Assembly: GCA_000092065.1 (NCBI GenBank)
Contig: CP000585.1
Direction: 5' to 3' (one strand)
Length of the DNA stretch: 64,000 nucleotides
DNA from: Ostreococcus lucimarinus
Lineage: Eukaryota
The notes below the pieces were generated by a model that worked only from the letters and a program-made list of their open reading frames with translations, did no database searches and had not been told where the DNA came from. Shown here piece by piece: positions 1 through 64,000 of this stretch. The first letter of the stretch is position 1; each line of letters begins with the position of its first letter. The position numbers were made by a program, and so were the translations under genes.

Positions 1-130
1 GTCCGCGCGCCCGCGCGTCGCGCGCGCGACGCCCGCGAGACGCGCGCCGTCCCGCGCGCGCCGTCCGCGCGCGCCCGCGAGACGCGCGCGCCCGAGACGC
101 GCGTCGCGCGCGCCCGCGAGACGCGTCGAC
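1..130. repeat. Degenerate GC-rich direct repeats (CGCGCGCCCGCGAGACGCG-like units, at least 3 copies) upstream of the first gene
   Basis: Recurring motif seen directly in bases 40-125. Function unknown; possibly a promoter-region low-complexity repeat. Confidence 0.4.
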
Positions 131-148
131 ATCACTCGGCGTCGCGCA

Positions 149-194
149 GTGCCGATGCCGCGCGACGACGCCGACGCGCGCGCGAACGCGACGC

Positions 195-232
<38 letters not shown>

Positions 233-3200
233 TCGCGCGAACGCGCGGCGACGGCGAGCGCGAGCGCGTCGAGCGCGGGCTTGCAAGAATCGCGCGACTT
301 TAAGTTTCCGTACGACGTCCGGGACGCGGCCGCGGCGCGCGAGAGACTGCCGATCGGACCGAGCGAGCGCACGCGGAGCGGAAAGCTGCGAAATGGGATG
401 GCGTACTACGTGGCGGAGAGCCAGAAGCCGAGGGAACACGCGGCGCTGGCGCTGGCGGTGGACGCGGGGTCGGTGTTCGAGGGCGAGGGCGAGCGAGGGG
501 CGGCGCACGTGGTGGAACACCTGGCGTTTCGATGCACGGAATCGTACGAACACTTTGCGATTGTGAACTTTTTAGAGTCGATCGGGGCGGAATTCGGTGC
601 GTGCTCGAACGCGTACACGAGCATGGATGAGACGGTGTACGAGTTGACGATTCCGACGCAAAAGGCGGAAGTGTTGGCGACGTCGATGCATATTTTGAGC
701 GAATTCGCGAGCGCGGTGCGGATATCGAACGAGGATGTGGCGTGCGAACGAGGGTCCGTGATGGAAGAATGGCGTTTAGGACGGGACGCGCGAGGACGCG
801 CGGCGGAGGCGTATTGGAAGACGTTGATGGAGGGGTCGTTGTACGCCGAACGCTCGCCCATCGGATTGGAGGACTTTATACAAAACGCCGACCCGCAGGT
901 TTTGCGAGACTTTTACGCCAAATGGTACCGACCTGAACGCATGGCGGTGATTGCGGTTGGAGATTTTCAAGACCTGGACGACGTCGTGAGCCTGATCGAG
1001 AGCACGTTTCAAGACTTGAAGCCGAAAGAAGGGCAGCCCGCGGAGAATCCAGTCATGGAACGACCAAAAAACTCCGCGATGGAGCATTCCGAACCGCGCG
1101 TCGTGACGCACGTCGATCGCGAGTTGAAGCAGACGGCGGTGACAGTGACGTTCAAGTACGCGAGTATTCCGGTGGACACTCCGCGCGGGTATTATTTGAA
1201 GACGGTCGAGGATATTTACAAGACGGCGCTCGATAATCGATTGTATCGCATGATGCGTCAACCAAAGCCCCCATTTTTCAGCGCGGGTGGCATCATCGAG
1301 GACGCGACGAGGACGACGACTTTACTCAGCGTGCAGGCGACGTGCGCGGAGAGCCGTGCGAGCACAGGTTTAGAGGCGTTACTTCGCGAACTCGCGCGTA
1401 TTCGATTGCACGGAATTTCGGAGCAAGAGTTGAAAATCGCCAAGTCGCGCATGCTCGCCGATACAGAGCAATTGTACGCAGAACGCGAGCAGACATATTG
1501 TGAGTCTGTTCGCGATGAGCTAGTGTGCCATTTCTTGCGCGGTGATCTCGTCATCGGAGCTGAAGACGAGGCGGCTCTTGCCAAGGCGTGCATTGAGCGC
1601 GTGTCACAAGAAGACGTGTTGGCGTTTGCGCGTCAATTGAACGTGCGTAACTCGTGCGTGATTCGCGTACAAGAAGGTAGAAAGCGTACAAGTGAAGATG
1701 ATTTGCGAGAAGCGATCGAGAATGTCCGCTTGAGGGAAATTGAGGGTGCAATTGACCAAAGCGAAGTGTTTGATATTCCCGAGGTATTGATGGACGCGAC
1801 TTCATTGACTTCTGGCACCATCGTCGGCTCGCGAGAGTTACCGGCGTTGGAGGTGAATGAGATCACCCTGAATAACGGTATGCGCATCGCCATTCGCGTG
1901 ACTGATTTTCTTGACGATCAAGTCCTCATACGTGGTGTCGCACGAGGTGGCCTTTCGGAGGTAGCGCAGATTGATTACATCGATGCGATGTGCTCAAACA
2001 TGGTCGCCAGCGAACTTGGCATCTACGGCCATCGACCGGATGTCTACGACGGTATCATAGCGGGTCTAAGATCGGACGTGCACGCCAACGTAACCATGTA
2101 TCGCCGTAATATTGAAGGTGAAACATCACCAGTGGACATCGAAAGCGCGCTGCAGTGCATTCATCTTTTGTTCACGCACGACGTGAGCACGACGAATGAT
2201 CCGGAAGTTTTAGAGACACTGATGCAGATGCAGGAGGAAAAAATTAGAAATCAAAGTCGAGACCCCGAAAGTAAATATAGCGAGGTCGTTCGCTCGCTCG
2301 TCTACGGCGAGTCGTACCATAGTCAGCGAATTACCGTCAAGTCGTTGCGTGAGATGGACAGCAAAAAGGCTTGCGCGTTCTTCGACGCTTGCTTCTTGGA
2401 TCCGTCTGAATTTACCATGGTTTTCGTCGGAGCGATCGATTCGAAGACACTCGTTCCGCTCATCGAAAAGTATCTCGGCTCGATTCCGCCGGCGTCACCC
2501 ACCAAGGTTCTCAAGGCCTTTGAAGGTATTAGTCAACGCAAACGCAGCTTGACACCGTTCCTGCTGAAGTTCCCGACGCGCGTCATCTCGCGCACTGTGC
2601 GAGCGCACATGCGGGAAGGGATGTCTAAGGCGTCGATTACGTTTCCCGTGCGCATACAAAATCCGGACTTTCACAACAGTCGCGGACGTTCGACGCTCTT
2701 GGGCGGAAAAGAGTTGACCGTGGCAAAGTTTAAGACGGTCATGACGGCGGCAATCATCGAGAGACGATTGCTGGCTTTGCTGAGATTTGAATACGGCGAG
2801 ATTTACACCTGCCACGCGGATGCATCGTTCGGCTACCAAGACCCGGATGTCGCTGGTGAAATGTACTCGGGCGATATCATGGTATCATTCTCGTGCGCTC
2901 CGGAGCGAGGCGCTCACCTCGCGGCACACGCCCGAGAAGTCGTGAGACATCTTCGCGAACACGGTCCGACGGAGGAAGACGTGCACGCCGTTCGCGAATG
3001 CGAAATTCGAGACTTTGAAGTCAGTCGACAAGAGAACACATTTTGGCGCGAGTATATCACCGAACTCTATAAATCGCGGATGATGCACAAGAGTATTCTG
3101 AACGGCGATATCGAAGCGCTATATCGAATGACTGAAGAAGTGCGAGAGGAAGTTATCGAGTCCCTCTCCCCGGCGGTGATTCGCGAGCATTTACAATGCG

Positions 3201-3376
3201 TCATGAGCATGAATAATTCCGTTACCGTCGTTCTCAAGCCGCAGCGATCGCTCTTGCGACGCATCTTCGTTCCATCGTTCGAAACCCGCGGAGAGGCGAT
3301 TTACTCCGCGGTTTACTTATCAGGAATCGCGCTCACTGCGAGCGCGATATATGCGAGATGCCACAAGAAGGACTGA
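149..3376 (+). CDS. M16 (pitrilysin/insulinase) family zinc metallopeptidase, stromal-processing-peptidase-like, about 1075 aa
   Basis: Inverted zincin motif HVVEH followed by NAYTSMDETVY (the Glu-ligand region typical of M16). The length and motif spacing resemble plant/algal stromal processing peptidase. The N-terminus carries a poly-Asp run encoded by (GAC)n. Confidence 0.72.
196..229 (+). repeat. (GAC)n trinucleotide microsatellite encoding poly-Asp
   Basis: About 11 perfect GAC units lie inside the 5' end of the M16 ORF. Confidence 0.85.
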
Positions 3377-3450
3377 ATCGCGTCGTCGCGCGTTGGAATA
3401 CAATGTTGGAATACACGATAATACCATACACACCACAACACGCCGCCACC

Positions 3451-4260
3451 ATGTACGCGAGTCGTTTTAGTTCAATCATTCCCACGCTTGACTTCCACCG
3501 TCGCGGTATCGTCTCGCGCGCGTCGCCACGTTCAACTGTTCCCACGCTTGACTTCCACCGTCGCGGTATCGTCTCGCGCGCGTCGCCACGGCGCGGAGGC
3601 ATCTCAGGAGTCACTTCGGCGCACCTCAACGTGCACCGGCCTAGCGGTGGCGACGATGCCATGGACCGCGTTCAGATCTCGGATCCGGACCCGTTCAGCG
3701 CGAAGGCATCGGATTACATGTCAACTCCCGCAGCCTTCGTAACGCCAGAGCTTGAACTGGGCGACCCGATCGTCAAAAAGCTTCTGCGTTCCTACTCTGG
3801 CGTTCCGGTGCTCGATAAATCGCGACACGTCATTGGAGTGCTCTCGCACAAGGACATATCGGCCGTCGAAGTGCTCGAGAAGAGCAAGGTGAAAGATGTC
3901 ATGAGCAAACCAGCACACGTCGTGACGAGTGGTGCGAATCTCGCCCAAGTCTGGGCTGAAATGCTGCAGTGGAAGGTCTGGCGGCTGCCCGTGGTCGATC
4001 CAGTGTCGAAGCAACTCGTTGGCGTATTGTGCCGCTCGGACATCCTGACTCCGATACTGAACACTGCTGAAGACATTCGTACGCACGGTGAGGAAGTCGA
4101 GCGTGAAGAACACATGGGCATGCTCAAAGACGAAAAAGACGAAGAGGATGCGTTGGCCGATGACGAAGGAAGCGCTGAATTCTTCTCGGCCGACGCCGAC
4201 GCCGACGTCGTCGACGACGCCGACGACGACAACGGCGAGCCGTACTCGCGCACCCCTTAA
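3451..4260 (+). CDS. CBS-domain pair (Bateman) protein with acidic C-terminal tail
   Basis: Two CBS-like modules are present (GVPVLDKSRHVIGVLSHKDI and LPVVDPVSKQLVGVLCRSDIL). The track ORF starts at 3358 but overlaps the M16 stop, so the Met at 3451 is a more plausible start. The N-terminal region contains a 60-bp tandem duplication. Confidence 0.6.
   Translation: MYASRFSSIIPTLDFHRRGIVSRASPRSTVPTLDFHRRGIVSRASPRRGGISGVTSAHLNVHRPSGGDDAMDRVQISDPDPFSAKASDYMSTPAAFVTPELELGDPIVKKLLRSYSGVPVLDKSRHVIGVLSHKDISAVEVLEKSKVKDVMSKPAHVVTSGANLAQVWAEMLQWKVWRLPVVDPVSKQLVGVLCRSDILTPILNTAEDIRTHGEEVEREEHMGMLKDEKDEEDALADDEGSAEFFSADADADVVDDADDDNGEPYSRTP
3478..3597 (+). repeat. Perfect 60-bp tandem duplication (2 copies) in the N-terminal coding region of the CBS protein
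   Basis: attcccacgcttgacttccaccgtcgcggtatcgtctcgcgcgcgtcgccacg... is repeated. It encodes PTLDFHRRGIVSRASPR twice. Confidence 0.8.
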
Positions 4261-4421
4261 AATCACTCACTTCGCTCCGAACCGCGTTTACTCGATGCAC
4301 TCAATACGATCGAATGGATTGAAACGTCGACGCGCGCTCGGCGTCGCCCAACCGCCCGACCGTCGCCTCACACCTCGCCCAACCGTCGCCTCACACCTCG
4401 ACTCGCGCCGCCTCGCGCGCG

Positions 4422-5000
4422 ATGTCCATCGCGCGCGCGATTCAACACCTCGATCGATACGCTCAAAAAGATCTTCGCGCGCTCACCGCGCGCGTGCTCG
4501 AACCCGCGCTGCGCGCGCTGCCCGAGGCATTCGAAAACGACTCCGAGGACGCGCTCGCGCTTCGCGAGGCGTTCGACGCGAACGAACGCGAGTGCGCGCG
4601 CGTGAGCTCGAGCGCGAAGGATGTCTTCGCGTTCGCGGCGTCGTCGGGCGCGAGCGGGGAGACGTTGGTGGCGATGTTGATCGAACGCGGGGCGAGCGCG
4701 GCGTTGGCGAGCGCGTGCGGCGGCGCGTGGGCGTCGAAGGGAGAAGAGGCGCTGAAGCGGGTGAAATCGACCCCGTTCGGGGCGCCGAAAATAATGACGG
4801 ACGTGCAGTGGGAGCTGAGTCTGCCGCTCACGGGATCGGAGCAAGAGTTATTAGGGAGTTTAGACATAGAATTGAGCGAACCGACGCCGAGCGGGGTGAT
4901 GAAACGCGAGACGTTTAACTGCGAGTTTGATCGCGCCGGGCTCGTGGATTTCTTCCGCGACGTGGAGAAGATACAGACGCAAATAGATGCTTTGATGTAA
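4422..5000 (+). CDS. COMM-domain containing protein (COMMD-like), 192 aa
   Basis: The C-terminal about 70 aa (VQWELSLPL...LDIEL...FNCEFDRAGLVDFFRDVEKIQTQIDAL) match the COMM domain pattern. Confidence 0.5.
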   Translation: MSIARAIQHLDRYAQKDLRALTARVLEPALRALPEAFENDSEDALALREAFDANERECARVSSSAKDVFAFAASSGASGETLVAMLIERGASAALASACGGAWASKGEEALKRVKSTPFGAPKIMTDVQWELSLPLTGSEQELLGSLDIELSEPTPSGVMKRETFNCEFDRAGLVDFFRDVEKIQTQIDALM

Positions 5001-5019
5001 CGTGAGCGTATTTACAATC

Positions 5020-7368
5020 CTAAGCTCGTCGAGGACTCATTAACGGTGAGTCGCGCACGACGCTCGGCGATTTTACGTCGCGCGAGAGTCCAAAGTCCAA
5101 AATCGACCCTCCCTCGTCGCCTTCGTCGTCGAAATATCCTCCCGTACCCGCGATTCCGGCGTTGTCGCCATCATTCGCGCATTTGCTACGCTTATTGAGC
5201 CAGTCGAAAAGAATGGGTGCACTTTCTTTGCTCAACTTCTTCGTCGACGCGAAGAGCTCGCACGCCGCTCGGATGCTATCCACGCTCGCCGCGCTTGTGC
5301 TGCTCGCTGCGATTCCGTGCACGTCTGCCGTGGCGCCAAAGTTGTGTGAACTACCATGACGAGCGTGCTTCGAAGTATCGATCGGTTCGTATTCGTATAC
5401 GATCTGTTTTGCCCGTTTTTTGCGTTGCTTACGACTCTTCTTCGTATTTATCAGCGTCGCCTCGACGGCGGTCGCCAACGCCTCAGTGGTGAGCTCATCT
5501 GCGGCGAGCATGAGCATTCGCAGGACTTCTTCGTGCACTTCTAAGCTCGCCGACGTCGAGCGGATCAAAATACCATCGACAGCATACTTCCAAAGCGCGC
5601 TGTCTACGGTAGTCTGCTTCTTTTTCAGCATCGTTGACATGCGATTTGCCAAAGTCAAGGCGAACGCGCCTTCGTAAATGATGACGTCGTCGATGAGCAC
5701 GTCGGCGGCAATTTCTAAAACCTCCGTCGCCGTTCGGATGTTGTTGCGCTGTAAACAAATCAATGCGTACGTCAACATAATTTTACGTATGGCAGGAGAC
5801 CAGATCATCAACTCTTTGAACTTGCCGCGAGTTTCAACATCTATGTCGGGCTCGTGCGCGCCATCCGTCTCCATATCGTCGTCGTTGTCTCTCAGCATCA
5901 CGTCCAACATGAGCTTACCCAAGAGCGTGTAGAAGTCTTTGACAATTGGCTCTGGTGTAGCTGGGACCTCTGAAAAGTTCTCACGCAAACATGCCTGAGA
6001 TGTGAGCGCGAGACAGATGAACTTGGTCAAATCATGCAAGCGCGGCTCCTTCTTCGGTACGCCCTCCGCCTCGATGACGGCTTCGAGCGTGCGAATGGTT
6101 TCGTGCAACAGCAGGTGTAATACCGGAGGATCTTGTAAAATCATCCCCATATCTCCCGGTACTTGTTCTAGTGTGTCATCCCTTTCGTGCACGTCGTGCA
6201 CACGACTGATACTACCGCCGTCGTCGCTCTCGTTCCCATCTTTCTTTGCTTCAGCCTTCTTCGCGCCAAAACCGACGATTCGGAATCGCGTTGGCTTTGT
6301 TTTTGTTGGTTTCTTCACGGTTTTGCTTTTGGCTTTCTTCACCGCATTATCAATCAAGCTCCCCATCTCTTTGAGACGTCTTCCATCCAGGTATCTGTCT
6401 CGAATGCACGCATCCATGAGCCACGCTAAGCGATGACACTTATCCATCGAGCACAATTCATTTTCACCCGCGTCGTGATACGACATGAGCAACTGCGATC
6501 GCAGCGAGCACGCGGAGTCGTCCCCGCTGTTCGCGAAGTGCGCGCGGCACAGACGAATCACTTCAATGTACAAGGATGGGTTCATGCTGTTTTTCGTCGT
6601 ACCGATGATGTTCCTCAATCTATTGACGCTGGCGCTCTCGGTGCGCAACGCCTTTCTGCTCTTCGCGCCGCCCGCGCCGCCGTCGCTCGTCCCCCGCGCC
6701 GCGCTCGTGGGCGACCAATCATCACTCGCGTTCAACTCCGCCAGCGTCATATCCTGATTCATATTCATCCTAACCGCCTCCGTCTCCTCGCCGTACGCCA
6801 TCATCGACGGCGAGACGTGCCTTCGCAGCAACGCCGCGTCCTTCACCCAGCACTGTCGCTGCACCTCCACCGGCAGTTGTCGAAACATTCCCATGTCTCG
6901 GCTCACCTGCTTCAAGTACGAGCTCGGCACCGGTGTCATGTGCGCGAATACCGTCAACGGCACCGCTTTCAATTCCTCGATCCCGATGTACGGAAACGAC
7001 GCATCCAGCAGGCTCAGCAGCGTCCCCTGCGGCAGCGTCGGCGCGCGGCGCGTCAGCTCCGCCACCGCTCGCTCCAGCATCTCCCTGTACGCCTCCCCTC
7101 GTTTCACTCCGAGCGCGCTCAGCAATCCAAGCACGGGTTCGGTGTCGGTATCGAGCAACGCTCCGTGCTTGCGCACGCGCTCCATCGCCGCCGCGACGTC
7201 GTCAGCGCGGCTCAGCGTCGCGGCGATGTAATCTTGCCCCTCACCACCGACGAGCACTTTCCCGTCGAGCGACGCGCGACGACGCGCCATGGCGCCCTCG
7301 GCGACGTCGGCGGACGCATCGTCCGCGTTCGCGCGGCTCGGCGAGCGCGGCTCGGCCTCGGACGGCAT
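5020..7368 (-). CDS. NELF-B (COBRA1)-like protein, 782 aa
   Basis: Collinear similarity to NELF-B blocks recalled from memory: CSLRSQLLMSYHD...CSMDKCHRLAWLMDACIRDRYLDGRRLKE versus CTLRAELLMSLHD...CTVDPCHKFTWCLDACIRERFVDSKRARE, and MILQDPPVLHLL versus MILCDPFAINTL. Needs database confirmation. Confidence 0.55.
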   Translation of the reverse strand: MPSEAEPRSPSRANADDASADVAEGAMARRRASLDGKVLVGGEGQDYIAATLSRADDVAAAMERVRKHGALLDTDTEPVLGLLSALGVKRGEAYREMLERAVAELTRRAPTLPQGTLLSLLDASFPYIGIEELKAVPLTVFAHMTPVPSSYLKQVSRDMGMFRQLPVEVQRQCWVKDAALLRRHVSPSMMAYGEETEAVRMNMNQDMTLAELNASDDWSPTSAARGTSDGGAGGAKSRKALRTESASVNRLRNIIGTTKNSMNPSLYIEVIRLCRAHFANSGDDSACSLRSQLLMSYHDAGENELCSMDKCHRLAWLMDACIRDRYLDGRRLKEMGSLIDNAVKKAKSKTVKKPTKTKPTRFRIVGFGAKKAEAKKDGNESDDGGSISRVHDVHERDDTLEQVPGDMGMILQDPPVLHLLLHETIRTLEAVIEAEGVPKKEPRLHDLTKFICLALTSQACLRENFSEVPATPEPIVKDFYTLLGKLMLDVMLRDNDDDMETDGAHEPDIDVETRGKFKELMIWSPAIRKIMLTYALICLQRNNIRTATEVLEIAADVLIDDVIIYEGAFALTLANRMSTMLKKKQTTVDSALWKYAVDGILIRSTSASLEVHEEVLRMLMLAADELTTEALATAVEATLINTKKSRKQRKKRAKQIVYEYEPIDTSKHARHGSSHNFGATADVHGIAASSTSAASVDSIRAACELFASTKKLSKESAPILFDWLNKRSKCANDGDNAGIAGTGGYFDDEGDEGGSILDFGLSRDVKSPSVVRDSPLMSPRRA

Positions 7369-7643
7369 CGTCGCGGGCGAATGCCGAATGCGCGTCGGAT
7401 TGTGTCGTCGAGTTTCTTCGCGCGCGACGGCACAGCGCGATGTCCGCCGCCGCGGCGCGAGGACGCGCGCGACTCGATGCGTTTCGCGCGCGTCGCGCGA
7501 GCGCGGAGAAAGCGGCGGACGCGGTGGAGGCGCGCGAAGGCGATGGATTGAAGATTAATCACGCAGACGCGAACGCGAACGCGCGCGACGCGACGCGCGC
7601 GCGCGTCGAGACGAGCGTCGGCGACGCGTCGCGGGATGGAGCG

Positions 7644-9062
7644 ATGAGCTCACGCGCCGAGGCGTCGAGCGCGAGGACGACGACGGGGGTGGACGTCGTC
7701 GCGGAGGAGAACGCGCGCGGCGGCGCGCGGGACGCCGCGGCGTTCGAAGCGGCGACGCCGTTCGACGTCGAAGACGACGACGCTCGCGAGGTGGCGAACG
7801 CGGGGGAGACGACGATGGGGGTGCGAAATGCGTACGCGGATTTGGCGGACGCGTACGTGGAGACGGTGGTGACGAGATCGGACGCGGCGACGCGAGAGGA
7901 CGCGCGAGACGCGAAGACGGGCGTGTTGGGCGTGACGACGTCGACGGATCGCGCGCGGGAACAGTACGAACGGGTGATGCGCGCGATCGGCGGGGGTGCT
8001 GAGATCGATGCGAGGCTGTTCGATGATCCCGAACGCGCGGATGATGGCGCGAATGATGCGACGGATGAAGCGGAGAAATCGTCGACTGAGACGTTTCCAG
8101 AATTGGACGCAATAATCGAACAAGTACGCGTGAGTGGTGTCATCAGTGACGCGTCCTCGCGCGTCGTGCGGGACGACCAAAGCGAGATCTCGATGTTGCA
8201 GGAAGTCATTGACGATATGACGACCGAAAAGCTCGGGCTCATGCGCGGTTTGCAAAAGTCTCAAGCCATGGTGGACAAACTGGCGAATGAAAACGATGCG
8301 CTGATGCAGAGATACAACGAAACTAAGTCGCAGCTCTCGCACACGCGCGACGAACTCGATCGTTTATGGTTGCAGTATCAAGAGCGTTCAGCCATGGGTG
8401 GTGATAACGATGGTTTAATGATGGGCAATCCAGACACGAGCGAGCGAGTGCAATCGCTCGCGGCGGAAGTCGTCGCTCTGGAGGAACGCTTGCAAGACAT
8501 GGCTCGGATCGAGGATGAGAACGATCGACTACGCGCGGAGGCGAAACGATCAAATTCGCACGCTTCCGAACTCGAGCTCGTACTCGAGGCCACGCGAGAG
8601 CAAGATCGTTTGTTCAAAGAGCGCATTCGCGAATCAAACTTTATGAAGACGCTCGAGAAACTCGACGAGGACGAAGCCGTGTTTCTTTGTGCGTGGTTAA
8701 AGAAGAAGGATGCAGACGTCGAACGAGAAGCTAGAGAAAAAGCGTCATCCATGGAGAAGCAACGAGAGCAGGCCGAGTTATCGGCAAATACCACGGAAAC
8801 GGACGACGAGCAAATCGAGTTACTATCATCGATTCACGAACTGCTCGAGCAGCTCGAGATCGAAAAGAAGACTTTATCGCGGCAACTTAACAGTGCGAAT
8901 GAGGCAAAACAGCAACTCTCTGAGCGTAACACATTGCTAGAGTCACAGCTGGCGAAGGTTTTGAATCGACTCGCCGACGGTGGCGACGGTTGGAGTAGCG
9001 AAGAAGAAGAGAAACCGAGACGCGGCGGATTGTTTTCGTTTTTACGTCGCCGGCAAGAGTAG
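7644..9062 (+). CDS. Coiled-coil protein (heptad-rich C-terminal half), start uncertain
   Basis: The long ORF 6933..9062 is antisense junk over the NELF-B gene in its first third. From about 7644 (MSSRAEASS) onward it encodes an acidic region then an extended coiled coil (LQEVIDDMTTEKLGLMRGLQKSQAMVDKLANENDALMQRYNETKSQL...). An alternative start lies near 7443. Confidence 0.4.
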   Translation: MSSRAEASSARTTTGVDVVAEENARGGARDAAAFEAATPFDVEDDDAREVANAGETTMGVRNAYADLADAYVETVVTRSDAATREDARDAKTGVLGVTTSTDRAREQYERVMRAIGGGAEIDARLFDDPERADDGANDATDEAEKSSTETFPELDAIIEQVRVSGVISDASSRVVRDDQSEISMLQEVIDDMTTEKLGLMRGLQKSQAMVDKLANENDALMQRYNETKSQLSHTRDELDRLWLQYQERSAMGGDNDGLMMGNPDTSERVQSLAAEVVALEERLQDMARIEDENDRLRAEAKRSNSHASELELVLEATREQDRLFKERIRESNFMKTLEKLDEDEAVFLCAWLKKKDADVEREAREKASSMEKQREQAELSANTTETDDEQIELLSSIHELLEQLEIEKKTLSRQLNSANEAKQQLSERNTLLESQLAKVLNRLADGGDGWSSEEEEKPRRGGLFSFLRRRQE

Positions 9063-9209
9063 GACACAACTAGTTAGCTAGATGACCGTTTGACCGTTGC
9101 CGATAACCGGCAGTGTCAGATTGTACACAATTTCTTATCACATTAGCTATATCGGACGTCCGCGCATGACATTGACACGAATCTCGCTTGGTCTCGTCGC
9201 ATCAAAAGG

Positions 9210-10730
9210 TTAAACGTTTTCGTATACGTGTACCTTCCCCGAATACCCGGCGGCCAGAATGATCTGGCCGGTGGTACCACTGAGTTCCTCTAAAGGAAAC
9301 GCTCTCGTGGTGCGAAGATCGTCTGGTCCGAATCGCGCTACGGTTACGTGCTGTTCGCTCGTCGTGAACTTTTCGTAAGTGCTCTGCTTTGCTGTCGCAC
9401 CTCCACCGCACGCGCAGGCGGGTAGCGTCGTACAATGTGCGCGCCAGATGAACACATCCGGGCTCTCGCTACCACTAACGATGTACTCGCCGTTCGTAGA
9501 ATAACTCGCTTGAATTTGTGCGTTTTGATTTGAGTGCCCTTTATACTTGCATTGTAAGACGGCGCTACCATCGTACAGGCGAAGTCTGCTATCGTTTGCG
9601 GTGACGAGTAATTCGTCTTGTTCATCATCCGCGGGCATGAAATTCAGTCCCGTGATCTTTCTGCCCAAGAGTTTGGAGCCGCGCGCGTTCTTAACTTGGA
9701 TTTGATGCGAGTACTTAAACTTGAAACTATCCGTGCCATAAAAGTGACATTTTCCCTTGTGCGTCCCGACGACGGCGCGACGACCGCAAGACGAGAACGT
9801 GCACGAGGTCACCATTTCACCAATATCAACCCAATCAACCACCTTTAAATCAGGGATGTTCCACATACGCAATTTTCCATCGAGCGAGCCGGAGATGAAG
9901 AATTTGTCGTTGACGGGATTAAATTTTATCGACGTCACGAAGTCTTGATGTGTGAAGATTCGTAAGCATTCATCCATCGTCGTGTACCACAGTCGTACCG
10001 TCTTATCCATCGAACTCGACAGCAACCAATCGGTGTGCGACCAACAGAGATCCAAAATATCGCCGCGATGTCCTGTGTACGCGCGAACCGGAGCGTCCTC
10101 GAACAGCGCCTCCCCTCGCAGCTTGCCCGAGCGAAACGTTTTCCATACCCTCACCACTCTGTCTTGCCCCGCTGTCGCAAGATAGCTACCGTTTGCGTTG
10201 AATTGCATCGCCCAAACCGCGCCTTCTTGCGAACCCAGCGCTTGAATGCGTCGAAGATTTTTTAACGATTTCTCCGTTCCGCGCGCGTGCACCGTCACCG
10301 GCGGTGCTTGATCTGGCAACCCAGCGCGCGAACCGAACTCATTCACCGTCAGCGACGTCCCAGTCGCGGCGTCTTTTACGATTTTACGCGACGAATGATG
10401 CGCGGTCAAAAATGCGCTCGCTTCGGACTTGTGCATGATAAACTCCTCCCCCGTGTCCACGTCTTTGATTTTCAGCGTCCCCGCCTTCTCGAGCGCCTTT
10501 TTCGATCGCACGTCGCCCTCGCGCGTCTTCTCAACGCCCCGTTGTCTTAAATCACCCGGTTCCATCGCGTTTCGATCGGCCACGGACCCACTCGATCCGT
10601 CGGAGACGTCTCCTCCCCACTGCGTTCGCCTTCGCGAGCCTCCGAGCTGCTCGTCGCCGCCCACGAGCGCGCGCGGCGACGTCATCGGCGAATGAAATCC
10701 ACCCCCGGTGTCGCTCGTCCTACGGATCAC
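9210..10730 (-). CDS. WD40-repeat protein (WDR44/rabconnectin-like architecture), 506 aa
   Basis: Multiple WD repeats in the C-terminal two-thirds (LATAGQDRVVRVWK, SSSMDKTVRLWY, SGSLDGKLRMWN, and so on). Confidence 0.6.
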   Translation of the reverse strand: MIRRTSDTGGGFHSPMTSPRALVGGDEQLGGSRRRTQWGGDVSDGSSGSVADRNAMEPGDLRQRGVEKTREGDVRSKKALEKAGTLKIKDVDTGEEFIMHKSEASAFLTAHHSSRKIVKDAATGTSLTVNEFGSRAGLPDQAPPVTVHARGTEKSLKNLRRIQALGSQEGAVWAMQFNANGSYLATAGQDRVVRVWKTFRSGKLRGEALFEDAPVRAYTGHRGDILDLCWSHTDWLLSSSMDKTVRLWYTTMDECLRIFTHQDFVTSIKFNPVNDKFFISGSLDGKLRMWNIPDLKVVDWVDIGEMVTSCTFSSCGRRAVVGTHKGKCHFYGTDSFKFKYSHQIQVKNARGSKLLGRKITGLNFMPADDEQDELLVTANDSRLRLYDGSAVLQCKYKGHSNQNAQIQASYSTNGEYIVSGSESPDVFIWRAHCTTLPACACGGGATAKQSTYEKFTTSEQHVTVARFGPDDLRTTRAFPLEELSGTTGQIILAAGYSGKVHVYENV

Positions 10731-11405
10731 CCAACGTTCGCGCGCGCGTCAGTCACCTTCGCCTCGATCGTCCAATCATCGCGCGTCGACGTCGTCGCGT
10801 CCTCCCGCGCGCGCGCGTCCCGTCTCGCCGCCGACGCGACCTTCTCCGGTCGACGCGATCGCTCCCATCGTCTTCCCCCACCGTCCATCGCGCGCGTTCG
10901 CGCCCGCGCGTCGACGTCCGATCGCATCGCATCGCTCTCTCGCGCACCCGCTCGGCGACGGTTCCTCCGATCGCGCGGCGTCGTCCATCGCGCTCGCGAA
11001 CGCGTCCGCGTCCGCGCTCAGGTACCGACTCTCCGTTCGCGTCCGCGTCCGCGCGCGCGCGACGGCGCGCGCGTCGTCGCGCGCGCCGTCGGCGTCGCGC
11101 ATCGATCTTCGCGCGGCGATCGGCGATCGGCGCGCGGCGCGTCGCGAAGTCGCGCGTCGCGTCGCGCGCGCGCGGACGCGACCGAACATCGCGACGCGCG
11201 AGAGACGACGCGCGAGCGACGCGCGAGCGCGCGAGAGAGAGAGCGAGAGAGGCGCGCGCGCGAACGCCGCGCGTTTGCGCGCGCGAACCGCGACGGCGCG
11301 CGAACGCGGCGCGACGCGCGCGAACGCGACGCGACGCGCGACGGTTGGGTGTGGACGTTGGACGTTTGAATTCATCGTCGAGCGCGTTCGGCGCGAGAGA
11401 CGCGC

Positions 11406-12968
11406 GTGATGCCGGACTACGCGTATAAAACGTGCGCGGAGATGTGGCACGATCGCGCGCGGGAGCTGGGCGCGGAGAAGCAGTACGTGAACGTGTACGG
11501 GATCGTCAAGGATGCGACGGCGGTGTCCAAGACGCGCGGGAGCGATTCGAAGATGACGTTGAAAATCTACGACGAGACGACGACGACGGATGCGGTGGTG
11601 TACGGAAGCGCGGATGACTTGGAAACGGTGCCGAGTGAATTGTCGTTGACGTTCTTCGATCAGAATCCGTACGAATTGCCGAGACCGGCGGATGGGGATG
11701 TGATTCGAATTCATCGCGTGCAGGCGCAAACGTTTCAAGGAAGGCCGCAATTCATCGCGAAGACTGGATCGATGATGAGTTATGGACACTCTAAGACGGC
11801 GTGGTGTTTGTTTAGCGGACGGGATGATAGCGAAACGCCGTACGCGCAGAGCTCGGTGAATCTGACGCCGGCGGATTTGAAGCGCGTGCAAGAGTTGCGC
11901 CGATACGCGAAGCGGGCGACGTCGATGCCGTTTTTGAACGAGTTCAACGGCGCCTCGGGGCAGAGCAAGCAGAGAAGGCTTTGTGAAATCAAGCAAGAAG
12001 AGTTTTTCGACTTGTATTGCTTGATCTTGGACGCGCATTTCGTGGAGGGCACGGATGGTTCGTACGTCATGCTCGTGTGGGACGGCACGGACGCGCCGCC
12101 TTTGCCGCCGTCGATGACGACGTCGCTTTCGCAACAGCGAGAAGAGATGCGCTTAGACGAAACAGATTTCGAGTTGGAAAGTGCATTAGACAAGAGACAG
12201 TTCTATGCACACGGGTTTGATTTCAGAGGCCAAGATGCGGTGCCAGAAAACGAGATCAACTCAACTGTACCGCTCATCGGATCGGCGCTCCCAGTCTTCA
12301 TGCACGGCGCAAAGCTCGACATGGATGAAGTTCCGCAACCCGGAGAGTGGGTGAAGATTCGCAACTTGAACACACAAGTGGTGCGTGGCCAACTGCAGGG
12401 ATTTGTGCGCCGTGAGACGGCGTTCATTCGAAACAAACAGCCGCTTCCCGCGATTATGGAGGCGTACCGTTTGCGCAAGCAACAAAATTTGGTCTCAAGC
12501 TGGGGCGCCCCCGGGCACTCCACCACGATCACCGTCACAAAGCATCCAAACATGCGATACAGTACGATTCGTGAGATGTTAATGACCAAGCCACCGATGC
12601 GTCACAAGTTGCGCGTCATAGTTAGAGGATTTAGCCCAGACATCGTGGAGATGTGCCAGCTCGCGAAAGGTTCCAAAAAGTACGAGTTTGGTTGCCGTTT
12701 TCGCGTCATTGACGGCACCGATTCCGTCGACGTCAACCTTTACGGCGATGAGGCGGCACAGTTCTTCCATAACGTAACGCCGACTGATCTGAGCAAACCA
12801 TCCACGGCGCGCGAGAGGTTGACGAATATGATGGCAAAGTTGACTGTACACGAATCCGTCGAAGAATCGGCGCCGTGGATCGATTTGTGCGTCATGCAAT
12901 ACATCGTCCGTAGCAAAAAGTCCTCCAAGCGCGTGTTTCAGGTGTTTAGCACGTCTATGATAGCGTGA
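11406..12968 (+). CDS. POT1-like telomere end-binding OB-fold protein, 520 aa
   Basis: The N-terminal OB-fold region has YVNVYGIVKD...KIYDET...GDVIRIHRVQAQTFQGRPQFIA, which resembles the POT1 OB1 signature (VNVYGVV...GDIVRFHRLKIQ). Confidence 0.5.
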   Translation: MMPDYAYKTCAEMWHDRARELGAEKQYVNVYGIVKDATAVSKTRGSDSKMTLKIYDETTTTDAVVYGSADDLETVPSELSLTFFDQNPYELPRPADGDVIRIHRVQAQTFQGRPQFIAKTGSMMSYGHSKTAWCLFSGRDDSETPYAQSSVNLTPADLKRVQELRRYAKRATSMPFLNEFNGASGQSKQRRLCEIKQEEFFDLYCLILDAHFVEGTDGSYVMLVWDGTDAPPLPPSMTTSLSQQREEMRLDETDFELESALDKRQFYAHGFDFRGQDAVPENEINSTVPLIGSALPVFMHGAKLDMDEVPQPGEWVKIRNLNTQVVRGQLQGFVRRETAFIRNKQPLPAIMEAYRLRKQQNLVSSWGAPGHSTTITVTKHPNMRYSTIREMLMTKPPMRHKLRVIVRGFSPDIVEMCQLAKGSKKYEFGCRFRVIDGTDSVDVNLYGDEAAQFFHNVTPTDLSKPSTARERLTNMMAKLTVHESVEESAPWIDLCVMQYIVRSKKSSKRVFQVFSTSMIA

Positions 12969-13040
12969 TTTCACTCCGGTGAAAAGGTATTTTGCAGTAA
13001 CATACACAAGTTTAGTAGCTAAATTCCGCTCTCGCTTATT

Positions 13041-13868
13041 TTATTTTGTTTCCTTCTTGTCCGCGACAAACTTGGAGACGTTTCCGAGCCAATTCGTGTA
13101 CTCTCTTTGCTCTTTATCGAGATGAGCCTCGACTATGTACGACGCGAGATCGGAGTTGATGCCTCTGACTTCCAAGTAGTCGTGGAACTTGTCCTGCACG
13201 GTTTCTTCCAAGTCTTCAAAGTTTGGCCCCGAGTACGCCGTGCCTAAAATTGGATTGTTCTCGTCGTACTGTTCGTAAGACACGTGCCTGATCTCGATGA
13301 TTTCTCCATCCGTCACGCAGTCGAAATCGAGGTGTGCGCTCCCATCCGTCTTACTGACGACCACGTTAAAGTCGATCGCGATACTCTCATCTTCTTCGAG
13401 TTCCAATTCCTCATCCAACCCGTCCTCCTCCTCGTCGAAATCATCCTCATCGAGCATATCATCGTCGTACGGCTCTTCTTGCGCCACAAACGTCACCGCG
13501 ATTTCCTCGTCGTCACCGTACGTCTTCGTCAACGTCACCTCGGCGTCACCATCCGTCTCGTGTAACTCGAACGGTTCCGGCGGTCCGCTCGCCGCCGCCG
13601 CGCTCGGCTCGTACGCCGCGCTCTCGTGCGCGCGCTCCTCCAGCAGCGCTTCGCTCAGCGTGCGCGCGCTCACCGGCGCAGACGCATCGCTCGCGAATCC
13701 ACGCGCGCAGAAACGCGCGTCGAGCGCGATCCGCGGCGCCGCGGCACTCGCGCGAGTCGTTAACCTCGGCAACGTTCGAGGCGACGCATTCGTCGACGAC
13801 GCGCGCGGCGTCGCGCGCGCGACGACGCGCGAGGCGCACGACGCGATAGATCGGAGACTCTTGCGCAT
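13041..13868 (-). CDS. Mitochondrial glycoprotein family (MAM33/p32/gC1qR) acidic protein, 275 aa
   Basis: Transit-peptide-like N-terminus, a highly acidic core and the C-terminal pattern FEDLEETVQDKFHDYLEVRGINSDLASYIVEAHLDKEQREYTNWLGNVSKFV typical of the MAM33 family. Confidence 0.7.
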   Translation of the reverse strand: MRKSLRSIASCASRVVARATPRASSTNASPRTLPRLTTRASAAAPRIALDARFCARGFASDASAPVSARTLSEALLEERAHESAAYEPSAAAASGPPEPFELHETDGDAEVTLTKTYGDDEEIAVTFVAQEEPYDDDMLDEDDFDEEEDGLDEELELEEDESIAIDFNVVVSKTDGSAHLDFDCVTDGEIIEIRHVSYEQYDENNPILGTAYSGPNFEDLEETVQDKFHDYLEVRGINSDLASYIVEAHLDKEQREYTNWLGNVSKFVADKKETK

Positions 13869-14143
13869 GTTTCCAGCGCGCGCGAGCGCGAGCGGTCCGG
13901 GACGACGAGACGCGCGGCGAGCGACGTCGAATGCAGCGCCAGACGGCGGCGGCGCCGCGCGTCATGATCGCGACGTCGACCGCGCGCGTCGCGACGGCGG
14001 CGACGACGGCGTGTCATCGCGCGCGCGCGGTCGCGGTCGGCGCGCGACGCGCGCGCGGTGAGCGACGCGCGCGAGCGTCGGGACAACCGTCGAGTTGGAG
14101 CGATGCGCGCGCGGGGGCGGGAGAGACGCGCCGTGCACGCGCG

Positions 14144-14830
14144 ATGGCGGTCGTCGCGCGCGCGAATGGTGGCTTAGACGCCATCGTCGTCGTAGCGGGC
14201 GGAATCGAAGACGATGGGACGCTGCCGGCGTGGGTGACGCCGCGATTGGATTACGCGGCGACGGCGTACGCGAACGCGACGGCGGACGCCAAGCCGCGGA
14301 TCCTGCTTTCAGGATCGATGACGCCGCATAAACCGCCGCCGATGGCGAAAGGTGGGTTTAATCTTCACGAGTCGACGTCTATGGCGTCGTATTTAATGGA
14401 TAAGGGCGTGCCCGCGGATTCGATGCTGAAGGATACGGCGTCTATGGATACCATCGGCAACGCGTACTATTCTTTGTGCTTGCACGCGATTCCGCGCGCG
14501 TGGACGCGCGTGGAGGTGGTGACGAGTGCGTTTCACATGGAACGCACGCGCGCGGCGTTCGAGTGGGTGTGGGGTCTCGCCCCGCACGGGGTTGTGGACA
14601 TGCGGTTCGTGAGCACGGAGGACGCCGGCGTTTCGGAATCCGCCTTGCGTGCTCGCGCGAAGCGCGAGGCCGCGTCGGCGGCGGCGTTACGGGACAACGC
14701 GTCTAGGATAACTACCATGGAGGCGTTTTCGGAGTGGTTATTCACCACGCACAAGTGTTACGCCGTCTCTCGCCAACACGAGATTGGTATATTCGACGAG
14801 TTAGATGAAGAATCGCGCAAGTCGTATTGA
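14144..14830 (+). CDS. DUF218 / YdcF (ElyC/SanA)-like domain protein
   Basis: ILLSGSMTP...HESTSMASYLMDKGVPADSMLKDTASMDTIGNAYYS matches the DUF218 core. The track ORF begins at 13931 with an Arg-rich leader. The Met at 14144 precedes the conserved domain. Confidence 0.5.
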   Translation: MAVVARANGGLDAIVVVAGGIEDDGTLPAWVTPRLDYAATAYANATADAKPRILLSGSMTPHKPPPMAKGGFNLHESTSMASYLMDKGVPADSMLKDTASMDTIGNAYYSLCLHAIPRAWTRVEVVTSAFHMERTRAAFEWVWGLAPHGVVDMRFVSTEDAGVSESALRARAKREAASAAALRDNASRITTMEAFSEWLFTTHKCYAVSRQHEIGIFDELDEESRKSY

Positions 14831-14859
14831 TGGTATCGGTACAATCTGTAAAACATGTC

Positions 14860-15942
14860 CTAAACGCCGCGCATGAGTTTATCCAACACGCTGTTCACTT
14901 CGATTTTCTTTCCTGTGGCCGCCATCTCGCCGACGACGCCCAACACCTGTTCGCGGCTAAAGCCCATGTTGCCGAAGTCGGCGATCATGTGCTCGAGCGG
15001 CACCGCTCCGGATGTTTGCACCGCGCTCGCAGGCGGCGGCGGCGGCGGCGAAGACTCGATCGGAGTGTACGCGGGGTACGCCGTCGGATAGGCTGGAGAT
15101 TCCGGTCGCGGCTGCTCGAATGGCGGCGGCGGCGCACCGTACCCGTGGGGAGAACCGTGCGGTGGCGGCGCGCCGTATCCGTGAGGAGGACCGTGCGGTG
15201 GCGGAGGACCGCGATGCGGTGGTCCGCGCTCGTGTGGTGGCGGGTGACGATGCGGCGGAGGTCCACGCTCGTGCGGCGGAGGTCCACGCTCGTGCGGCGG
15301 AGGCCCACGCTCGTGCGGCGGAGGCCCACGCTCGTGCGGCGGAGGTCCACGCTCGTGCGGCGGAGGACCGTGTCCGCCTCGAGGCGGCGGACCGTGGCGT
15401 CGCGGCGTCGGTCCCCGATCCCCCCTTCGCGGCGGCGGCGGCGGCGGGCACTCCTCGTAGTGCTCCTCGTAATCATCATCGTACGACCCCGAGCCGTCGT
15501 CTTCCTCCGTCGCCTCGAACCTTTCCGACGTCGTCGACAGCGTCTCGACGCGTTCGCTCAACGCCGCCACCTGTCCCGTCAACGTTTTCAACGCCGCGCT
15601 CATCTCCGCGAACCCCTCGCGCGCGATCGCCTCCAGCGCCCGCACGCGCGCCGTGACATCTTCGATCTCCTCGTCCGCGCGCGTTTTCACCCCCTCCGTC
15701 GTCGTCTCGGCGCGTCGCGCGTTCGTTTTCGTCGTCGAGATTCGCTCGGCGTCCTCGTCAGCCTTCACCGTCGCGCGTTCGCGCTCGCGCGGCGCGCGGC
15801 GCGCGATCGGCGCCAACAGCTCGAACGGATCGCGTTGCTCGCGGTCGTTTTCGGCGTCGTCGCGGGCGACCATCGCGCGCGTCGACGAGTGCGCGCGCGC
15901 GCGCGGATTCGGTCGCGCGAAACGCGTTGAGACAGACAACAA
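14860..15942 (-). CDS. Coiled-coil / proline-rich repeat protein with C-terminal UBA-like domain, 360 aa
   Basis: Central (G)PPPHERG heptapeptide array and C-terminal EHMIADFGNMGFSREQVLGVVGEMAATGKKIEVNSVLDKLM (UBA-like). Confidence 0.4.
   Translation of the reverse strand: MLSVSTRFARPNPRARAHSSTRAMVARDDAENDREQRDPFELLAPIARRAPRERERATVKADEDAERISTTKTNARRAETTTEGVKTRADEEIEDVTARVRALEAIAREGFAEMSAALKTLTGQVAALSERVETLSTTSERFEATEEDDGSGSYDDDYEEHYEECPPPPPPRRGDRGPTPRRHGPPPRGGHGPPPHERGPPPHERGPPPHERGPPPHERGPPPHERGPPPHRHPPPHERGPPHRGPPPPHGPPHGYGAPPPHGSPHGYGAPPPPFEQPRPESPAYPTAYPAYTPIESSPPPPPPASAVQTSGAVPLEHMIADFGNMGFSREQVLGVVGEMAATGKKIEVNSVLDKLMRGV
15120..15400 (-). repeat. 21-bp tandem minisatellite (about 6 perfect plus flanking degenerate copies) encoding PPPHERG repeats
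   Basis: gcggcggaggtccacgctcgt is repeated head-to-tail at roughly 15250-15380 on the + strand. Confidence 0.8.
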
Positions 15943-15981
15943 ATTACAAGGACAAGCGCGAGCGAAGGTACAAGAAGAGTT

Positions 15982-17571
15982 TCAACCGGACGCTAAACCG
16001 TCGGTGGTGCAGTCGATGAAGCGCTCGCCGCGCTTGGCCGCGGCCTGAGCGCGGGAGGTCTCGTCGTCGACGCGCTCGCGCTCGGCCGTGCGAGGCGATT
16101 CCAAGAGCTGAGCGACGAGAGCGGAGACGCAACTCAACGCGGCGGCGACGTACAGGGCGAAGGAATAATCGCCGTACGAATCATAGAATAAACCCGCGAC
16201 GTAAGGCGCGGCGAGACCGGAGAGCCCCCAAGCGGTAAAAATGCGCCCGTAAGTGCGCGCAAAATCGCCCGCGCCGGCGACGCGGCGAACCTCCACCGGT
16301 ATGGTGCTCGCGAACATGCCGTACACGACGCCCGCGGCGGCGAGGGCGAGTTTACCGGCGAGAATGCTCGTCTTATCCATGGCAGCCCACATTAGCGGTC
16401 CAACCGCGAGAAGTGGTGTGAGCACGAGCACGCGCTTCGGCGACACTCGATCGCAAAGCCATCCGCCAAAGATGCGACCGGCGGATGTCGTAAAGGAGAC
16501 GATGGACACGCCGCCGATGATGAGCGTTTGCGCGGAAAGACCGCGAGACGACAGCAAGGTGGCGCCGTGTGACATGACCATGAGTCCAGAAAACAATCCA
16601 GTCGCCATGCACACCCACAGCACGCGTATGAGCGGTGCGAGCTTGATGTCGCGTTCCATCTCGTCGAGCATGACGTTATCCTTGTCGCGCATCTTCGCCA
16701 GCGGCGCCGCCAACCCGCACGCGCGAAAGAGAAGGAATATAGGCACGGCAGAGAACGCGATGTAATTTCCGAGCGTATTAAGAGCGTATTGCGGCCCTCC
16801 CGAAAACACCATCGCCTTCACCATCGGCGCGAACAAAAACGCCCCGAACGCGCGCGCCGACGTCACCAGCCCCGTGGCGAGCCCCGCGCTCAGGGGCGCG
16901 TACGGCGACATCTGCACCGACAGTCCGTACCCGAGTCCACTCGCGAACCCAAACATCACCCCATACCCCAAAAACAGCGGCCATACCGCCCTGAGCGGCA
17001 CCGCCAGCGCCGCCGTCCACAGCCCGCACCCCGCGAACGCCGCCGCGAACGCCGCCACGCGAGACGCCGAGTACGTCGCGTACACCCACGGCCCCGCGAA
17101 CGACATCGCGCTCACCGTGGCCACCGTGCAGAGCGAAAACACGCTCGACAGCACCGCTCGCCCCACCCCCAGCCCTTGTTCGAGCGGCACCAAGTAAATC
17201 GACCAACAAAACAGCGTCCCGAGTCCCAAGTTCAACCCGAGCGCGCCCGCGTACCCCGCCCATCGCCTCGCCGCCGTCGCGTCCTCCGCCTCGTCCTCCG
17301 CCTCGTCCTCGCCCGCGTCGAACCCGTCCCACGACGCGTTATATATCGCCCCCGCCCGTCCCGCCGCGCGCCGTCGCCCGTCGCGCGTCCGTCCCGTCGC
17401 GCTTTTCCGCGCTTTTTCCTCCCACGCCGTCGTCGCCGTCGTCGCCCGCGTCGTCGTCGCGTCCGCGCGTCGACGCCGCGCGCGCGTCGTCGTCCGCGCG
17501 CGCCGCGCCCGCGTCGTCGTCGCGCGCGCCGTCGCCGTCGCCGTCACCGTCGCGCGCGCCGTCGCCGTCAT
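15982..17571 (-). CDS. Major facilitator superfamily transporter, 529 aa, about 12 TM
   Basis: Multiple hydrophobic helices, MFS-like loop motifs, and N/C tails rich in Asp/Arg. Confidence 0.6.
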   Translation of the reverse strand: MTATARATVTATATARATTTRARRARTTTRARRRRADATTTRATTATTAWEEKARKSATGRTRDGRRRAAGRAGAIYNASWDGFDAGEDEAEDEAEDATAARRWAGYAGALGLNLGLGTLFCWSIYLVPLEQGLGVGRAVLSSVFSLCTVATVSAMSFAGPWVYATYSASRVAAFAAAFAGCGLWTAALAVPLRAVWPLFLGYGVMFGFASGLGYGLSVQMSPYAPLSAGLATGLVTSARAFGAFLFAPMVKAMVFSGGPQYALNTLGNYIAFSAVPIFLLFRACGLAAPLAKMRDKDNVMLDEMERDIKLAPLIRVLWVCMATGLFSGLMVMSHGATLLSSRGLSAQTLIIGGVSIVSFTTSAGRIFGGWLCDRVSPKRVLVLTPLLAVGPLMWAAMDKTSILAGKLALAAAGVVYGMFASTIPVEVRRVAGAGDFARTYGRIFTAWGLSGLAAPYVAGLFYDSYGDYSFALYVAAALSCVSALVAQLLESPRTAERERVDDETSRAQAAAKRGERFIDCTTDGLASG

Positions 17572-17835
17572 CCGCCCCGCGCGCGCGTCTGCGCGTCGTC
17601 GCGTCGCCGCGTCGCGATCGGTCGACGTCGATCGACATTTCGATCGCGCGTCGACCCTCGCGCCGTCGATCGCGCGGACGCGTCGACCCTCGCGCGGTCG
17701 ATCGACCGACCGACCCGCGCGACGCGTCCCCGGAAACCCTCGGTCCTCTCGACGAGTCGTGACTCGAGAACGAGGGACTCCGATTTCGGTCGTTCGTTAT
17801 TCCGCGTCGCATTGCGCGACGCCGCGTCGCGCGCG

Positions 17836-20800
17836 ATGGCGCGCGATCGCGCGTCGCGAGCGCGCGCGCGCGCCTCGAGGGGCGACGGATGGACGTCGAC
17901 GGCGCGGCGCGCGCGCGGAGGGGGCGCGCGGGCGCGAGGCGGGCGCGCGTCGGCGTCGTCGACGGCGTCGGAGAGCTCGAGCGGGACGGCGACGGGGACG
18001 AGCGGGACGACGAGCGACGCGACGGAGACGAGCGAGAGCGAGAGCGAGCGCGAGGGCGAGGGCGAGCGCGAGAGTGGGACGCGCGAGCGGGGGTTCGTCG
18101 GACGCGTCGTGGGGGCGCTGACGCCGGCGAATTGGGGATTCATGCGGAGCGGCCGAGACGAGGGCGCGAGACGCGAGAGGGCGGCGAGCGAGAGCGAGAG
18201 CGAGAGCGATTCCGACGACGAGGACTCGTGTGGTGCGGTAGGTGAGGCGTCTGAGAGTGGTGAACGCGAGAGCGCGACGAGCGAAGGGTCGAGCGAGGAG
18301 GAGACGGACGCGAGGCGACGGACGAGCGGCGGCGAGGCGACGACGAAGAAGGCGGACGAGGAAGACGACGAACGGTCGTCCCCGAGGAAATCTCGACCGA
18401 GTTGGGCGCGGAAAAGCGCGCCGATAGAGCCGACGCCTTGGTTAAATCGCGATACCGCGTACGGTGGACCGTTTCGGGACAACATCAAATCATTTCTGAA
18501 TCGATACGCCGAGTGCGACGGAAGATACACCGAGGTCGGGATTATGGGATACTCCGTGGTACTCTCTAAAGGTCAGCCCCACGCGACGACGCTGCGCATT
18601 TACGAAGAAGTCGTGGAGGAATCCGAGCGCGCGCACTGCGATTGCTGTCGATGCATCGGTTGGGTGCATCATCCGGTGAACAAGAAGCAGTATCATTTCA
18701 TCGTGCACACCGATTTCAAAGCTCGGAACAAACCCGAACTCACGGGTAAGCGCATTTGTCAGCTTTGCTGCTGCGCCGTGAGCTCGAGCGAACGTAAGTG
18801 CTCGGTATGCGACGAAGTGGACAAAGAATGTTCCATTTTAGATCACCAGACACATCTTTTACACGGCATGATTCACGCAAACGGTTTCGGTCACCTGAAA
18901 CGCATCAATGGGCGCGAAGCGGGGAGCATGGCGCTGAGTGGAACGCAATTGATGGGTTTATGGGAAACAATTTGCTACCAGCTTCGCGCGAGAGAGGTGA
19001 GTGTGGAGGATGTGAGTCAGAAATACGGTGTAGAGCTTCGTTTGTTGAATCCGGTTTCGCGCGGCGCGACGTGGTACGGGACGTACGGCTACATCTTCGG
19101 CAAGGGAAGCTTCGGGAACACCCTGATGACGCACAAGCGAGCGAGCGAGCTTTTACGCAAGTTTCCAGTGCGACAACTTCGTAACGATTTTTCGTACGTC
19201 AAGGATCTTTTAGATAAGGAAGGAAACGAAGACGCCGTGGACGTCGTGGCATTGGTGGACAAGTATGTGAAAATCTTCAACAACGAGGATATCGGGATCA
19301 ACACTGTGGGTGATTTGGTCAACAACGTCATGATGTTGCAAAGAGATATTCGTCTGGCCGTTAAGGAAGGTCGTCGACCGCCCGAGCGATTGGCCCTGCA
19401 CGGCGTGGCTGCAGTATTAGCGGGCACAAAGATTGTCGACAAGAAGGGCGAGTACAAGCGCAATATCACAGATTCTCCGAAATTAGCCAGACGTCCGCCA
19501 CCGAATTCACAACAAGTGTCAAAGAAGGCAAAGACGAGTGCAGCTCCGCCGCCGCCGCGGACCGAGCGAGCTCGCGCGCTTCGGCGTCGCGACGAAGAAA
19601 GTCCCGCCGTTGCGCCAGAGGATATTAAAATCAACTTGCCGAGTGATCCGATGGTACACTGGGATTCGCGCGGTCGGGACTCGCACCATGCGCCGAGCAC
19701 GACGTCAAGATGGAGTCAGGCGAGACTTAACGTCGCGGCCAATGCGTGCGTACTCGCCCTGAACGATCAGCGAGACCGATGGATTTCTAGACAAGAAGTT
19801 CGCGCCGGTGCGAGAGAAAAGGGCATTGGCGACACGGGACTCTTGGATCACATCTTGAAGACGCTCAATGACCGTCAAGTGACGCTTCCGAGTGGAAAAC
19901 AATGTATCGTTCGTCGTCGTCAGGGTAAGAATCAGATGGAGTTCACGTTAGAGGTGACACGCTCGAAGCCGCTGCAACTCGTCGCCATCAAGGACGAAGC
20001 GCCGACGCCAGTGAAAGTTGAGCCGCGATCGGAAGTTACGCCAGCGAAAATGCTCGCGCAAAAGTTCAAGAACGGTCGCGTAGCTCGCACTGTGGATGAG
20101 CTCACCGCGGCAGAGGTGGATCGGGATTTGCTCACGTTGTACCACGATGTGCTGGAAAGCTACAAACCGGCGCGGTTGCAAAAGAATGCGGGTCAACGCG
20201 TCACCGTCAAAGGTGCTCCGCTCATCGAAGCAGCTCGTACGCTTCTCGATACGAAACAATTCGTCAAAATTTACACCCCAGTCGAAGATTTGCTCGATTC
20301 CACGCCAGCGAGTAAGCTGGTCAAGCCGGCACCGAATGCTCAAAAGGCTATTCGAATCATCGTCACGGCGGTCATCGACACTCGCAATCAAGGTCCCCTG
20401 CTCAGTGGATTGGGCGCAAACAACGGCAAGTCGCGTCAACGCATCGGAACGATCACGCGGCCACCCCCTGAGATGGTTTGGCTTCCAAGTGATCCTACGC
20501 TCGGTGATTTGAAGCGCGTTGCGTCCAAGGCGTTTCGAGATTTGTACGTCGTCTTGTCCGACTTCAAAGTGACTCGAGTGAAAGGGTACGAGGGCGTGAG
20601 CGACAAGACTCGCTTGGGTTGGCGTAAAATGCACGGTGCGTTCGTCGAAGTCCATGGCGAGGGCGCTGATTTAGAAAGTGAATTCCGTTACCAGGGCGGC
20701 TTGGAACAGTGGACGGTCAAGTGCATGTGCGGCACAGGAGACGACGACGGCGAACGAATGATCGCGTGCGACGAGTGCGGTATTTGGATGCACACTCGCT

Positions 20801-20931
20801 GCGTCGGCATCAAGGATAGCGCCAAGGCGCCTAGCAATTGGATTTGTCCTAAATGCGCGCCTACTCCAGCGGTGGCAGTCGACGTCGCCCCCAAGGCACC
20901 GAGACCTGCGCCTCGAAGACGACGCGAGTAA
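17836..20931 (+). CDS. PHD-finger nuclear protein (plant MS1/MMD1-like architecture), start uncertain
   Basis: The C-terminal Cys4-His-Cys3 PHD finger is CMCGTGDDDGERMIACDECGIWMHTRCVGIKDSAKAPSNWICPKCA. The conserved central region begins PWLNRDTAYGGPFRDNIKSFL. The track ORF starts at 16789 but its first about 350 codons are antisense to the MFS gene, so I took the first Met after that gene. Confidence 0.55.
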   Translation: MARDRASRARARASRGDGWTSTARRARGGGARARGGRASASSTASESSSGTATGTSGTTSDATETSESESEREGEGERESGTRERGFVGRVVGALTPANWGFMRSGRDEGARRERAASESESESDSDDEDSCGAVGEASESGERESATSEGSSEEETDARRRTSGGEATTKKADEEDDERSSPRKSRPSWARKSAPIEPTPWLNRDTAYGGPFRDNIKSFLNRYAECDGRYTEVGIMGYSVVLSKGQPHATTLRIYEEVVEESERAHCDCCRCIGWVHHPVNKKQYHFIVHTDFKARNKPELTGKRICQLCCCAVSSSERKCSVCDEVDKECSILDHQTHLLHGMIHANGFGHLKRINGREAGSMALSGTQLMGLWETICYQLRAREVSVEDVSQKYGVELRLLNPVSRGATWYGTYGYIFGKGSFGNTLMTHKRASELLRKFPVRQLRNDFSYVKDLLDKEGNEDAVDVVALVDKYVKIFNNEDIGINTVGDLVNNVMMLQRDIRLAVKEGRRPPERLALHGVAAVLAGTKIVDKKGEYKRNITDSPKLARRPPPNSQQVSKKAKTSAAPPPPRTERARALRRRDEESPAVAPEDIKINLPSDPMVHWDSRGRDSHHAPSTTSRWSQARLNVAANACVLALNDQRDRWISRQEVRAGAREKGIGDTGLLDHILKTLNDRQVTLPSGKQCIVRRRQGKNQMEFTLEVTRSKPLQLVAIKDEAPTPVKVEPRSEVTPAKMLAQKFKNGRVARTVDELTAAEVDRDLLTLYHDVLESYKPARLQKNAGQRVTVKGAPLIEAARTLLDTKQFVKIYTPVEDLLDSTPASKLVKPAPNAQKAIRIIVTAVIDTRNQGPLLSGLGANNGKSRQRIGTITRPPPEMVWLPSDPTLGDLKRVASKAFRDLYVVLSDFKVTRVKGYEGVSDKTRLGWRKMHGAFVEVHGEGADLESEFRYQGGLEQWTVKCMCGTGDDDGERMIACDECGIWMHTRCVGIKDSAKAPSNWICPKCAPTPAVAVDVAPKAPRPAPRRRRE

Positions 20932-21048
20932 GACATGCTTTTTAGAAGTTGTCTTTTAGCGACCCGACAGTAATAAAATGAATAATAAGAATTGAATGAA
21001 TGTTGAGAATACAAGGATAAAGCTGAGCGAAGCGAGCCGTATGTAAAC

Positions 21049-22428
21049 TTAGTGCATTTGCGCTTTTTGAGCTTTCAAGTACGATTGCGGGAGCATGAGA
21101 AACTTCTCAACCTTGGGCACGTAAGCGCGCTGATTGAAGTTGTTGTACCCATTTGCCTCGATCGCATCTAAAATGTTTCTGTACACATCCAACGCACTCC
21201 AGACGGGCCAGCGAGCGTCCTTGTGCAAGCAGTTGACGCCATCTTCGGCGTCTTTAAACACTTGGCGCGCGCGTTCGATTTGAAACTTCATAAACGCCAC
21301 CCAGCGGTCGTCAACCTTGCCCGTGGACGGGCTGAACATACCTCGCAAAACCTCTTGCTCGGTGATGCCGAATCTGTTCAAATCCTCGATCGGGACGTAA
21401 ATGCGGTTGCGCGTTTGCGCATCTTCGCCGACGTCGCGCAAAATGTTTGTCAATTGATTCGCGAGCCCAAGCGCCAACGCAGCTTTGTACACCTTCTTGA
21501 CGTCGCCCTGGAAATTCTCGTCGCATCCCATGATGGGCATGGACATCAAACCCACCGTGCCGGCGACGCGGTAGCAATACTCGTAAAGCTCGTCGAAAGT
21601 CTCGTACCGCGGCTTAACGAGATCCATTCGCATACCATCAATCATGTCTCTGAACGGCTGAATATCGACCGGAAATCGCGAGAGGGTATCGCACAGCGTC
21701 GCGTCGATCATATCCACCGGCTTCCCGTCAAAGATACCCTCGAGGCGTTCTTCCCATCGATCGAGCGCTTCCGGGGTGATGTGCGACGCATTCGGTCCGT
21801 CGACTAGCTCATCCGTTCTCCGGCACCACACATAAATCGCCCAAATCGCTCGTTGCTTCTCCGGTGTCATGAGCTTTGTGCCGAGATAAAACGTCTTCGC
21901 GTACTCAGCCGTCACTTCTCTGCAGCGTTCGTACGCCGCGTCCAAACTCTCGATCGGCACGTTAATCTTCGGCGCTCGCTCGTTCGCCGTTTGTCTCGCC
22001 ACGCACGCCTCCAACGCGCGCTGTTCCACCTCGTACCCACTCGCCCCATCCCCGACGACGTCCTCCGGACGTCGTCTCGCGCTCGCCGGGGCGCTCAGCA
22101 ACGATCCATCCACCACCGCGCGATTCTTATTCCGCATCACTCGCGTCCCACTCGACGTTTTCCCCGTCGACGCGTTCGATGACACCGCCATCGTCACCAC
22201 CGCGCGTTCCCGCGCGCGTCCTCGCGTCGCCGCCGTCGCCGTCGTCGCCGCCGTCGTCGTCGTTCGTCCCCGTCCTATCGCCGCCGTCCCGCGCGCGCCT
22301 CGCGTCGCGTTCGCCATCGCGCGCGTCGCCATCGCGCGCGTCGTCGTCGCTCGGATCGACGCTTTCCGCGATCGTCGCTCGGATCGGCGCTCGCGTCGCG
22401 CGTCGTCGCGTGCGCGCGCGCGTCGCAA
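21049..22428 (-). CDS. PSY: Phytoene synthase with N-terminal transit-peptide-like leader, 459 aa
   Basis: Signatures [18 protein letters not shown] and [32 protein letters not shown] are diagnostic of phytoene synthase rather than squalene synthase. The leader is rich in R/T/A/S. Confidence 0.85.
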
Positions 22429-22601
22429 TCCCGCGCGCGCGCGCCGCGGAAAGCGTCGATCCTATCCACGCCGCGGCGAATGTCCGACCGACCGCGTGGC
22501 GCGATCGATGTCGTATGGGAGTCAGTGAGCGCGGGCGAGACTGGATTACACGGTCGTCGAGGCGGTCGCGGTCGCGCACTTCTTCGCCTCCTCGACGGCG
22601 C

Positions 22602-23096
22602 TCACTTCTTCGCCTCCTCGCGATCGGTGACCAAGATTAAATGACTGCCGAACTGCGTGTCCACCGGCCCTAGGACGGCGCCGATCTCGCCGCTGAAGAC
22701 GACGGCGTCGAACTCCTTGACCATTTGTCCCGGCTTGAACGCGCCGAGCTCGCCGCCCTTCTTGGCGCTCGGACACGTCGAGTGCTGCTCCGCCACGCGC
22801 GCGAATTTCGCTCGTAACGGTGCGCCTCCGGCGACGTCGGCTTCGATCTCCGCCTTGAGCGCCTCCGCGCGCGCTCGATCCTTCACGAGCACGTGCGACG
22901 CCGTCGCCGTCGGCCCGAACATCATCGACCCGAACGCGCGGTACACGAAGAACGCGATAGTCGCGACGAACACGCCTATAGAGCCGTACGTCAGCATCAC
23001 CGTCTCCGCGTCCGCGACGTCACCGAGCGGCGTCGCGCCCGTCGCGACGCGCGACGTCGTCGTCCGCGTCGTCGTCCGCGTCGCGCCCGGACGCAT
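22602..23096 (-). CDS. Parvulin-type peptidyl-prolyl cis-trans isomerase with N-terminal TM helix
   Basis: The C-terminal rotamase domain is HVLVKDRARAEALKAEIEADVAGGAPLRAKFARVAEQHSTCPSAKKGGELGAFKPGQMVKEFDAVVFSGEIGAVLGPVDTQFGSHLILV. A hydrophobic helix LTYGSIGVFVATIAFFVY lies upstream. The ORF extends to 23972 but that part is Arg/Thr-rich, so the true start is uncertain. Confidence 0.6.
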   Translation of the reverse strand: MRPGATRTTTRTTTSRVATGATPLGDVADAETVMLTYGSIGVFVATIAFFVYRAFGSMMFGPTATASHVLVKDRARAEALKAEIEADVAGGAPLRAKFARVAEQHSTCPSAKKGGELGAFKPGQMVKEFDAVVFSGEIGAVLGPVDTQFGSHLILVTDREEAKK

Positions 23097-23422
23097 CGCC
23101 GTCGTCGCGCGCGGCGTCGCGCGCGCGCGTCGCGTCGCGCGCGGCGTCGCGCGCGTCGGCGCCGTCGCGCGCGGCGTCGCCGTCGCCGTCGTCGTCGTCG
23201 TCATCGTCGCGCGCGCCGGCCGCGTCGTCGTCTCGCGCGGTCGACGCGCGGTCGATCGGTTCGCGATCGATCGCGCGCGCGCGTCGTCCAACCTCGCGCC
23301 GTCGATCGATCGCGCGCGCGCGAACCTCGCGCGCGGTGGTTCGAATCGCGACGCATCGCGTCCCGCCGGCGCGCGCATTCGTGCGCGACGGCGGACGACG
23401 ACGCCGCGGCGCGCGGCGCGCG

Positions 23423-25991
23423 GCGCGCACGAATGCGCGCGACGTCGTGCGTCGAGTGCGCGCGCGTCGTCGCGGACGCGCGCGCGACGCGCGAGCGACG
23501 CGAGGCGGCGGAGCGCGAGCTCGCGGCGGCGACGCGCGACGGCGCGTGCGCGCTCGAGCTGCTGCGCGCGGTGACGACGAGCGACGACGGCGAGGGCGAA
23601 GCGCTGACGGCGGCGGAGCGGCAGACGTGCGGGGTGCTGGCGGCGAACGCGCTGGGGACGTCTTGGCGCGGGACGGAGGCGACGACGCGCGAGGCGTGCC
23701 GAGCGGAGACGCTTCGCGCGTTGTTTCCGGCGAACGCGGGAGGCGAGGATGGTGGACGCGGAGGGCGAGCGTCGATGCGAGCGTTCGTGAATTGCGTGGA
23801 TGTTCTGGCGCAGTGCGGGTGCGCGGAGGGAGGAGAGGGGTGGGAATGGCGCGAGTTGTGGACGGCGCTCGACGCGGCGAGCGCGAGCGGCGAGGCGAGT
23901 CATCGAGAGGCGAGCGCGCGGACGTACGCGGTGCTTTGTGAATCGCTCGGTGCGCGCATGGTGAGCGAACATGAGAGGTTACTGGTGATGTTCGTGCGAA
24001 TGGTGTCGTCGGATGAAGACGCGAACGTGAGGTACGCGGCTTTGGACGGCGTCGGCAAGTTGGCGGGAAGTTGGTGCGTCGCGCCGACGCTCGGACCCGC
24101 GCTGTCCGCGTGCGCAGTCGAGTTGGTACGATGTGCGGAACGATCGCTAGAAATAGGAGACGGCAGGCTGCTCGGCGCGTCGCTCGAAGCGATGTCGGCT
24201 TTAGTCGGGGCGCGAGAGGACGTTTACGGCGCGCACAACGCCGCGCTGATTCAAATCTTGGAGCTCGCGCTACGCCTCGGCACCAATCCAAAGCTAGACG
24301 CCGGCTCTATTCGTGCGCCAGCACTGCTGATTTTGACAAAGATGGCGAAGAAGCACGCCGAGCTGTTGACGGAAACGATGGCTGGTCAGATTGATTTACA
24401 GTACGACCCGCACGTTTTGGGTCAGGGCGGTCCAATTTCCGCCGCGCTCGTGCCGCCGTTGCTGACGATTTCTTTGGAAGCCGAAGAGCGTTCATTTGAT
24501 GACGAAGATGTCGAGGGCGAAGGTTTGGACGAACAGAGTTCGTCGCCCGCGGCGTTAGCTCGAGGTGCTCTTCGCGCGCTTGCGAGTACGATTCCCAACC
24601 ACTTCGTCGTCGCCCCGGCGCTGAATCTTCTCGAGCGGCTGCGAGGCGGCGCGAACGCACCCGCGGCGTGGAGAGTGTTTGCGGCGATCACAGAAGGTAC
24701 CCAAGGTGAGGGCGTGACATCACATCTCCCGGTGCTCATTCCCGAGCTCACTGAGACCATGAAATGCGTCGATGTGAATCTCAGAGTTGCCGCGATGGAG
24801 GCCATGTGCATGATGGCGACGCACTGTCAGCCAGAGATGGCGGATGAATACGCGGGTACGACTTTCTCGCTCATCGCGAGCATGTTGACACACGCGCCTC
24901 GAAGTTGCCAGTGGGCTGTGCACGGTGCGTTATCGAAGATGTGCGAAAACTCCCTCGGTGAGGCAATCGCGCCGCTTATAGTGCCGCTCATAGAGGCTTT
25001 AAAGGCGCAGACGATGGACCTTTCTTGGCGTACAGCCGCGCGTGCGACGCATTCATTTGGTGCAGTGGCGCAATGCTCTCTTGATTACTTCACTCCGTAC
25101 GCTAGTGATATTTTGTCACTTTTGCTTGCTCGCGCTAAATCGGCGGAACAAACCGGAAACGGTACGGAGTTGCAAGCGAGATCAGTGGCGACGATGGCGA
25201 CCATCTTGGGTGTCGTAGGCATCGAGCGCGCTCCGAATGGATTGCTTGAGTTGCTGCTCCAGACCGCGGCATCGGCGCTAACGTCCGCAGACACTATTGC
25301 TCGCGAGTGCGCGCACGAGTGCTTGGGTAGATTAGCCGTCGCACTGGAGGACAAGTTTGAGCCGTATGCGATCGATGCGGCATCTGCGGCAGTCGCGGCT
25401 CTCGCTCAAACAGAGTCAGCTTCGCATAGAACAGCCATCACCACTGGCGTCGTCGAAGAGCAGATGGCTGCGGCGGAGGCTTTGGGCCAGTACTTCAACA
25501 GCGGCGTGGTGTGTCTCCGGCCCTTCTTACCGACCACGCTCGAAGCGCTTGCGTTCGCATCTGATACGACTCGACCGACACCGCTTCGGTTGGCGGCAAT
25601 TCGCGCCTTGGAGTTCATATTCTCTCCGTGGTCGAGTGCAGAGAAGGGCGACGTCGCGTTTCTCGCTCTCAGTACGGCGACGATTAAGCTTCTTTGCGAG
25701 CGCGTCAGATTCGATCCGGACGCCGCCGTGGTGTTAGCCGCGATCCAAGGCATCAGCGAGTTATTAGATAAGGCAAAAACTTTGGCAACTTTACCTATGG
25801 ACGTTCTTGAGGGCGCAAAAGACGCTGCGGAAGTTGTTATTCGCTGGCAAAGCGTGTGTCAAATCGAGTTCGAGGCAAAAGAAGACGCTGCGGAGAACGA
25901 CGACGACGACGAAAGCGATGATAATGATATTTTTGACTCAATGGTGTTTTGGGCTGAACGAATCGCGCCACAGGACGAAGATAGCGACTGA
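23423..25991 (+). CDS. HEAT/ARM-repeat protein, importin-beta-like, about 855 aa
   Basis: Long array of amphipathic helical repeats with an acidic C-terminus. The track ORF starts at 22893 but its first about 177 codons are poly-Arg antisense to the parvulin gene. The Met at 23423 (MRATSCVEC) is the first plausible start. Confidence 0.45.
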
Positions 25992-26004
25992 GACTTTTGT
26001 AAAA

Positions 26005-28476
26005 TTAATGTAAATGCCTCTGTCTGATTCTATCGCCAAACTTTATTGCGAACAGTCCGCAGAGCGTGCACGCACAAAGTAAACCAGTCAGTCCGAAAAG
26101 ATTGCGTCCAACGTGATCATATTCGACGCCAATGACATTCAAGTAAGTTGCGCCGCGTACTGGGACCTTGACTTGCTGGCCATCGAAGTCAGCATTGAAC
26201 AAGTACGGACCGCCTCGCATCTCGGAGGCAAGAATGCCTCCCCATGAGAAATAGAAAGGCGATAGGTAACGCACCCACGCACTTCCGCGGGGGAGTAATT
26301 TGACGTTTATCAAGAATCCAGCAAACACTGCATCGACGAGTAAGACGACAGTGTTGGCCAAAGTTGTGGCAGCCGTTGAAGTAGAAACAAACGTCATCGT
26401 GGCGCACTGAGCCGACTGACATAAAATAAAAAGCAGAATGAAGGCAAGAAAGGTAAAGAACGCGGTGAACGAAAGTCTAAGACCCATCAAAAAGTAGAAA
26501 ACCACAATTGCGAGACAGGCCGGTGGGATTCTCAAAAACAGCCAATCGATTGCGAGTTTGGTGAAAAAGTACAGCTCGCTTCCGTAGAACTTGGCGCGGA
26601 CTTGTCGCCTCGCAATTTCCCGTTCGTTGTTTATCCCATCGATAAGAGTCATCGCTGACAATGCAAAGTACACCAGAAGAAAGAACGTAGATCCCATTCG
26701 ATTCTGGAAGCCCTCGAGATCGTTAGTCGCGTCAGTCAGAAGACCTAAAATCAAACCGATCACGATTGGCGTAAAATAGTGCGAGACTAGCACTCTTCGC
26801 TCTCTACTGATGACCGCAAACGCACGCCACAAGAGCACGCGTGCTGTTTTTATGGCAGATGTGTACTCATCGTACATACATTCGGCGGCTGGAACTTGAA
26901 GTCTGGAGTGTTGTTTCGACGCCACCGACGATGGCTTTTCGTCGCGCGTCGCTTGTACTGCACAGATGAAACGATTCTGCTTGGCTTCATCGCATGCGAT
27001 ATCCAACAACCACTCCGCAGTGCTCACTCCAGGCGGAGCTTCCATGTCAATCATAGTCAACGTATTATCAAGCTCGGCCGGCGAACCCGTCCACAGCAAG
27101 CGGCCGTTCTGCGTGAGAACAAGAATTTTGTGAAAATTATCCAGGACACGCCTCGACGGTTGATGCACGGTTGCGACGACGACCTTTTCTTGGTGAGATG
27201 CGAGATCACGCAGGAGTGTGAATACGCGCCAGGACGTGTGTGCATCTAGTCCAGAAGTCGGCTCATCTAAGATAATCGTTGTTGGATCCACAACCAGCTC
27301 CTGCGCGATCGCAACCCTGCGCAATTCGCCTCCACTCAATGTTTGTTTCTGTGACAGCGTCCCGCCAACGCGAGAGTTGGAGACGTGTGTTAATCCGAGA
27401 GAATTTATGACATCATGAGTGCGCTCATGCAGCTCGTTCGCGTGCAAGAACCAGGGTAGTCGTAGGCTTGCTGCGACCCAGCACGTTTCGTAAACGCTTA
27501 ACTGCGCGATCATAGGCGTGTGCTGCGCAACAAACGCGAGGTTGTGTCGCTTTTCGTCCAACTCTTCTCCATTTACCAATATCGTTCCACTTTTGAGAAA
27601 GTTTCCGTGAACAAGCGCGTTCATGAGCGTCGTCTTTCCACAGCCGCTCGGTCCCAGAACGCCCACGATTTCCCCTGGGTGAAACGTCGCACTTACGTCA
27701 TCAATTATGATGCGATCATCATCCACGGAGCACGTCACGTTTTTCAGCTCTACCGTAGTAGGGTACTTATAACGTGGCACTACGTTGTGCGCAAAGATTT
27801 CACGGAGTTTCCAACGCTGCTGAGATCTAAATCTGACAAAGACGAACGCGGCCATGCCCACAACGCCAGCCACAACGCCGAGTGCGATGCCTGCAGTCGC
27901 CGCTGACTTGTCCGAAGTCTCCATCCCTCCAGTTCCATTCATAGCTTCTACCGCACCAAATGCATCCTCAATATCCGGACGAATGTACGATTCATTCGTG
28001 TTTCGAGCTTCTACCGCACCAAATTCATCCTCAATATCCGGACGAATGTACGATTCATTCGTGTTTCGAAGCCATTCCGTCGGCATCGGTGGAGCGCGAG
28101 GCGGCGGTGGCGTCGTCAAACAAGGCAAATCGTCTCGAGGACACTGCGAAACTCGAAGGAACGCCGCGATGGTCGCCCCGTTTTGTAATAGTACGTCTAG
28201 ATTCTGCACCGCACATGCGTCCAGGTCCAGTTGCGACACGTCATACCCAGCTTGCGCCAATCTCTCGCCTAAGAAGCACACGCAGCTCTCGCAGAGGTCT
28301 TCGAGCGACAGGGAGCACGCCTCGCCGAGCCCAACCAGATCAACTCGGCCAGCGTCGATCGGGCACGTGTTTTGCGCGAGAGCGATGACGAAGTGCGATG
28401 AGACGACCAGATATACGATGAGAAACTTGAAACGCATGGTTGCGGCTCGGAGTGAAGCCCGCCTCGATACCGACAT
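26005..28476 (-). CDS. ABCG (White-type, NBD-TMD) half transporter with extra N-terminal signal peptide, Cys-rich ectodomain and one TM, 823 aa
   Basis: Walker A is GPSGCGKTT, the ABC signature is LSGGELRRVAIAQELV, and Walker B is IILDEPTSGLD, followed by 6 C-terminal TM helices. The N-terminus has MRFKFLIVYLVVSSHFVIALA (signal), about 180 aa with many Cys and a duplicated 21-aa unit, then TM GIALGVVAGVVGMAAFVFV before the NBD. Confidence 0.85.
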   Translation of the reverse strand: MSVSRRASLRAATMRFKFLIVYLVVSSHFVIALAQNTCPIDAGRVDLVGLGEACSLSLEDLCESCVCFLGERLAQAGYDVSQLDLDACAVQNLDVLLQNGATIAAFLRVSQCPRDDLPCLTTPPPPRAPPMPTEWLRNTNESYIRPDIEDEFGAVEARNTNESYIRPDIEDAFGAVEAMNGTGGMETSDKSAATAGIALGVVAGVVGMAAFVFVRFRSQQRWKLREIFAHNVVPRYKYPTTVELKNVTCSVDDDRIIIDDVSATFHPGEIVGVLGPSGCGKTTLMNALVHGNFLKSGTILVNGEELDEKRHNLAFVAQHTPMIAQLSVYETCWVAASLRLPWFLHANELHERTHDVINSLGLTHVSNSRVGGTLSQKQTLSGGELRRVAIAQELVVDPTTIILDEPTSGLDAHTSWRVFTLLRDLASHQEKVVVATVHQPSRRVLDNFHKILVLTQNGRLLWTGSPAELDNTLTMIDMEAPPGVSTAEWLLDIACDEAKQNRFICAVQATRDEKPSSVASKQHSRLQVPAAECMYDEYTSAIKTARVLLWRAFAVISRERRVLVSHYFTPIVIGLILGLLTDATNDLEGFQNRMGSTFFLLVYFALSAMTLIDGINNEREIARRQVRAKFYGSELYFFTKLAIDWLFLRIPPACLAIVVFYFLMGLRLSFTAFFTFLAFILLFILCQSAQCATMTFVSTSTAATTLANTVVLLVDAVFAGFLINVKLLPRGSAWVRYLSPFYFSWGGILASEMRGGPYLFNADFDGQQVKVPVRGATYLNVIGVEYDHVGRNLFGLTGLLCACTLCGLFAIKFGDRIRQRHLH
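27943..28074 (-). repeat. 66-bp tandem duplication (2 copies) in the ABCG ectodomain coding region
   Basis: cttctaccgcaccaaat(g/t)catcctcaatatccggacgaatgtacgattcattcgtgtttcga is repeated. It encodes RNTNESYIRPDIED(E/A)FGAVEA twice. Confidence 0.75.
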
Positions 28477-28591
28477 AGTTTTGGTGACTGTCTCGGGATC
28501 GTCAGCGCGTGGCGACGAGCGTTTGAACGTCGACGATTACTATTGCAAACGACAACGCACGCGCTAAAGACTATGAACTAATTCTAAAGTG

Positions 28592-31500
28592 CTACATTTT
28601 GAATATTTTTGTGTAGTCGAATGCGAAATCGATCGGATTACCGCGCGAAATCGCGATTGGAATGTCTCCTTCTGCTTTTGCAGGAGATTTGCATCGCACG
28701 CTTCCGTCGCCGTTGAACAGCGCGTGGATGGGACCAGTGGTGCCGAATTTACACCAAACTGGAGTGTCTGGAGGGAAATAACTACTCGCAACAGTGAGTG
28801 TGGTACCACCAGCGCGAGTCCCAGCAAGTGGTGACAACGAAGAGAGCGGCATATTTTCAATCGGTTCAAAGACGATTTGAGAACCGGTCCAATCGTCCGC
28901 ATTCAAGGAGAGATCAACCACAAGGGGCGCGTCCATCAAACCGATGGAGAACGTGGGAGTCTCACATCGCATGATCGTGGAAGACACATGAACGGCACCA
29001 ACGGTATACATCCCGCCGAAGCGGCAAGATAAGCCGTCCACCGACGTTCCTGGCATCATCGGCGATCCATGTGAGGCGACAGAAACGGATTGAATCAAGT
29101 TGTCTCCGTGCACATTGATGACTGTCCCACCCCCGAAGACGCCCATCTCCGGGTATACCATGTCGATTTCTGGTGCTTCTTGGAACTCGAACTGAATCCC
29201 AATTGCAGTGTACGAAGTCCCAGCTTCGGAACTGGGCGACAGTTGCACTGGCACAAAGCCTGCGTCACTCGATGGTGTCAAGCACTTGGCCGTGCTCGAA
29301 TCGCTGATGAAACCGTTTCCATATCTCGAAAAAAACTTGCACGCTAACGAAGAGGGTACAGAAGCACTGAACGAGAATGAAATTAATGTGCCTCCTGAGT
29401 TGGGTCCGAAGAGGTTCGTGGCGGAATTGATACCACCAGTGAAGTCTGGTACAGGAGTGACTGTGGCGTCGGTGTCGCTGTCAGAACTTGCAGAGTTGAC
29501 AAATTTGCTGTAATCCAGCATGTTGTTTGACACTCTGACCGAATAAGTCTGAGGTTTAAGACCAGGAGCGACGCAATTCAAAATCGTAGCGCTCACATAA
29601 GTAGCTCGAACATGAATTTCACCAAACTTGCAAAATAAATCGCGGTTCGACACGAACCCACTTCCAGTTAACTTGACGAGCCTGCCTCCTGATTCCAGAG
29701 TTTCCAAAGCGGCGGCATTCGTCATGCTTGGCAAACTGCGGTACTTCATAACGGCTCCTGCCGAGCCCCACGAATCGGAATCGACGAAACCTGTGGATGT
29801 GTAGATGCTGGCAGTCGCATCAGAGGCGCCCGCTGGGGCCTCGAAGCGAATCAACGCCGAAGACAAAAAGCTCTGTGAAATGTATGGGTTCGTCTGTGCC
29901 ACATCGCCGAGACGAATCGACGTCATGCCCTCGACGAAGTTCACTCCTGACACGACCGCGACAGTGCCACCTCCCGTCACCGCAATGTTTGGCTGAACAG
30001 TGGCGGATGATGCGCCATCCACGTAAGCGAGCTGCGGGACATTCACAGTCAGATTTGCTCCTCCTGGGAGTTGAAGTATCGCAAAGTTGACCGAGTGAAT
30101 TTGCGTGAGGATTCCGCCTATGTTATTGGCTTCTTGACAGAGCGTGTACTGCGGCGCAGCTGGATTGCACGTCGGTACTGACGAAGGCAGGCTACCGATG
30201 TGCGCGTGCAAACGAACGAATACGTTGTCCTTCGCCGGTACGACACTCGGGATGAGCGGACTCGGTTCGAATGGCTTGAAGAACGTCAACTCTGCCTCGT
30301 ATGGATCACTTCTCGCCGATAAGGCGTGCGACAAAAACAGCATTTTATTTCCACTGACAGTCGCGGGGCTGATTGCTTCGACTTGTGCAGCGGTCACCCA
30401 GCGCAAAGCGAGAGGCGAAATCGTACCAAGTGACGCATACAGATCATACACTTGCATACCCAAATCAGTTCCGAAAATGTTCATGGCGCTACCGCCATCG
30501 AGGAATAAGCTATCCGCTTGTAAACTCGTAATAGCTGGTCGCATGATCGAGTTAAGCTCGGCTTGCCCATCTTCCGGTGTCGTACCCAATAAGCCAGCCG
30601 TCAGGCCAATTTCAATCAGGGGATCTGCGTACGGTGACTCGCAAATAATCAACGATGAACTCACAAAGTGTGCATCGATGGCGAACGTCGCGGTGAACTC
30701 GTTCTGATACCAAGGCGAGAACATGCACACTAATCCGTCCGAAATCGCATCGACCAGCATGACAGAGACTAATGTGCCGCCGCCGGTGTGAATCACCTCT
30801 GGCCCCCACGCGTCGATTGTCGGCGACGTGACATAATGGAAACTACCAGAGAACGACGTATTGGCGGCATCAGGTCCTGTGATTATGATGGGATACATTC
30901 CTTCGATGAACGAATCTCGTTCCAACGTGCATAGAATGGAGTAGATATTCGTCGTCACAGAGTAAGTACTCGTTAATGTAGTACCTCCCGTGAGGCAACC
31001 TCGTGAGGAGACGTTTTGAGCTGGATACGGCGCTTCGTAAAAGGCCTCAACGGTCGCAACTTGATCCGTCACGTGACCAGCGCGAGGAAGGACATCCTTG
31101 ATTTTCGCTGGGAAAACGTAATCAAGCGTCAAAATAGAATCCACCGACGTACCAGATGGTAACGCGGGGTTCGCAAGACTGAGCGTGAGCTCATAACGCC
31201 AGTCTCGCTTGTTCATGGAAATTTGAAGATGCACGCTCTCTTTGCTGTGAGCCGGAGAGATACACTTGAGTACTTTGGAATCGTATGCACGTGCATAAAA
31301 AGGACCAATTGTGCCGGCACGGCACCAAATAGTGGACGGCGCTGAAAGTTTATCACCACTGACGATCAATGTCGACCCCCCTTCGATAGGGGAAAACGTG
31401 GGCGAGACGGATGAAAGTAACAGCTGATCGAGCGCAGTGAAGGCAGTCGATGGCGAATGCTCATGCGTCGACGCGTAAAGCGCTTTTGTTCCTTTCGTCG

Positions 31501-33772
31501 CGAATGTGGGCGTTTCGATAATGCCGAGAGCAGAAGAAACGACGTGCGAAACGACGGCGGTACTTCCAAACATGACTCGGCTCACGTCGCCTTTGCGGAA
31601 ATTTGCGCCAGACATGAATAGAACCGTGCCACCATCCACGGGTCCAACCAGTGGATCCACACTAGTCACCGATAGAGGATCATAGTACTCAAACTGCGTT
31701 TGTGTCGAATCATATTGCGTGTATGTGGATACGATTGCATAGACTCCAACCTGTACGAAACCCGCCACTGCGCTTGCACCCCAGGAACACGTGATGGAAC
31801 CGTCGGTCGATGAGACTTGTCTTGCGGTGACGTTTAACGAGCTGCACAAGTCTGTAACGGCAGAGTCCAATCCCGCGCCGAATATTGTGTATTCAGTCGT
31901 GATATGCATTGGTCCGTGCGCTGGTATGACTGCATCGACGTTATATGGGGACTTTGCATAAGTGTACGTGACGCCTCTGTATGTTGTCGGTGTACCACCC
32001 GGGGAGGCACTCCAGTAATAATAGGTTGAAGTACCCCACACCGCTCCATTTGAAGGTATAGTCGAGTTGAACGTAAAATCGCGTCGATTTGCAGACACCT
32101 CAACTGGCACTTGTCCAGCAATATGATTAGGAACAGCGCATCGAATCTCACGACCGTGCACGTAGCTCGCTGTAACGGGGCCCAAGGTGCCAAATCTGCA
32201 TCCGAGCTCAGAGGTATCGGAGAACCCTTCACCAACCAGAGAAACGCTCATAGTACCCGTAGTGGGTCCTAAGCTCGAGCTAATGCTCGTCAGATCTATA
32301 CCATCGATATAATCAAGACCAGTCGAGGTGAAAGGGCCGATGCCGACGCCACTGGAATCTGTCCGACTGCCAAGTTGAGCTTTTATAATTGAGCCTCCAG
32401 AAGCGTGGTTCGGCGTTTGAATGACGATCAAAGCAGACGAGACAATGTTGTAGTCGACGTTCGCATCATCAACGCTGAGTTTAAGAACTTCACTCTTTAA
32501 ATCTGTGCCTGAAATCCACACTTGGCTGCCTCCTGCAGCGGGTGTGACTCGTGGGTTCAAACCAGTTATCGTCGGCACCGGTTGCACCATGACTTGATCG
32601 AAAGAAACACCTCCAACTTCGTCTATGGCTGAGACTGTAGTGAAGCCTCCAGGTAGTTGCGGCGCGATATACACGCTGACTATGGTGCTCGACATTGTCG
32701 CGTTTCCTCGACCGAATTCGACGAAGGACAAAGTAGGAACTAGCAAGTAGGACGCCGAGCTTCTCCACAAGAAGAAGTAACCGCCTTGCTTGCTAGAAAC
32801 GCCGTGATCCAAAATAACTGGCGGATCTACTGGCGCAACGTAAGTCATGGGGCTTGACGCACAGCTTTTCGATGGCGACAATGCGCTATAAACACTCGCG
32901 CATACACTCGAACTCGCCGATGAAACACCAGCCGGGGACACGCACGTCACAACCAGTGAACTGACGTACTGCGCAGCGATGGGACCAATTGAACCAAACG
33001 AACACACGGCAGAGTTGTCTATGAGAGGAATGTTCGTGCCTGTGAGCGTAACCAACGTCCCTCCAATATCACCGCTCGACGATGGCGCGATGCTCGAGAC
33101 CACCGGAGCAGCTTGTCGAGACAGTGGGTAAGCGCCATCGCCACCCTCGATGGTCAAGCGCGTCGACACTTTTGTCGTCGCGACTGACTCGCACCGGATC
33201 AAACTAGAGGAGATTATGTGTGGCGCAACCGCGCTCGTGGCGTCAAATAAACAGTGGAATTGATCGGCATCATCAGCGATAAAGTGCTGCACGGTCAACG
33301 TGAATAGCTCACCAGGCATAGTTGACGCGCCAGGAGGGGAAACGCTCAGCAATAGTGGCGTCTCTTTGATCAAATACGAAACGCTCATCGTCTGGCCGCG
33401 CGAAATCACGCTCACGGCAGTGTAACCAACGCCAACAGGGTCGAGCGTGCACGCAAACTCGGACGCCCAAGTAGAGTTGAGCGAGAGAGCGATCCCATCG
33501 CAAGATGCGCTCGCCAACCAAGCGCCGAGAATAGTCACCGACGCTGGCAACTCCGTGGCACTCAAGCTCGGTGGCAGCGTCTCGGTGATTTCAGAAGTGG
33601 ACACGTACGTTATGTCTTTGGATGTTGTCGATGATAGGCCATCGGCGTGCACCCTAAACTTCGTACTGGTGCTATCGACCAGATGAGCGGGACTCACACA
33701 GTTTGCCGCTGTGCATGCCGACAGCGGCGAAGCCTTCTTCACCGGCGGGATTCGCGCATTCAACTTCACCAA
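28592..33772 (-). CDS. Giant IPT/TIG-repeat extracellular protein, downstream ORF (1726 aa) of a split locus
   Basis: Tens of about 90-aa repeats match the IPT/TIG pattern (P.I.S..P..G...GGT.VT.TG..F......C.FG.......A......S..I.C..P). The first about 20 codons of this ORF are out-of-frame readthrough of the upstream copy, so the true N-terminus is probably not at 33772. Confidence 0.7.
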   Translation of the reverse strand: MVKLNARIPPVKKASPLSACTAANCVSPAHLVDSTSTKFRVHADGLSSTTSKDITYVSTSEITETLPPSLSATELPASVTILGAWLASASCDGIALSLNSTWASEFACTLDPVGVGYTAVSVISRGQTMSVSYLIKETPLLLSVSPPGASTMPGELFTLTVQHFIADDADQFHCLFDATSAVAPHIISSSLIRCESVATTKVSTRLTIEGGDGAYPLSRQAAPVVSSIAPSSSGDIGGTLVTLTGTNIPLIDNSAVCSFGSIGPIAAQYVSSLVVTCVSPAGVSSASSSVCASVYSALSPSKSCASSPMTYVAPVDPPVILDHGVSSKQGGYFFLWRSSASYLLVPTLSFVEFGRGNATMSSTIVSVYIAPQLPGGFTTVSAIDEVGGVSFDQVMVQPVPTITGLNPRVTPAAGGSQVWISGTDLKSEVLKLSVDDANVDYNIVSSALIVIQTPNHASGGSIIKAQLGSRTDSSGVGIGPFTSTGLDYIDGIDLTSISSSLGPTTGTMSVSLVGEGFSDTSELGCRFGTLGPVTASYVHGREIRCAVPNHIAGQVPVEVSANRRDFTFNSTIPSNGAVWGTSTYYYWSASPGGTPTTYRGVTYTYAKSPYNVDAVIPAHGPMHITTEYTIFGAGLDSAVTDLCSSLNVTARQVSSTDGSITCSWGASAVAGFVQVGVYAIVSTYTQYDSTQTQFEYYDPLSVTSVDPLVGPVDGGTVLFMSGANFRKGDVSRVMFGSTAVVSHVVSSALGIIETPTFATKGTKALYASTHEHSPSTAFTALDQLLLSSVSPTFSPIEGGSTLIVSGDKLSAPSTIWCRAGTIGPFYARAYDSKVLKCISPAHSKESVHLQISMNKRDWRYELTLSLANPALPSGTSVDSILTLDYVFPAKIKDVLPRAGHVTDQVATVEAFYEAPYPAQNVSSRGCLTGGTTLTSTYSVTTNIYSILCTLERDSFIEGMYPIIITGPDAANTSFSGSFHYVTSPTIDAWGPEVIHTGGGTLVSVMLVDAISDGLVCMFSPWYQNEFTATFAIDAHFVSSSLIICESPYADPLIEIGLTAGLLGTTPEDGQAELNSIMRPAITSLQADSLFLDGGSAMNIFGTDLGMQVYDLYASLGTISPLALRWVTAAQVEAISPATVSGNKMLFLSHALSARSDPYEAELTFFKPFEPSPLIPSVVPAKDNVFVRLHAHIGSLPSSVPTCNPAAPQYTLCQEANNIGGILTQIHSVNFAILQLPGGANLTVNVPQLAYVDGASSATVQPNIAVTGGGTVAVVSGVNFVEGMTSIRLGDVAQTNPYISQSFLSSALIRFEAPAGASDATASIYTSTGFVDSDSWGSAGAVMKYRSLPSMTNAAALETLESGGRLVKLTGSGFVSNRDLFCKFGEIHVRATYVSATILNCVAPGLKPQTYSVRVSNNMLDYSKFVNSASSDSDTDATVTPVPDFTGGINSATNLFGPNSGGTLISFSFSASVPSSLACKFFSRYGNGFISDSSTAKCLTPSSDAGFVPVQLSPSSEAGTSYTAIGIQFEFQEAPEIDMVYPEMGVFGGGTVINVHGDNLIQSVSVASHGSPMMPGTSVDGLSCRFGGMYTVGAVHVSSTIMRCETPTFSIGLMDAPLVVDLSLNADDWTGSQIVFEPIENMPLSSLSPLAGTRAGGTTLTVASSYFPPDTPVWCKFGTTGPIHALFNGDGSVRCKSPAKAEGDIPIAISRGNPIDFAFDYTKIFKM
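32965..33714 (-). repeat. Segmental repeat unit A, copy 1 (about 750 bp); copy 2 at about 34814-35563, essentially identical
   Basis: Identical translated ORFs in the track at an offset of 1849 bp (33309..33521 = 35158..35370; 33447..33686 = 35296..35535). Base-by-base agreement seen across the ends. Confidence 0.85.
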
Positions 33773-36700
33773 AGCGGCTAATCGTACCAGCTACCGCAGC
33801 ACCACTCATCACGCAATCATAGCTATCGCCTACACTGCCAGCCAAACCAAAGAGGCTGATGGCAGTACCACCAGCTAGAGGGCTTGTAGGAGGAATGATG
33901 GCGACTACGTCAACACCCGTGCTGTACACGAATGACTGCGCCGTGTCCGCGTACACATTGCCCAGGATAGCGACTTGAATATCAACCGTTTCATCGTAGT
34001 ACGACGGAGCGGTACACTCCACTTTCTTATCGTGTATAGTTCGTGCTTCGATGTACGAAACCGTACCTATGCGACAGTAGACAACGCCGCCGCCCTCAAA
34101 ACCAGTTCCCGTGACGGTGACGACGGTGCCGCCAGCCAATACTCCTCGTGTCGGACTGACACTACTCATCGTGAGTATGTCGACCACGCTCAGCGACATT
34201 ACCGTTCGACTCCACACGCCGTCGTCACTCGCGCTACCAAACCCGACTTGTGCATCCGTATTGCCGACGGCGCCCACCAAATGGGAAGCGCACTTGACCA
34301 AAGCAGATGACACGAAAGTCGCGTCTACGGCTTTGTCACCAAAGGAGCAGAGTACATTCGCCTCGTCGACAAAGTCTGAGCCTAGCATATAAACGACAGT
34401 TGGAATGAAGTTCTGGAGAACGACGGGAATCGAGCCTGACACAATTGGAGACGTGTAGTAAGCAAACGCCGCAGGTTCGCTCACGCGCTCGTCGCTTGCA
34501 AAAGTGTACGAGTAAACCTGAACGAAACCCGGTGTCGTGCTACCTGAAACGGTACATGGGTCGAGTAGAACACCACCGACTTTGCACCCTGTACCGCCGC
34601 TGTAGACAACCGACCAGACCAGGCTCAGAGATGTTGATCCGACGTTGTTCACGACAGACGGCATGACGGCGCCGAGAATGTCCGATCGCTGAAGCGCGTG
34701 TGTAGTATTGCAGCTTCTGGACGGTGATGCAGTGCTGAAAACGCTCACACAGATATTTGCCGATGAACTCACCACACCTGCAGGAGACACACACTGTACT
34801 GTCGTAGTAGTGGCGTACTGCGCAGCGATGGGACCAATTGAACCAAACGAACACACGGCAGAGTTGTCTATGAGAGGAATGTTCGTGCCTGTGAGCGTAA
34901 CCAACGTCCCTCCAATATCACCGCTCGACGATGGCGCGATGCTCGAGACCACCGGAGCAGCTTGTCGAGACAGTGGGTAAGCGCCATCGCCACCCTCGAT
35001 GGTCAAGCGCGTCGACACTTTTGTCGTCGCGACTGACTCGCACCGGATCAAACTAGAGGAGATTATGTGTGGCGCAACCGCGCTCGTGGCGTCAAATAAA
35101 CAGTGGAATTGATCGGCATCATCAGCGATAAAGTGCTGCACGGTCAACGTGAATAGCTCACCAGGCATAGTTGACGCGCCAGGAGGGGAAACGCTCAGCA
35201 ATAGTGGCGTCTCTTTGATCAAATACGAAACGCTCATCGTCTGGCCGCGCGAAATCACGCTCACGGCAGTGTAACCAACGCCAACAGGGTCGAGCGTGCA
35301 CGCAAACTCGGACGCCCAAGTAGAGTTGAGCGAGAGAGCGATCCCATCGCAAGATGCGCTCGCCAACCAAGCGCCGAGAATAGTCACCGACGCTGGCAAC
35401 TCCGTGGCACTCAAGCTCGGTGGCAGCGTCTCGGTGATTTCAGAAGTGGACACGTACGTTATGTCTTTGGATGTTGTCGATGATAGGCCATCGGCGTGCA
35501 CCCTAAACTTCGTACTGGTGCTATCGACCAGATGAGCGGGACTCACACAGTTTGCCGCTGTGCTTGATGACCACTGCGCCGAAACAAGAATCGTGCCGAA
35601 GGAACAATATAGAGTGTTGTCGTTTGGCATGTTCGAGCCCGTCACGTACACGACGCTCCCGCCCGAAATAGCAATCCCAGTCGGAGTCACAGAGCTCAGC
35701 GTGACGGCAGCGCGTGACGCAAACGTCAGCGCGTTACTCACCAAGTTGCCATTTTGCTTCACACTAGCGCTGAACACGGCTGCGGTCGAAATTGGGAGCT
35801 CTGTAACGACTAGCGCTGAGCTGACAAAGTGACTCGAAGCGCCGGCGTTAGCTTCAAGAGACAGGTATGCAGAGTCACGCATGTGTGAGCCTGAAGTGTA
35901 AATCAACGTGCCACCCGACGTTGGGCCGTTCAGAGGGTAAACAGATGATATCACCGGTGCCCGCGCGTATTCGATGGTTTGCTGATCAATCTCGTCATCG
36001 ATGATGCTCCCAATGCCGACAGCGGCGAAGCCTTCTTCACCGGCGGGATTCGCGCATTCAACTTCACCAAAGCGGCTAATCGTACCAGCTACCGCAGCAC
36101 CACTCATCACGCAATCATAGCTATCGCCTACACTGCCAGCCAAACCAAAGAGGCTGATGGCAGTACCACCAGCTAGAGGGCTTGTAGGAGGAATGATGGC
36201 GACTACGTCAACACCCGTGCTGTACACGAATGACTGCGCCGTGTCCGCGTACACATTGCCCAGGATAGCGACTTGAATATCAACCGTTTCATCGTAGTAC
36301 GACGGAGCGGTACACTCCACTTTCTTATCGTGTATAGTTCGTGCTTCGATGTACGAAACCGTACCTATGCGACAGTAGACAACGCCGCCGCCCTCAAAAC
36401 CAGTTCCCGTGACGGTGACGACGGTGCCGCCAGCCAATACTCCTCGTGTCGGACTGACACTACTCATCGTGAGTATGTCGACCACGCTCAGCGACATTAC
36501 CGTTCGACTCCACACGCCGTCGTCACTCGCGCTACCAAACCCGACTTGTGCATCCGTATTGCCGACGGCGCCCACCAAATGGGAAGCGCACTTGACCAAA
36601 GCAGATGACACGAAAGTCGCGTCTACGGCTTTGTCACCAAAGGAGCAGAGTACATTCGCCTCGTCGACAAAGTCTGAGCCTAGCATATAAACGACAGTTG

Positions 36701-38702
36701 GAATGAAGTTCTGGAGAACGACGGGAATCGAGCCTGACACAATTGGAGACGTGTAGTAAGCAAACGCCGCAGGTTCGCTCACGCGCTCGTCGCTTGCAAA
36801 AGTGTACGAGTAAACCTGAACGAAACCCGGTGTCGTGCTACCTGAAACGGTACATGGGTCGAGTAGAACACCACCGACTTTGCACCCTGTACCGCCGCTG
36901 TAGACAACCGACCAGACCAGGCTCAGAGATGTTGATCCGACGTTGTTCACGACAGATGGCATGACGGCGCCGAGAATATCGGTTGAGTCGTAAACGAACA
37001 ACTTATCACCCCAAAATGAATGCGATATACCATCGCGGCGCCCGACACCTACGGGAATACTACCTATCATGTGCGCTGGGGTGACGCACTGTACTTGTGT
37101 GGTTGAGTAATAACTTGCCAACACGGATATTGATCCATATCTACAAAGCAAGTCATCTGTATCCTTGAAATTTGCCCCACGAACTCTGACCGCAGTCCCG
37201 CCCTCGAGGCCTCCCGTGCTCGGTAAAACGGAGCTAATCTCCGCGAGTGCAGTAAAATACACGCTAGTGATTTCCACACTCGCGCTTGGTGCACTATAAA
37301 GATACTCCTCGCCTTCAGTATGCGGAGGAATCTCACATTGAATGAGAGAGGAAGATACAAAGTGAACCGGAGCGGATGCATCCGAGCCGACTCTACATAA
37401 CGATGCAGTAGAGAGGCTGATACCGCTGAGTGATATCACCGATCCTCCAGATGTGGTGACGTATGTCGGTACGGCAGAAATATTTGTCCCAGTGTACACC
37501 ACTGTAGTTTCATCGCCAACCACTTCTGTGTACGTGTCTTCGCTGTCTGCGGGATACGCAAATGTCGGGAACGTGGTGCAAGGCTTGAAAGAGTCTATAT
37601 TTGGCCCGGTCCAAAGTTCAACGCTCGTGCTCGGATGTTGCGAAGCCGGAGAGATGCACGTAACAGTCCTATTGATCGTCAACGTGTCCATCACCGCGCT
37701 TACCGTGATTGTGCCGAAATGACATGAATAACCAAACATGTTATTCGGCTCGACGAGATCTTCGTTCCCACTTCCCTGAAGCACGACGGCGACGCCTCCG
37801 TATTCAGCCTTGGTAGAATTCCACGTGGTGAAAATTTCTATCGAGCATGGCTCTCGCCAAACTTCGAATGCCCGACTACCGCTGAGAGATCCCGAGTCTC
37901 CCCAGGAACGCAAAGACGTGTCGGTCATCCCGACTGTCGAAAAAGCCGGCGTCTCGCACTTCATAAATGCACTGGAAACGACCTCTGAGGGCGCTAACCC
38001 GCTCACAGCCGGCACTGTGCCGGTACTTCCGGCCCCAAACGCGCATTTGCTCGATCCGGGCACAAAGTTTGAACCGCTCACTCGCAACACCCCGCCCCCA
38101 CCTATATCCCATCCGTACGGAAACACTTGCTCGAGCTTCACCGGCTCGTGCAGCGTAAATGTGATCCTATCGCTAGTAAAATCTAATCCATTCATCGAAA
38201 CCTCGACGTAGGCATATCCTTTACTCAACCGTAGACTCGGTGACACCGTGCACCGCACTAACGTCGAGCTGACGTGCGTGAGCGGCACCACAAAGTCCCC
38301 GACTCGACACGCCGACACGTTCGTCGAAAAGAACGACGCGCCGTGCACGTCTACGGTTAAATTATTCTGATTCAACTGCGACGAAGGCCACACTCCCCAA
38401 TCCGCGGGATCCAGCATCTCCACTCCCGCGTTCGTCGTTCGCGCCACCGACGCGACGAGCGCGACGAGCGCCCACACACCCCGTCCTCGCGCCGTCGTCG
38501 TCCTCGCCCGCCCTCGCGCTCGCCCGTTCAAACGCCGCGACGTCGTCCCCGCGCCCACCCCATCGTCGTCGACCGTTTCGATCGTCCTCGACGTCGTCCC
38601 GCGCGACGTTTCCAACGTCCACCACCGCGTCATCGCTCTTTCGCCGCCGTCCCGCGCGTCGTCGACGCTTCGCGCGCGCGTCATCGCGCTCGAATCAATC
38701 AA
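33672..38702 (-). CDS. Giant IPT/TIG-repeat extracellular protein, upstream ORF (1676 aa) of the same split locus
   Basis: Same IPT/TIG repeat architecture. An N-terminal hydrophobic segment GVWALVALVASVA could be a signal peptide or anchor. The 3' end overlaps the next ORF by 101 nt in another frame. Confidence 0.7.
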   Translation of the reverse strand: MIDSSAMTRARSVDDARDGGERAMTRWWTLETSRGTTSRTIETVDDDGVGAGTTSRRLNGRARGRARTTTARGRGVWALVALVASVARTTNAGVEMLDPADWGVWPSSQLNQNNLTVDVHGASFFSTNVSACRVGDFVVPLTHVSSTLVRCTVSPSLRLSKGYAYVEVSMNGLDFTSDRITFTLHEPVKLEQVFPYGWDIGGGGVLRVSGSNFVPGSSKCAFGAGSTGTVPAVSGLAPSEVVSSAFMKCETPAFSTVGMTDTSLRSWGDSGSLSGSRAFEVWREPCSIEIFTTWNSTKAEYGGVAVVLQGSGNEDLVEPNNMFGYSCHFGTITVSAVMDTLTINRTVTCISPASQHPSTSVELWTGPNIDSFKPCTTFPTFAYPADSEDTYTEVVGDETTVVYTGTNISAVPTYVTTSGGSVISLSGISLSTASLCRVGSDASAPVHFVSSSLIQCEIPPHTEGEEYLYSAPSASVEITSVYFTALAEISSVLPSTGGLEGGTAVRVRGANFKDTDDLLCRYGSISVLASYYSTTQVQCVTPAHMIGSIPVGVGRRDGISHSFWGDKLFVYDSTDILGAVMPSVVNNVGSTSLSLVWSVVYSGGTGCKVGGVLLDPCTVSGSTTPGFVQVYSYTFASDERVSEPAAFAYYTSPIVSGSIPVVLQNFIPTVVYMLGSDFVDEANVLCSFGDKAVDATFVSSALVKCASHLVGAVGNTDAQVGFGSASDDGVWSRTVMSLSVVDILTMSSVSPTRGVLAGGTVVTVTGTGFEGGGVVYCRIGTVSYIEARTIHDKKVECTAPSYYDETVDIQVAILGNVYADTAQSFVYSTGVDVVAIIPPTSPLAGGTAISLFGLAGSVGDSYDCVMSGAAVAGTISRFGEVECANPAGEEGFAAVGIGSIIDDEIDQQTIEYARAPVISSVYPLNGPTSGGTLIYTSGSHMRDSAYLSLEANAGASSHFVSSALVVTELPISTAAVFSASVKQNGNLVSNALTFASRAAVTLSSVTPTGIAISGGSVVYVTGSNMPNDNTLYCSFGTILVSAQWSSSTAANCVSPAHLVDSTSTKFRVHADGLSSTTSKDITYVSTSEITETLPPSLSATELPASVTILGAWLASASCDGIALSLNSTWASEFACTLDPVGVGYTAVSVISRGQTMSVSYLIKETPLLLSVSPPGASTMPGELFTLTVQHFIADDADQFHCLFDATSAVAPHIISSSLIRCESVATTKVSTRLTIEGGDGAYPLSRQAAPVVSSIAPSSSGDIGGTLVTLTGTNIPLIDNSAVCSFGSIGPIAAQYATTTTVQCVSPAGVVSSSANICVSVFSTASPSRSCNTTHALQRSDILGAVMPSVVNNVGSTSLSLVWSVVYSGGTGCKVGGVLLDPCTVSGSTTPGFVQVYSYTFASDERVSEPAAFAYYTSPIVSGSIPVVLQNFIPTVVYMLGSDFVDEANVLCSFGDKAVDATFVSSALVKCASHLVGAVGNTDAQVGFGSASDDGVWSRTVMSLSVVDILTMSSVSPTRGVLAGGTVVTVTGTGFEGGGVVYCRIGTVSYIEARTIHDKKVECTAPSYYDETVDIQVAILGNVYADTAQSFVYSTGVDVVAIIPPTSPLAGGTAISLFGLAGSVGDSYDCVMSGAAVAGTISRFGEVECANPAGEEGFAAVGMHSGKLCESRSSGR
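33715..34690 (-). repeat. Segmental repeat unit B, copy 1 (about 975 bp); copy 2 at about 36013-36988, near-identical with at least one SNP
   Basis: Identical translated ORFs at an offset of 2298 bp (33975..34310 = 36273..36608; 34111..34392 = 36409..36690). ORFs 34445..34666 and 36743..36964 differ by one residue (T/M). Confidence 0.85.
34814..35563 (-). repeat. Segmental repeat unit A, copy 2
   Basis: See copy 1; offset 1849 bp. Confidence 0.85.
36013..36988 (-). repeat. Segmental repeat unit B, copy 2
   Basis: See copy 1; offset 2298 bp. Confidence 0.85.
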
Positions 38703-39017
38703 TCGCGCCTTCGCGTCGTCGTCGCGTCTCCGCTCGCGTCTCCGCGCGTCGTCGCGCGTCGTCGCGCGTCGCGGCGTTCATCGGCGTTTCGTTCGCGCGT
38801 CGCGCGTCGCCGCGTCGTCGTCGACGCGCTCGTCGCGCTCGCGCGCGCGCGTCTGGTCGCGCGCGTCGCCCCGCGGCTCGCAAACGGCCGGACGATCGCG
38901 CGGTGCGCGAGGTGCGCACACGAGGACGGGATTCGATAGTTTGCGATGACACGAACGATGGATGGATGCGGCGCGGTGCGATTCGCGACGCGCGAGACGG
39001 CGACGCGCGGTTGAGCG

Positions 39018-39899
39018 ATGTCGAACGGCGATGACGACGACGCGCGCGCGAACGACGGCGCGGACGACGCGAAGGCGACGGGAGACGCGACGGGAGACGC
39101 GAACGCCGGCGACGGGGACAATCGGCGGACGGCGCGAGACGGCGCGCGAGCGACGCGCGAGGGCGACGACGGCGAGGACGCGCGACCGCGAGGGAAGAGG
39201 CCGGACATCTCGAACTTGGTGTCGGTGAAGATCGATAACGTGTCGTACGAGCTGCGGGAGGAGGATCTGCGCGAGGCGTTCGAGAAGTTTGGGGACGTCG
39301 GGGACGTGTACATTCCGAAGGAGCGCGGGAGCTATCGCGCGCGGGGGTTCGCGTTCGTGAGGTATCACTCGAGAGAACACGCGGAGGCGGCGGTGAGCGC
39401 GATGCACGAGACGGAGTTGGGCGGGAGACACATTCGAGCCGCCATCGCGGAGCGTGGACGCCCGGAGGGAGGGTACCAAGCGAACAATAACCGCGGTAGA
39501 TACGAAGCCAGACGGCCGTACGACGACGATCGAAGAAGGGACGATTACAGAGACCGTCGCAGAGACAGCGACGGGTACCGCAGAGACGATTATCGCAGAG
39601 ACGATTATCGCAGAGACGATTATCGCAGAGACGATTATCGCAGAGATGATTATCGCAGAGACGACTACAGAGACCGTCGCGACGACTACAGAGACCGTCG
39701 CGACGACTACAGAGATCGACGCGACGATTACAGAGATCGACGACGAGACGATTACAGAGACCGACGAGACGATAGCAGACGGAGCGGTTACTCGGGTCAC
39801 GATGACCGACGTGGCTACGACGACCATCGAGGACGTGACGATAGATACGACGGGCGTCGGGACTCTCGCTCGGCTCCGCCGCCGCCGTCGCGCGAATGA
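39018..39899 (+). CDS. SR-family splicing factor, SRSF2 (SC35)-like RRM protein with RD/RDDY-repeat tail, 293 aa
   Basis: The RRM PDISNLVSVKIDNVSYELREEDLREAFEKFGDVGDVYIPKERGSYRARGFAFVRYHSREHAEAAVSAMHETELGGRHIRAAIAERGRP is collinear with SRSF2 ([37 protein letters not shown]...[23 protein letters not shown]). The C-terminus has (RDDYR)n repeats in place of a classic RS domain. Confidence 0.8.
   Translation: MSNGDDDDARANDGADDAKATGDATGDANAGDGDNRRTARDGARATREGDDGEDARPRGKRPDISNLVSVKIDNVSYELREEDLREAFEKFGDVGDVYIPKERGSYRARGFAFVRYHSREHAEAAVSAMHETELGGRHIRAAIAERGRPEGGYQANNNRGRYEARRPYDDDRRRDDYRDRRRDSDGYRRDDYRRDDYRRDDYRRDDYRRDDYRRDDYRDRRDDYRDRRDDYRDRRDDYRDRRRDDYRDRRDDSRRSGYSGHDDRRGYDDHRGRDDRYDGRRDSRSAPPPPSRE
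39560..39800 (+). repeat. Coding minisatellite of 15/18/21-bp periodic units (gacgattatcgcagagac, cgcgacgactacagagaccgt) encoding DYRRD repeats
   Basis: Visible head-to-tail repetition across 39588-39790. Confidence 0.75.
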
Positions 39900-39952
39900 T
39901 TCCTTATCGCGCACTAAATCTACTCAAATAATCAATACAATCAAACAAGTTG

Positions 39953-42900
39953 CTAATTTTTTTTCCCAAACTTTGCTTGCAAAGCCGCGAGACTCGAGGC
40001 AGACGAATCAGTCGCGGGCGTTGCTGGTTTTGAGTCTGATGGCGTGGCGCTGGGCAAAAAGCTTTGTTTTTTGCCCTTCTTCTTCTTTGACACCGTCTTC
40101 TTGCCCGTGCTCGCCGACCCACTGATTTCCACGGTGTGCGCTGGAGCCAATATTCTCTGTGCTCCAGCTTGAACGGTGAGCAAACCATCTTCGTCGTCGA
40201 TGACTTTGCCTCGGAACCCCGACTTTTTGACGACGACGACGTCTCCGACGGTGGCTTGCATATCATCCTCTGAGAGCTCAAAGTCTCCGAAGGAGCTTTT
40301 CGTGTTCCCAGTCGGGGTCGGTTTTGACACGCGAGCAGACGATGCGAGTAAGTCATCTGCGCGTCTTGCGGCTTGGGATGCGCCACGAACCTTTTTAATC
40401 TTCATCTTTGGCGGCGCCGTGGTCGCAACGAAGGCCTGCGACACGTCTTCGAGGCCCACCTTCACTTGCATGATCCCAGCCTGAACTGTCACCGTCGATC
40501 CGTCAACGGAAACAACTTTACCGCTCATGCCTGTCGACGCTATTTTCACATCTTCTCCGGAGGAAGGAATCCAGTTCGCGAGAAGTGCATCCTGCTCCGC
40601 TTTCAGTTGCTCCTCTGCCTCTCTCGCCAATCGCGCGGCGCGCTCGCGATCCGTCTCACCCGACGCTGCTGCGGAAATCTTGGACGGTGCGATGGCGTTT
40701 TTCTGCTTTTCTACTCTCGCTACTTCCGCAACTCGTGCCTTCGCATCTCGCATCATTGTCATTACCGTACTCGCTTGCGCATATGCGGCAGCCTCTCTCG
40801 CAGAGCGAATGAAGCCCATCGCGTTTTCGACTCGTGGCAAAGTGGCATCGATTTCATCAAGCATACCGATTGCGGTCGCAATATCCGCGTCTGCATCGCG
40901 GCGTGCGGTTTCAAGTTTAGATATTGTATCATCTAAGCTCACCAAACCTTCTCCAAGTAATTCTCGAGCTTCGTGAACGACGTCCGCATCCAATTTATAT
41001 CTCGTAGCGATTTGCAGCGCGCTTGAACGCCCGGGCACTCCCCACAAGAGCTTGTAAGTCGGTCGTAAGTCCGCTTCATCGAATTCGACAGCAGCGTTTT
41101 CGAACTCCTCGTGTTCGTACTTGAGCGCTTTCAACTGCCCGTGATGCGTCGTCGCAAAAGTGAGGCAAGCGCCCAGTTGGCCGGGAATAATTCCAGCGAG
41201 CGCTTTGAGCAACGCATAACCAATCGCGGCGCCTTCGGCTGGTGACGTGCCCGTACCGACCTCGTCCATCAACACGAGTGATTCTGGCGTGCTCTGCTCG
41301 AGAATTGCTTGAGCTCGAGTGAGACGCCCACTAAAAGTACTGAGACTCGTCAAAAGGCTTTGATCGTCACCGATATCCACGAGCACCTTGTCAAAGAATG
41401 GAATGACGGCGCGCTCTGCAGGGATGAATATCCCGGATTTCGCCATGAGCGCGGCGAGGCCTACGGCCTTCATCGCCGCTGTTTTACCACCAGTGTTTGG
41501 ACCTGTAATGACGACGACCTTTGTTCGCTTAGATGCGAAAATATCTACAGGAATAGGTCCCTTAAGCTTTGGCGCGCCATCTTCTTCGACTTCGTCAAAA
41601 TCGTCAAAGAAATCATCAAAAATAGCATCTTTCGTGGTTGAAGATTTGATGGACCCTCGCGTCGCGACTTTGTACCCCGTTGAACTACTGCCTCGTGAAT
41701 TTTGCGACTCCACGGCTTCTGCAGCGGCCTGGCGCCTCTCCGCGGCGGCTTCGATGGCTTGAGATGCCAATACGGGCTGTCGCAAACCGACAAGCTCGAG
41801 GAGTAAAGAAGATTTTTCTATCGGTGGTTTCTTCGTCTGTTCTCGCGCTTCATCGAATCCTTCGTCGTCTTGCTCTTCAATGTCCTCATCTTCATCTTCA
41901 TCTTCATCTTCATAAGCTTCGTAGAAGCCGTCATCGTCATCAGCAAAGACAGAAAACTCGGGGCGCACACCGTTGAGAGCTTGACTGTATCTGCACTTGG
42001 CCGCGATGACGTCCAACTTGATGACGATTTCTAAACACGCGAACAACTCCTCCACCACGAGCGCGATATCGTTCGATAGTTCGCGCTTGATGGCGTCTAT
42101 CGCACTCTTTTCCGCGTCCACAGCTTGTGCTAGCTCTCTATTCAACGTCACAATCCCCGGTGGCTCGATGAGCACAAGCGCGCCGCCAGCCATCGTACCG
42201 ACGACGAGCACGTCAGGCGGCGCCGGCGCCGGGATAGCGAGCACCATACGACCTTGGTGCGTTGTTGGCGTTCCTTTTCCTTGCATTGCCTTCTTAAGCT
42301 TTCCTTCCGCCGCTCCCTTTTGCGCTCGCGCGCGACGCAGTTCCGGACTCGCATTGTCGCGAAATTCGCCCGTCTCCTCCACCGCGCCTCGAATCTTCTC
42401 CGCTAGTTCGGAGTGCGTGATCATCTCGCCCGAAATCGCACGCAACGGTACCAAGGCCCGCGGTCGTCGCCCACTCTCCGTCACGCCTTCTATGGATGTC
42501 TTCAATCTCTTCGCGCTCTCCAAGAACGCCGCCGTCGCCGCGAGTTCGTCCCCGCCCAGCGGCGACCCTTGCCTCGTTTTATAAAATCCTCGTCGCACCT
42601 CCGCCGTGAGCATGCCTCCGAACTCGAGCGATACGCCGTGTTTACTCTCCATCGCCATCGCCGCTTCGGTCTCATCCAGCGCCTTCCGCGCCTCTCTCGA
42701 CGTCGTCGACGCCTCCAGCGTCTCGCACGCCGCCTTCCCCAGCGCCGTCGACGCGCGCTTCGCCAAGAACATTCGCGCGTCGTCCCATCCCGCCGAAGCT
42801 AGCGACTTTTCCAGCAAGTCTCGTCGCACCGCGTCCGCGTCCTTCCGCGACGGCCCGAACGACGCTTTCCGCGCCGACGTCACGACCGCGCCGGCCGAGT

Positions 42901-43105
42901 CCGAGTCGTCTTCTTTATCCGCGTCCGCGCGCGCGCGCGTCGCCGCGCCGCGCGTTCGACGCCCGACGCGCGTCGTCGCGCGACCTCCGTCGACGCGCGC
43001 GCGCGGCGCGACGACGCGTCCCGATGCCGTCGCCATCGCGGCGTCGCGCTGTGTCGGCTTCACATCGCCATCTCTGCGTGCGCTCGATGACGCCACCGTC
43101 CTCAC
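39953..43105 (-). CDS. MutS2-like protein (MutS domain V ATPase plus C-terminal KOW-like region, no obvious Smr), 1050 aa
   Basis: Walker A ITGPNTGGKTAAMKAVGLAALMAKSG, MutS signature region LVLMDEVGTGTSPAEGAAIGYALLKAL, and C-terminal GDVVVVKKSGFRGKVID (KOW-like). Transit-peptide-like N-terminus. Confidence 0.75.
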   Translation of the reverse strand: MRTVASSSARRDGDVKPTQRDAAMATASGRVVAPRARVDGGRATTRVGRRTRGAATRARADADKEDDSDSAGAVVTSARKASFGPSRKDADAVRRDLLEKSLASAGWDDARMFLAKRASTALGKAACETLEASTTSREARKALDETEAAMAMESKHGVSLEFGGMLTAEVRRGFYKTRQGSPLGGDELAATAAFLESAKRLKTSIEGVTESGRRPRALVPLRAISGEMITHSELAEKIRGAVEETGEFRDNASPELRRARAQKGAAEGKLKKAMQGKGTPTTHQGRMVLAIPAPAPPDVLVVGTMAGGALVLIEPPGIVTLNRELAQAVDAEKSAIDAIKRELSNDIALVVEELFACLEIVIKLDVIAAKCRYSQALNGVRPEFSVFADDDDGFYEAYEDEDEDEDEDIEEQDDEGFDEAREQTKKPPIEKSSLLLELVGLRQPVLASQAIEAAAERRQAAAEAVESQNSRGSSSTGYKVATRGSIKSSTTKDAIFDDFFDDFDEVEEDGAPKLKGPIPVDIFASKRTKVVVITGPNTGGKTAAMKAVGLAALMAKSGIFIPAERAVIPFFDKVLVDIGDDQSLLTSLSTFSGRLTRAQAILEQSTPESLVLMDEVGTGTSPAEGAAIGYALLKALAGIIPGQLGACLTFATTHHGQLKALKYEHEEFENAAVEFDEADLRPTYKLLWGVPGRSSALQIATRYKLDADVVHEARELLGEGLVSLDDTISKLETARRDADADIATAIGMLDEIDATLPRVENAMGFIRSAREAAAYAQASTVMTMMRDAKARVAEVARVEKQKNAIAPSKISAAASGETDRERAARLAREAEEQLKAEQDALLANWIPSSGEDVKIASTGMSGKVVSVDGSTVTVQAGIMQVKVGLEDVSQAFVATTAPPKMKIKKVRGASQAARRADDLLASSARVSKPTPTGNTKSSFGDFELSEDDMQATVGDVVVVKKSGFRGKVIDDEDGLLTVQAGAQRILAPAHTVEISGSASTGKKTVSKKKKGKKQSFLPSATPSDSKPATPATDSSASSLAALQAKFGKKN

Positions 43106-43155
43106 TGACGCGCGCGATGCCGGACGAGCGCCCCGCGAGCGCGGGCACGCACGCG

Positions 43156-43542
43156 ATGACGAGCGCGCAGGCGTCGTCGCGGATCGTCGTGCGACCCGGG
43201 TACTCGCAGATGGATTGGTTGCGACGCACCAAGCGCGAGCGCGTGGACGGCGGTGACGCGGACGCGAAACCGCTGGACGCGTCGCGCGTGATCTCGCTCG
43301 AGGAGCTCGCGACGCACGCGACGGTGAATGATTGTTGGATCGGGTTGCGCGGGAAGGTGTATAACTTGACGGCGTACGTGGAGTATCACCCGGGCGGCGC
43401 GGCGGTGCTGGAGGAGGCGTTCGGGAAGGACGCCACGGCGCTGTTCGACAAGTATCACAAGTACGTGAATGGGGAGTACATCATGCGAGCGACGCGCGTG
43501 GGGGTGATGCCGGGATACGTGGGCGATAGCGACAGCGATTAG
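43156..43542 (+). CDS. Cytochrome b5-like heme-binding domain protein
   Basis: ISLEELATHATVNDCWIGLRGKVYNLTAYVEYHPGGAAVLEEAFGKDATALFDKYH contains the HPGG heme-binding motif. The track ORF begins at 43024 but overlaps the MutS2 start on the opposite strand. In-frame Mets at 43117 and 43156 are alternatives. Confidence 0.65.
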   Translation: MTSAQASSRIVVRPGYSQMDWLRRTKRERVDGGDADAKPLDASRVISLEELATHATVNDCWIGLRGKVYNLTAYVEYHPGGAAVLEEAFGKDATALFDKYHKYVNGEYIMRATRVGVMPGYVGDSDSD

Positions 43543-43644
43543 CGGACGAATTGATGAAGTGTACAGTAGACTAATTTATTTAATTCTCAGACTCGGGCGA
43601 CGGCGCGTCGCGCGCGCGCGCCGCGTCGGCGCGCCGTGGTTTCA

Positions 43645-44130
43645 TCATCGCCCGCGCTGATCTTTGGGTAAGTACACGTCGTCGTGGAGTGCTTTGTCGT
43701 ACGCGTCGATGCGCGGAAGTCGCGCGAGGTCCTCGCGGTCACCAGCTAAATAGTAATACGCCTCCTCTGTCGCGCGCGGTTCCTCGCGGCGCTCCACCTC
43801 TATTGTTTCTCGCGTATACATGCCGGTCGACACCTCCTCGAGTTCGTCCAAAAGTGTCAACGTGTCATCGTCGACGGAATACAGTTCGCCGTCGATCACG
43901 CGCGCGTCATCCGTCGTCGATTTGACGAGGTATGGATACCCAGCGTCGGCCAGGAGCATCACGTGCTGCGCGCGTTTCGTGCGCACTTCACCCATGAAGC
44001 GCGCGTTGCCGCGCTCGAGAAGGCGATGGTTGTACAAGCCTCGCTTGAGCGTGCCGTAGACGAACACGTTGTGCGCGCCCGAGGTCGACGGCGACATGCG
44101 AGGCGAGAGATGAAGACGCGTCGCGTCCAA
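43645..44130 (-). CDS. Gamma-glutamylcyclotransferase / AIG2-like fold protein, 161 aa
   Basis: N-terminal VFVYGTLKRGLYNHRLL with a downstream catalytic Glu context (GELYSVDDDTLTLLDELEEV), typical of the GGCT/GGACT family. Confidence 0.7.
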   Translation of the reverse strand: MDATRLHLSPRMSPSTSGAHNVFVYGTLKRGLYNHRLLERGNARFMGEVRTKRAQHVMLLADAGYPYLVKSTTDDARVIDGELYSVDDDTLTLLDELEEVSTGMYTRETIEVERREEPRATEEAYYYLAGDREDLARLPRIDAYDKALHDDVYLPKDQRGR

Positions 44131-44177
44131 CTACTTTTACAAGTCGTCTTTGCTTACTTTTCAATTACAATTTCTCT

Positions 44178-45141
44178 TCACTTTCTCTTTAAGAGCTTGA
44201 TTGCGTTCATATACGCCGGTGTTGTCGGCGGTTGCACCGGTTTTAGTCTGACTTTGGTGTCATCCAACGCATAGCTCTGATCGGCGTCGTATCCCGACAA
44301 ATCGCCGCACGCCAAAAACGGCACGAGCACATTGTTCGGCCAGGACTTGGTTCCCACGGCCGCGCCCTCGTCTCCAGCGGCGTGAGACGTCGCACGCGCT
44401 TCTAAAATACGAGTCAATTGATGTGGTTCGAATCCCTCTGGAGGGGAGTAACCCTGACACACTATGAATGCTTCTGCGAGCGGTGCAAAACGAGACATGG
44501 TTAGTTTCTCCAAAACGTGCGCGCGGCTCCATCATCGTCGTACCTATGCTAGAATTCCGGCTACTTTTCGGCTTGGCGCACGTGACTTCGGGGAAGAAAA
44601 TTTTCAGTTGTGAGTAGAGCAAACTGATGTCTTTCCCCCGAAATATCTTCGCTATGAACGTTCCGCCTGGTTTCAATATGTGCGTCGCCACCGTCAAGCC
44701 GGCGAGTATGAGCTGCGCCTGCATAAACTCATCCAAATCGTGCAAACCCGTGACGTCGGGCGCTCCATCGCCGACGATCAAATCCGCGTGTTTCCCATCG
44801 AAATGCGACAGGACCTCGCGCACTTTGTCCATCGACGTGATATCGCCCTGTATCGTCGTCACGCCCTCGATCGGCGCCATCGGTTGCAAGTCGATGGCGA
44901 CAATCTTCGGCAGCTCTTCCTCCTCGACCCCTCGCGCCAACGCGGGTAGGTACAACTTTCGACTCAAAACCTGCGACCACGACCCGGGCGCCGCGCACAG
45001 ATCCACGACGTGTCGCACGTCTCGAAAAATATCGAACGACTCGTCAATTTGCAGCAACTTGAACGCCGACCTCGCGCGCCATCCCTCCTCTTTCGCCTTG
45101 CGGTAGTATATATCGCGCTTATCCTTGCTCGACTTCCCCAT
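44178..45141 (-). CDS. FTSJ1: tRNA 2'-O-ribose methyltransferase FTSJ1/TRM7, two exons (45141..44544 and 44473..44178) joined by a 70-bp GT-AG intron
   Basis: [60 protein letters not shown] is nearly collinear with human FTSJ1. Exon 1 ends ...[12 protein letters not shown]. After removing gtacgacg...ctcgcag the frame continues [18 protein letters not shown]... to the conserved C-terminus. Confidence 0.88.
44474..44543 (-). other. Spliceosomal intron (70 nt, GT...AG, phase 1) in FTSJ1
   Basis: Donor ATAG|GTACGA and acceptor CTCGCAG|AAGC. Removal restores the conserved FTSJ1 motif [15 protein letters not shown]. Confidence 0.8.
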
Positions 45142-45173
45142 CGCGCGCGCCGCGCCGCGCGCGATCGATCGGT

Positions 45174-45205
<32 letters not shown>

Positions 45206-45431
45206 TGGCGTAAAAGCGTCGCCGCCGCCGCCGACGGCGCGACGCGACTCGGCAGAGGACGACGCGCGCGATCGACGCACGGACCGCGCGCGCGCGAGCG
45301 AGGGAACCGCGCGATCGGTAATCGTCCGCGCGGTGCGCGACGGTCGAAGCGCACGCGACGCGCGCGAGGAGGCGCGGGGACGACCGCGTCGATTGCGACT
45401 CGACCGAGTGGTGCCATCGAACGCGCGCGCG
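45142..45431. promoter_or_regulatory. Putative bidirectional promoter shared by head-to-head FTSJ1 (-) and NAT10 (+)
   Basis: A 290-bp GC-rich spacer between the two divergent start codons. Inference only. Confidence 0.35.
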
Positions 45432-48392
45432 ATGCGGAAGAAAGTGGACGCGCGCATACGCACGCTCGTGGAGAATGGGGTGAAGAACAACGAACGCACG
45501 ATGTTCGTGCTCGTGGGCGATCGAGGACGAGATCAAATCGTCAACTTGCATTACATGCTGAGTAAAGCGGTGGTGAAGTCGAGGCCGAACGTGCTGTGGT
45601 GCTATAAGAAGGATTTGTACCTGTCTTCGCATAAAAAGAAACGAGCGAAACAGATCAAGAAGATGCAAAACTCTGGCTTGATGGATTCGGAGAACGAGGA
45701 TCCGTTCTCACTGTTCGTGGCGTCGACGAATATTCGGTACTGTTATTACGCGGATACGCAGAAAATTTTGGGGAACACGTACGGGATGGCAGTGTTGCAA
45801 GATTTCGAGGCGCTGACACCGAACTTACTGGCACGAACGATCGAGACCGTGGAGGGTGGAGGGTTGATTGTGCTGCTGTTGTCGAACATGGAAAGCTTGA
45901 CGCAGCTGTATAACATGACGATGGACGTGCACTCGCGTTTTCGCACAGAGGGCCACCAAGACGTGGTCGCTAGATTTAATGAGCGATTCACGTTGAGTTT
46001 AGGGGCGTGTCAGACGTGCATCATGATGGATGATGAGTTGAATATTTTGCCAACGAGTTCGCATATTAGAGGCATAGAACCAGTTGAAGAAAAGCATGCG
46101 GGAGAGGCCCAAGAGCTTACCGATCTGAAGGAGAGCATGGAGGAAGTTGAGCCGGCTGGCCCGCTTGTGAAGTGCTGTAAGACTATGGATCAAGCCAAAG
46201 CAGTGGTGACGTTTCTCGACGCTGCGAGTGAGAAGACCCTCCGATCAACAGTTGCGCTCACCGCCGCGCGCGGTCGCGGTAAATCTGCTGCCATGGGTAT
46301 AGCTGTCGCAGGAGCCGTCGAAATGGGTTATGCAAACATTTTTGTCACTTCTCCCAGTCCTGAAAACTTGAAGACATTCTTTGAATTCATTCTCAAAGGC
46401 TTCGATGCGCTTGGATACAAAGAGCACTTGGATTACGATCTCGTAGAGTCCACCAACCCCGCGTTTGGAAAGTGTATTGTGCGTGTCAACGTCACGAGAC
46501 GTCATCGACAAACGATTCAGTACATTTTGCCTCAACACGCAGAGCGTGCGACGCAAGCCGAGTTACTCGTCATCGATGAAGCAGCCGCCATTCCGCTGCC
46601 TACGGTAAAAGCGTTGCTCGGGCCGTATCTCGTGTTCCTTTGTTCTACAATCAACGGTTACGAAGGCACAGGGAGGGCGTTGAGCATCAAACTCATCGGT
46701 AATTTGCGAAGGGAAGCGGCAACGTCACAACAGGCGAACAAGGATGGGAAGCTGGCGACAGGTGGATCTCGATTGCTCAGAGAAGTAGCTCTTGCTGAAC
46801 CTGTTCGTTACGCTGCTGGAGATAGGATCGAAAAATGGTTGAATGATTTGTTGTGTCTCGATGCGGCGGATGCATTAACGCCGCTCATCCACGCGCTGCC
46901 TCCGCCCAGTGCATGCGAACTTTATGAGGTGTCGCGTGATACCTTATTCAGTGCGCACGCCGCAAGCGAGCAGTTCTTAAAGAAAATGATGGCACTATAT
47001 GTTTCTAGTCACTACCGCAACACGCCGAACGATTTGCAGCTCATGTCTGATGCGCCGGCTCACCGCCTCTTTGTTCTCTTGGCGCCGGTGGATGAAACAC
47101 GAAACATGTTGCCAGAGATTCTTTGCGTCATTCAGGTAGCTTTAGAGGGTGCGATCTCGCAGAAGAGTGCGCACGCAACACTGGCTGCGGGGTTATCTCC
47201 ACAAGGTGACCTCATTCCGTGGACCATGGCATCGCAATTTCAGGATGAAGGCTTTCCTTCCTTCACGGGGGTGCGCATTGTTCGCATCGCCGTGCATCCG
47301 GACTTGCCTCGTCAAGGTTACGGTTCTCGTGCGTTGCAGCTCATCCACGATTATTACGAAGGAAAATTGGCTGATTTACGCGAAGAAGAAGTGTCGAACA
47401 TCGACGCCAAGACGAATACTGAGCACTGGCAGCACACAGGCAAGCTCACAGAGGAGACACTCAAGCCTCGCGAGAATTTGCCGCCGCTTTTGACAAACCT
47501 CTCAGAGCGCAAGCCAGAGAGGGTGAACTGGATCGGCACCGCATTCGGACTCACGTCCGAACTTTACAGCTACTGGAGCAAGGGTGGCTATAAGCCTGTG
47601 TACCTGAGACAAACGTCAAGCGAGACTACGGGCGAACACTCGTGCATCATGTTACGCCCTTGCTTTCCAGTTGGCGAGGAGGAAAGCCCGGATGGTCACT
47701 GGGTGGATGCGTTCTACGAAGATTTCCGCGTGAGATTCACTTCTTTGATGGGATCTGCTTTTAGAGACCTTGCTCCAGGTCTATGTTTGTCTTTGATGGC
47801 GCCAAAGCTAAACTGGGACGAAAAACAAGGCGCGGGGCGCGACTCCGTCTTGAAGGCGGACAATGAGATTTTGAGCCCGCACGATTTACGACGCATCCAG
47901 AAATACTCAGCCGCTTTGGTGGACCATCATTTGATTGGTGATTTGGTCCCCCCACTCGCGCGCGCATACTTTGCAAAACGCATTCCCGTGACGCTTTCGT
48001 ACACGCAAGCTGTGATTTTGCTCATCCTTGGTCTGCAACTGAAGACCATCGACGACGGAATGAAAACTTTGGACTTGCCCGGACAACAAATAATGGCATT
48101 ATTCAACAAAGCTATTCGTCGGATACACGGCTCACTTCTCAAGGCACGCGAAGCCGATATCGAGAACTCGCTGCGTTCTGTGAGTATGCCAGATTTGAGA
48201 CCCCATGCGGTTGGATTAGATGAAGAATTAGATGAAGGGTACGTCGACTTCAACTTTTTTTCGCGTTCGCCCGACTCGTGTCTCGCTCCAAAGATGATGG
48301 AAGTGATCGAAAACAATATAGTTCCAGAATTTCACGCTCTTTGGCGCCACCGTTTAGGCGGGGTTATAAGTCATAGAGTTCTATGTTGGTAA
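45432..48392 (+). CDS. NAT10: RNA cytidine acetyltransferase NAT10/Kre33, about 986 aa
   Basis: [62 protein letters not shown] is collinear with the human NAT10 N-terminus. The helicase-like GRGKSAA Walker A and the GNAT acetyltransferase region follow. The track ORF starts at 45333 with an Arg-rich leader. Confidence 0.9.
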
Positions 48393-48523
48393 CTAAGCTC
48401 AACAGGCCTGATCCATCACTTTGGAGCGCACTTCAAGACTGGAGACGACCGAGCAAGGCGATGACCGCACGACTGACCTAACATTACTTTTTTGATGACA
48501 GTGCCGCCGCGGTGAACGCCGAA

Positions 48524-49023
48524 ATGGCCGCCAAGCGTAAAGAACTCTTAGAGGTGCGTCCTTTTCGCGACCCACTCGTGCGCGATACCACCTCGTTCGG
48601 CGATGACGAATCGAATATCAACCAGGTAGCAGAACATCTCCATGTTGAGAAAAATATCGCTGCGTTCTTACCGAGCCGAGCGAGGTGGTTTCTGCGCGAA
48701 TCGGTTTCTCGCGACGCGGTCGTAATTCAAACACTGACCCCGAACTGTTTTTATCACTTTAATAGGATGCTGCACTCGAGCGATTCGCCATCGCTGGTAC
48801 GGACGAAGAGTGGGCCGGTGCTCTGAAAGGCGCGGCCAATCGCTCCAACAAACTGCTTAGCGTGAAGAGAAAAGCCGGTTCCAAGGACAAACACGCGTTC
48901 ACGCCGTCGAAGCCAAACACCGACAAGTCTTCCGAAGTCAAGGATAACAAGAGCGAAAAGAAGCACAAGAAGGATAAAAAGTTCAAAAAAGCGTCATCTT
49001 CCAAACGCTTGAAAGGAACGTGA
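48524..49023 (+). CDS. Small Lys-rich protein (about 119 aa), predicted 2 exons (48524..48625, 48766..49023) with a 140-nt GT-AG intron
   Basis: Exon 1 encodes MAAKRKELLEVRPFRDPLVRDTTSFGDDESNINQ. Donor CAG|GTAGCA, with a pyrimidine-rich tract TTTTATCACTTTAATAG at the acceptor. Exon 2 continues in frame to a KKHKKDKKFKK tail. Not supported by homology. Confidence 0.35.
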
Positions 49024-49089
49024 GACAGGACGAGATTTTAATACGTAGAAACCCGTTCAGAAACACGCCACTTCGCGCCGTGAGTCATC

Positions 49090-49713
49090 ATGTTACGCAT
49101 GGCGACGCTCGCCTTATCCGTCGTCGCCAGTACCGCGAATCGCGCGAGTGCTTTTCGATCGTCACCGACGCCGCTCGTCGTCCGCGCGCGCCGATGCGTC
49201 GCATCGCCGCGACTAAACGTCGGATACAGTTGCGACGGACCGAAGGCGTTGCACGGAGACGACGACGCGGGAGCCGTACAGTGGGAGGTGCACGAAGTGA
49301 AAGGGGACGGTCGATGCTTGTTTCGTTCAGTTTCTGTCGCACGGGCGCTGTCAAAGAGCGGTCGACGTCAGAGTGAAGTCGACGAGCTTGCGAGCGCCGA
49401 CGAATTGCGCGCAGCGGCGGTAAATGAGCTCCTCGAACGACGCGAGGAGACAGAGTGGTTCATCGAAGGCGATTTCGATGATTACGTCGCGCGCATGCAG
49501 CAGCCGATGGCGTGGGGAGGTGAACCAGAGATTATTATGCTCACGCATGTGCTCGCGAGCCCGATAAGCGTGTATATGGCCGAAGGCGTGGGCATGCGTT
49601 CCATAGGGGTGTACGGCGAAGACTATGCGGATAGCGCTCAGTACGACGATTTGGCGGTGTTGTTCCATGGCGCTGGACATTACGAGGCGCTTCGCGTGTT
49701 CGGGAGGGCGTGA
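49090..49713 (+). CDS. OTU-domain cysteine protease (deubiquitinase-like) with organellar-targeting-like N-terminus, 207 aa
   Basis: Catalytic Cys context VKGDGRCLFRSV, variable loop, then His context AVLFHGAGHYEAL. The N-terminal 45 aa are hydrophobic, Arg/Ser-rich and transit-peptide-like. Confidence 0.8.
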   Translation: MLRMATLALSVVASTANRASAFRSSPTPLVVRARRCVASPRLNVGYSCDGPKALHGDDDAGAVQWEVHEVKGDGRCLFRSVSVARALSKSGRRQSEVDELASADELRAAAVNELLERREETEWFIEGDFDDYVARMQQPMAWGGEPEIIMLTHVLASPISVYMAEGVGMRSIGVYGEDYADSAQYDDLAVLFHGAGHYEALRVFGRA

Positions 49714-49781
49714 TGCGATGGATTGTCGAAACGCATCTTTTCGCGCCAAAGGTGAATGTTGAATGTTTGTAATACTGTTAT

Positions 49782-51008
49782 CTAAACCGTGACTTTGTCG
49801 CACGGCACGCAGAATGACTTTTGAATGTCGGTCAACTTTGAACGATCTCGCGCGCAACAAGATTTCGAGCACGCGCCGACGCTTTCTTCTCCCATCATGA
49901 ACACGGGATTGCGCTCGCACTCGTGACCTTGCGCCCAGACGGGGCACAATTCTGTTTCATCCGTGCAAGTCGGCGTTTTAGCCGTGCCAGTTTCGAACGG
50001 ATTTTCGTGAATCCACTTCGTCGCTGTGTATTTCGTGCCCCCAAGCGTCGGACACGACGCGTGATTGGCGAATGGATCATTCGTACCGTTGATGTGAAAC
50101 GAAAAGAACAACACGGCTTCGCCTTTCTTCGGTATCACGCTGAAACCGTTTCCATCGTTCCAACCACACTCGCTCAGCTTATCTTTGTTTGCTAAAAATG
50201 CTGCTTTTGTCTCCGGGAGCGGCGTTCCTTGTGGAAAAGACGTCTCACCACCGGATGTTGGCTCTCGTAGAAACATCAACACCGTCGCGATGCGCTTGCC
50301 TCCGTTCTCACTAATAATCCCATCGTGATGCGCCACGTATTCTTGTCCATCCCGATATCTCAGTAACTGTAACTGTTCTTGATGCTCCCACGGAATTCCA
50401 CTGTATTTAGCCACGCGATCTTCCACCCTTTGCAGCGTCTCTGTCAACCGCCGCGTCACAAACGTCCCAAACGACGTGCGCGCCGTCGACACCGCCCCCG
50501 ACTCATCGGAGTTCACCACCGTCGATCGCTCTAATTTTTTCTCCCCGAGCTCGATCAAATGCTCACACTCTTCGTCGCTGAGAAAGTTTTTAAGCAAAAA
50601 CACCCTCGGCGACCAGCTCAGCGTCTCCACTACTTTCGACCTTTCGACGTCGTCTTCGTCGCCGCCGCCGCCGCTCGTGCTCGTCCGCGGCGCTTCTTCC
50701 CCGGACGTCGTCGTCGTCGTCGCGAACGTCGTCATCGACGACGACGACGACGCATCGTCGTCATCGACGCTCGCGCGTCCCGCACCGGCGCCGTCCGCGA
50801 CGTCCGGCGCGGGCGGTCGCGCGACTTCGCCGAGCCATCCGATGAGACGCTGGTCATCGTCGACGACGACGTCCCCGTCATCCGCGCGACCGCGCGACGC
50901 GAGCGCGGCGATGACGCACGCGACGAGCGCCGCGCCACCGATCCGTCGCGCGCGTCGTCCGCTCGCGCGCGTCGTTCGCATCGTCGCGCTCTGCGGTGTC
51001 GACATCAA
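49782..51008 (-). CDS. Prolyl 4-hydroxylase alpha-subunit-like 2OG-Fe(II) oxygenase with C-terminal ShK domain, type II membrane anchor, 408 aa
   Basis: VFLLKNFLSDEECEHLIELG, HxD...H iron-binding context (AHHDG), and a C-terminal 6-Cys ShK-like module (CTDETELCPVWAQGHECERNPVFMMGEESVGACSKSCCARDRSKLTD). N-terminal hydrophobic anchor. Confidence 0.85.
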   Translation of the reverse strand: MMSTPQSATMRTTRASGRRARRIGGAALVACVIAALASRGRADDGDVVVDDDQRLIGWLGEVARPPAPDVADGAGAGRASVDDDDASSSSSMTTFATTTTTSGEEAPRTSTSGGGGDEDDVERSKVVETLSWSPRVFLLKNFLSDEECEHLIELGEKKLERSTVVNSDESGAVSTARTSFGTFVTRRLTETLQRVEDRVAKYSGIPWEHQEQLQLLRYRDGQEYVAHHDGIISENGGKRIATVLMFLREPTSGGETSFPQGTPLPETKAAFLANKDKLSECGWNDGNGFSVIPKKGEAVLFFSFHINGTNDPFANHASCPTLGGTKYTATKWIHENPFETGTAKTPTCTDETELCPVWAQGHECERNPVFMMGEESVGACSKSCCARDRSKLTDIQKSFCVPCDKVTV

Positions 51009-51085
51009 TCAATCAATCAAATCAATCAGTCATTCATTCATCATCGCGTCGTCGAGCCGCTCGGGACACCGACGCGCGCGGATCG

Positions 51086-52717
51086 ATGGGGTGCGCGTCG
51101 TCCAAGGCGGTCGACGGCGCGCCGTTGGGTTCGGAACCGTCGACGGCGACGCGCGCGGACGGCGATGTGGCGCGGCGAGAGACGCCGGAGGCGTCGTCAC
51201 CGAACGCGCGCGCGGTTGCGAACGCGAACGCGAACGCGAACGCGAAACCGACGCGGTTCGAGGACGCGTACGAACTCCTGGACGAGATGTCGAGCGGAGG
51301 GTTTAGTTTGGTGCATCGCGCGCGATCGCGCGTCGACGGACAGGTGCGAGCGGTGAAGGTGATTCGCATCAGGGACGAGGAGAGCGTGGACGAGCGCGAG
51401 GACGAGACGGGGAGCGAACGGAGCGACGAGAGCGGGGAGAGTAGTGGGACGCGATTCGGGAGCGATGAAGAAGATGATGACGAGGATGTGAGTTCTGTGA
51501 GCTCCAAGAATGTCGTGAGACAACCGAAGCGGAGCATGCGGTTACGAGAGGCGCGCGCGGAGTACGAGCTCGCGCTAGAGGCGGAACATTCGAGCGTGGT
51601 AAAGGTGTACGATTTTTATTACGATGCGCCGAGCGCGTACGTGGTGATGGAGTTGTTAGAGGGTGAAGAATTATTGGATGATTTGCTCGCGCGAGGTGAA
51701 TACGAAGAAGAAGACGCTAGGGTTCTCATGCGACAAATTTTACAAGCGTTGCGAGCGTGTCACGCAAAACACATCGTGCACAGAGACGTAAAGCTGGAGA
51801 ACATGTCTTTCGCACGCAAGGGCGATCTGAATTCATTGCGACTGGTAGATTTCGGGCTTGCACAGAGATTAGGAGACGGGAGTAACAAGTGCCAGTGCAA
51901 TTGTGGCTCGTCTTCATACGTCGCGCCGGAAATTTTGGGCAGTAAAAATTATAACGCCGCCGTGGACATGTGGTCGGCGGGCGTCATAATGTACCTCCTT
52001 TTGTGCGGCGAGTTACCGTTTTACGTCGAAGATGAAAACGATGAGCAGCAACTTTTTGCGCAAATTAGTCTTCGACGCATCGCGCCGATGTCGTGTGACG
52101 TATCGGACGAGGCGTTGGATCTCATCGATCGCTTGCTTATCATCGATCCCGCAAAGCGGTTGACGGCGGAAGAAGCCTTGTTGCATCCATGGTTCAAAGG
52201 GAACGATACCGTGCATCAGGACGATCTAGGACGATTTCGACTGGCTCGATATATCAGGAAGCAACCGAAAGGAACATTCAAAGAGCGGACGTACGCCAAA
52301 GGTGAAGTTTTGTGTCATCGAGGCGATAGAGCACACGAACTTTTCGTCATACAATCAGGAGTGTGTGAAGAATACATCGAGAGTGCGGAGGGAATCAAGC
52401 AGCGAGTGAAGCGGCATTACGTTCATGACTATGTTGGAGATCGTGGATTATACATCCCAGCTGGTGTAGTGGTGCACAACGATGAAAACGAAGACGAAGA
52501 GGATGTCTCCGCGCCTTGCGCACAATTTGTACAATTGGCGCGGCGCGTATCAACGCTCATTCGAATCAAAAATATTTGGCTTCGTGGACGAAGGCAAGTG
52601 AGCCTGAGGGCACTCACTGAGACAATCGTCACCATCGTCACGAGCGCGCAGCTCCGCCAAATAGTCGCCGAAGATTACGGCGTATACGACGAAGTCATGT
52701 CGCAACGGGCAGATTGA
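51086..52717 (+). CDS. CaMK-like Ser/Thr protein kinase with N-terminal myristoylation/palmitoylation motif and C-terminal cyclic-nucleotide-binding-like domain
   Basis: Begins MGCASSK. Kinase subdomains are HRDVKLENMSF, DFGLA, and SSYVAPE. The C-terminus YAKGEVLCHRGDRAHELFVIQSGVCEEY resembles a cNMP-binding beta-roll. The track ORF starts at 50996. Confidence 0.8.
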   Translation: MGCASSKAVDGAPLGSEPSTATRADGDVARRETPEASSPNARAVANANANANAKPTRFEDAYELLDEMSSGGFSLVHRARSRVDGQVRAVKVIRIRDEESVDEREDETGSERSDESGESSGTRFGSDEEDDDEDVSSVSSKNVVRQPKRSMRLREARAEYELALEAEHSSVVKVYDFYYDAPSAYVVMELLEGEELLDDLLARGEYEEEDARVLMRQILQALRACHAKHIVHRDVKLENMSFARKGDLNSLRLVDFGLAQRLGDGSNKCQCNCGSSSYVAPEILGSKNYNAAVDMWSAGVIMYLLLCGELPFYVEDENDEQQLFAQISLRRIAPMSCDVSDEALDLIDRLLIIDPAKRLTAEEALLHPWFKGNDTVHQDDLGRFRLARYIRKQPKGTFKERTYAKGEVLCHRGDRAHELFVIQSGVCEEYIESAEGIKQRVKRHYVHDYVGDRGLYIPAGVVVHNDENEDEEDVSAPCAQFVQLARRVSTLIRIKNIWLRGRRQVSLRALTETIVTIVTSAQLRQIVAEDYGVYDEVMSQRAD

Positions 52718-52827
52718 GCTTACAATATCTATACATTAGCTACCTAGACTTCCTAGACTTTTCTAGAATATAGGCTACAGTTACTAGCGTTACCGTACAT
52801 CCTGTACATCTTTTTTTTGCTGTATGC

Positions 52828-53991
52828 TCACGCGTTGGCACGAAGCGTTCGTCTTTCGAACGCTCCAGTGAGCATTCCGCATGCGGCGTTTGTGTCCAAG
52901 CCACGCGTGCGTCGTATGGTATGCGTCACACCGCCCTCTAACTGCGCACAGAATCGATGAATGGCGTTTCCGGATGGCCTTGTGTGATTAATACCATCGA
53001 TGTTATTCCAAGGAATGATGTTGACGTGTGCGCCGGTACCAAACTTCCGTTTTAACATTCGGCTCAGCGCTTTTGCTTGAGATGGGGAATCGTTGACGCC
53101 GGCGAGCAAGGTGTACTCGAACGTCACGCGTCTCCCTGTCTCCTTAAAGTAAGCGCGTGCGTCATTCAATAAGTCCTCCATTGGATAGTACTTCGCGGAT
53201 GGCACTATTTTTGCCCGCGTGTGTTGATCAGGGGCGTGCAAAGAGATTGCAAGCGTGATTGCGAGCTTTTCCTTCGCCAGTTTCTTCAACGAATTCGGGA
53301 TGCCAACGGTTGAAACTGTTATGTGCCGTCCACCAATCCCAACATCTTCGTTCAGGCACCTTATCGCTTGAACCACGGATTTGATATTCAGCATCGGTTC
53401 ACCCATGCCCATAAAGACCACCTGCGAGACGCGTTTACCGTACAGCTCCTCGAGTTCGATCACCTGAGCCGTGATTTCCGCCGGCGTCAAATTTCGCTTG
53501 TATCCTTGCATCCCTGTCGCGCAAAACGTGCACTTCATCGCGCATCCGACTTGACTGCTCACACACGCCGTCAACCGATTCTTATCCCATCCCTGCACGC
53601 TTTTGAACACCTCAGATGCGTTCTCTACCTCCACCTCAGCCTCCGCGCTCGCGCGCCAACAACTCGCGTCTGGAATCCCCACCGCCTCGATCACCTCTCG
53701 CTCGCCCACGCGCAAGGAGACCTTCCCAGTGCCGCACCCACTCACGCTCGCCGACTCCACCGCCAATCTTCCGGTTCGATACCCCCCCGCGACGAGCGCG
53801 TCCCGCATTTCACGCGGTATCAGCGAGAAATCTTCAATCCTTCGACACCGCCGCGCGCCGTACAGGTGTTCGCGAATCTGCGTCGCTCGATACAAAGGTT
53901 GCCCGCACTCGTCGACGACGATCGATTTAAGCGCGCGCGCGGACATTCCGAGCAAATCCTTCGCGACGGCGCGCGCGGTGGCCGCCGCCAT
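52828..53991 (-). CDS. rlmN: Radical-SAM rRNA/tRNA adenine-C2 methyltransferase RlmN/Cfr family
   Basis: CVSSQVGCAMKCTFCATGMQGYKRNLTPAEI (CxxxCxxC radical-SAM cluster in the RlmN context), MGMGEPMLN, and the C-terminal Cys. The N-terminal conserved helix is ALKSIVVDECGQPLYRATQIREHLY. The ORF continues upstream to 54870 as poly-Arg shadow, so the true start is uncertain. Confidence 0.8.
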   Translation of the reverse strand: MAAATARAVAKDLLGMSARALKSIVVDECGQPLYRATQIREHLYGARRCRRIEDFSLIPREMRDALVAGGYRTGRLAVESASVSGCGTGKVSLRVGEREVIEAVGIPDASCWRASAEAEVEVENASEVFKSVQGWDKNRLTACVSSQVGCAMKCTFCATGMQGYKRNLTPAEITAQVIELEELYGKRVSQVVFMGMGEPMLNIKSVVQAIRCLNEDVGIGGRHITVSTVGIPNSLKKLAKEKLAITLAISLHAPDQHTRAKIVPSAKYYPMEDLLNDARAYFKETGRRVTFEYTLLAGVNDSPSQAKALSRMLKRKFGTGAHVNIIPWNNIDGINHTRPSGNAIHRFCAQLEGGVTHTIRRTRGLDTNAACGMLTGAFERRTLRANA

Positions 53992-54066
53992 CGCGTCGTG
54001 GAGCGCGCGCGAGTGCGGCGTCGCACTTACTCGCACGCGCGCGACGACGACGCGCGGGCGAGGTCG

Positions 54067-54903
54067 ATGGCGACGACGACGACGGCGACGACGACGAGCA
54101 TGAAAATCACGCCCACGTACGTCTCGCCGTTCGCCGCGAACGACGCCGCGACGACACCTGTACCGGTGACGAAACCGGCGGCGGCGAAACCGGCGGCGAA
54201 ACCGACGACGACGGAAGCGAAAGCGAAGGCGAAACCGACGGAAGCGAAGCCGAAACCGACGGGTGCTAAACCGTCGAACGCGAACGCGAACGCGAACGCG
54301 AACGCGAACGGGACGCGCGCACCGTCGAACGCGGGGATGGGGAAGAAGAAGCGCAAGCGTAAAGACAAGGATGGTCAAGCCGCCGGCGCGGAGGCGAAGA
54401 AGAAGTTGTTCACGAAGAAGGATTGGACGTGTGCGTGTGGATTTCTGAATTATTCGAAAAATAAGCTGGCGTGTCATAAGTGCAAAGCCGCGAGACCGGC
54501 TCGGGTGGGTAGGAACGCGGCGGAGGATTACCTGTCGCGGTGGGCGGTGATGGAGACTACCGAAGTCAATGCCATCCACCATCAATTTTTGCTGAAGCAA
54601 GTCGGGATCGATAACGAGCTCCGGGATGAGTTTTTTGATTTCTTCGTTGAGTATTGCGGTAGTTTGCCGGACAGTCGTCGAAGGAAGATCGTTTCGGGGG
54701 CGAAAAAGGTCCGGGCACGTTTGGACGCGATTTTGCAAGCGTGCGACAATAGAAAAGGCGCCGCGAGCGAGAGCGATGAGGGCGAAGACGAAGACAAGGC
54801 GCCGGTCACGGCGAATGTAGCACAAACAAAAAAACGCGGCAATCGAGGGAAAAAGGGCCGAGGCAAGCAAGCTGCCAAGGCTTCTCCAACGCCCGCAATG
54901 TAG
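54067..54903 (+). CDS. RanBP2-type zinc-finger protein with Ala/Lys/Pro/Thr-rich N-terminus
   Basis: DWTCACGFLNYSKNKLACHKCKAARP fits the W-x-C-x2-C...N-x6-C-x2-C ZnF_RanBP2 pattern. Alternative start MGKKKRK near 54340. Confidence 0.5.
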   Translation: MATTTTATTTSMKITPTYVSPFAANDAATTPVPVTKPAAAKPAAKPTTTEAKAKAKPTEAKPKPTGAKPSNANANANANANGTRAPSNAGMGKKKRKRKDKDGQAAGAEAKKKLFTKKDWTCACGFLNYSKNKLACHKCKAARPARVGRNAAEDYLSRWAVMETTEVNAIHHQFLLKQVGIDNELRDEFFDFFVEYCGSLPDSRRRKIVSGAKKVRARLDAILQACDNRKGAASESDEGEDEDKAPVTANVAQTKKRGNRGKKGRGKQAAKASPTPAM

Positions 54904-54961
54904 TATAGCAGTTGAATTCGAAGTTAATTCAGTTAAATCTAACGCTAACAGTCGCTAAAAA

Positions 54962-56506
54962 CTACCACCCACCGAGATCAATACTTCCTCTCGGTGTCGT
55001 CAAAGGTGATTTCGCGGGTGAGTTCGTCGAGAGGAGGATGACAGCGCGTTGTCGTGCCTTTCGACAGCTCTCCAACAGCTCGCTCATCGGGGTGTTGCCG
55101 AGCACGGGCGTGTGCATGGGCGTCCGAGGAGTGCTCCCTATATCCGGAGTCATCGCCAGCTGCGAAAACGCGTGTGATTCAGGCGTCGCTTGTTTCAAAG
55201 CTTCGTTTTCTCCATGGAGAACGTTCACTAACATTTCCAACTGTGCGATCCTCTCCGTCGCTGCGTCCAACTGTCTCTTAAGCTTGAGCTCAGCTTTGGT
55301 GGATTTTTCAAAGTTAACTGCAACTCTGTTCCGAATGCTTCTGGCCCGATTGGCATACTTGAGCGTGTTTAGCGTCTCGTCCGCGTTCGTGTCGGCTGGT
55401 GATACGCAAGCAAACATCACCGTTCGACTGTTACCTCCGAGCGAATCTTGCAGTAACCTCGTGAGCTTTGAATCTCGGTACGGCACGTGACCCCACTCGC
55501 GCCTATTCGCATCCGTCAACGCAGATATGCAGTTTGAAAGCGCGAGCAACCCCATATTAATCTGTACGCCTTCTTTGAAACGTTGACCTCTACTTTCATT
55601 GAGTGTCACGCGCTCAGAGCCGGCGAGATCCACCAGGTGAAGTTTTGCCAGTGTCGCCTTGGCATCGCCAACTTTTGTCTCGACGTTTATTGTCAATATC
55701 GCGTGTGAGCGACTCGACCGCACATTCATCGTACTCTCCGCCGTTGCTCTGCGAAGAATACCTTCCTCTAGCACGTCTAAACAACCTTGAACATCGCTCA
55801 CTTGTACGATTCGAGCTCCGTTCAAGTACACACCTCCCTCTTTGGGATTTTCCCGAATCGTCACCGCCGTCGCCGTCGCCGTCGCTTCTGGATCCTCACT
55901 ATCGAGCAATAAATCCCGAATTTCGTCCTTATAAATCTCTATGAACGAAGTACACACCTTAACCGTCGTCATCGCCTCGCAGTCGGCGATGCTCGCGAAG
56001 ATCGTGTCAAAAACTCTTCGAGCCATGCCCGCGCCGGCGTTGTCGCCACCCATGCCCATCGTGTGCGTCTTCCCCGAACCCGTCTGTCCGTACGCCATGA
56101 CGCTCCCATTATACCCTTGCAATACCCCACCCACTATTTCTTTTACGTGCGCGTCGTACGTCACCGCCAGCTCGTCTTCGTTTCCTCTCGAGACGCCGTC
56201 GTACGTAAACTGATGCCCGCTCTTCGTCGCCACGCTGTCCTCGGCGATGACCAGAGCCTCGCTCGATCCCAACGCGAGTTCGCGCGCTATGAGCGGTCGA
56301 ACGACAGCGATGACTTTGACGCAATCACTCGTCGCGCTTCGCGTGGACATCGCGCTCGGCGACGACGAACGCTGCGACGCGGCATCGCCAGCCGTCGGTC
56401 GCGACGCGCGTCTCGGCGTCCTCGGCGCGCTCGGCAGAAAGGATTTCGACGGCGATGGGGCACCCACGGACGACGTCGTCGATCGATCTTCGCGCGCGTC
56501 GTCCAT
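54962..56506 (-). CDS. Kinesin motor-domain protein, 514 aa
   Basis: P-loop GQTGSGKTHTM, switch I NVRSSRSHAI, switch II LHLVDLAGSER, and a neck/coiled coil after the motor. Confidence 0.85.
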   Translation of the reverse strand: MDDAREDRSTTSSVGAPSPSKSFLPSAPRTPRRASRPTAGDAASQRSSSPSAMSTRSATSDCVKVIAVVRPLIARELALGSSEALVIAEDSVATKSGHQFTYDGVSRGNEDELAVTYDAHVKEIVGGVLQGYNGSVMAYGQTGSGKTHTMGMGGDNAGAGMARRVFDTIFASIADCEAMTTVKVCTSFIEIYKDEIRDLLLDSEDPEATATATAVTIRENPKEGGVYLNGARIVQVSDVQGCLDVLEEGILRRATAESTMNVRSSRSHAILTINVETKVGDAKATLAKLHLVDLAGSERVTLNESRGQRFKEGVQINMGLLALSNCISALTDANRREWGHVPYRDSKLTRLLQDSLGGNSRTVMFACVSPADTNADETLNTLKYANRARSIRNRVAVNFEKSTKAELKLKRQLDAATERIAQLEMLVNVLHGENEALKQATPESHAFSQLAMTPDIGSTPRTPMHTPVLGNTPMSELLESCRKARQRAVILLSTNSPAKSPLTTPRGSIDLGGW

Positions 56507-56735
56507 GACGTCGCCGCGGGGCGTGTCACGACGGCGCAGTGTGCGGCACTCGGACGCGAATTGTTGGATTACGTGTCATTTGTTTGGATTGGCGTTCGCG
56601 CGCGCGTCGAAGCGGTTCAAAGCGTGATTTGGAGATCTATTACCAGTGTCGACACTGAGAACTAAGGAAAACTACCGCGGATCGATGATTGACTAGTGTC
56701 TCCGATGCCCCGCGCGGTGAGGACGAAGTCTTTGG

Positions 56736-57155
56736 CTACTTTTTTGTTTTGTCGGCGTCCGCCTTTGCTCGCCTCGCTTCTTCCTCCGCGCGTTGCTGCG
56801 CGAGCACAGCCTGGGGATCGTGCAACTCGAAATTCCTTCGCGCGTCCTTCAATTTAGCGTTCATCTCCAACAACTCATCCACGCGAGCAAACTTTTTCCG
56901 ATCGTTTCTGATGACGTACAGCAAGTCTTCCGTCTGCATGCGACCGCGTCGTTCCGCCACCTCCATCGCTCGATGCGCGACGTTGGTGAGATAATCCACC
57001 AGCATGTCCTCCATGAGCTCGATCGAATCTGGATCGGGTTCCTTCGCGTCACCGAATCCGTACATCATGTACGCCACTGTCGCGTCGACGGTCGCCCGCG
57101 CGTCAGTCTCGCGTTCGTTTCGCGCTTCGAGCGTTCGTTCGAGTCCATCGACCAC
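56736..57155 (-). CDS. TAF13: TFIID subunit TAF13 (histone-fold), 139 aa
   Basis: MMYGFGDAKEPDPDSIELMEDMLVDYLTNVAHRAMEVAERRGRMQTEDLLYVIRNDRKKFARVDELLEMN is collinear with the TAF13 core (MMYGFGDDQNPYTESVDILEDLVIEFI...IRKDPRKFARVKDLLTMN). Confidence 0.85.
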   Translation of the reverse strand: MVDGLERTLEARNERETDARATVDATVAYMMYGFGDAKEPDPDSIELMEDMLVDYLTNVAHRAMEVAERRGRMQTEDLLYVIRNDRKKFARVDELLEMNAKLKDARRNFELHDPQAVLAQQRAEEEARRAKADADKTKK

Positions 57156-57667
57156 CCCTCGCCGCGCGCTCGCTCGATCGGCCCGTCATCGCTCGCATTC
57201 ACCACGCACAATCTTTCGCGAACGCGCCGCGCTTCCTCGTGAACGCCTCGTCCTCGCCCTCGTGTTCCCGCTCGTCCTCCAGCTCCGCCGGTCCTCGTCC
57301 CGGTCGCGACGACGGAAAGCTCGCGTGCGTCGTCGTCTCCGTCGTTCGCGCGCGTTCGGCGACGTCCGCGGCGTTCGCTTTCGCGACGTGCACGGTCGTC
57401 GGCGCGCGCTCGGGCACGACGATCGGGAACGCGCTCATGATTCGACGCGATTCGACGCGATCGCGCGCGGGCGTCGTCGCGGTGTGCGGGACGCGGTCCG
57501 CGGACGAACGCGGGATTCGACGCACACCGCGACGACGCCGGCGCGCGCGCGAGCGAACGCGAGCGAACGCGAGCGGTCGCGGCGACCCGGCGCGCGGTCG
57601 AGCTCGAGCGAGTCCGACGACGCCGCGCGGCGAGCGAACGAACGCGCGCGCGCGCGGCGGCTCCGCC

Positions 57668-59053
57668 ATGGCGACGACGGGCGAGACGGACGACGGCGCG
57701 ACGGCGCGACGACGAGGGGCGCGGACGATGCGAGTGGGTGATGTGGTGTTGATTGAGATCAACGAAGGCGAGCGAGCGACGTTCGCGACGCTCAAGGAGG
57801 GGAAGAGCGTGGACGTAGGGAAGAGACAAAAAGTACCCGTCGAGGCGCTGTTGGGGGCGCCGTTCGGGTCGCGGTACGAGATCGTGCATAACACCGGCGC
57901 GTGCGTGCGATTGGGCGCGGAGGGGGTGGATGATGATGTCGCGCATGGTTCGGCGCCGGTGGAGGACGAGCGGTCGAATAAGCACGTGTCGAATAAACAC
58001 GAAGGCGCGCAACGGCTCACGGACGCCGACATCGCGGCGTTGAGGAGAGAGTTTACCGGCGAGGAGATGGTGGAAATCATAGCGGCCAATAGCAAGACTT
58101 TCGACGAAAAGACGGCGTTCGCGCAAGAAAAGTATCGAGCGAGAAAGATGAAGAAGCACATGACGAGAATTTTGGTGAGATTTCCGTCGCCGAGGCAAGT
58201 TTGCGAGCAGTACTTTTACAGCAATCCGTACAAGACATCGCACATGCGCTTCGACGCGCTCTCGATGTTGCTCAACGCGGGGAACGTGGGCGCACACGCG
58301 CAAACTTTAGTGTTAGACACGTGTGGTGGCATCGTCCTCGGAGCCGTCACCCACCGCATGGGAGGTATGGGGCGCATTTGCAACGGATTTATAGGCCAAA
58401 ATCCAACCGCGATGGATGTGTTGCTGCAGATGAATTTGGAAGACGCACACTTCGATTGCATGCGACACGCGGCGCTTTCGAAGCTTATCGAGAGGCGAGA
58501 GGGAAGAATGGATGAAGATTCGAAGATGGATGAAGCGAATGGGTCAAAGGATGGCGAAAAACTGTCGACGACGGAGAAACAGGAGCGAAAGCACATGAAA
58601 GTCAAGTACGCCGCCGAAGACGACTTTGCCAACTTTGCCCGCCAGGGCTTCAGCTCACTCATCGTCTCCTCCCTTTCAATCGAGCCAAAATCTACGCTTG
58701 AACAATTGCTACCGCTGTGCGCGTCCTCAGCGTCGTTCGCTATATGGTTCAACGCCGCCCAACCTTTAGCCGAGGCGTTGCATCATCTGAGAAACACGAA
58801 CACTGCGATTAATCTTTCCTTGGTCGAACCATTCATGCGAGCCCAGCAAGTACTGCCTGGGCGGACGCATCCCGTGATGACTACTGATGCTGGCTCAGGC
58901 GGGTGGATTTTGAGCGGCACCTACGTCGGTGTTGGCAATTCAGTACACGAAAACTCCAAGCCAGAGGCAGAGATGGCGGAGACAGCGAAGACGGCGGAGA
59001 CGGCGACGCCAAAAGACGAATCGAACAAAAAGGCAAAATTGGAGGATGAGTGA
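57668..59053 (+). CDS. TRM6: tRNA (m1A58) methyltransferase non-catalytic subunit TRM6/GCD10, 461 aa
   Basis: MRVGDVVLIEINEGERATFATLKEG, DADIAALRREFTGEEMVEIIAANSKTFDEKTAFAQEKYRARKMKKH and SHMRFDALSMLLNAGNVGAHAQTLVLDTCGGIVLGAVTHRMGGMGRI are collinear with human TRM6. The track ORF begins at 57239 with an Arg-rich leader. Confidence 0.85.
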   Translation: MATTGETDDGATARRRGARTMRVGDVVLIEINEGERATFATLKEGKSVDVGKRQKVPVEALLGAPFGSRYEIVHNTGACVRLGAEGVDDDVAHGSAPVEDERSNKHVSNKHEGAQRLTDADIAALRREFTGEEMVEIIAANSKTFDEKTAFAQEKYRARKMKKHMTRILVRFPSPRQVCEQYFYSNPYKTSHMRFDALSMLLNAGNVGAHAQTLVLDTCGGIVLGAVTHRMGGMGRICNGFIGQNPTAMDVLLQMNLEDAHFDCMRHAALSKLIERREGRMDEDSKMDEANGSKDGEKLSTTEKQERKHMKVKYAAEDDFANFARQGFSSLIVSSLSIEPKSTLEQLLPLCASSASFAIWFNAAQPLAEALHHLRNTNTAINLSLVEPFMRAQQVLPGRTHPVMTTDAGSGGWILSGTYVGVGNSVHENSKPEAEMAETAKTAETATPKDESNKKAKLEDE

Positions 59054-59162
59054 ATTTTATCGGTTCGGCTAGAATACTACAATAGCGAGAGAATCGCGGG
59101 CGACGTTCTCAAACTACTACTACCGCTATTTAATGCTACCCCTAGATGATAGACGAGTGTCC

Positions 59163-59984
59163 TCAACGCGAGAAGAACATCCAAACGATGAAAAGAATGA
59201 GCACCGTTGCGAACATCCCTCCATACACTAAGATGGCATCCAGTCTCTGTCGCCGATCAATGACTCGCAACAAACTCGATGACACGCCCATTTTGTCGAG
59301 CAAACTGAAGACCTTGCGCTTGACGTTTCGCAAGGTGGCGCTTTGTTCGCTCAAATTGCCAAGCACGCTCGCCCCTTGCTCGAGCAATTCATCCACCATC
59401 GAACCCGACCGCCGAACTGATTTCATCGAGCCAGATTCCGCGTCGTACTCTCCCACGAGCGAACGAAACCCCTCGTCGTCGGTCACTCTGCGCATTAAAT
59501 CTTCGCGCTCCTTTTGTTCGTTTAACCGACGCTCCTCTCGCGACCCAAATCTATGCAACGACATCTCCAGATGATCCGTTTCCTCGATCACGTGTTCAAC
59601 TTTTCTCTGTTTACGTTTCGAGTCGCGCGATATTCCCGTCAGTCGTTATGTTCGCATCGGCGCGCCGTCGTTCGTCGCGAGGGGCACCAAGCGTTTGCGA
59701 CGTCGCCGAGAATTACACCAACGTCTCGTCTCTCATCCACATCACCGTCGCACCTTCCACGTATCGCTCTTCGCGATCGACGCCGTCATCGCCATCGCTC
59801 TCCACTGTCGCTCCATTTCGCTCGTAATCTTCTTCAGCTCTCCCATGCGCGTCCGCATCTCTCTCGCCAATCCATCGTTCACGCCGTGTCCGCGTCCCTC
59901 GTCGCGCTCGAGCTTGGACAATCCCTCGGTGACGTCGAAGCACAGGCGACGGGAGACGGCGTAGAGGTCTTCCAAGCTCGCCAT
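59163..59984 (-). CDS. Golgi Qb-SNARE membrin/GOSR2 (Bos1)-like, two exons (59984..59754 and 59606..59163) with a predicted 147-nt GT-AG intron
   Basis: The C-terminal exon has ELLEQGASVLGNLSEQSATLRNVKRKVFSLLDKMGVSSSLLRVIDRRQRLDAILVYGGMFATVLILFIVW, matching the membrin SNARE motif plus TM anchor. An upstream ORF (MASLEDLYAVSRRLCFDVTEGLSKLE...) supplies the N-terminal Habc-like helices. Donor AAG|GTGCGA and acceptor AAACAG|AGA give an in-frame join. Confidence 0.55.
59607..59753 (-). other. Predicted spliceosomal intron (147 nt, GT...AG, phase 0) in the membrin-like SNARE gene
   Basis: A stop (TGA) lies immediately downstream of the donor, ending the upstream ORF. The acceptor precedes the in-frame RKVEHVIEETDHLEM. 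Splice positions were inferred, not proven. Confidence 0.45.
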
Positions 59985-60235
59985 GCTCGACGGCGTTCGC
60001 GAACGGGCGCGTGTCCACGACGCGCGCTGACGAGTGCGGCTCGGCGCATAAAGTGTCGTTCCCAGCGCGGATAGCGATGCGCGGCGAGGCGCGGCGAGGC
60101 GAGGACGACGGCGCCACACGCCCGCGCGCGCGAGCGACCGCGAGCTCGGACGACGCGGACGAACGCGTGGACGCGGACGAACGCGCGAGGACGTCGACGA
60201 ACGCGCCGAACGCTCGATAAAAGAACGCGAGCGTC

Positions 60236-61792
60236 ATGGTTTTCACCCTGACCGCCGCCCAGCGAGAAGATCTCGTCGCGCGCGTGGATGCGTCGCTGAG
60301 CGCGATTGGATTCCATTGTCACGGAAAGACGGATCAATTAAACGCTCGAGCGAAGGCCGAGGAGATCGAACAGCGCGCGTTCAGCGCCGCGGACGTGTCT
60401 TCGAGCACGACGAGTGGGGACAGACCTCTGATCGAAGTCATGCGCTTGTACGTCAAGAAGGCGGCTGAGCTCATGAAGGAAGTCGTCGAATCTGGAGCGC
60501 AGGAAGGCGACGGCGACGCCGCTGGTGACGTGGAGATGGATGGTGATGAATTCGACGTCGGTAAAACGAGTAAGGATCGGGAATTCTACACCCAACAGCG
60601 CGCGGAACAAGTGTTGGCGCCGTTGTTGAATAAAGGCGCTTCGTACTCCAAGGTTCGACTGAGCACGAAGAGTTTCGGTATCGATGCCGCCAAGGTGGCG
60701 AGCCGAGCTTTTGTGAATTTGGCGTCAACGTTGAAGGAAGTGGACTTAAGCGACACCATCGCGGGGCGTCCCGAAGTCGAAGCATTGAAGGCAATGGAAA
60801 TTTTCAGCGAGGGCTTGCTCGCGGCCAAGTTGACGTCGGTGGATTTGAGCGATAACGCGTTTGGTGAAAAGGGTGTTCGTGCGTGCACGAAGCTTCTTCA
60901 AGGACAAACCGAGTTGACTTCTATCGCGTTTTTGAACAACGGAATCTCTGAACAGGCTGCGCGTGCCATTCTTGAACTGCTTGCGTGCCCAGAAAAGCTC
61001 ACTCGTTTCCATTTAGACAAGAACATGACGGGCAACGAAGGCACCGTGCACATCGCCGCCATCGTCGCGAAAGCGACAGGTATGAAGGATTTCAAGATGG
61101 CGGGTTCTCGTTTCTTCTGCGAGGGCGCGATTATGCTTGCTGAGGCGCTTTCGCACGGGAATTCTCTGGAGAGACTCGACTTGAACGATAACAACGTCAA
61201 CGAGGAGGGCGCAGAAGCGCTCGTCAAAGTGTTGCCAAAGCATCCGAACCTTCAGTTCTTGAACCTCGAAGCGACGGCATTAGGACCGGACATGGGTGGA
61301 ACTCTTCTCATGGCCGTAGCCAAGGGTTGCCCGAAGCTCGAAGTTCTCCACGTTAGCAGTAATGACTTTGAGCGAGAAGGCGCAGAAGCCGTCGCCCACG
61401 CCATCGCAGAGATGAAAAACCTCAAGGTTTTGACAATCGGTGATAACATACTTGGTGACTATGGGTTTACGCAAGTGTGCATGGCTTTGAGTCAATCGAA
61501 CGCGCCTCTCGTGAGACTCGATGCGAGCTGCAACGAACTCCAAAAGTCAGGCGCCATCGCGGCGGCGCAACTCGCGGCGAGCAAGCCAGGATTTGAGCAT
61601 CTCAACCTCGACGGTAACATGATTCCTGAAGACACCGTGGAAGAAATTCGCGCTATTTTGTCGGCGGCCGGTATCGAACACGCACTCGCACCGATGGAAG
61701 ATAACGATCCCGAGGGTGAGGCGGATGATGAAGAAGCGGGCGCCGATATTGGAGATATGCTCTCTACTCTTGCCTCGCGCTGGAAGCTCTAA
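60236..61792 (+). CDS. Ran GTPase-activating protein (RanGAP1-like LRR domain plus acidic tail), 518 aa
   Basis: LRR/RNI-type repeats with LTSVDLSDNAFGEKGV (compare RanGAP1 LVELDLSDNAFGPDGV), ERLDLNDNNVNEEGAEAL, and an acidic C-terminal DDEEAGADIGD. Confidence 0.7.
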   Translation: MVFTLTAAQREDLVARVDASLSAIGFHCHGKTDQLNARAKAEEIEQRAFSAADVSSSTTSGDRPLIEVMRLYVKKAAELMKEVVESGAQEGDGDAAGDVEMDGDEFDVGKTSKDREFYTQQRAEQVLAPLLNKGASYSKVRLSTKSFGIDAAKVASRAFVNLASTLKEVDLSDTIAGRPEVEALKAMEIFSEGLLAAKLTSVDLSDNAFGEKGVRACTKLLQGQTELTSIAFLNNGISEQAARAILELLACPEKLTRFHLDKNMTGNEGTVHIAAIVAKATGMKDFKMAGSRFFCEGAIMLAEALSHGNSLERLDLNDNNVNEEGAEALVKVLPKHPNLQFLNLEATALGPDMGGTLLMAVAKGCPKLEVLHVSSNDFEREGAEAVAHAIAEMKNLKVLTIGDNILGDYGFTQVCMALSQSNAPLVRLDASCNELQKSGAIAAAQLAASKPGFEHLNLDGNMIPEDTVEEIRAILSAAGIEHALAPMEDNDPEGEADDEEAGADIGDMLSTLASRWKL

Positions 61793-61836
61793 ATTTGTCG
61801 TTGTCATGACATTCATCATCTACTAAAAACTCTAAA

Positions 61837-62892
61837 TCATGCAGCTGTACTCATCGCATCGTCCTCCATGTACTCAATCAGCGCGTCAGGAACCATAAGG
61901 ACAGGAACATGCGCGTATTGAAGAATGTATTGCGCCGTGCTGCCAATGATGTTCCTCGACAGAACTGCTCGTCGTGTTCGGTTGCCGATGACGAGTAAAT
62001 CAATGGCCTTGCTAGACATGCGCTCGTCCACGTGCTCTAAAACTTTTTCTCGTATGTCACCGGTGAAATCGAGTAGTACGCTGTCGAGTTGATTTTCATC
62101 GTCTAAAAACGTCTTGAGCTCCTCGCGAATCTCCTCCAGCTCTGCAGAGACGCGAGCGAGTGTAGAGGCGTTTTCGTCAGCCGCGCAGTGCACGATTTGC
62201 ACGATATCGGTCTTTCGCATTATTTCTCTCATGACGTAGTGTACGAGCGATTTGACGTGCGCGCCGTCGACTGCGATGCATATCGATCGACCGCAGCCGA
62301 ACTCCTTGCCTTCTTCTCGCAACCCGAGATACGCTGATCCTACGGTGTCCTCGCGCAAATCGGAAACGTCTTTGAACAAGCGCGTGCGTATCAACAACAC
62401 AGGATGAGAATCAATTTTCGCCGTGACATCACTGCTTACAGATCCCATCAAGAATCGAGGAATAATGCTCGGCGTGTGATGCCGCGATCCCAACACGAGC
62501 ATGGCGTGTCTCGGGGCGTCGTATCTCATGTAATCGAGAATGCTTTTTGAGATTCCAATGTTGGTTTGCAGCAGAACGACTTCGTGGTGCGGATACTTGT
62601 TCCGACGCAACGAACGCCAAACGTCGTACGGTAAAAAGCGAGACGAATCTTCCAGGCTGATGTACCTATACGACGTGAGCTCGAGTTTCGCGGGGTCTCG
62701 CACTGTTTCGATGTGCAACAGCGTCAAGTTGATGGAGCTTGGATCGAGAAGAAGCCATTTTTCCAGCCATCTCCAGCACGCCTTGTCGTGAATTTGGTAT
62801 CCAAAATCGAACGCAACGACGACTGTCAACCGAGATTCGTCGAAACCTGCCATTTGAGGCAGTTGGTGCACGGTCAGACGGTCGTCGAGCAT
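61837..62892 (-). CDS. Tandem universal stress protein (UspA) domain protein, 351 aa
   Basis: Two USP-like halves, each ending in a G-x-V-[ST]...PVL[LM][IV] motif (LMGSVSSDVTAKIDSHPVLLI and IGSTAQYILQYAHVPVLMV). Confidence 0.65.
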   Translation of the reverse strand: MLDDRLTVHQLPQMAGFDESRLTVVVAFDFGYQIHDKACWRWLEKWLLLDPSSINLTLLHIETVRDPAKLELTSYRYISLEDSSRFLPYDVWRSLRRNKYPHHEVVLLQTNIGISKSILDYMRYDAPRHAMLVLGSRHHTPSIIPRFLMGSVSSDVTAKIDSHPVLLIRTRLFKDVSDLREDTVGSAYLGLREEGKEFGCGRSICIAVDGAHVKSLVHYVMREIMRKTDIVQIVHCAADENASTLARVSAELEEIREELKTFLDDENQLDSVLLDFTGDIREKVLEHVDERMSSKAIDLLVIGNRTRRAVLSRNIIGSTAQYILQYAHVPVLMVPDALIEYMEDDAMSTAA

Positions 62893-62922
62893 CGCGTTGT
62901 GAAGACGTAAAGCTCGAGCATT

Positions 62923-62925
<3 letters not shown>

Positions 62926-62964
<39 letters not shown>
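62926..62964. repeat. (GTC/GAC)n trinucleotide microsatellite, about 13 units, in the spacer upstream of the USP gene
   Basis: A perfect cgtcgtcgtcgtc... run seen directly. Confidence 0.85.
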
Positions 62965-62965
<1 letters not shown>

Positions 62966-63063
62966 GCTTCAACTCAATCCGCCGCCGCTATGATTATAAC
63001 GAAGCTAATACTAACTGCTAGTGTTATTACTTTTTGTATCAGTCGGCCCTTTCAAGAAACGAA

Positions 63064-63891
63064 TCATGTGCGCTCGAAAAGCTTGACTTTAATTTGCGTG
63101 ATGCGTAGACCCAACGAAACATCCTCGTTTACGTCGACGAGCTTCGGCGCGTCGGATAAATTTCCAGTCGTTTGAAATTTCTTCAAGCCGTCTCGAATGC
63201 GCTTCAAAACGCTTTCATCTGCGTCGGCTGCGTCCAAACAAGCCGTCAGCTCATCCATGCTCAGCGCGTCTAGCTTGTAACCGACGCCGCGCACCGCGTC
63301 TGATTCGGCGCTTCCGCGCCTTTCTTCGTGCGTTTCATCGTCACCGGCACCGTCGCGCGCGCGCGAATCGCTCGGAATCAATATCCAATCTTCTGCAACA
63401 ATTCTTTTCTGCGTCTCGATCAGTTTTTCAATCTCTTCCTCGACCGTTCGTGGCGTCGTTTGCGCCCTCGATTCTTCCCCGTTTCCCGCGTTTCCCGCGA
63501 GCGCCTCCCGCGCGCTCCCGCACGCTCGCGCGAACAACTCTCGCACGTGCGCCCTGAGTTGTCGTCGCGTCATCTCGGCCAATTTCTCCGGTACGTGTAT
63601 ATCTTTCGTTTTGAACGCCATCTCGAACCCTCTCTTCTTCATCGCCATCTCCAGCGCCCGCGGATCGGCGCTCGCGTACGCGCCTCGTCCCTCGCGTTCG
63701 CCCCGCGCGTCCGGCGCCACCCATCGTCGCTTCTCCCCGTCCATCGCCAGCACGTATCTCACCAGCAGCGCTCGCGGAAAGTGTGCGTTCACCCCCACGC
63801 ACCGTCTTCGAGGCATCAGCGCCAGCCTCGCCCCGTGCGTCGTCCCGTCGAGCGCCCACGCGTCGTCGCATCGCCGCAGCGCCCGCTTCAA
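63064..63891 (-). CDS. YlxR/DUF448-family protein (bacterial-type RNA-binding protein associated with the nusA operon), eukaryotic organellar-type, 275 aa
   Basis: LMPRRRCVGVNAHFPRALLVRYVLA...APDARGEREGRGAYASADPRALEMAMKKRGFEMAFK matches the DUF448 core (R-x-C-[IV]-G...L-[IV]-R...GRGAY[IV]...A-KK..F-RAFK). The ORF start is at 63891, but upstream Arg-rich sequence may belong to a longer protein or leader. Confidence 0.5.
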   Translation of the reverse strand: MKRALRRCDDAWALDGTTHGARLALMPRRRCVGVNAHFPRALLVRYVLAMDGEKRRWVAPDARGEREGRGAYASADPRALEMAMKKRGFEMAFKTKDIHVPEKLAEMTRRQLRAHVRELFARACGSAREALAGNAGNGEESRAQTTPRTVEEEIEKLIETQKRIVAEDWILIPSDSRARDGAGDDETHEERRGSAESDAVRGVGYKLDALSMDELTACLDAADADESVLKRIRDGLKKFQTTGNLSDAPKLVDVNEDVSLGLRITQIKVKLFERT

Positions 63892-64000
63892 TCGCTCGCC
63901 CGTCGCGTCGTCGTCGTCCCGCGTCGCCGTCGCCGTCGCCGTCGACGTCGTCGCGACGGCGCGTCGCGCGACCTCACCGCCGCGCGTCGCGCGCGCGATC

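Follow-up and report, generated by a model that had tools for sequence, protein, structure and literature searches.

Two adjacent, overlapping open reading frames (ORFs) on the minus strand of the Ostreococcus lucimarinus CCE9901 reference both encode arrays of TIG domains and share near-identical repeats. Do they represent two genes, a single gene that was recently broken, or an error in the reference? We addressed this question in a 64,000-nucleotide stretch of contig CP000585.1 (the window) by self-BLAST and base-by-base comparison, and compared the locus with other Ostreococcus sequences; all coordinates refer to the whole window, + strand. We consider it very probable that the locus is one giant, probably secreted TIG gene, that natural one-copy and two-copy alleles of this gene exist and that the reference represents a duplicated allele minus the segment U of its downstream copy.

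Anatomy of the locus and its two reading frames

The ORFs neighbouring the locus encode PHD finger, importin-like, NAT10, ABCG transporter, phytoene synthase and MutS2 proteins, the first four of which identify the window as part of a compact eukaryotic genome. Self-BLAST of the region 28000-39500 revealed exactly two pairs of repeats, A and B, and no further repeats of this kind in that region. A1 (32962-33714) and A2 (34811-35563) align over 753 bp with a single mismatch (32964/34813), and base-by-base comparison showed them to be free of mismatches from 32965/34814 on (750 bp). B1 (33715-34679) and B2 (36013-36977) align over 965 bp, also with a single mismatch (34659/36957). An identity of 99.9% across 750-965 bp far exceeds chance. 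A preliminary description of this DNA had reported that A and B each occur twice in near-identical form, at offsets of 1849 and 2298 bp; both statements hold, as the copies are 99.9-100% identical and the offsets are the spacings of the A and B starts, respectively. It was also correct that the 449-bp segment U lies only between A2 and B2 in the window and that B1 adjoins A1 directly. The spacer S, however, measures 131-134 bp rather than 123 bp.

Table 1 Features of the TIG locus in the window.
Feature	Coordinates	Strand	Remarks
Upstream ORF, N-terminal piece of the TIG gene	33672..38702	-	1676 aa
Downstream ORF, C-terminal piece of the same TIG gene	28592..33772	-	1726 aa
B2, first part of upstream repeat copy 2	36013..36979	-	starts at a TIG domain boundary (between D and ILGAVMPS)
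U, coding; one TIG domain and the start of the next	35564..36012	-	449 bp, copy 2 only (window)
A2, last part of repeat copy 2	34814..35563	-	750 bp, identical to A1
S, linker from copy 2 to copy 1	34680..34813	-	131-134 bp, in frame
B1, first part of downstream repeat copy 1	33715..34679	-	self-BLAST
A1, last part of copy 1, joined straight to B1	32965..33714	-	self-BLAST
Deletion junction region, 33714/33715	33705..33728		flanked by an 8-bp inverted repeat

The ORF listing confirmed two minus-strand ORFs with an overlap of 101 nt. The upstream ORF from Met-96 (33672-38417) is an exact match to the annotated protein XP_001418053.1 (1581 aa), and the downstream ORF from residue 11 (28592-33742) corresponds to XP_001418052.1 (1716 aa), which is annotated as "predicted protein, partial". 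Within the upstream ORF, B2, U, A2, S and B1 share one frame. Since 449 is 2 mod 3, the reading frame breaks where B1 meets A1, and it is this break that gave an annotation with two genes; the earlier proposal that a 449-bp deletion at this junction caused a frameshift is thus supported. Past B1 the upstream ORF enters A1 out of register and reads 14 codons (MHSGKLCESRSSGR) followed by a stop, not the 20 codons originally counted, and XP_001418053.1 terminates in this frameshift tail (...GFAAVGMHSGKLCESRSSGR). The head of the downstream ORF consists of about 19 codons, again not 20, of B1 read out of frame; its first Met is codon 129 and there is no sign of a start of its own. The true start of the upstream ORF is likely the ATG at 38684 (M7), which would add an Arg-rich N-terminal region and a signal-like segment (VWALVALVASVA) to the annotated protein.

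We assigned the protein to the TIG family by multiple PF01833 matches above the gathering score, which were found in the upstream ORF (E-value of 2e-84, 278 bits, 9 stretches), the downstream ORF (2.5e-78, 258.5 bits, 9 stretches), an intact 3513-aa allele (560.5 bits, 20 stretches) and the 766-aa duplicated unit (154 bits, 5 stretches). The intact protein, with at least 20 significant TIG matches, starts with the Arg-rich region and the short hydrophobic segment noted above, both upstream of the annotated start. It is rich in Ser, Thr, Val and Gly and carries Cys within a conserved C.SP motif, and hydropathy analysis revealed no transmembrane helix. In its TIG array, signal-like N-terminus, composition and C.SP-motif Cys the protein resembles extracellular IPT/TIG proteins (the plexin/Met IPT proteins and fibrocystin-type TIG arrays). 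Unlike these, it showed no sema, kinase, PbH1 or transmembrane module and, at useful identity, its family comprises Mamiellales-type relatives only. The protein is probably a secreted or surface-associated rod of Ig-like domains, and the length of this rod would most plausibly vary between alleles by a block of about 8 domains.

Intact one-copy and two-copy alleles

The O. tauri orthologue is one protein of 2680 aa ("Immunoglobulin-like fold"). It and the other Ostreococcus orthologues are single ORFs of 2662-2720 aa that contain B, U and A once each and continue past B-U-A into the sequence of the window's downstream ORF; the gene is single-copy in all other Ostreococcus species. Four metagenome contigs also carry one continuous ORF with the order P-B-U-A-R and without S, although some short-read single-copy contigs might in principle be collapsed loops. 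Their nucleotide identity to the window is 99.3-99.8% (L001 and L002), 99.4% (L018) and 95% (L003, from a sister lineage). The single-copy O. lucimarinus allele encodes a protein (P0130) of 2658 aa from the annotated Met, which equals 3424 - 766.

Twelve independent contigs of the same species instead carry the order P-B-U-A-S-B-U-A-R, with S and a complete second B-U-A. Nine of them (L004-L009 and L011-L013), which are ENA scaffolds, two Tara Oceans samples among them, and JGI contigs of 835-841 kb, were fetched via the neighbouring ABCG protein; the protein used for this is identical to that of the window, so these nine are a biased sample and uninformative on allele frequencies. The remaining three, Ga0228649_1000003, Ga0181595_10000186 and Ga0257114_1000394 (all JGI), were found via the normal junction between U and B. 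In the ABCG-fetched contigs a single product, of up to 3513 aa, is predicted for the TIG gene. These contigs match the window perfectly from 37988 to 33715 (P, B2, U, A2, S and B1); 449 additional bases follow, after which the match resumes from 33714. No stop interrupts the frame of the intact duplicated alleles anywhere in the 9846 nt examined. Re-inserting U after B1 removes every difference between the window and L004 across 21,111 nt, and between the window and L013 across 15,255 nt, and within the gene the missing U is the sole difference between the window and L004. Records exist both for the predicted 3513-aa protein that starts with the ATG at 38684 (P0114) and for its 3424-aa version from Met-96 (P0116), which heads a cluster.

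The period of the duplication, B to B, is 2298 bp or 3 x 766, and the duplication is head-to-tail and in frame, adding 766 aa. The unit begins at the start of a TIG domain (D/ILGAVMPS), and its last domain takes its C-terminal half from S; thus the unit is a whole number of domains. These data support an intragenic tandem duplication, as proposed in the preliminary description, since it is in frame with both copies complete in 12 other contigs. They also bear out the view that both ORFs are pieces of one ancestral giant TIG gene, as orthologues and intact alleles are continuous. The comparison with loci of related strains recommended there yields a continuous single gene in O. lucimarinus contigs and in Ostreococcus, in one-copy or two-copy form. 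The size given there, a single gene of about 3,400 codons, needs revision: the ancestral gene has about 2,660-2,750 codons and the intact duplicated allele 3513-3519.

An assembly collapse or misjoin had been put forward as another source of the duplicated structure, the true CCE9901 locus then being single-copy. Single-copy alleles do occur in the species and perfect repeats of 2.2 kb are difficult for Sanger assembly. However, the duplication junction recurs in independent ENA, Tara and JGI assemblies: many independent assemblies that match the window in all other respects contain S, a unique 131-bp in-frame link from A to B, along with full second copies, and S is beyond an assembler's power to create. 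A misjoin as the source of the duplication is therefore refuted, and we give a single-copy CCE9901 locus almost no credence. In this species the duplication is genuine and in frame; it is polymorphic, and its copies evolve in concert.

We consider it just as implausible that the split is functional, that is, that the ORFs are joined by an intron or programmed frameshifting or encode two proteins by design. O. lucimarinus is a eukaryote, and an intron with a length of 1 mod 3 that spans the 101-nt overlap might in theory bring the two ORFs back into one frame, but the same sequences are read straight through as coding in copy 2, the frame of all relatives is uninterrupted and includes U, the annotators modelled no intron and no other contig conserves the arrangement. 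Separately, U was evaluated as an intron or mobile insertion and rejected as either: it shows no GT-AG at the fixed boundaries, its frame is open and encodes TIG sequence, and every orthologue, that of O. tauri included, contains it.

In the scheme we favour, the gene exists as two natural length alleles, P-B-U-A-R (2658 aa) and P-B-U-A-S-B-U-A-R (3513 aa, counted from the first Met). The 2167-bp copies of the latter would be kept near-identical by gene conversion or unequal exchange, recombination between the copies could give rise to single-copy alleles anew, and the CCE9901 reference is a duplicated allele without the 449-bp U of its downstream copy, resulting in the split annotation.

Homogenised copies and the linker S

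The two-copy contig Ga0257114_1000394 (L019 and L017) carries the duplication with the same S but for one difference, while its unit differs from that of the window at 13 sites per 2167 bp. All 13 of these variants (13/13) are found in each of its two copies, between which there is a single difference. The single-copy contig L018 has these 13 variants too, and one haplotype background thus harbours both single-copy and two-copy forms. In L005, L007 and L008 the two copies likewise agree at unit site 1715, and copy-specific differences are confined to unit sites 2 and 23, at the edge of S. The presence of haplotype-specific SNPs in both copies indicates that gene conversion keeps the copies identical, and copies homogenised in this way do not date the duplication by their identity. 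S cannot be derived from a single-copy allele, and hence the duplication has one origin; one origin combined with concordant SNPs requires homogenising gene conversion or unequal exchange. The comparison of haplotypes therefore points to concerted evolution between the 2167-bp copies, probably by one of these two processes.

These findings bear on the main reading of the preliminary description, in which a gene of about 3,400 codons was split by one very recent event of duplication plus deletion, leaving two genes or a nascent pseudogene that would characterise the species. The copies are indeed 99.9-100% identical, the frame does shift where B1 meets A1 and the reference annotation does contain two gene models. 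But the duplication occurs without the deletion, as an intact in-frame allele of 3513 aa, in 12 other contigs, which separates the two events; the B1/A1 junction was not found elsewhere, either in the contigs or in JGI metagenome contigs, and the downstream piece lacks a Met until codon 129 and any sign of its own start. Nor is the duplication "essentially contemporary" as had been suggested: it is shared, with the same S, by haplotypes with 13 concordant differences in both copies, and hence predates those haplotypes. We regard a recent single-event split as very unlikely.

Read in frame, the linker itself gives the C-terminal half of a TIG domain (TTTTVQCVSPAGVVSSSANICVSVFSTASPSRSCNTTHALQRS). 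It is homologous to the segment after A1 but diverged, with 65% nucleotide and about 56% amino acid identity, and this segment following A is its best homologue at the protein level; no source at the nucleotide level was found in the window or in single-copy loci. S shows 72% nucleotide identity to the corresponding segment of another Ostreococcus species, to which the segment after A1 shows 59%. Being absent from single-copy alleles, S is a diagnostic marker of the duplication. As a side observation, the divergence of S from its parental segment matches that between the orthologues of different Ostreococcus species.

Judged from these identities, a simple recent duplication within the species fails to account for S, and the divergence of S may mean that the duplication is much older than it looks. 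An extended version of this idea, which we think unlikely, is that an ancient duplication has behaved as a long-lived "accordion", the 766-aa TIG block being repeatedly homogenised, lost and possibly regained, with the CCE9901 lesion a genuine loss-of-function. If so, the length of a giant extracellular protein would be tuned, possibly under selection from prasinovirus attachment or cell-cell recognition, and the standard virus-host strain would carry a genuine loss-of-function lesion.

Variation in the copy number of intragenic tandem repeats, coupled with concerted evolution, is well known from surface or secreted proteins built of repeated domains, such as human LPA kringle IV-2, mucin VNTRs, yeast FLO/ALS adhesins and bacterial Ig-like repeat adhesins. 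The O. lucimarinus gene resembles these in having a large, in-frame, head-to-tail unit of whole domains, a unit number that varies among alleles within one species, and copies that are homogenised per haplotype and collapse easily by recombination between them. It differs in the copy number seen (only one or two), in the great length of its unit (2298 bp, about 8 TIG domains) and in its junction, which contains the diverged linker S, not a copy of the parental flank. The event is of an ordinary, well-known kind. The locus is nonetheless a clean natural case, from a picoeukaryote whose genome is tiny and gene-dense, of a domain block that is polymorphic in copy number and evolves in concert, and the old-looking linker adds a modest evolutionary side-interest.

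The 449-bp deletion in the reference

Compared with the intact alleles, the reference carries a frame-disrupting lesion, the missing 449-bp U at 33714/33715. The 40-mer spanning the B1/A1 junction (CACACAGTTTGCCGCTGTGC/ATGCCGACAGCGGCGAAGCC) had 0 matches in JGI metagenome contigs, where the normal 40-mer joining U and B occurred 8 times in 5 contigs. The frameshifted product was found on one contig only, the 847,696-bp reference chromosome, and by exact look-up no frameshifted product from M7 or other start codons was on record. Exact look-up of predicted Logan unitig products (714, 169, 314, 249 and 71 aa), which would tell deleted from intact CCE9901 reads, found none in the collection; the controls were equally absent, so that this result favours neither form. 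Deletion aside, the reference differs from at least seven other contigs only at 16087, 16609 and 17326, which are clustered in a stretch of 69% G+C. Across the sequences compared, the deletion, unlike the duplication, is private to the CCE9901 reference.

At the breakpoints of the deletion, base-by-base comparison revealed no microhomology. The junction lies between the arms of an 8-bp inverted repeat (GCCGCTGT at 33705-33712 and ACAGCGGC at 33721-33728), and the same arms flank U in copy 2 (35554-35561 and 36019-36026). Inverted repeats of at least 8 bp were found at only 9 of 9500 control breakpoint pairs in the gene, and the repeat hints that the junction arose in a molecule, of the alga or of a clone, and not in software. 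Hairpin extrusion of U was considered as a mechanism and rejected: the DNA fold leaves the ends unpaired and the segment is not unusually structured (z = 0.57).

Two origins of the deletion can be envisaged. It may be a real mutation of the sequenced culture, to which we assign slightly less than an even chance. A junction free of overlap is beyond an assembler's invention and needs a physical molecule, genomic or cloned, and long-cultured strains do lose large dispensable genes; on the other hand, with a reference nearly identical to wild haplotypes there was little time for structural mutations private to it. A real mutation would leave an N-terminal product of 1663 aa followed by 14 junk codons, with the 3' half untranslated, and one of the largest extracellular proteins of the standard laboratory host of OlV would then be missing its C-terminal half. 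Alternatively, a deleted clone or an unnoticed finishing error may be responsible, for which we see slightly better than an even chance. The lesion lies inside a perfect repeat, where Sanger reads of both U copies could pile onto copy 2, and the junction is otherwise unseen in all other contigs and in JGI metagenome contigs.

Genes split by a frameshift are known from reference genomes, where strain-specific pseudogenes or sequencing and finishing errors are annotated as two adjacent models. As in such cases, the O. lucimarinus locus has two adjacent models on the same strand, one of them "partial", with an out-of-frame overlap, and a single continuous orthologue in all relatives. In contrast to the usual case, the lesion is a 449-bp deletion and not a homopolymer slip, and it lies within a perfect repeat copy, where read placement cannot expose it. 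A literature search found no description of this TIG gene or of a re-assembly of CCE9901. The value of our result is mainly one of curation: XP_001418053.1 and XP_001418052.1 are two halves of one gene, which in every other available sequence encodes a single protein of 3513 aa or 2658 aa, and whichever it is, error or mutation, it passes into orthology tables, proteomics databases and the recruitment of metagenome reads at this locus. Public read sets of CCE9901 comprise paired-end MNase-seq (SRR847307), RNA-seq (SRR847308) and bisulfite-seq (SRR847306) data.

Linker S and the start of the TIG gene

The linker S, which joins the two B-U-A repeat copies in the duplicated allele of the IPT/TIG-repeat (TIG) gene, shares 72% nucleotide and 68% amino acid identity with the segment homologous to it in another Ostreococcus species. 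Its identity to its own parental segment, the stretch after A1, is lower, at 65% and 56%, respectively. Ancient duplication, import from another lineage and rapid divergence are all possible origins of S.

The annotated start of XP_001418053.1, the upstream of the two reference ORFs, is Met-96 at position 38417; an in-frame ATG further upstream, at 38684, is left out, as is the sole signal-peptide-like hydrophobic segment (VWALVALVASVA). On other contigs the gene was called from the upstream start, resulting in a protein of 3513 aa. The protein homology search missed the cluster containing the records of the intact duplicated allele (P0116, 3424 aa, and P0114, 3513 aa) despite their 100% identity to the query, and the top match given was 85%. 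Taken alone, this search would lead to the false inference that the intact duplicated allele does not exist. Directly upstream of the TIG gene are degenerate CG-rich short tandem repeats with periods of 10–33 bp, which sit in a stretch of 63% G+C; across the window, G+C ranges from 50% to 72% at the 2-kb scale.

Variation in the neighboring ABCG gene and in an MFS transporter gene

The ABCG transporter gene contains, in the part encoding the N-terminal region, a perfect tandem repeat with a 63-bp (21-aa) unit, present in two copies in the window and window-like contigs and in one copy in three other contigs carrying the locus (L002, L014 and L017). This repeat adds a second, small polymorphism in copy number, also in frame, beside the TIG gene. 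In an MFS transporter gene, the reference differs from at least seven other, otherwise nearly identical, contigs at three sites, which all lie within a 1.3-kb interval of sequence with 69% G+C. These differences represent private SNPs or else errors of Sanger sequencing. At about 17520-17526 there is a short indel polymorphism of the CG/ACG type.

Window coordinates of the features described
Feature	Position	Strand
Reference-specific site, MFS transporter gene	16087	
Reference-specific site, MFS transporter gene	16609	
Reference-specific site, MFS transporter gene	17326	
Short indel polymorphism	~17520-17526	
ABCG transporter gene	26005-28476	minus
63-bp tandem repeat	27943-28069	
Linker S	34680-34813	
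Start region of the TIG gene, with annotated and upstream starts	38417-38702	minus
CG-rich tandem repeats	38711-39194
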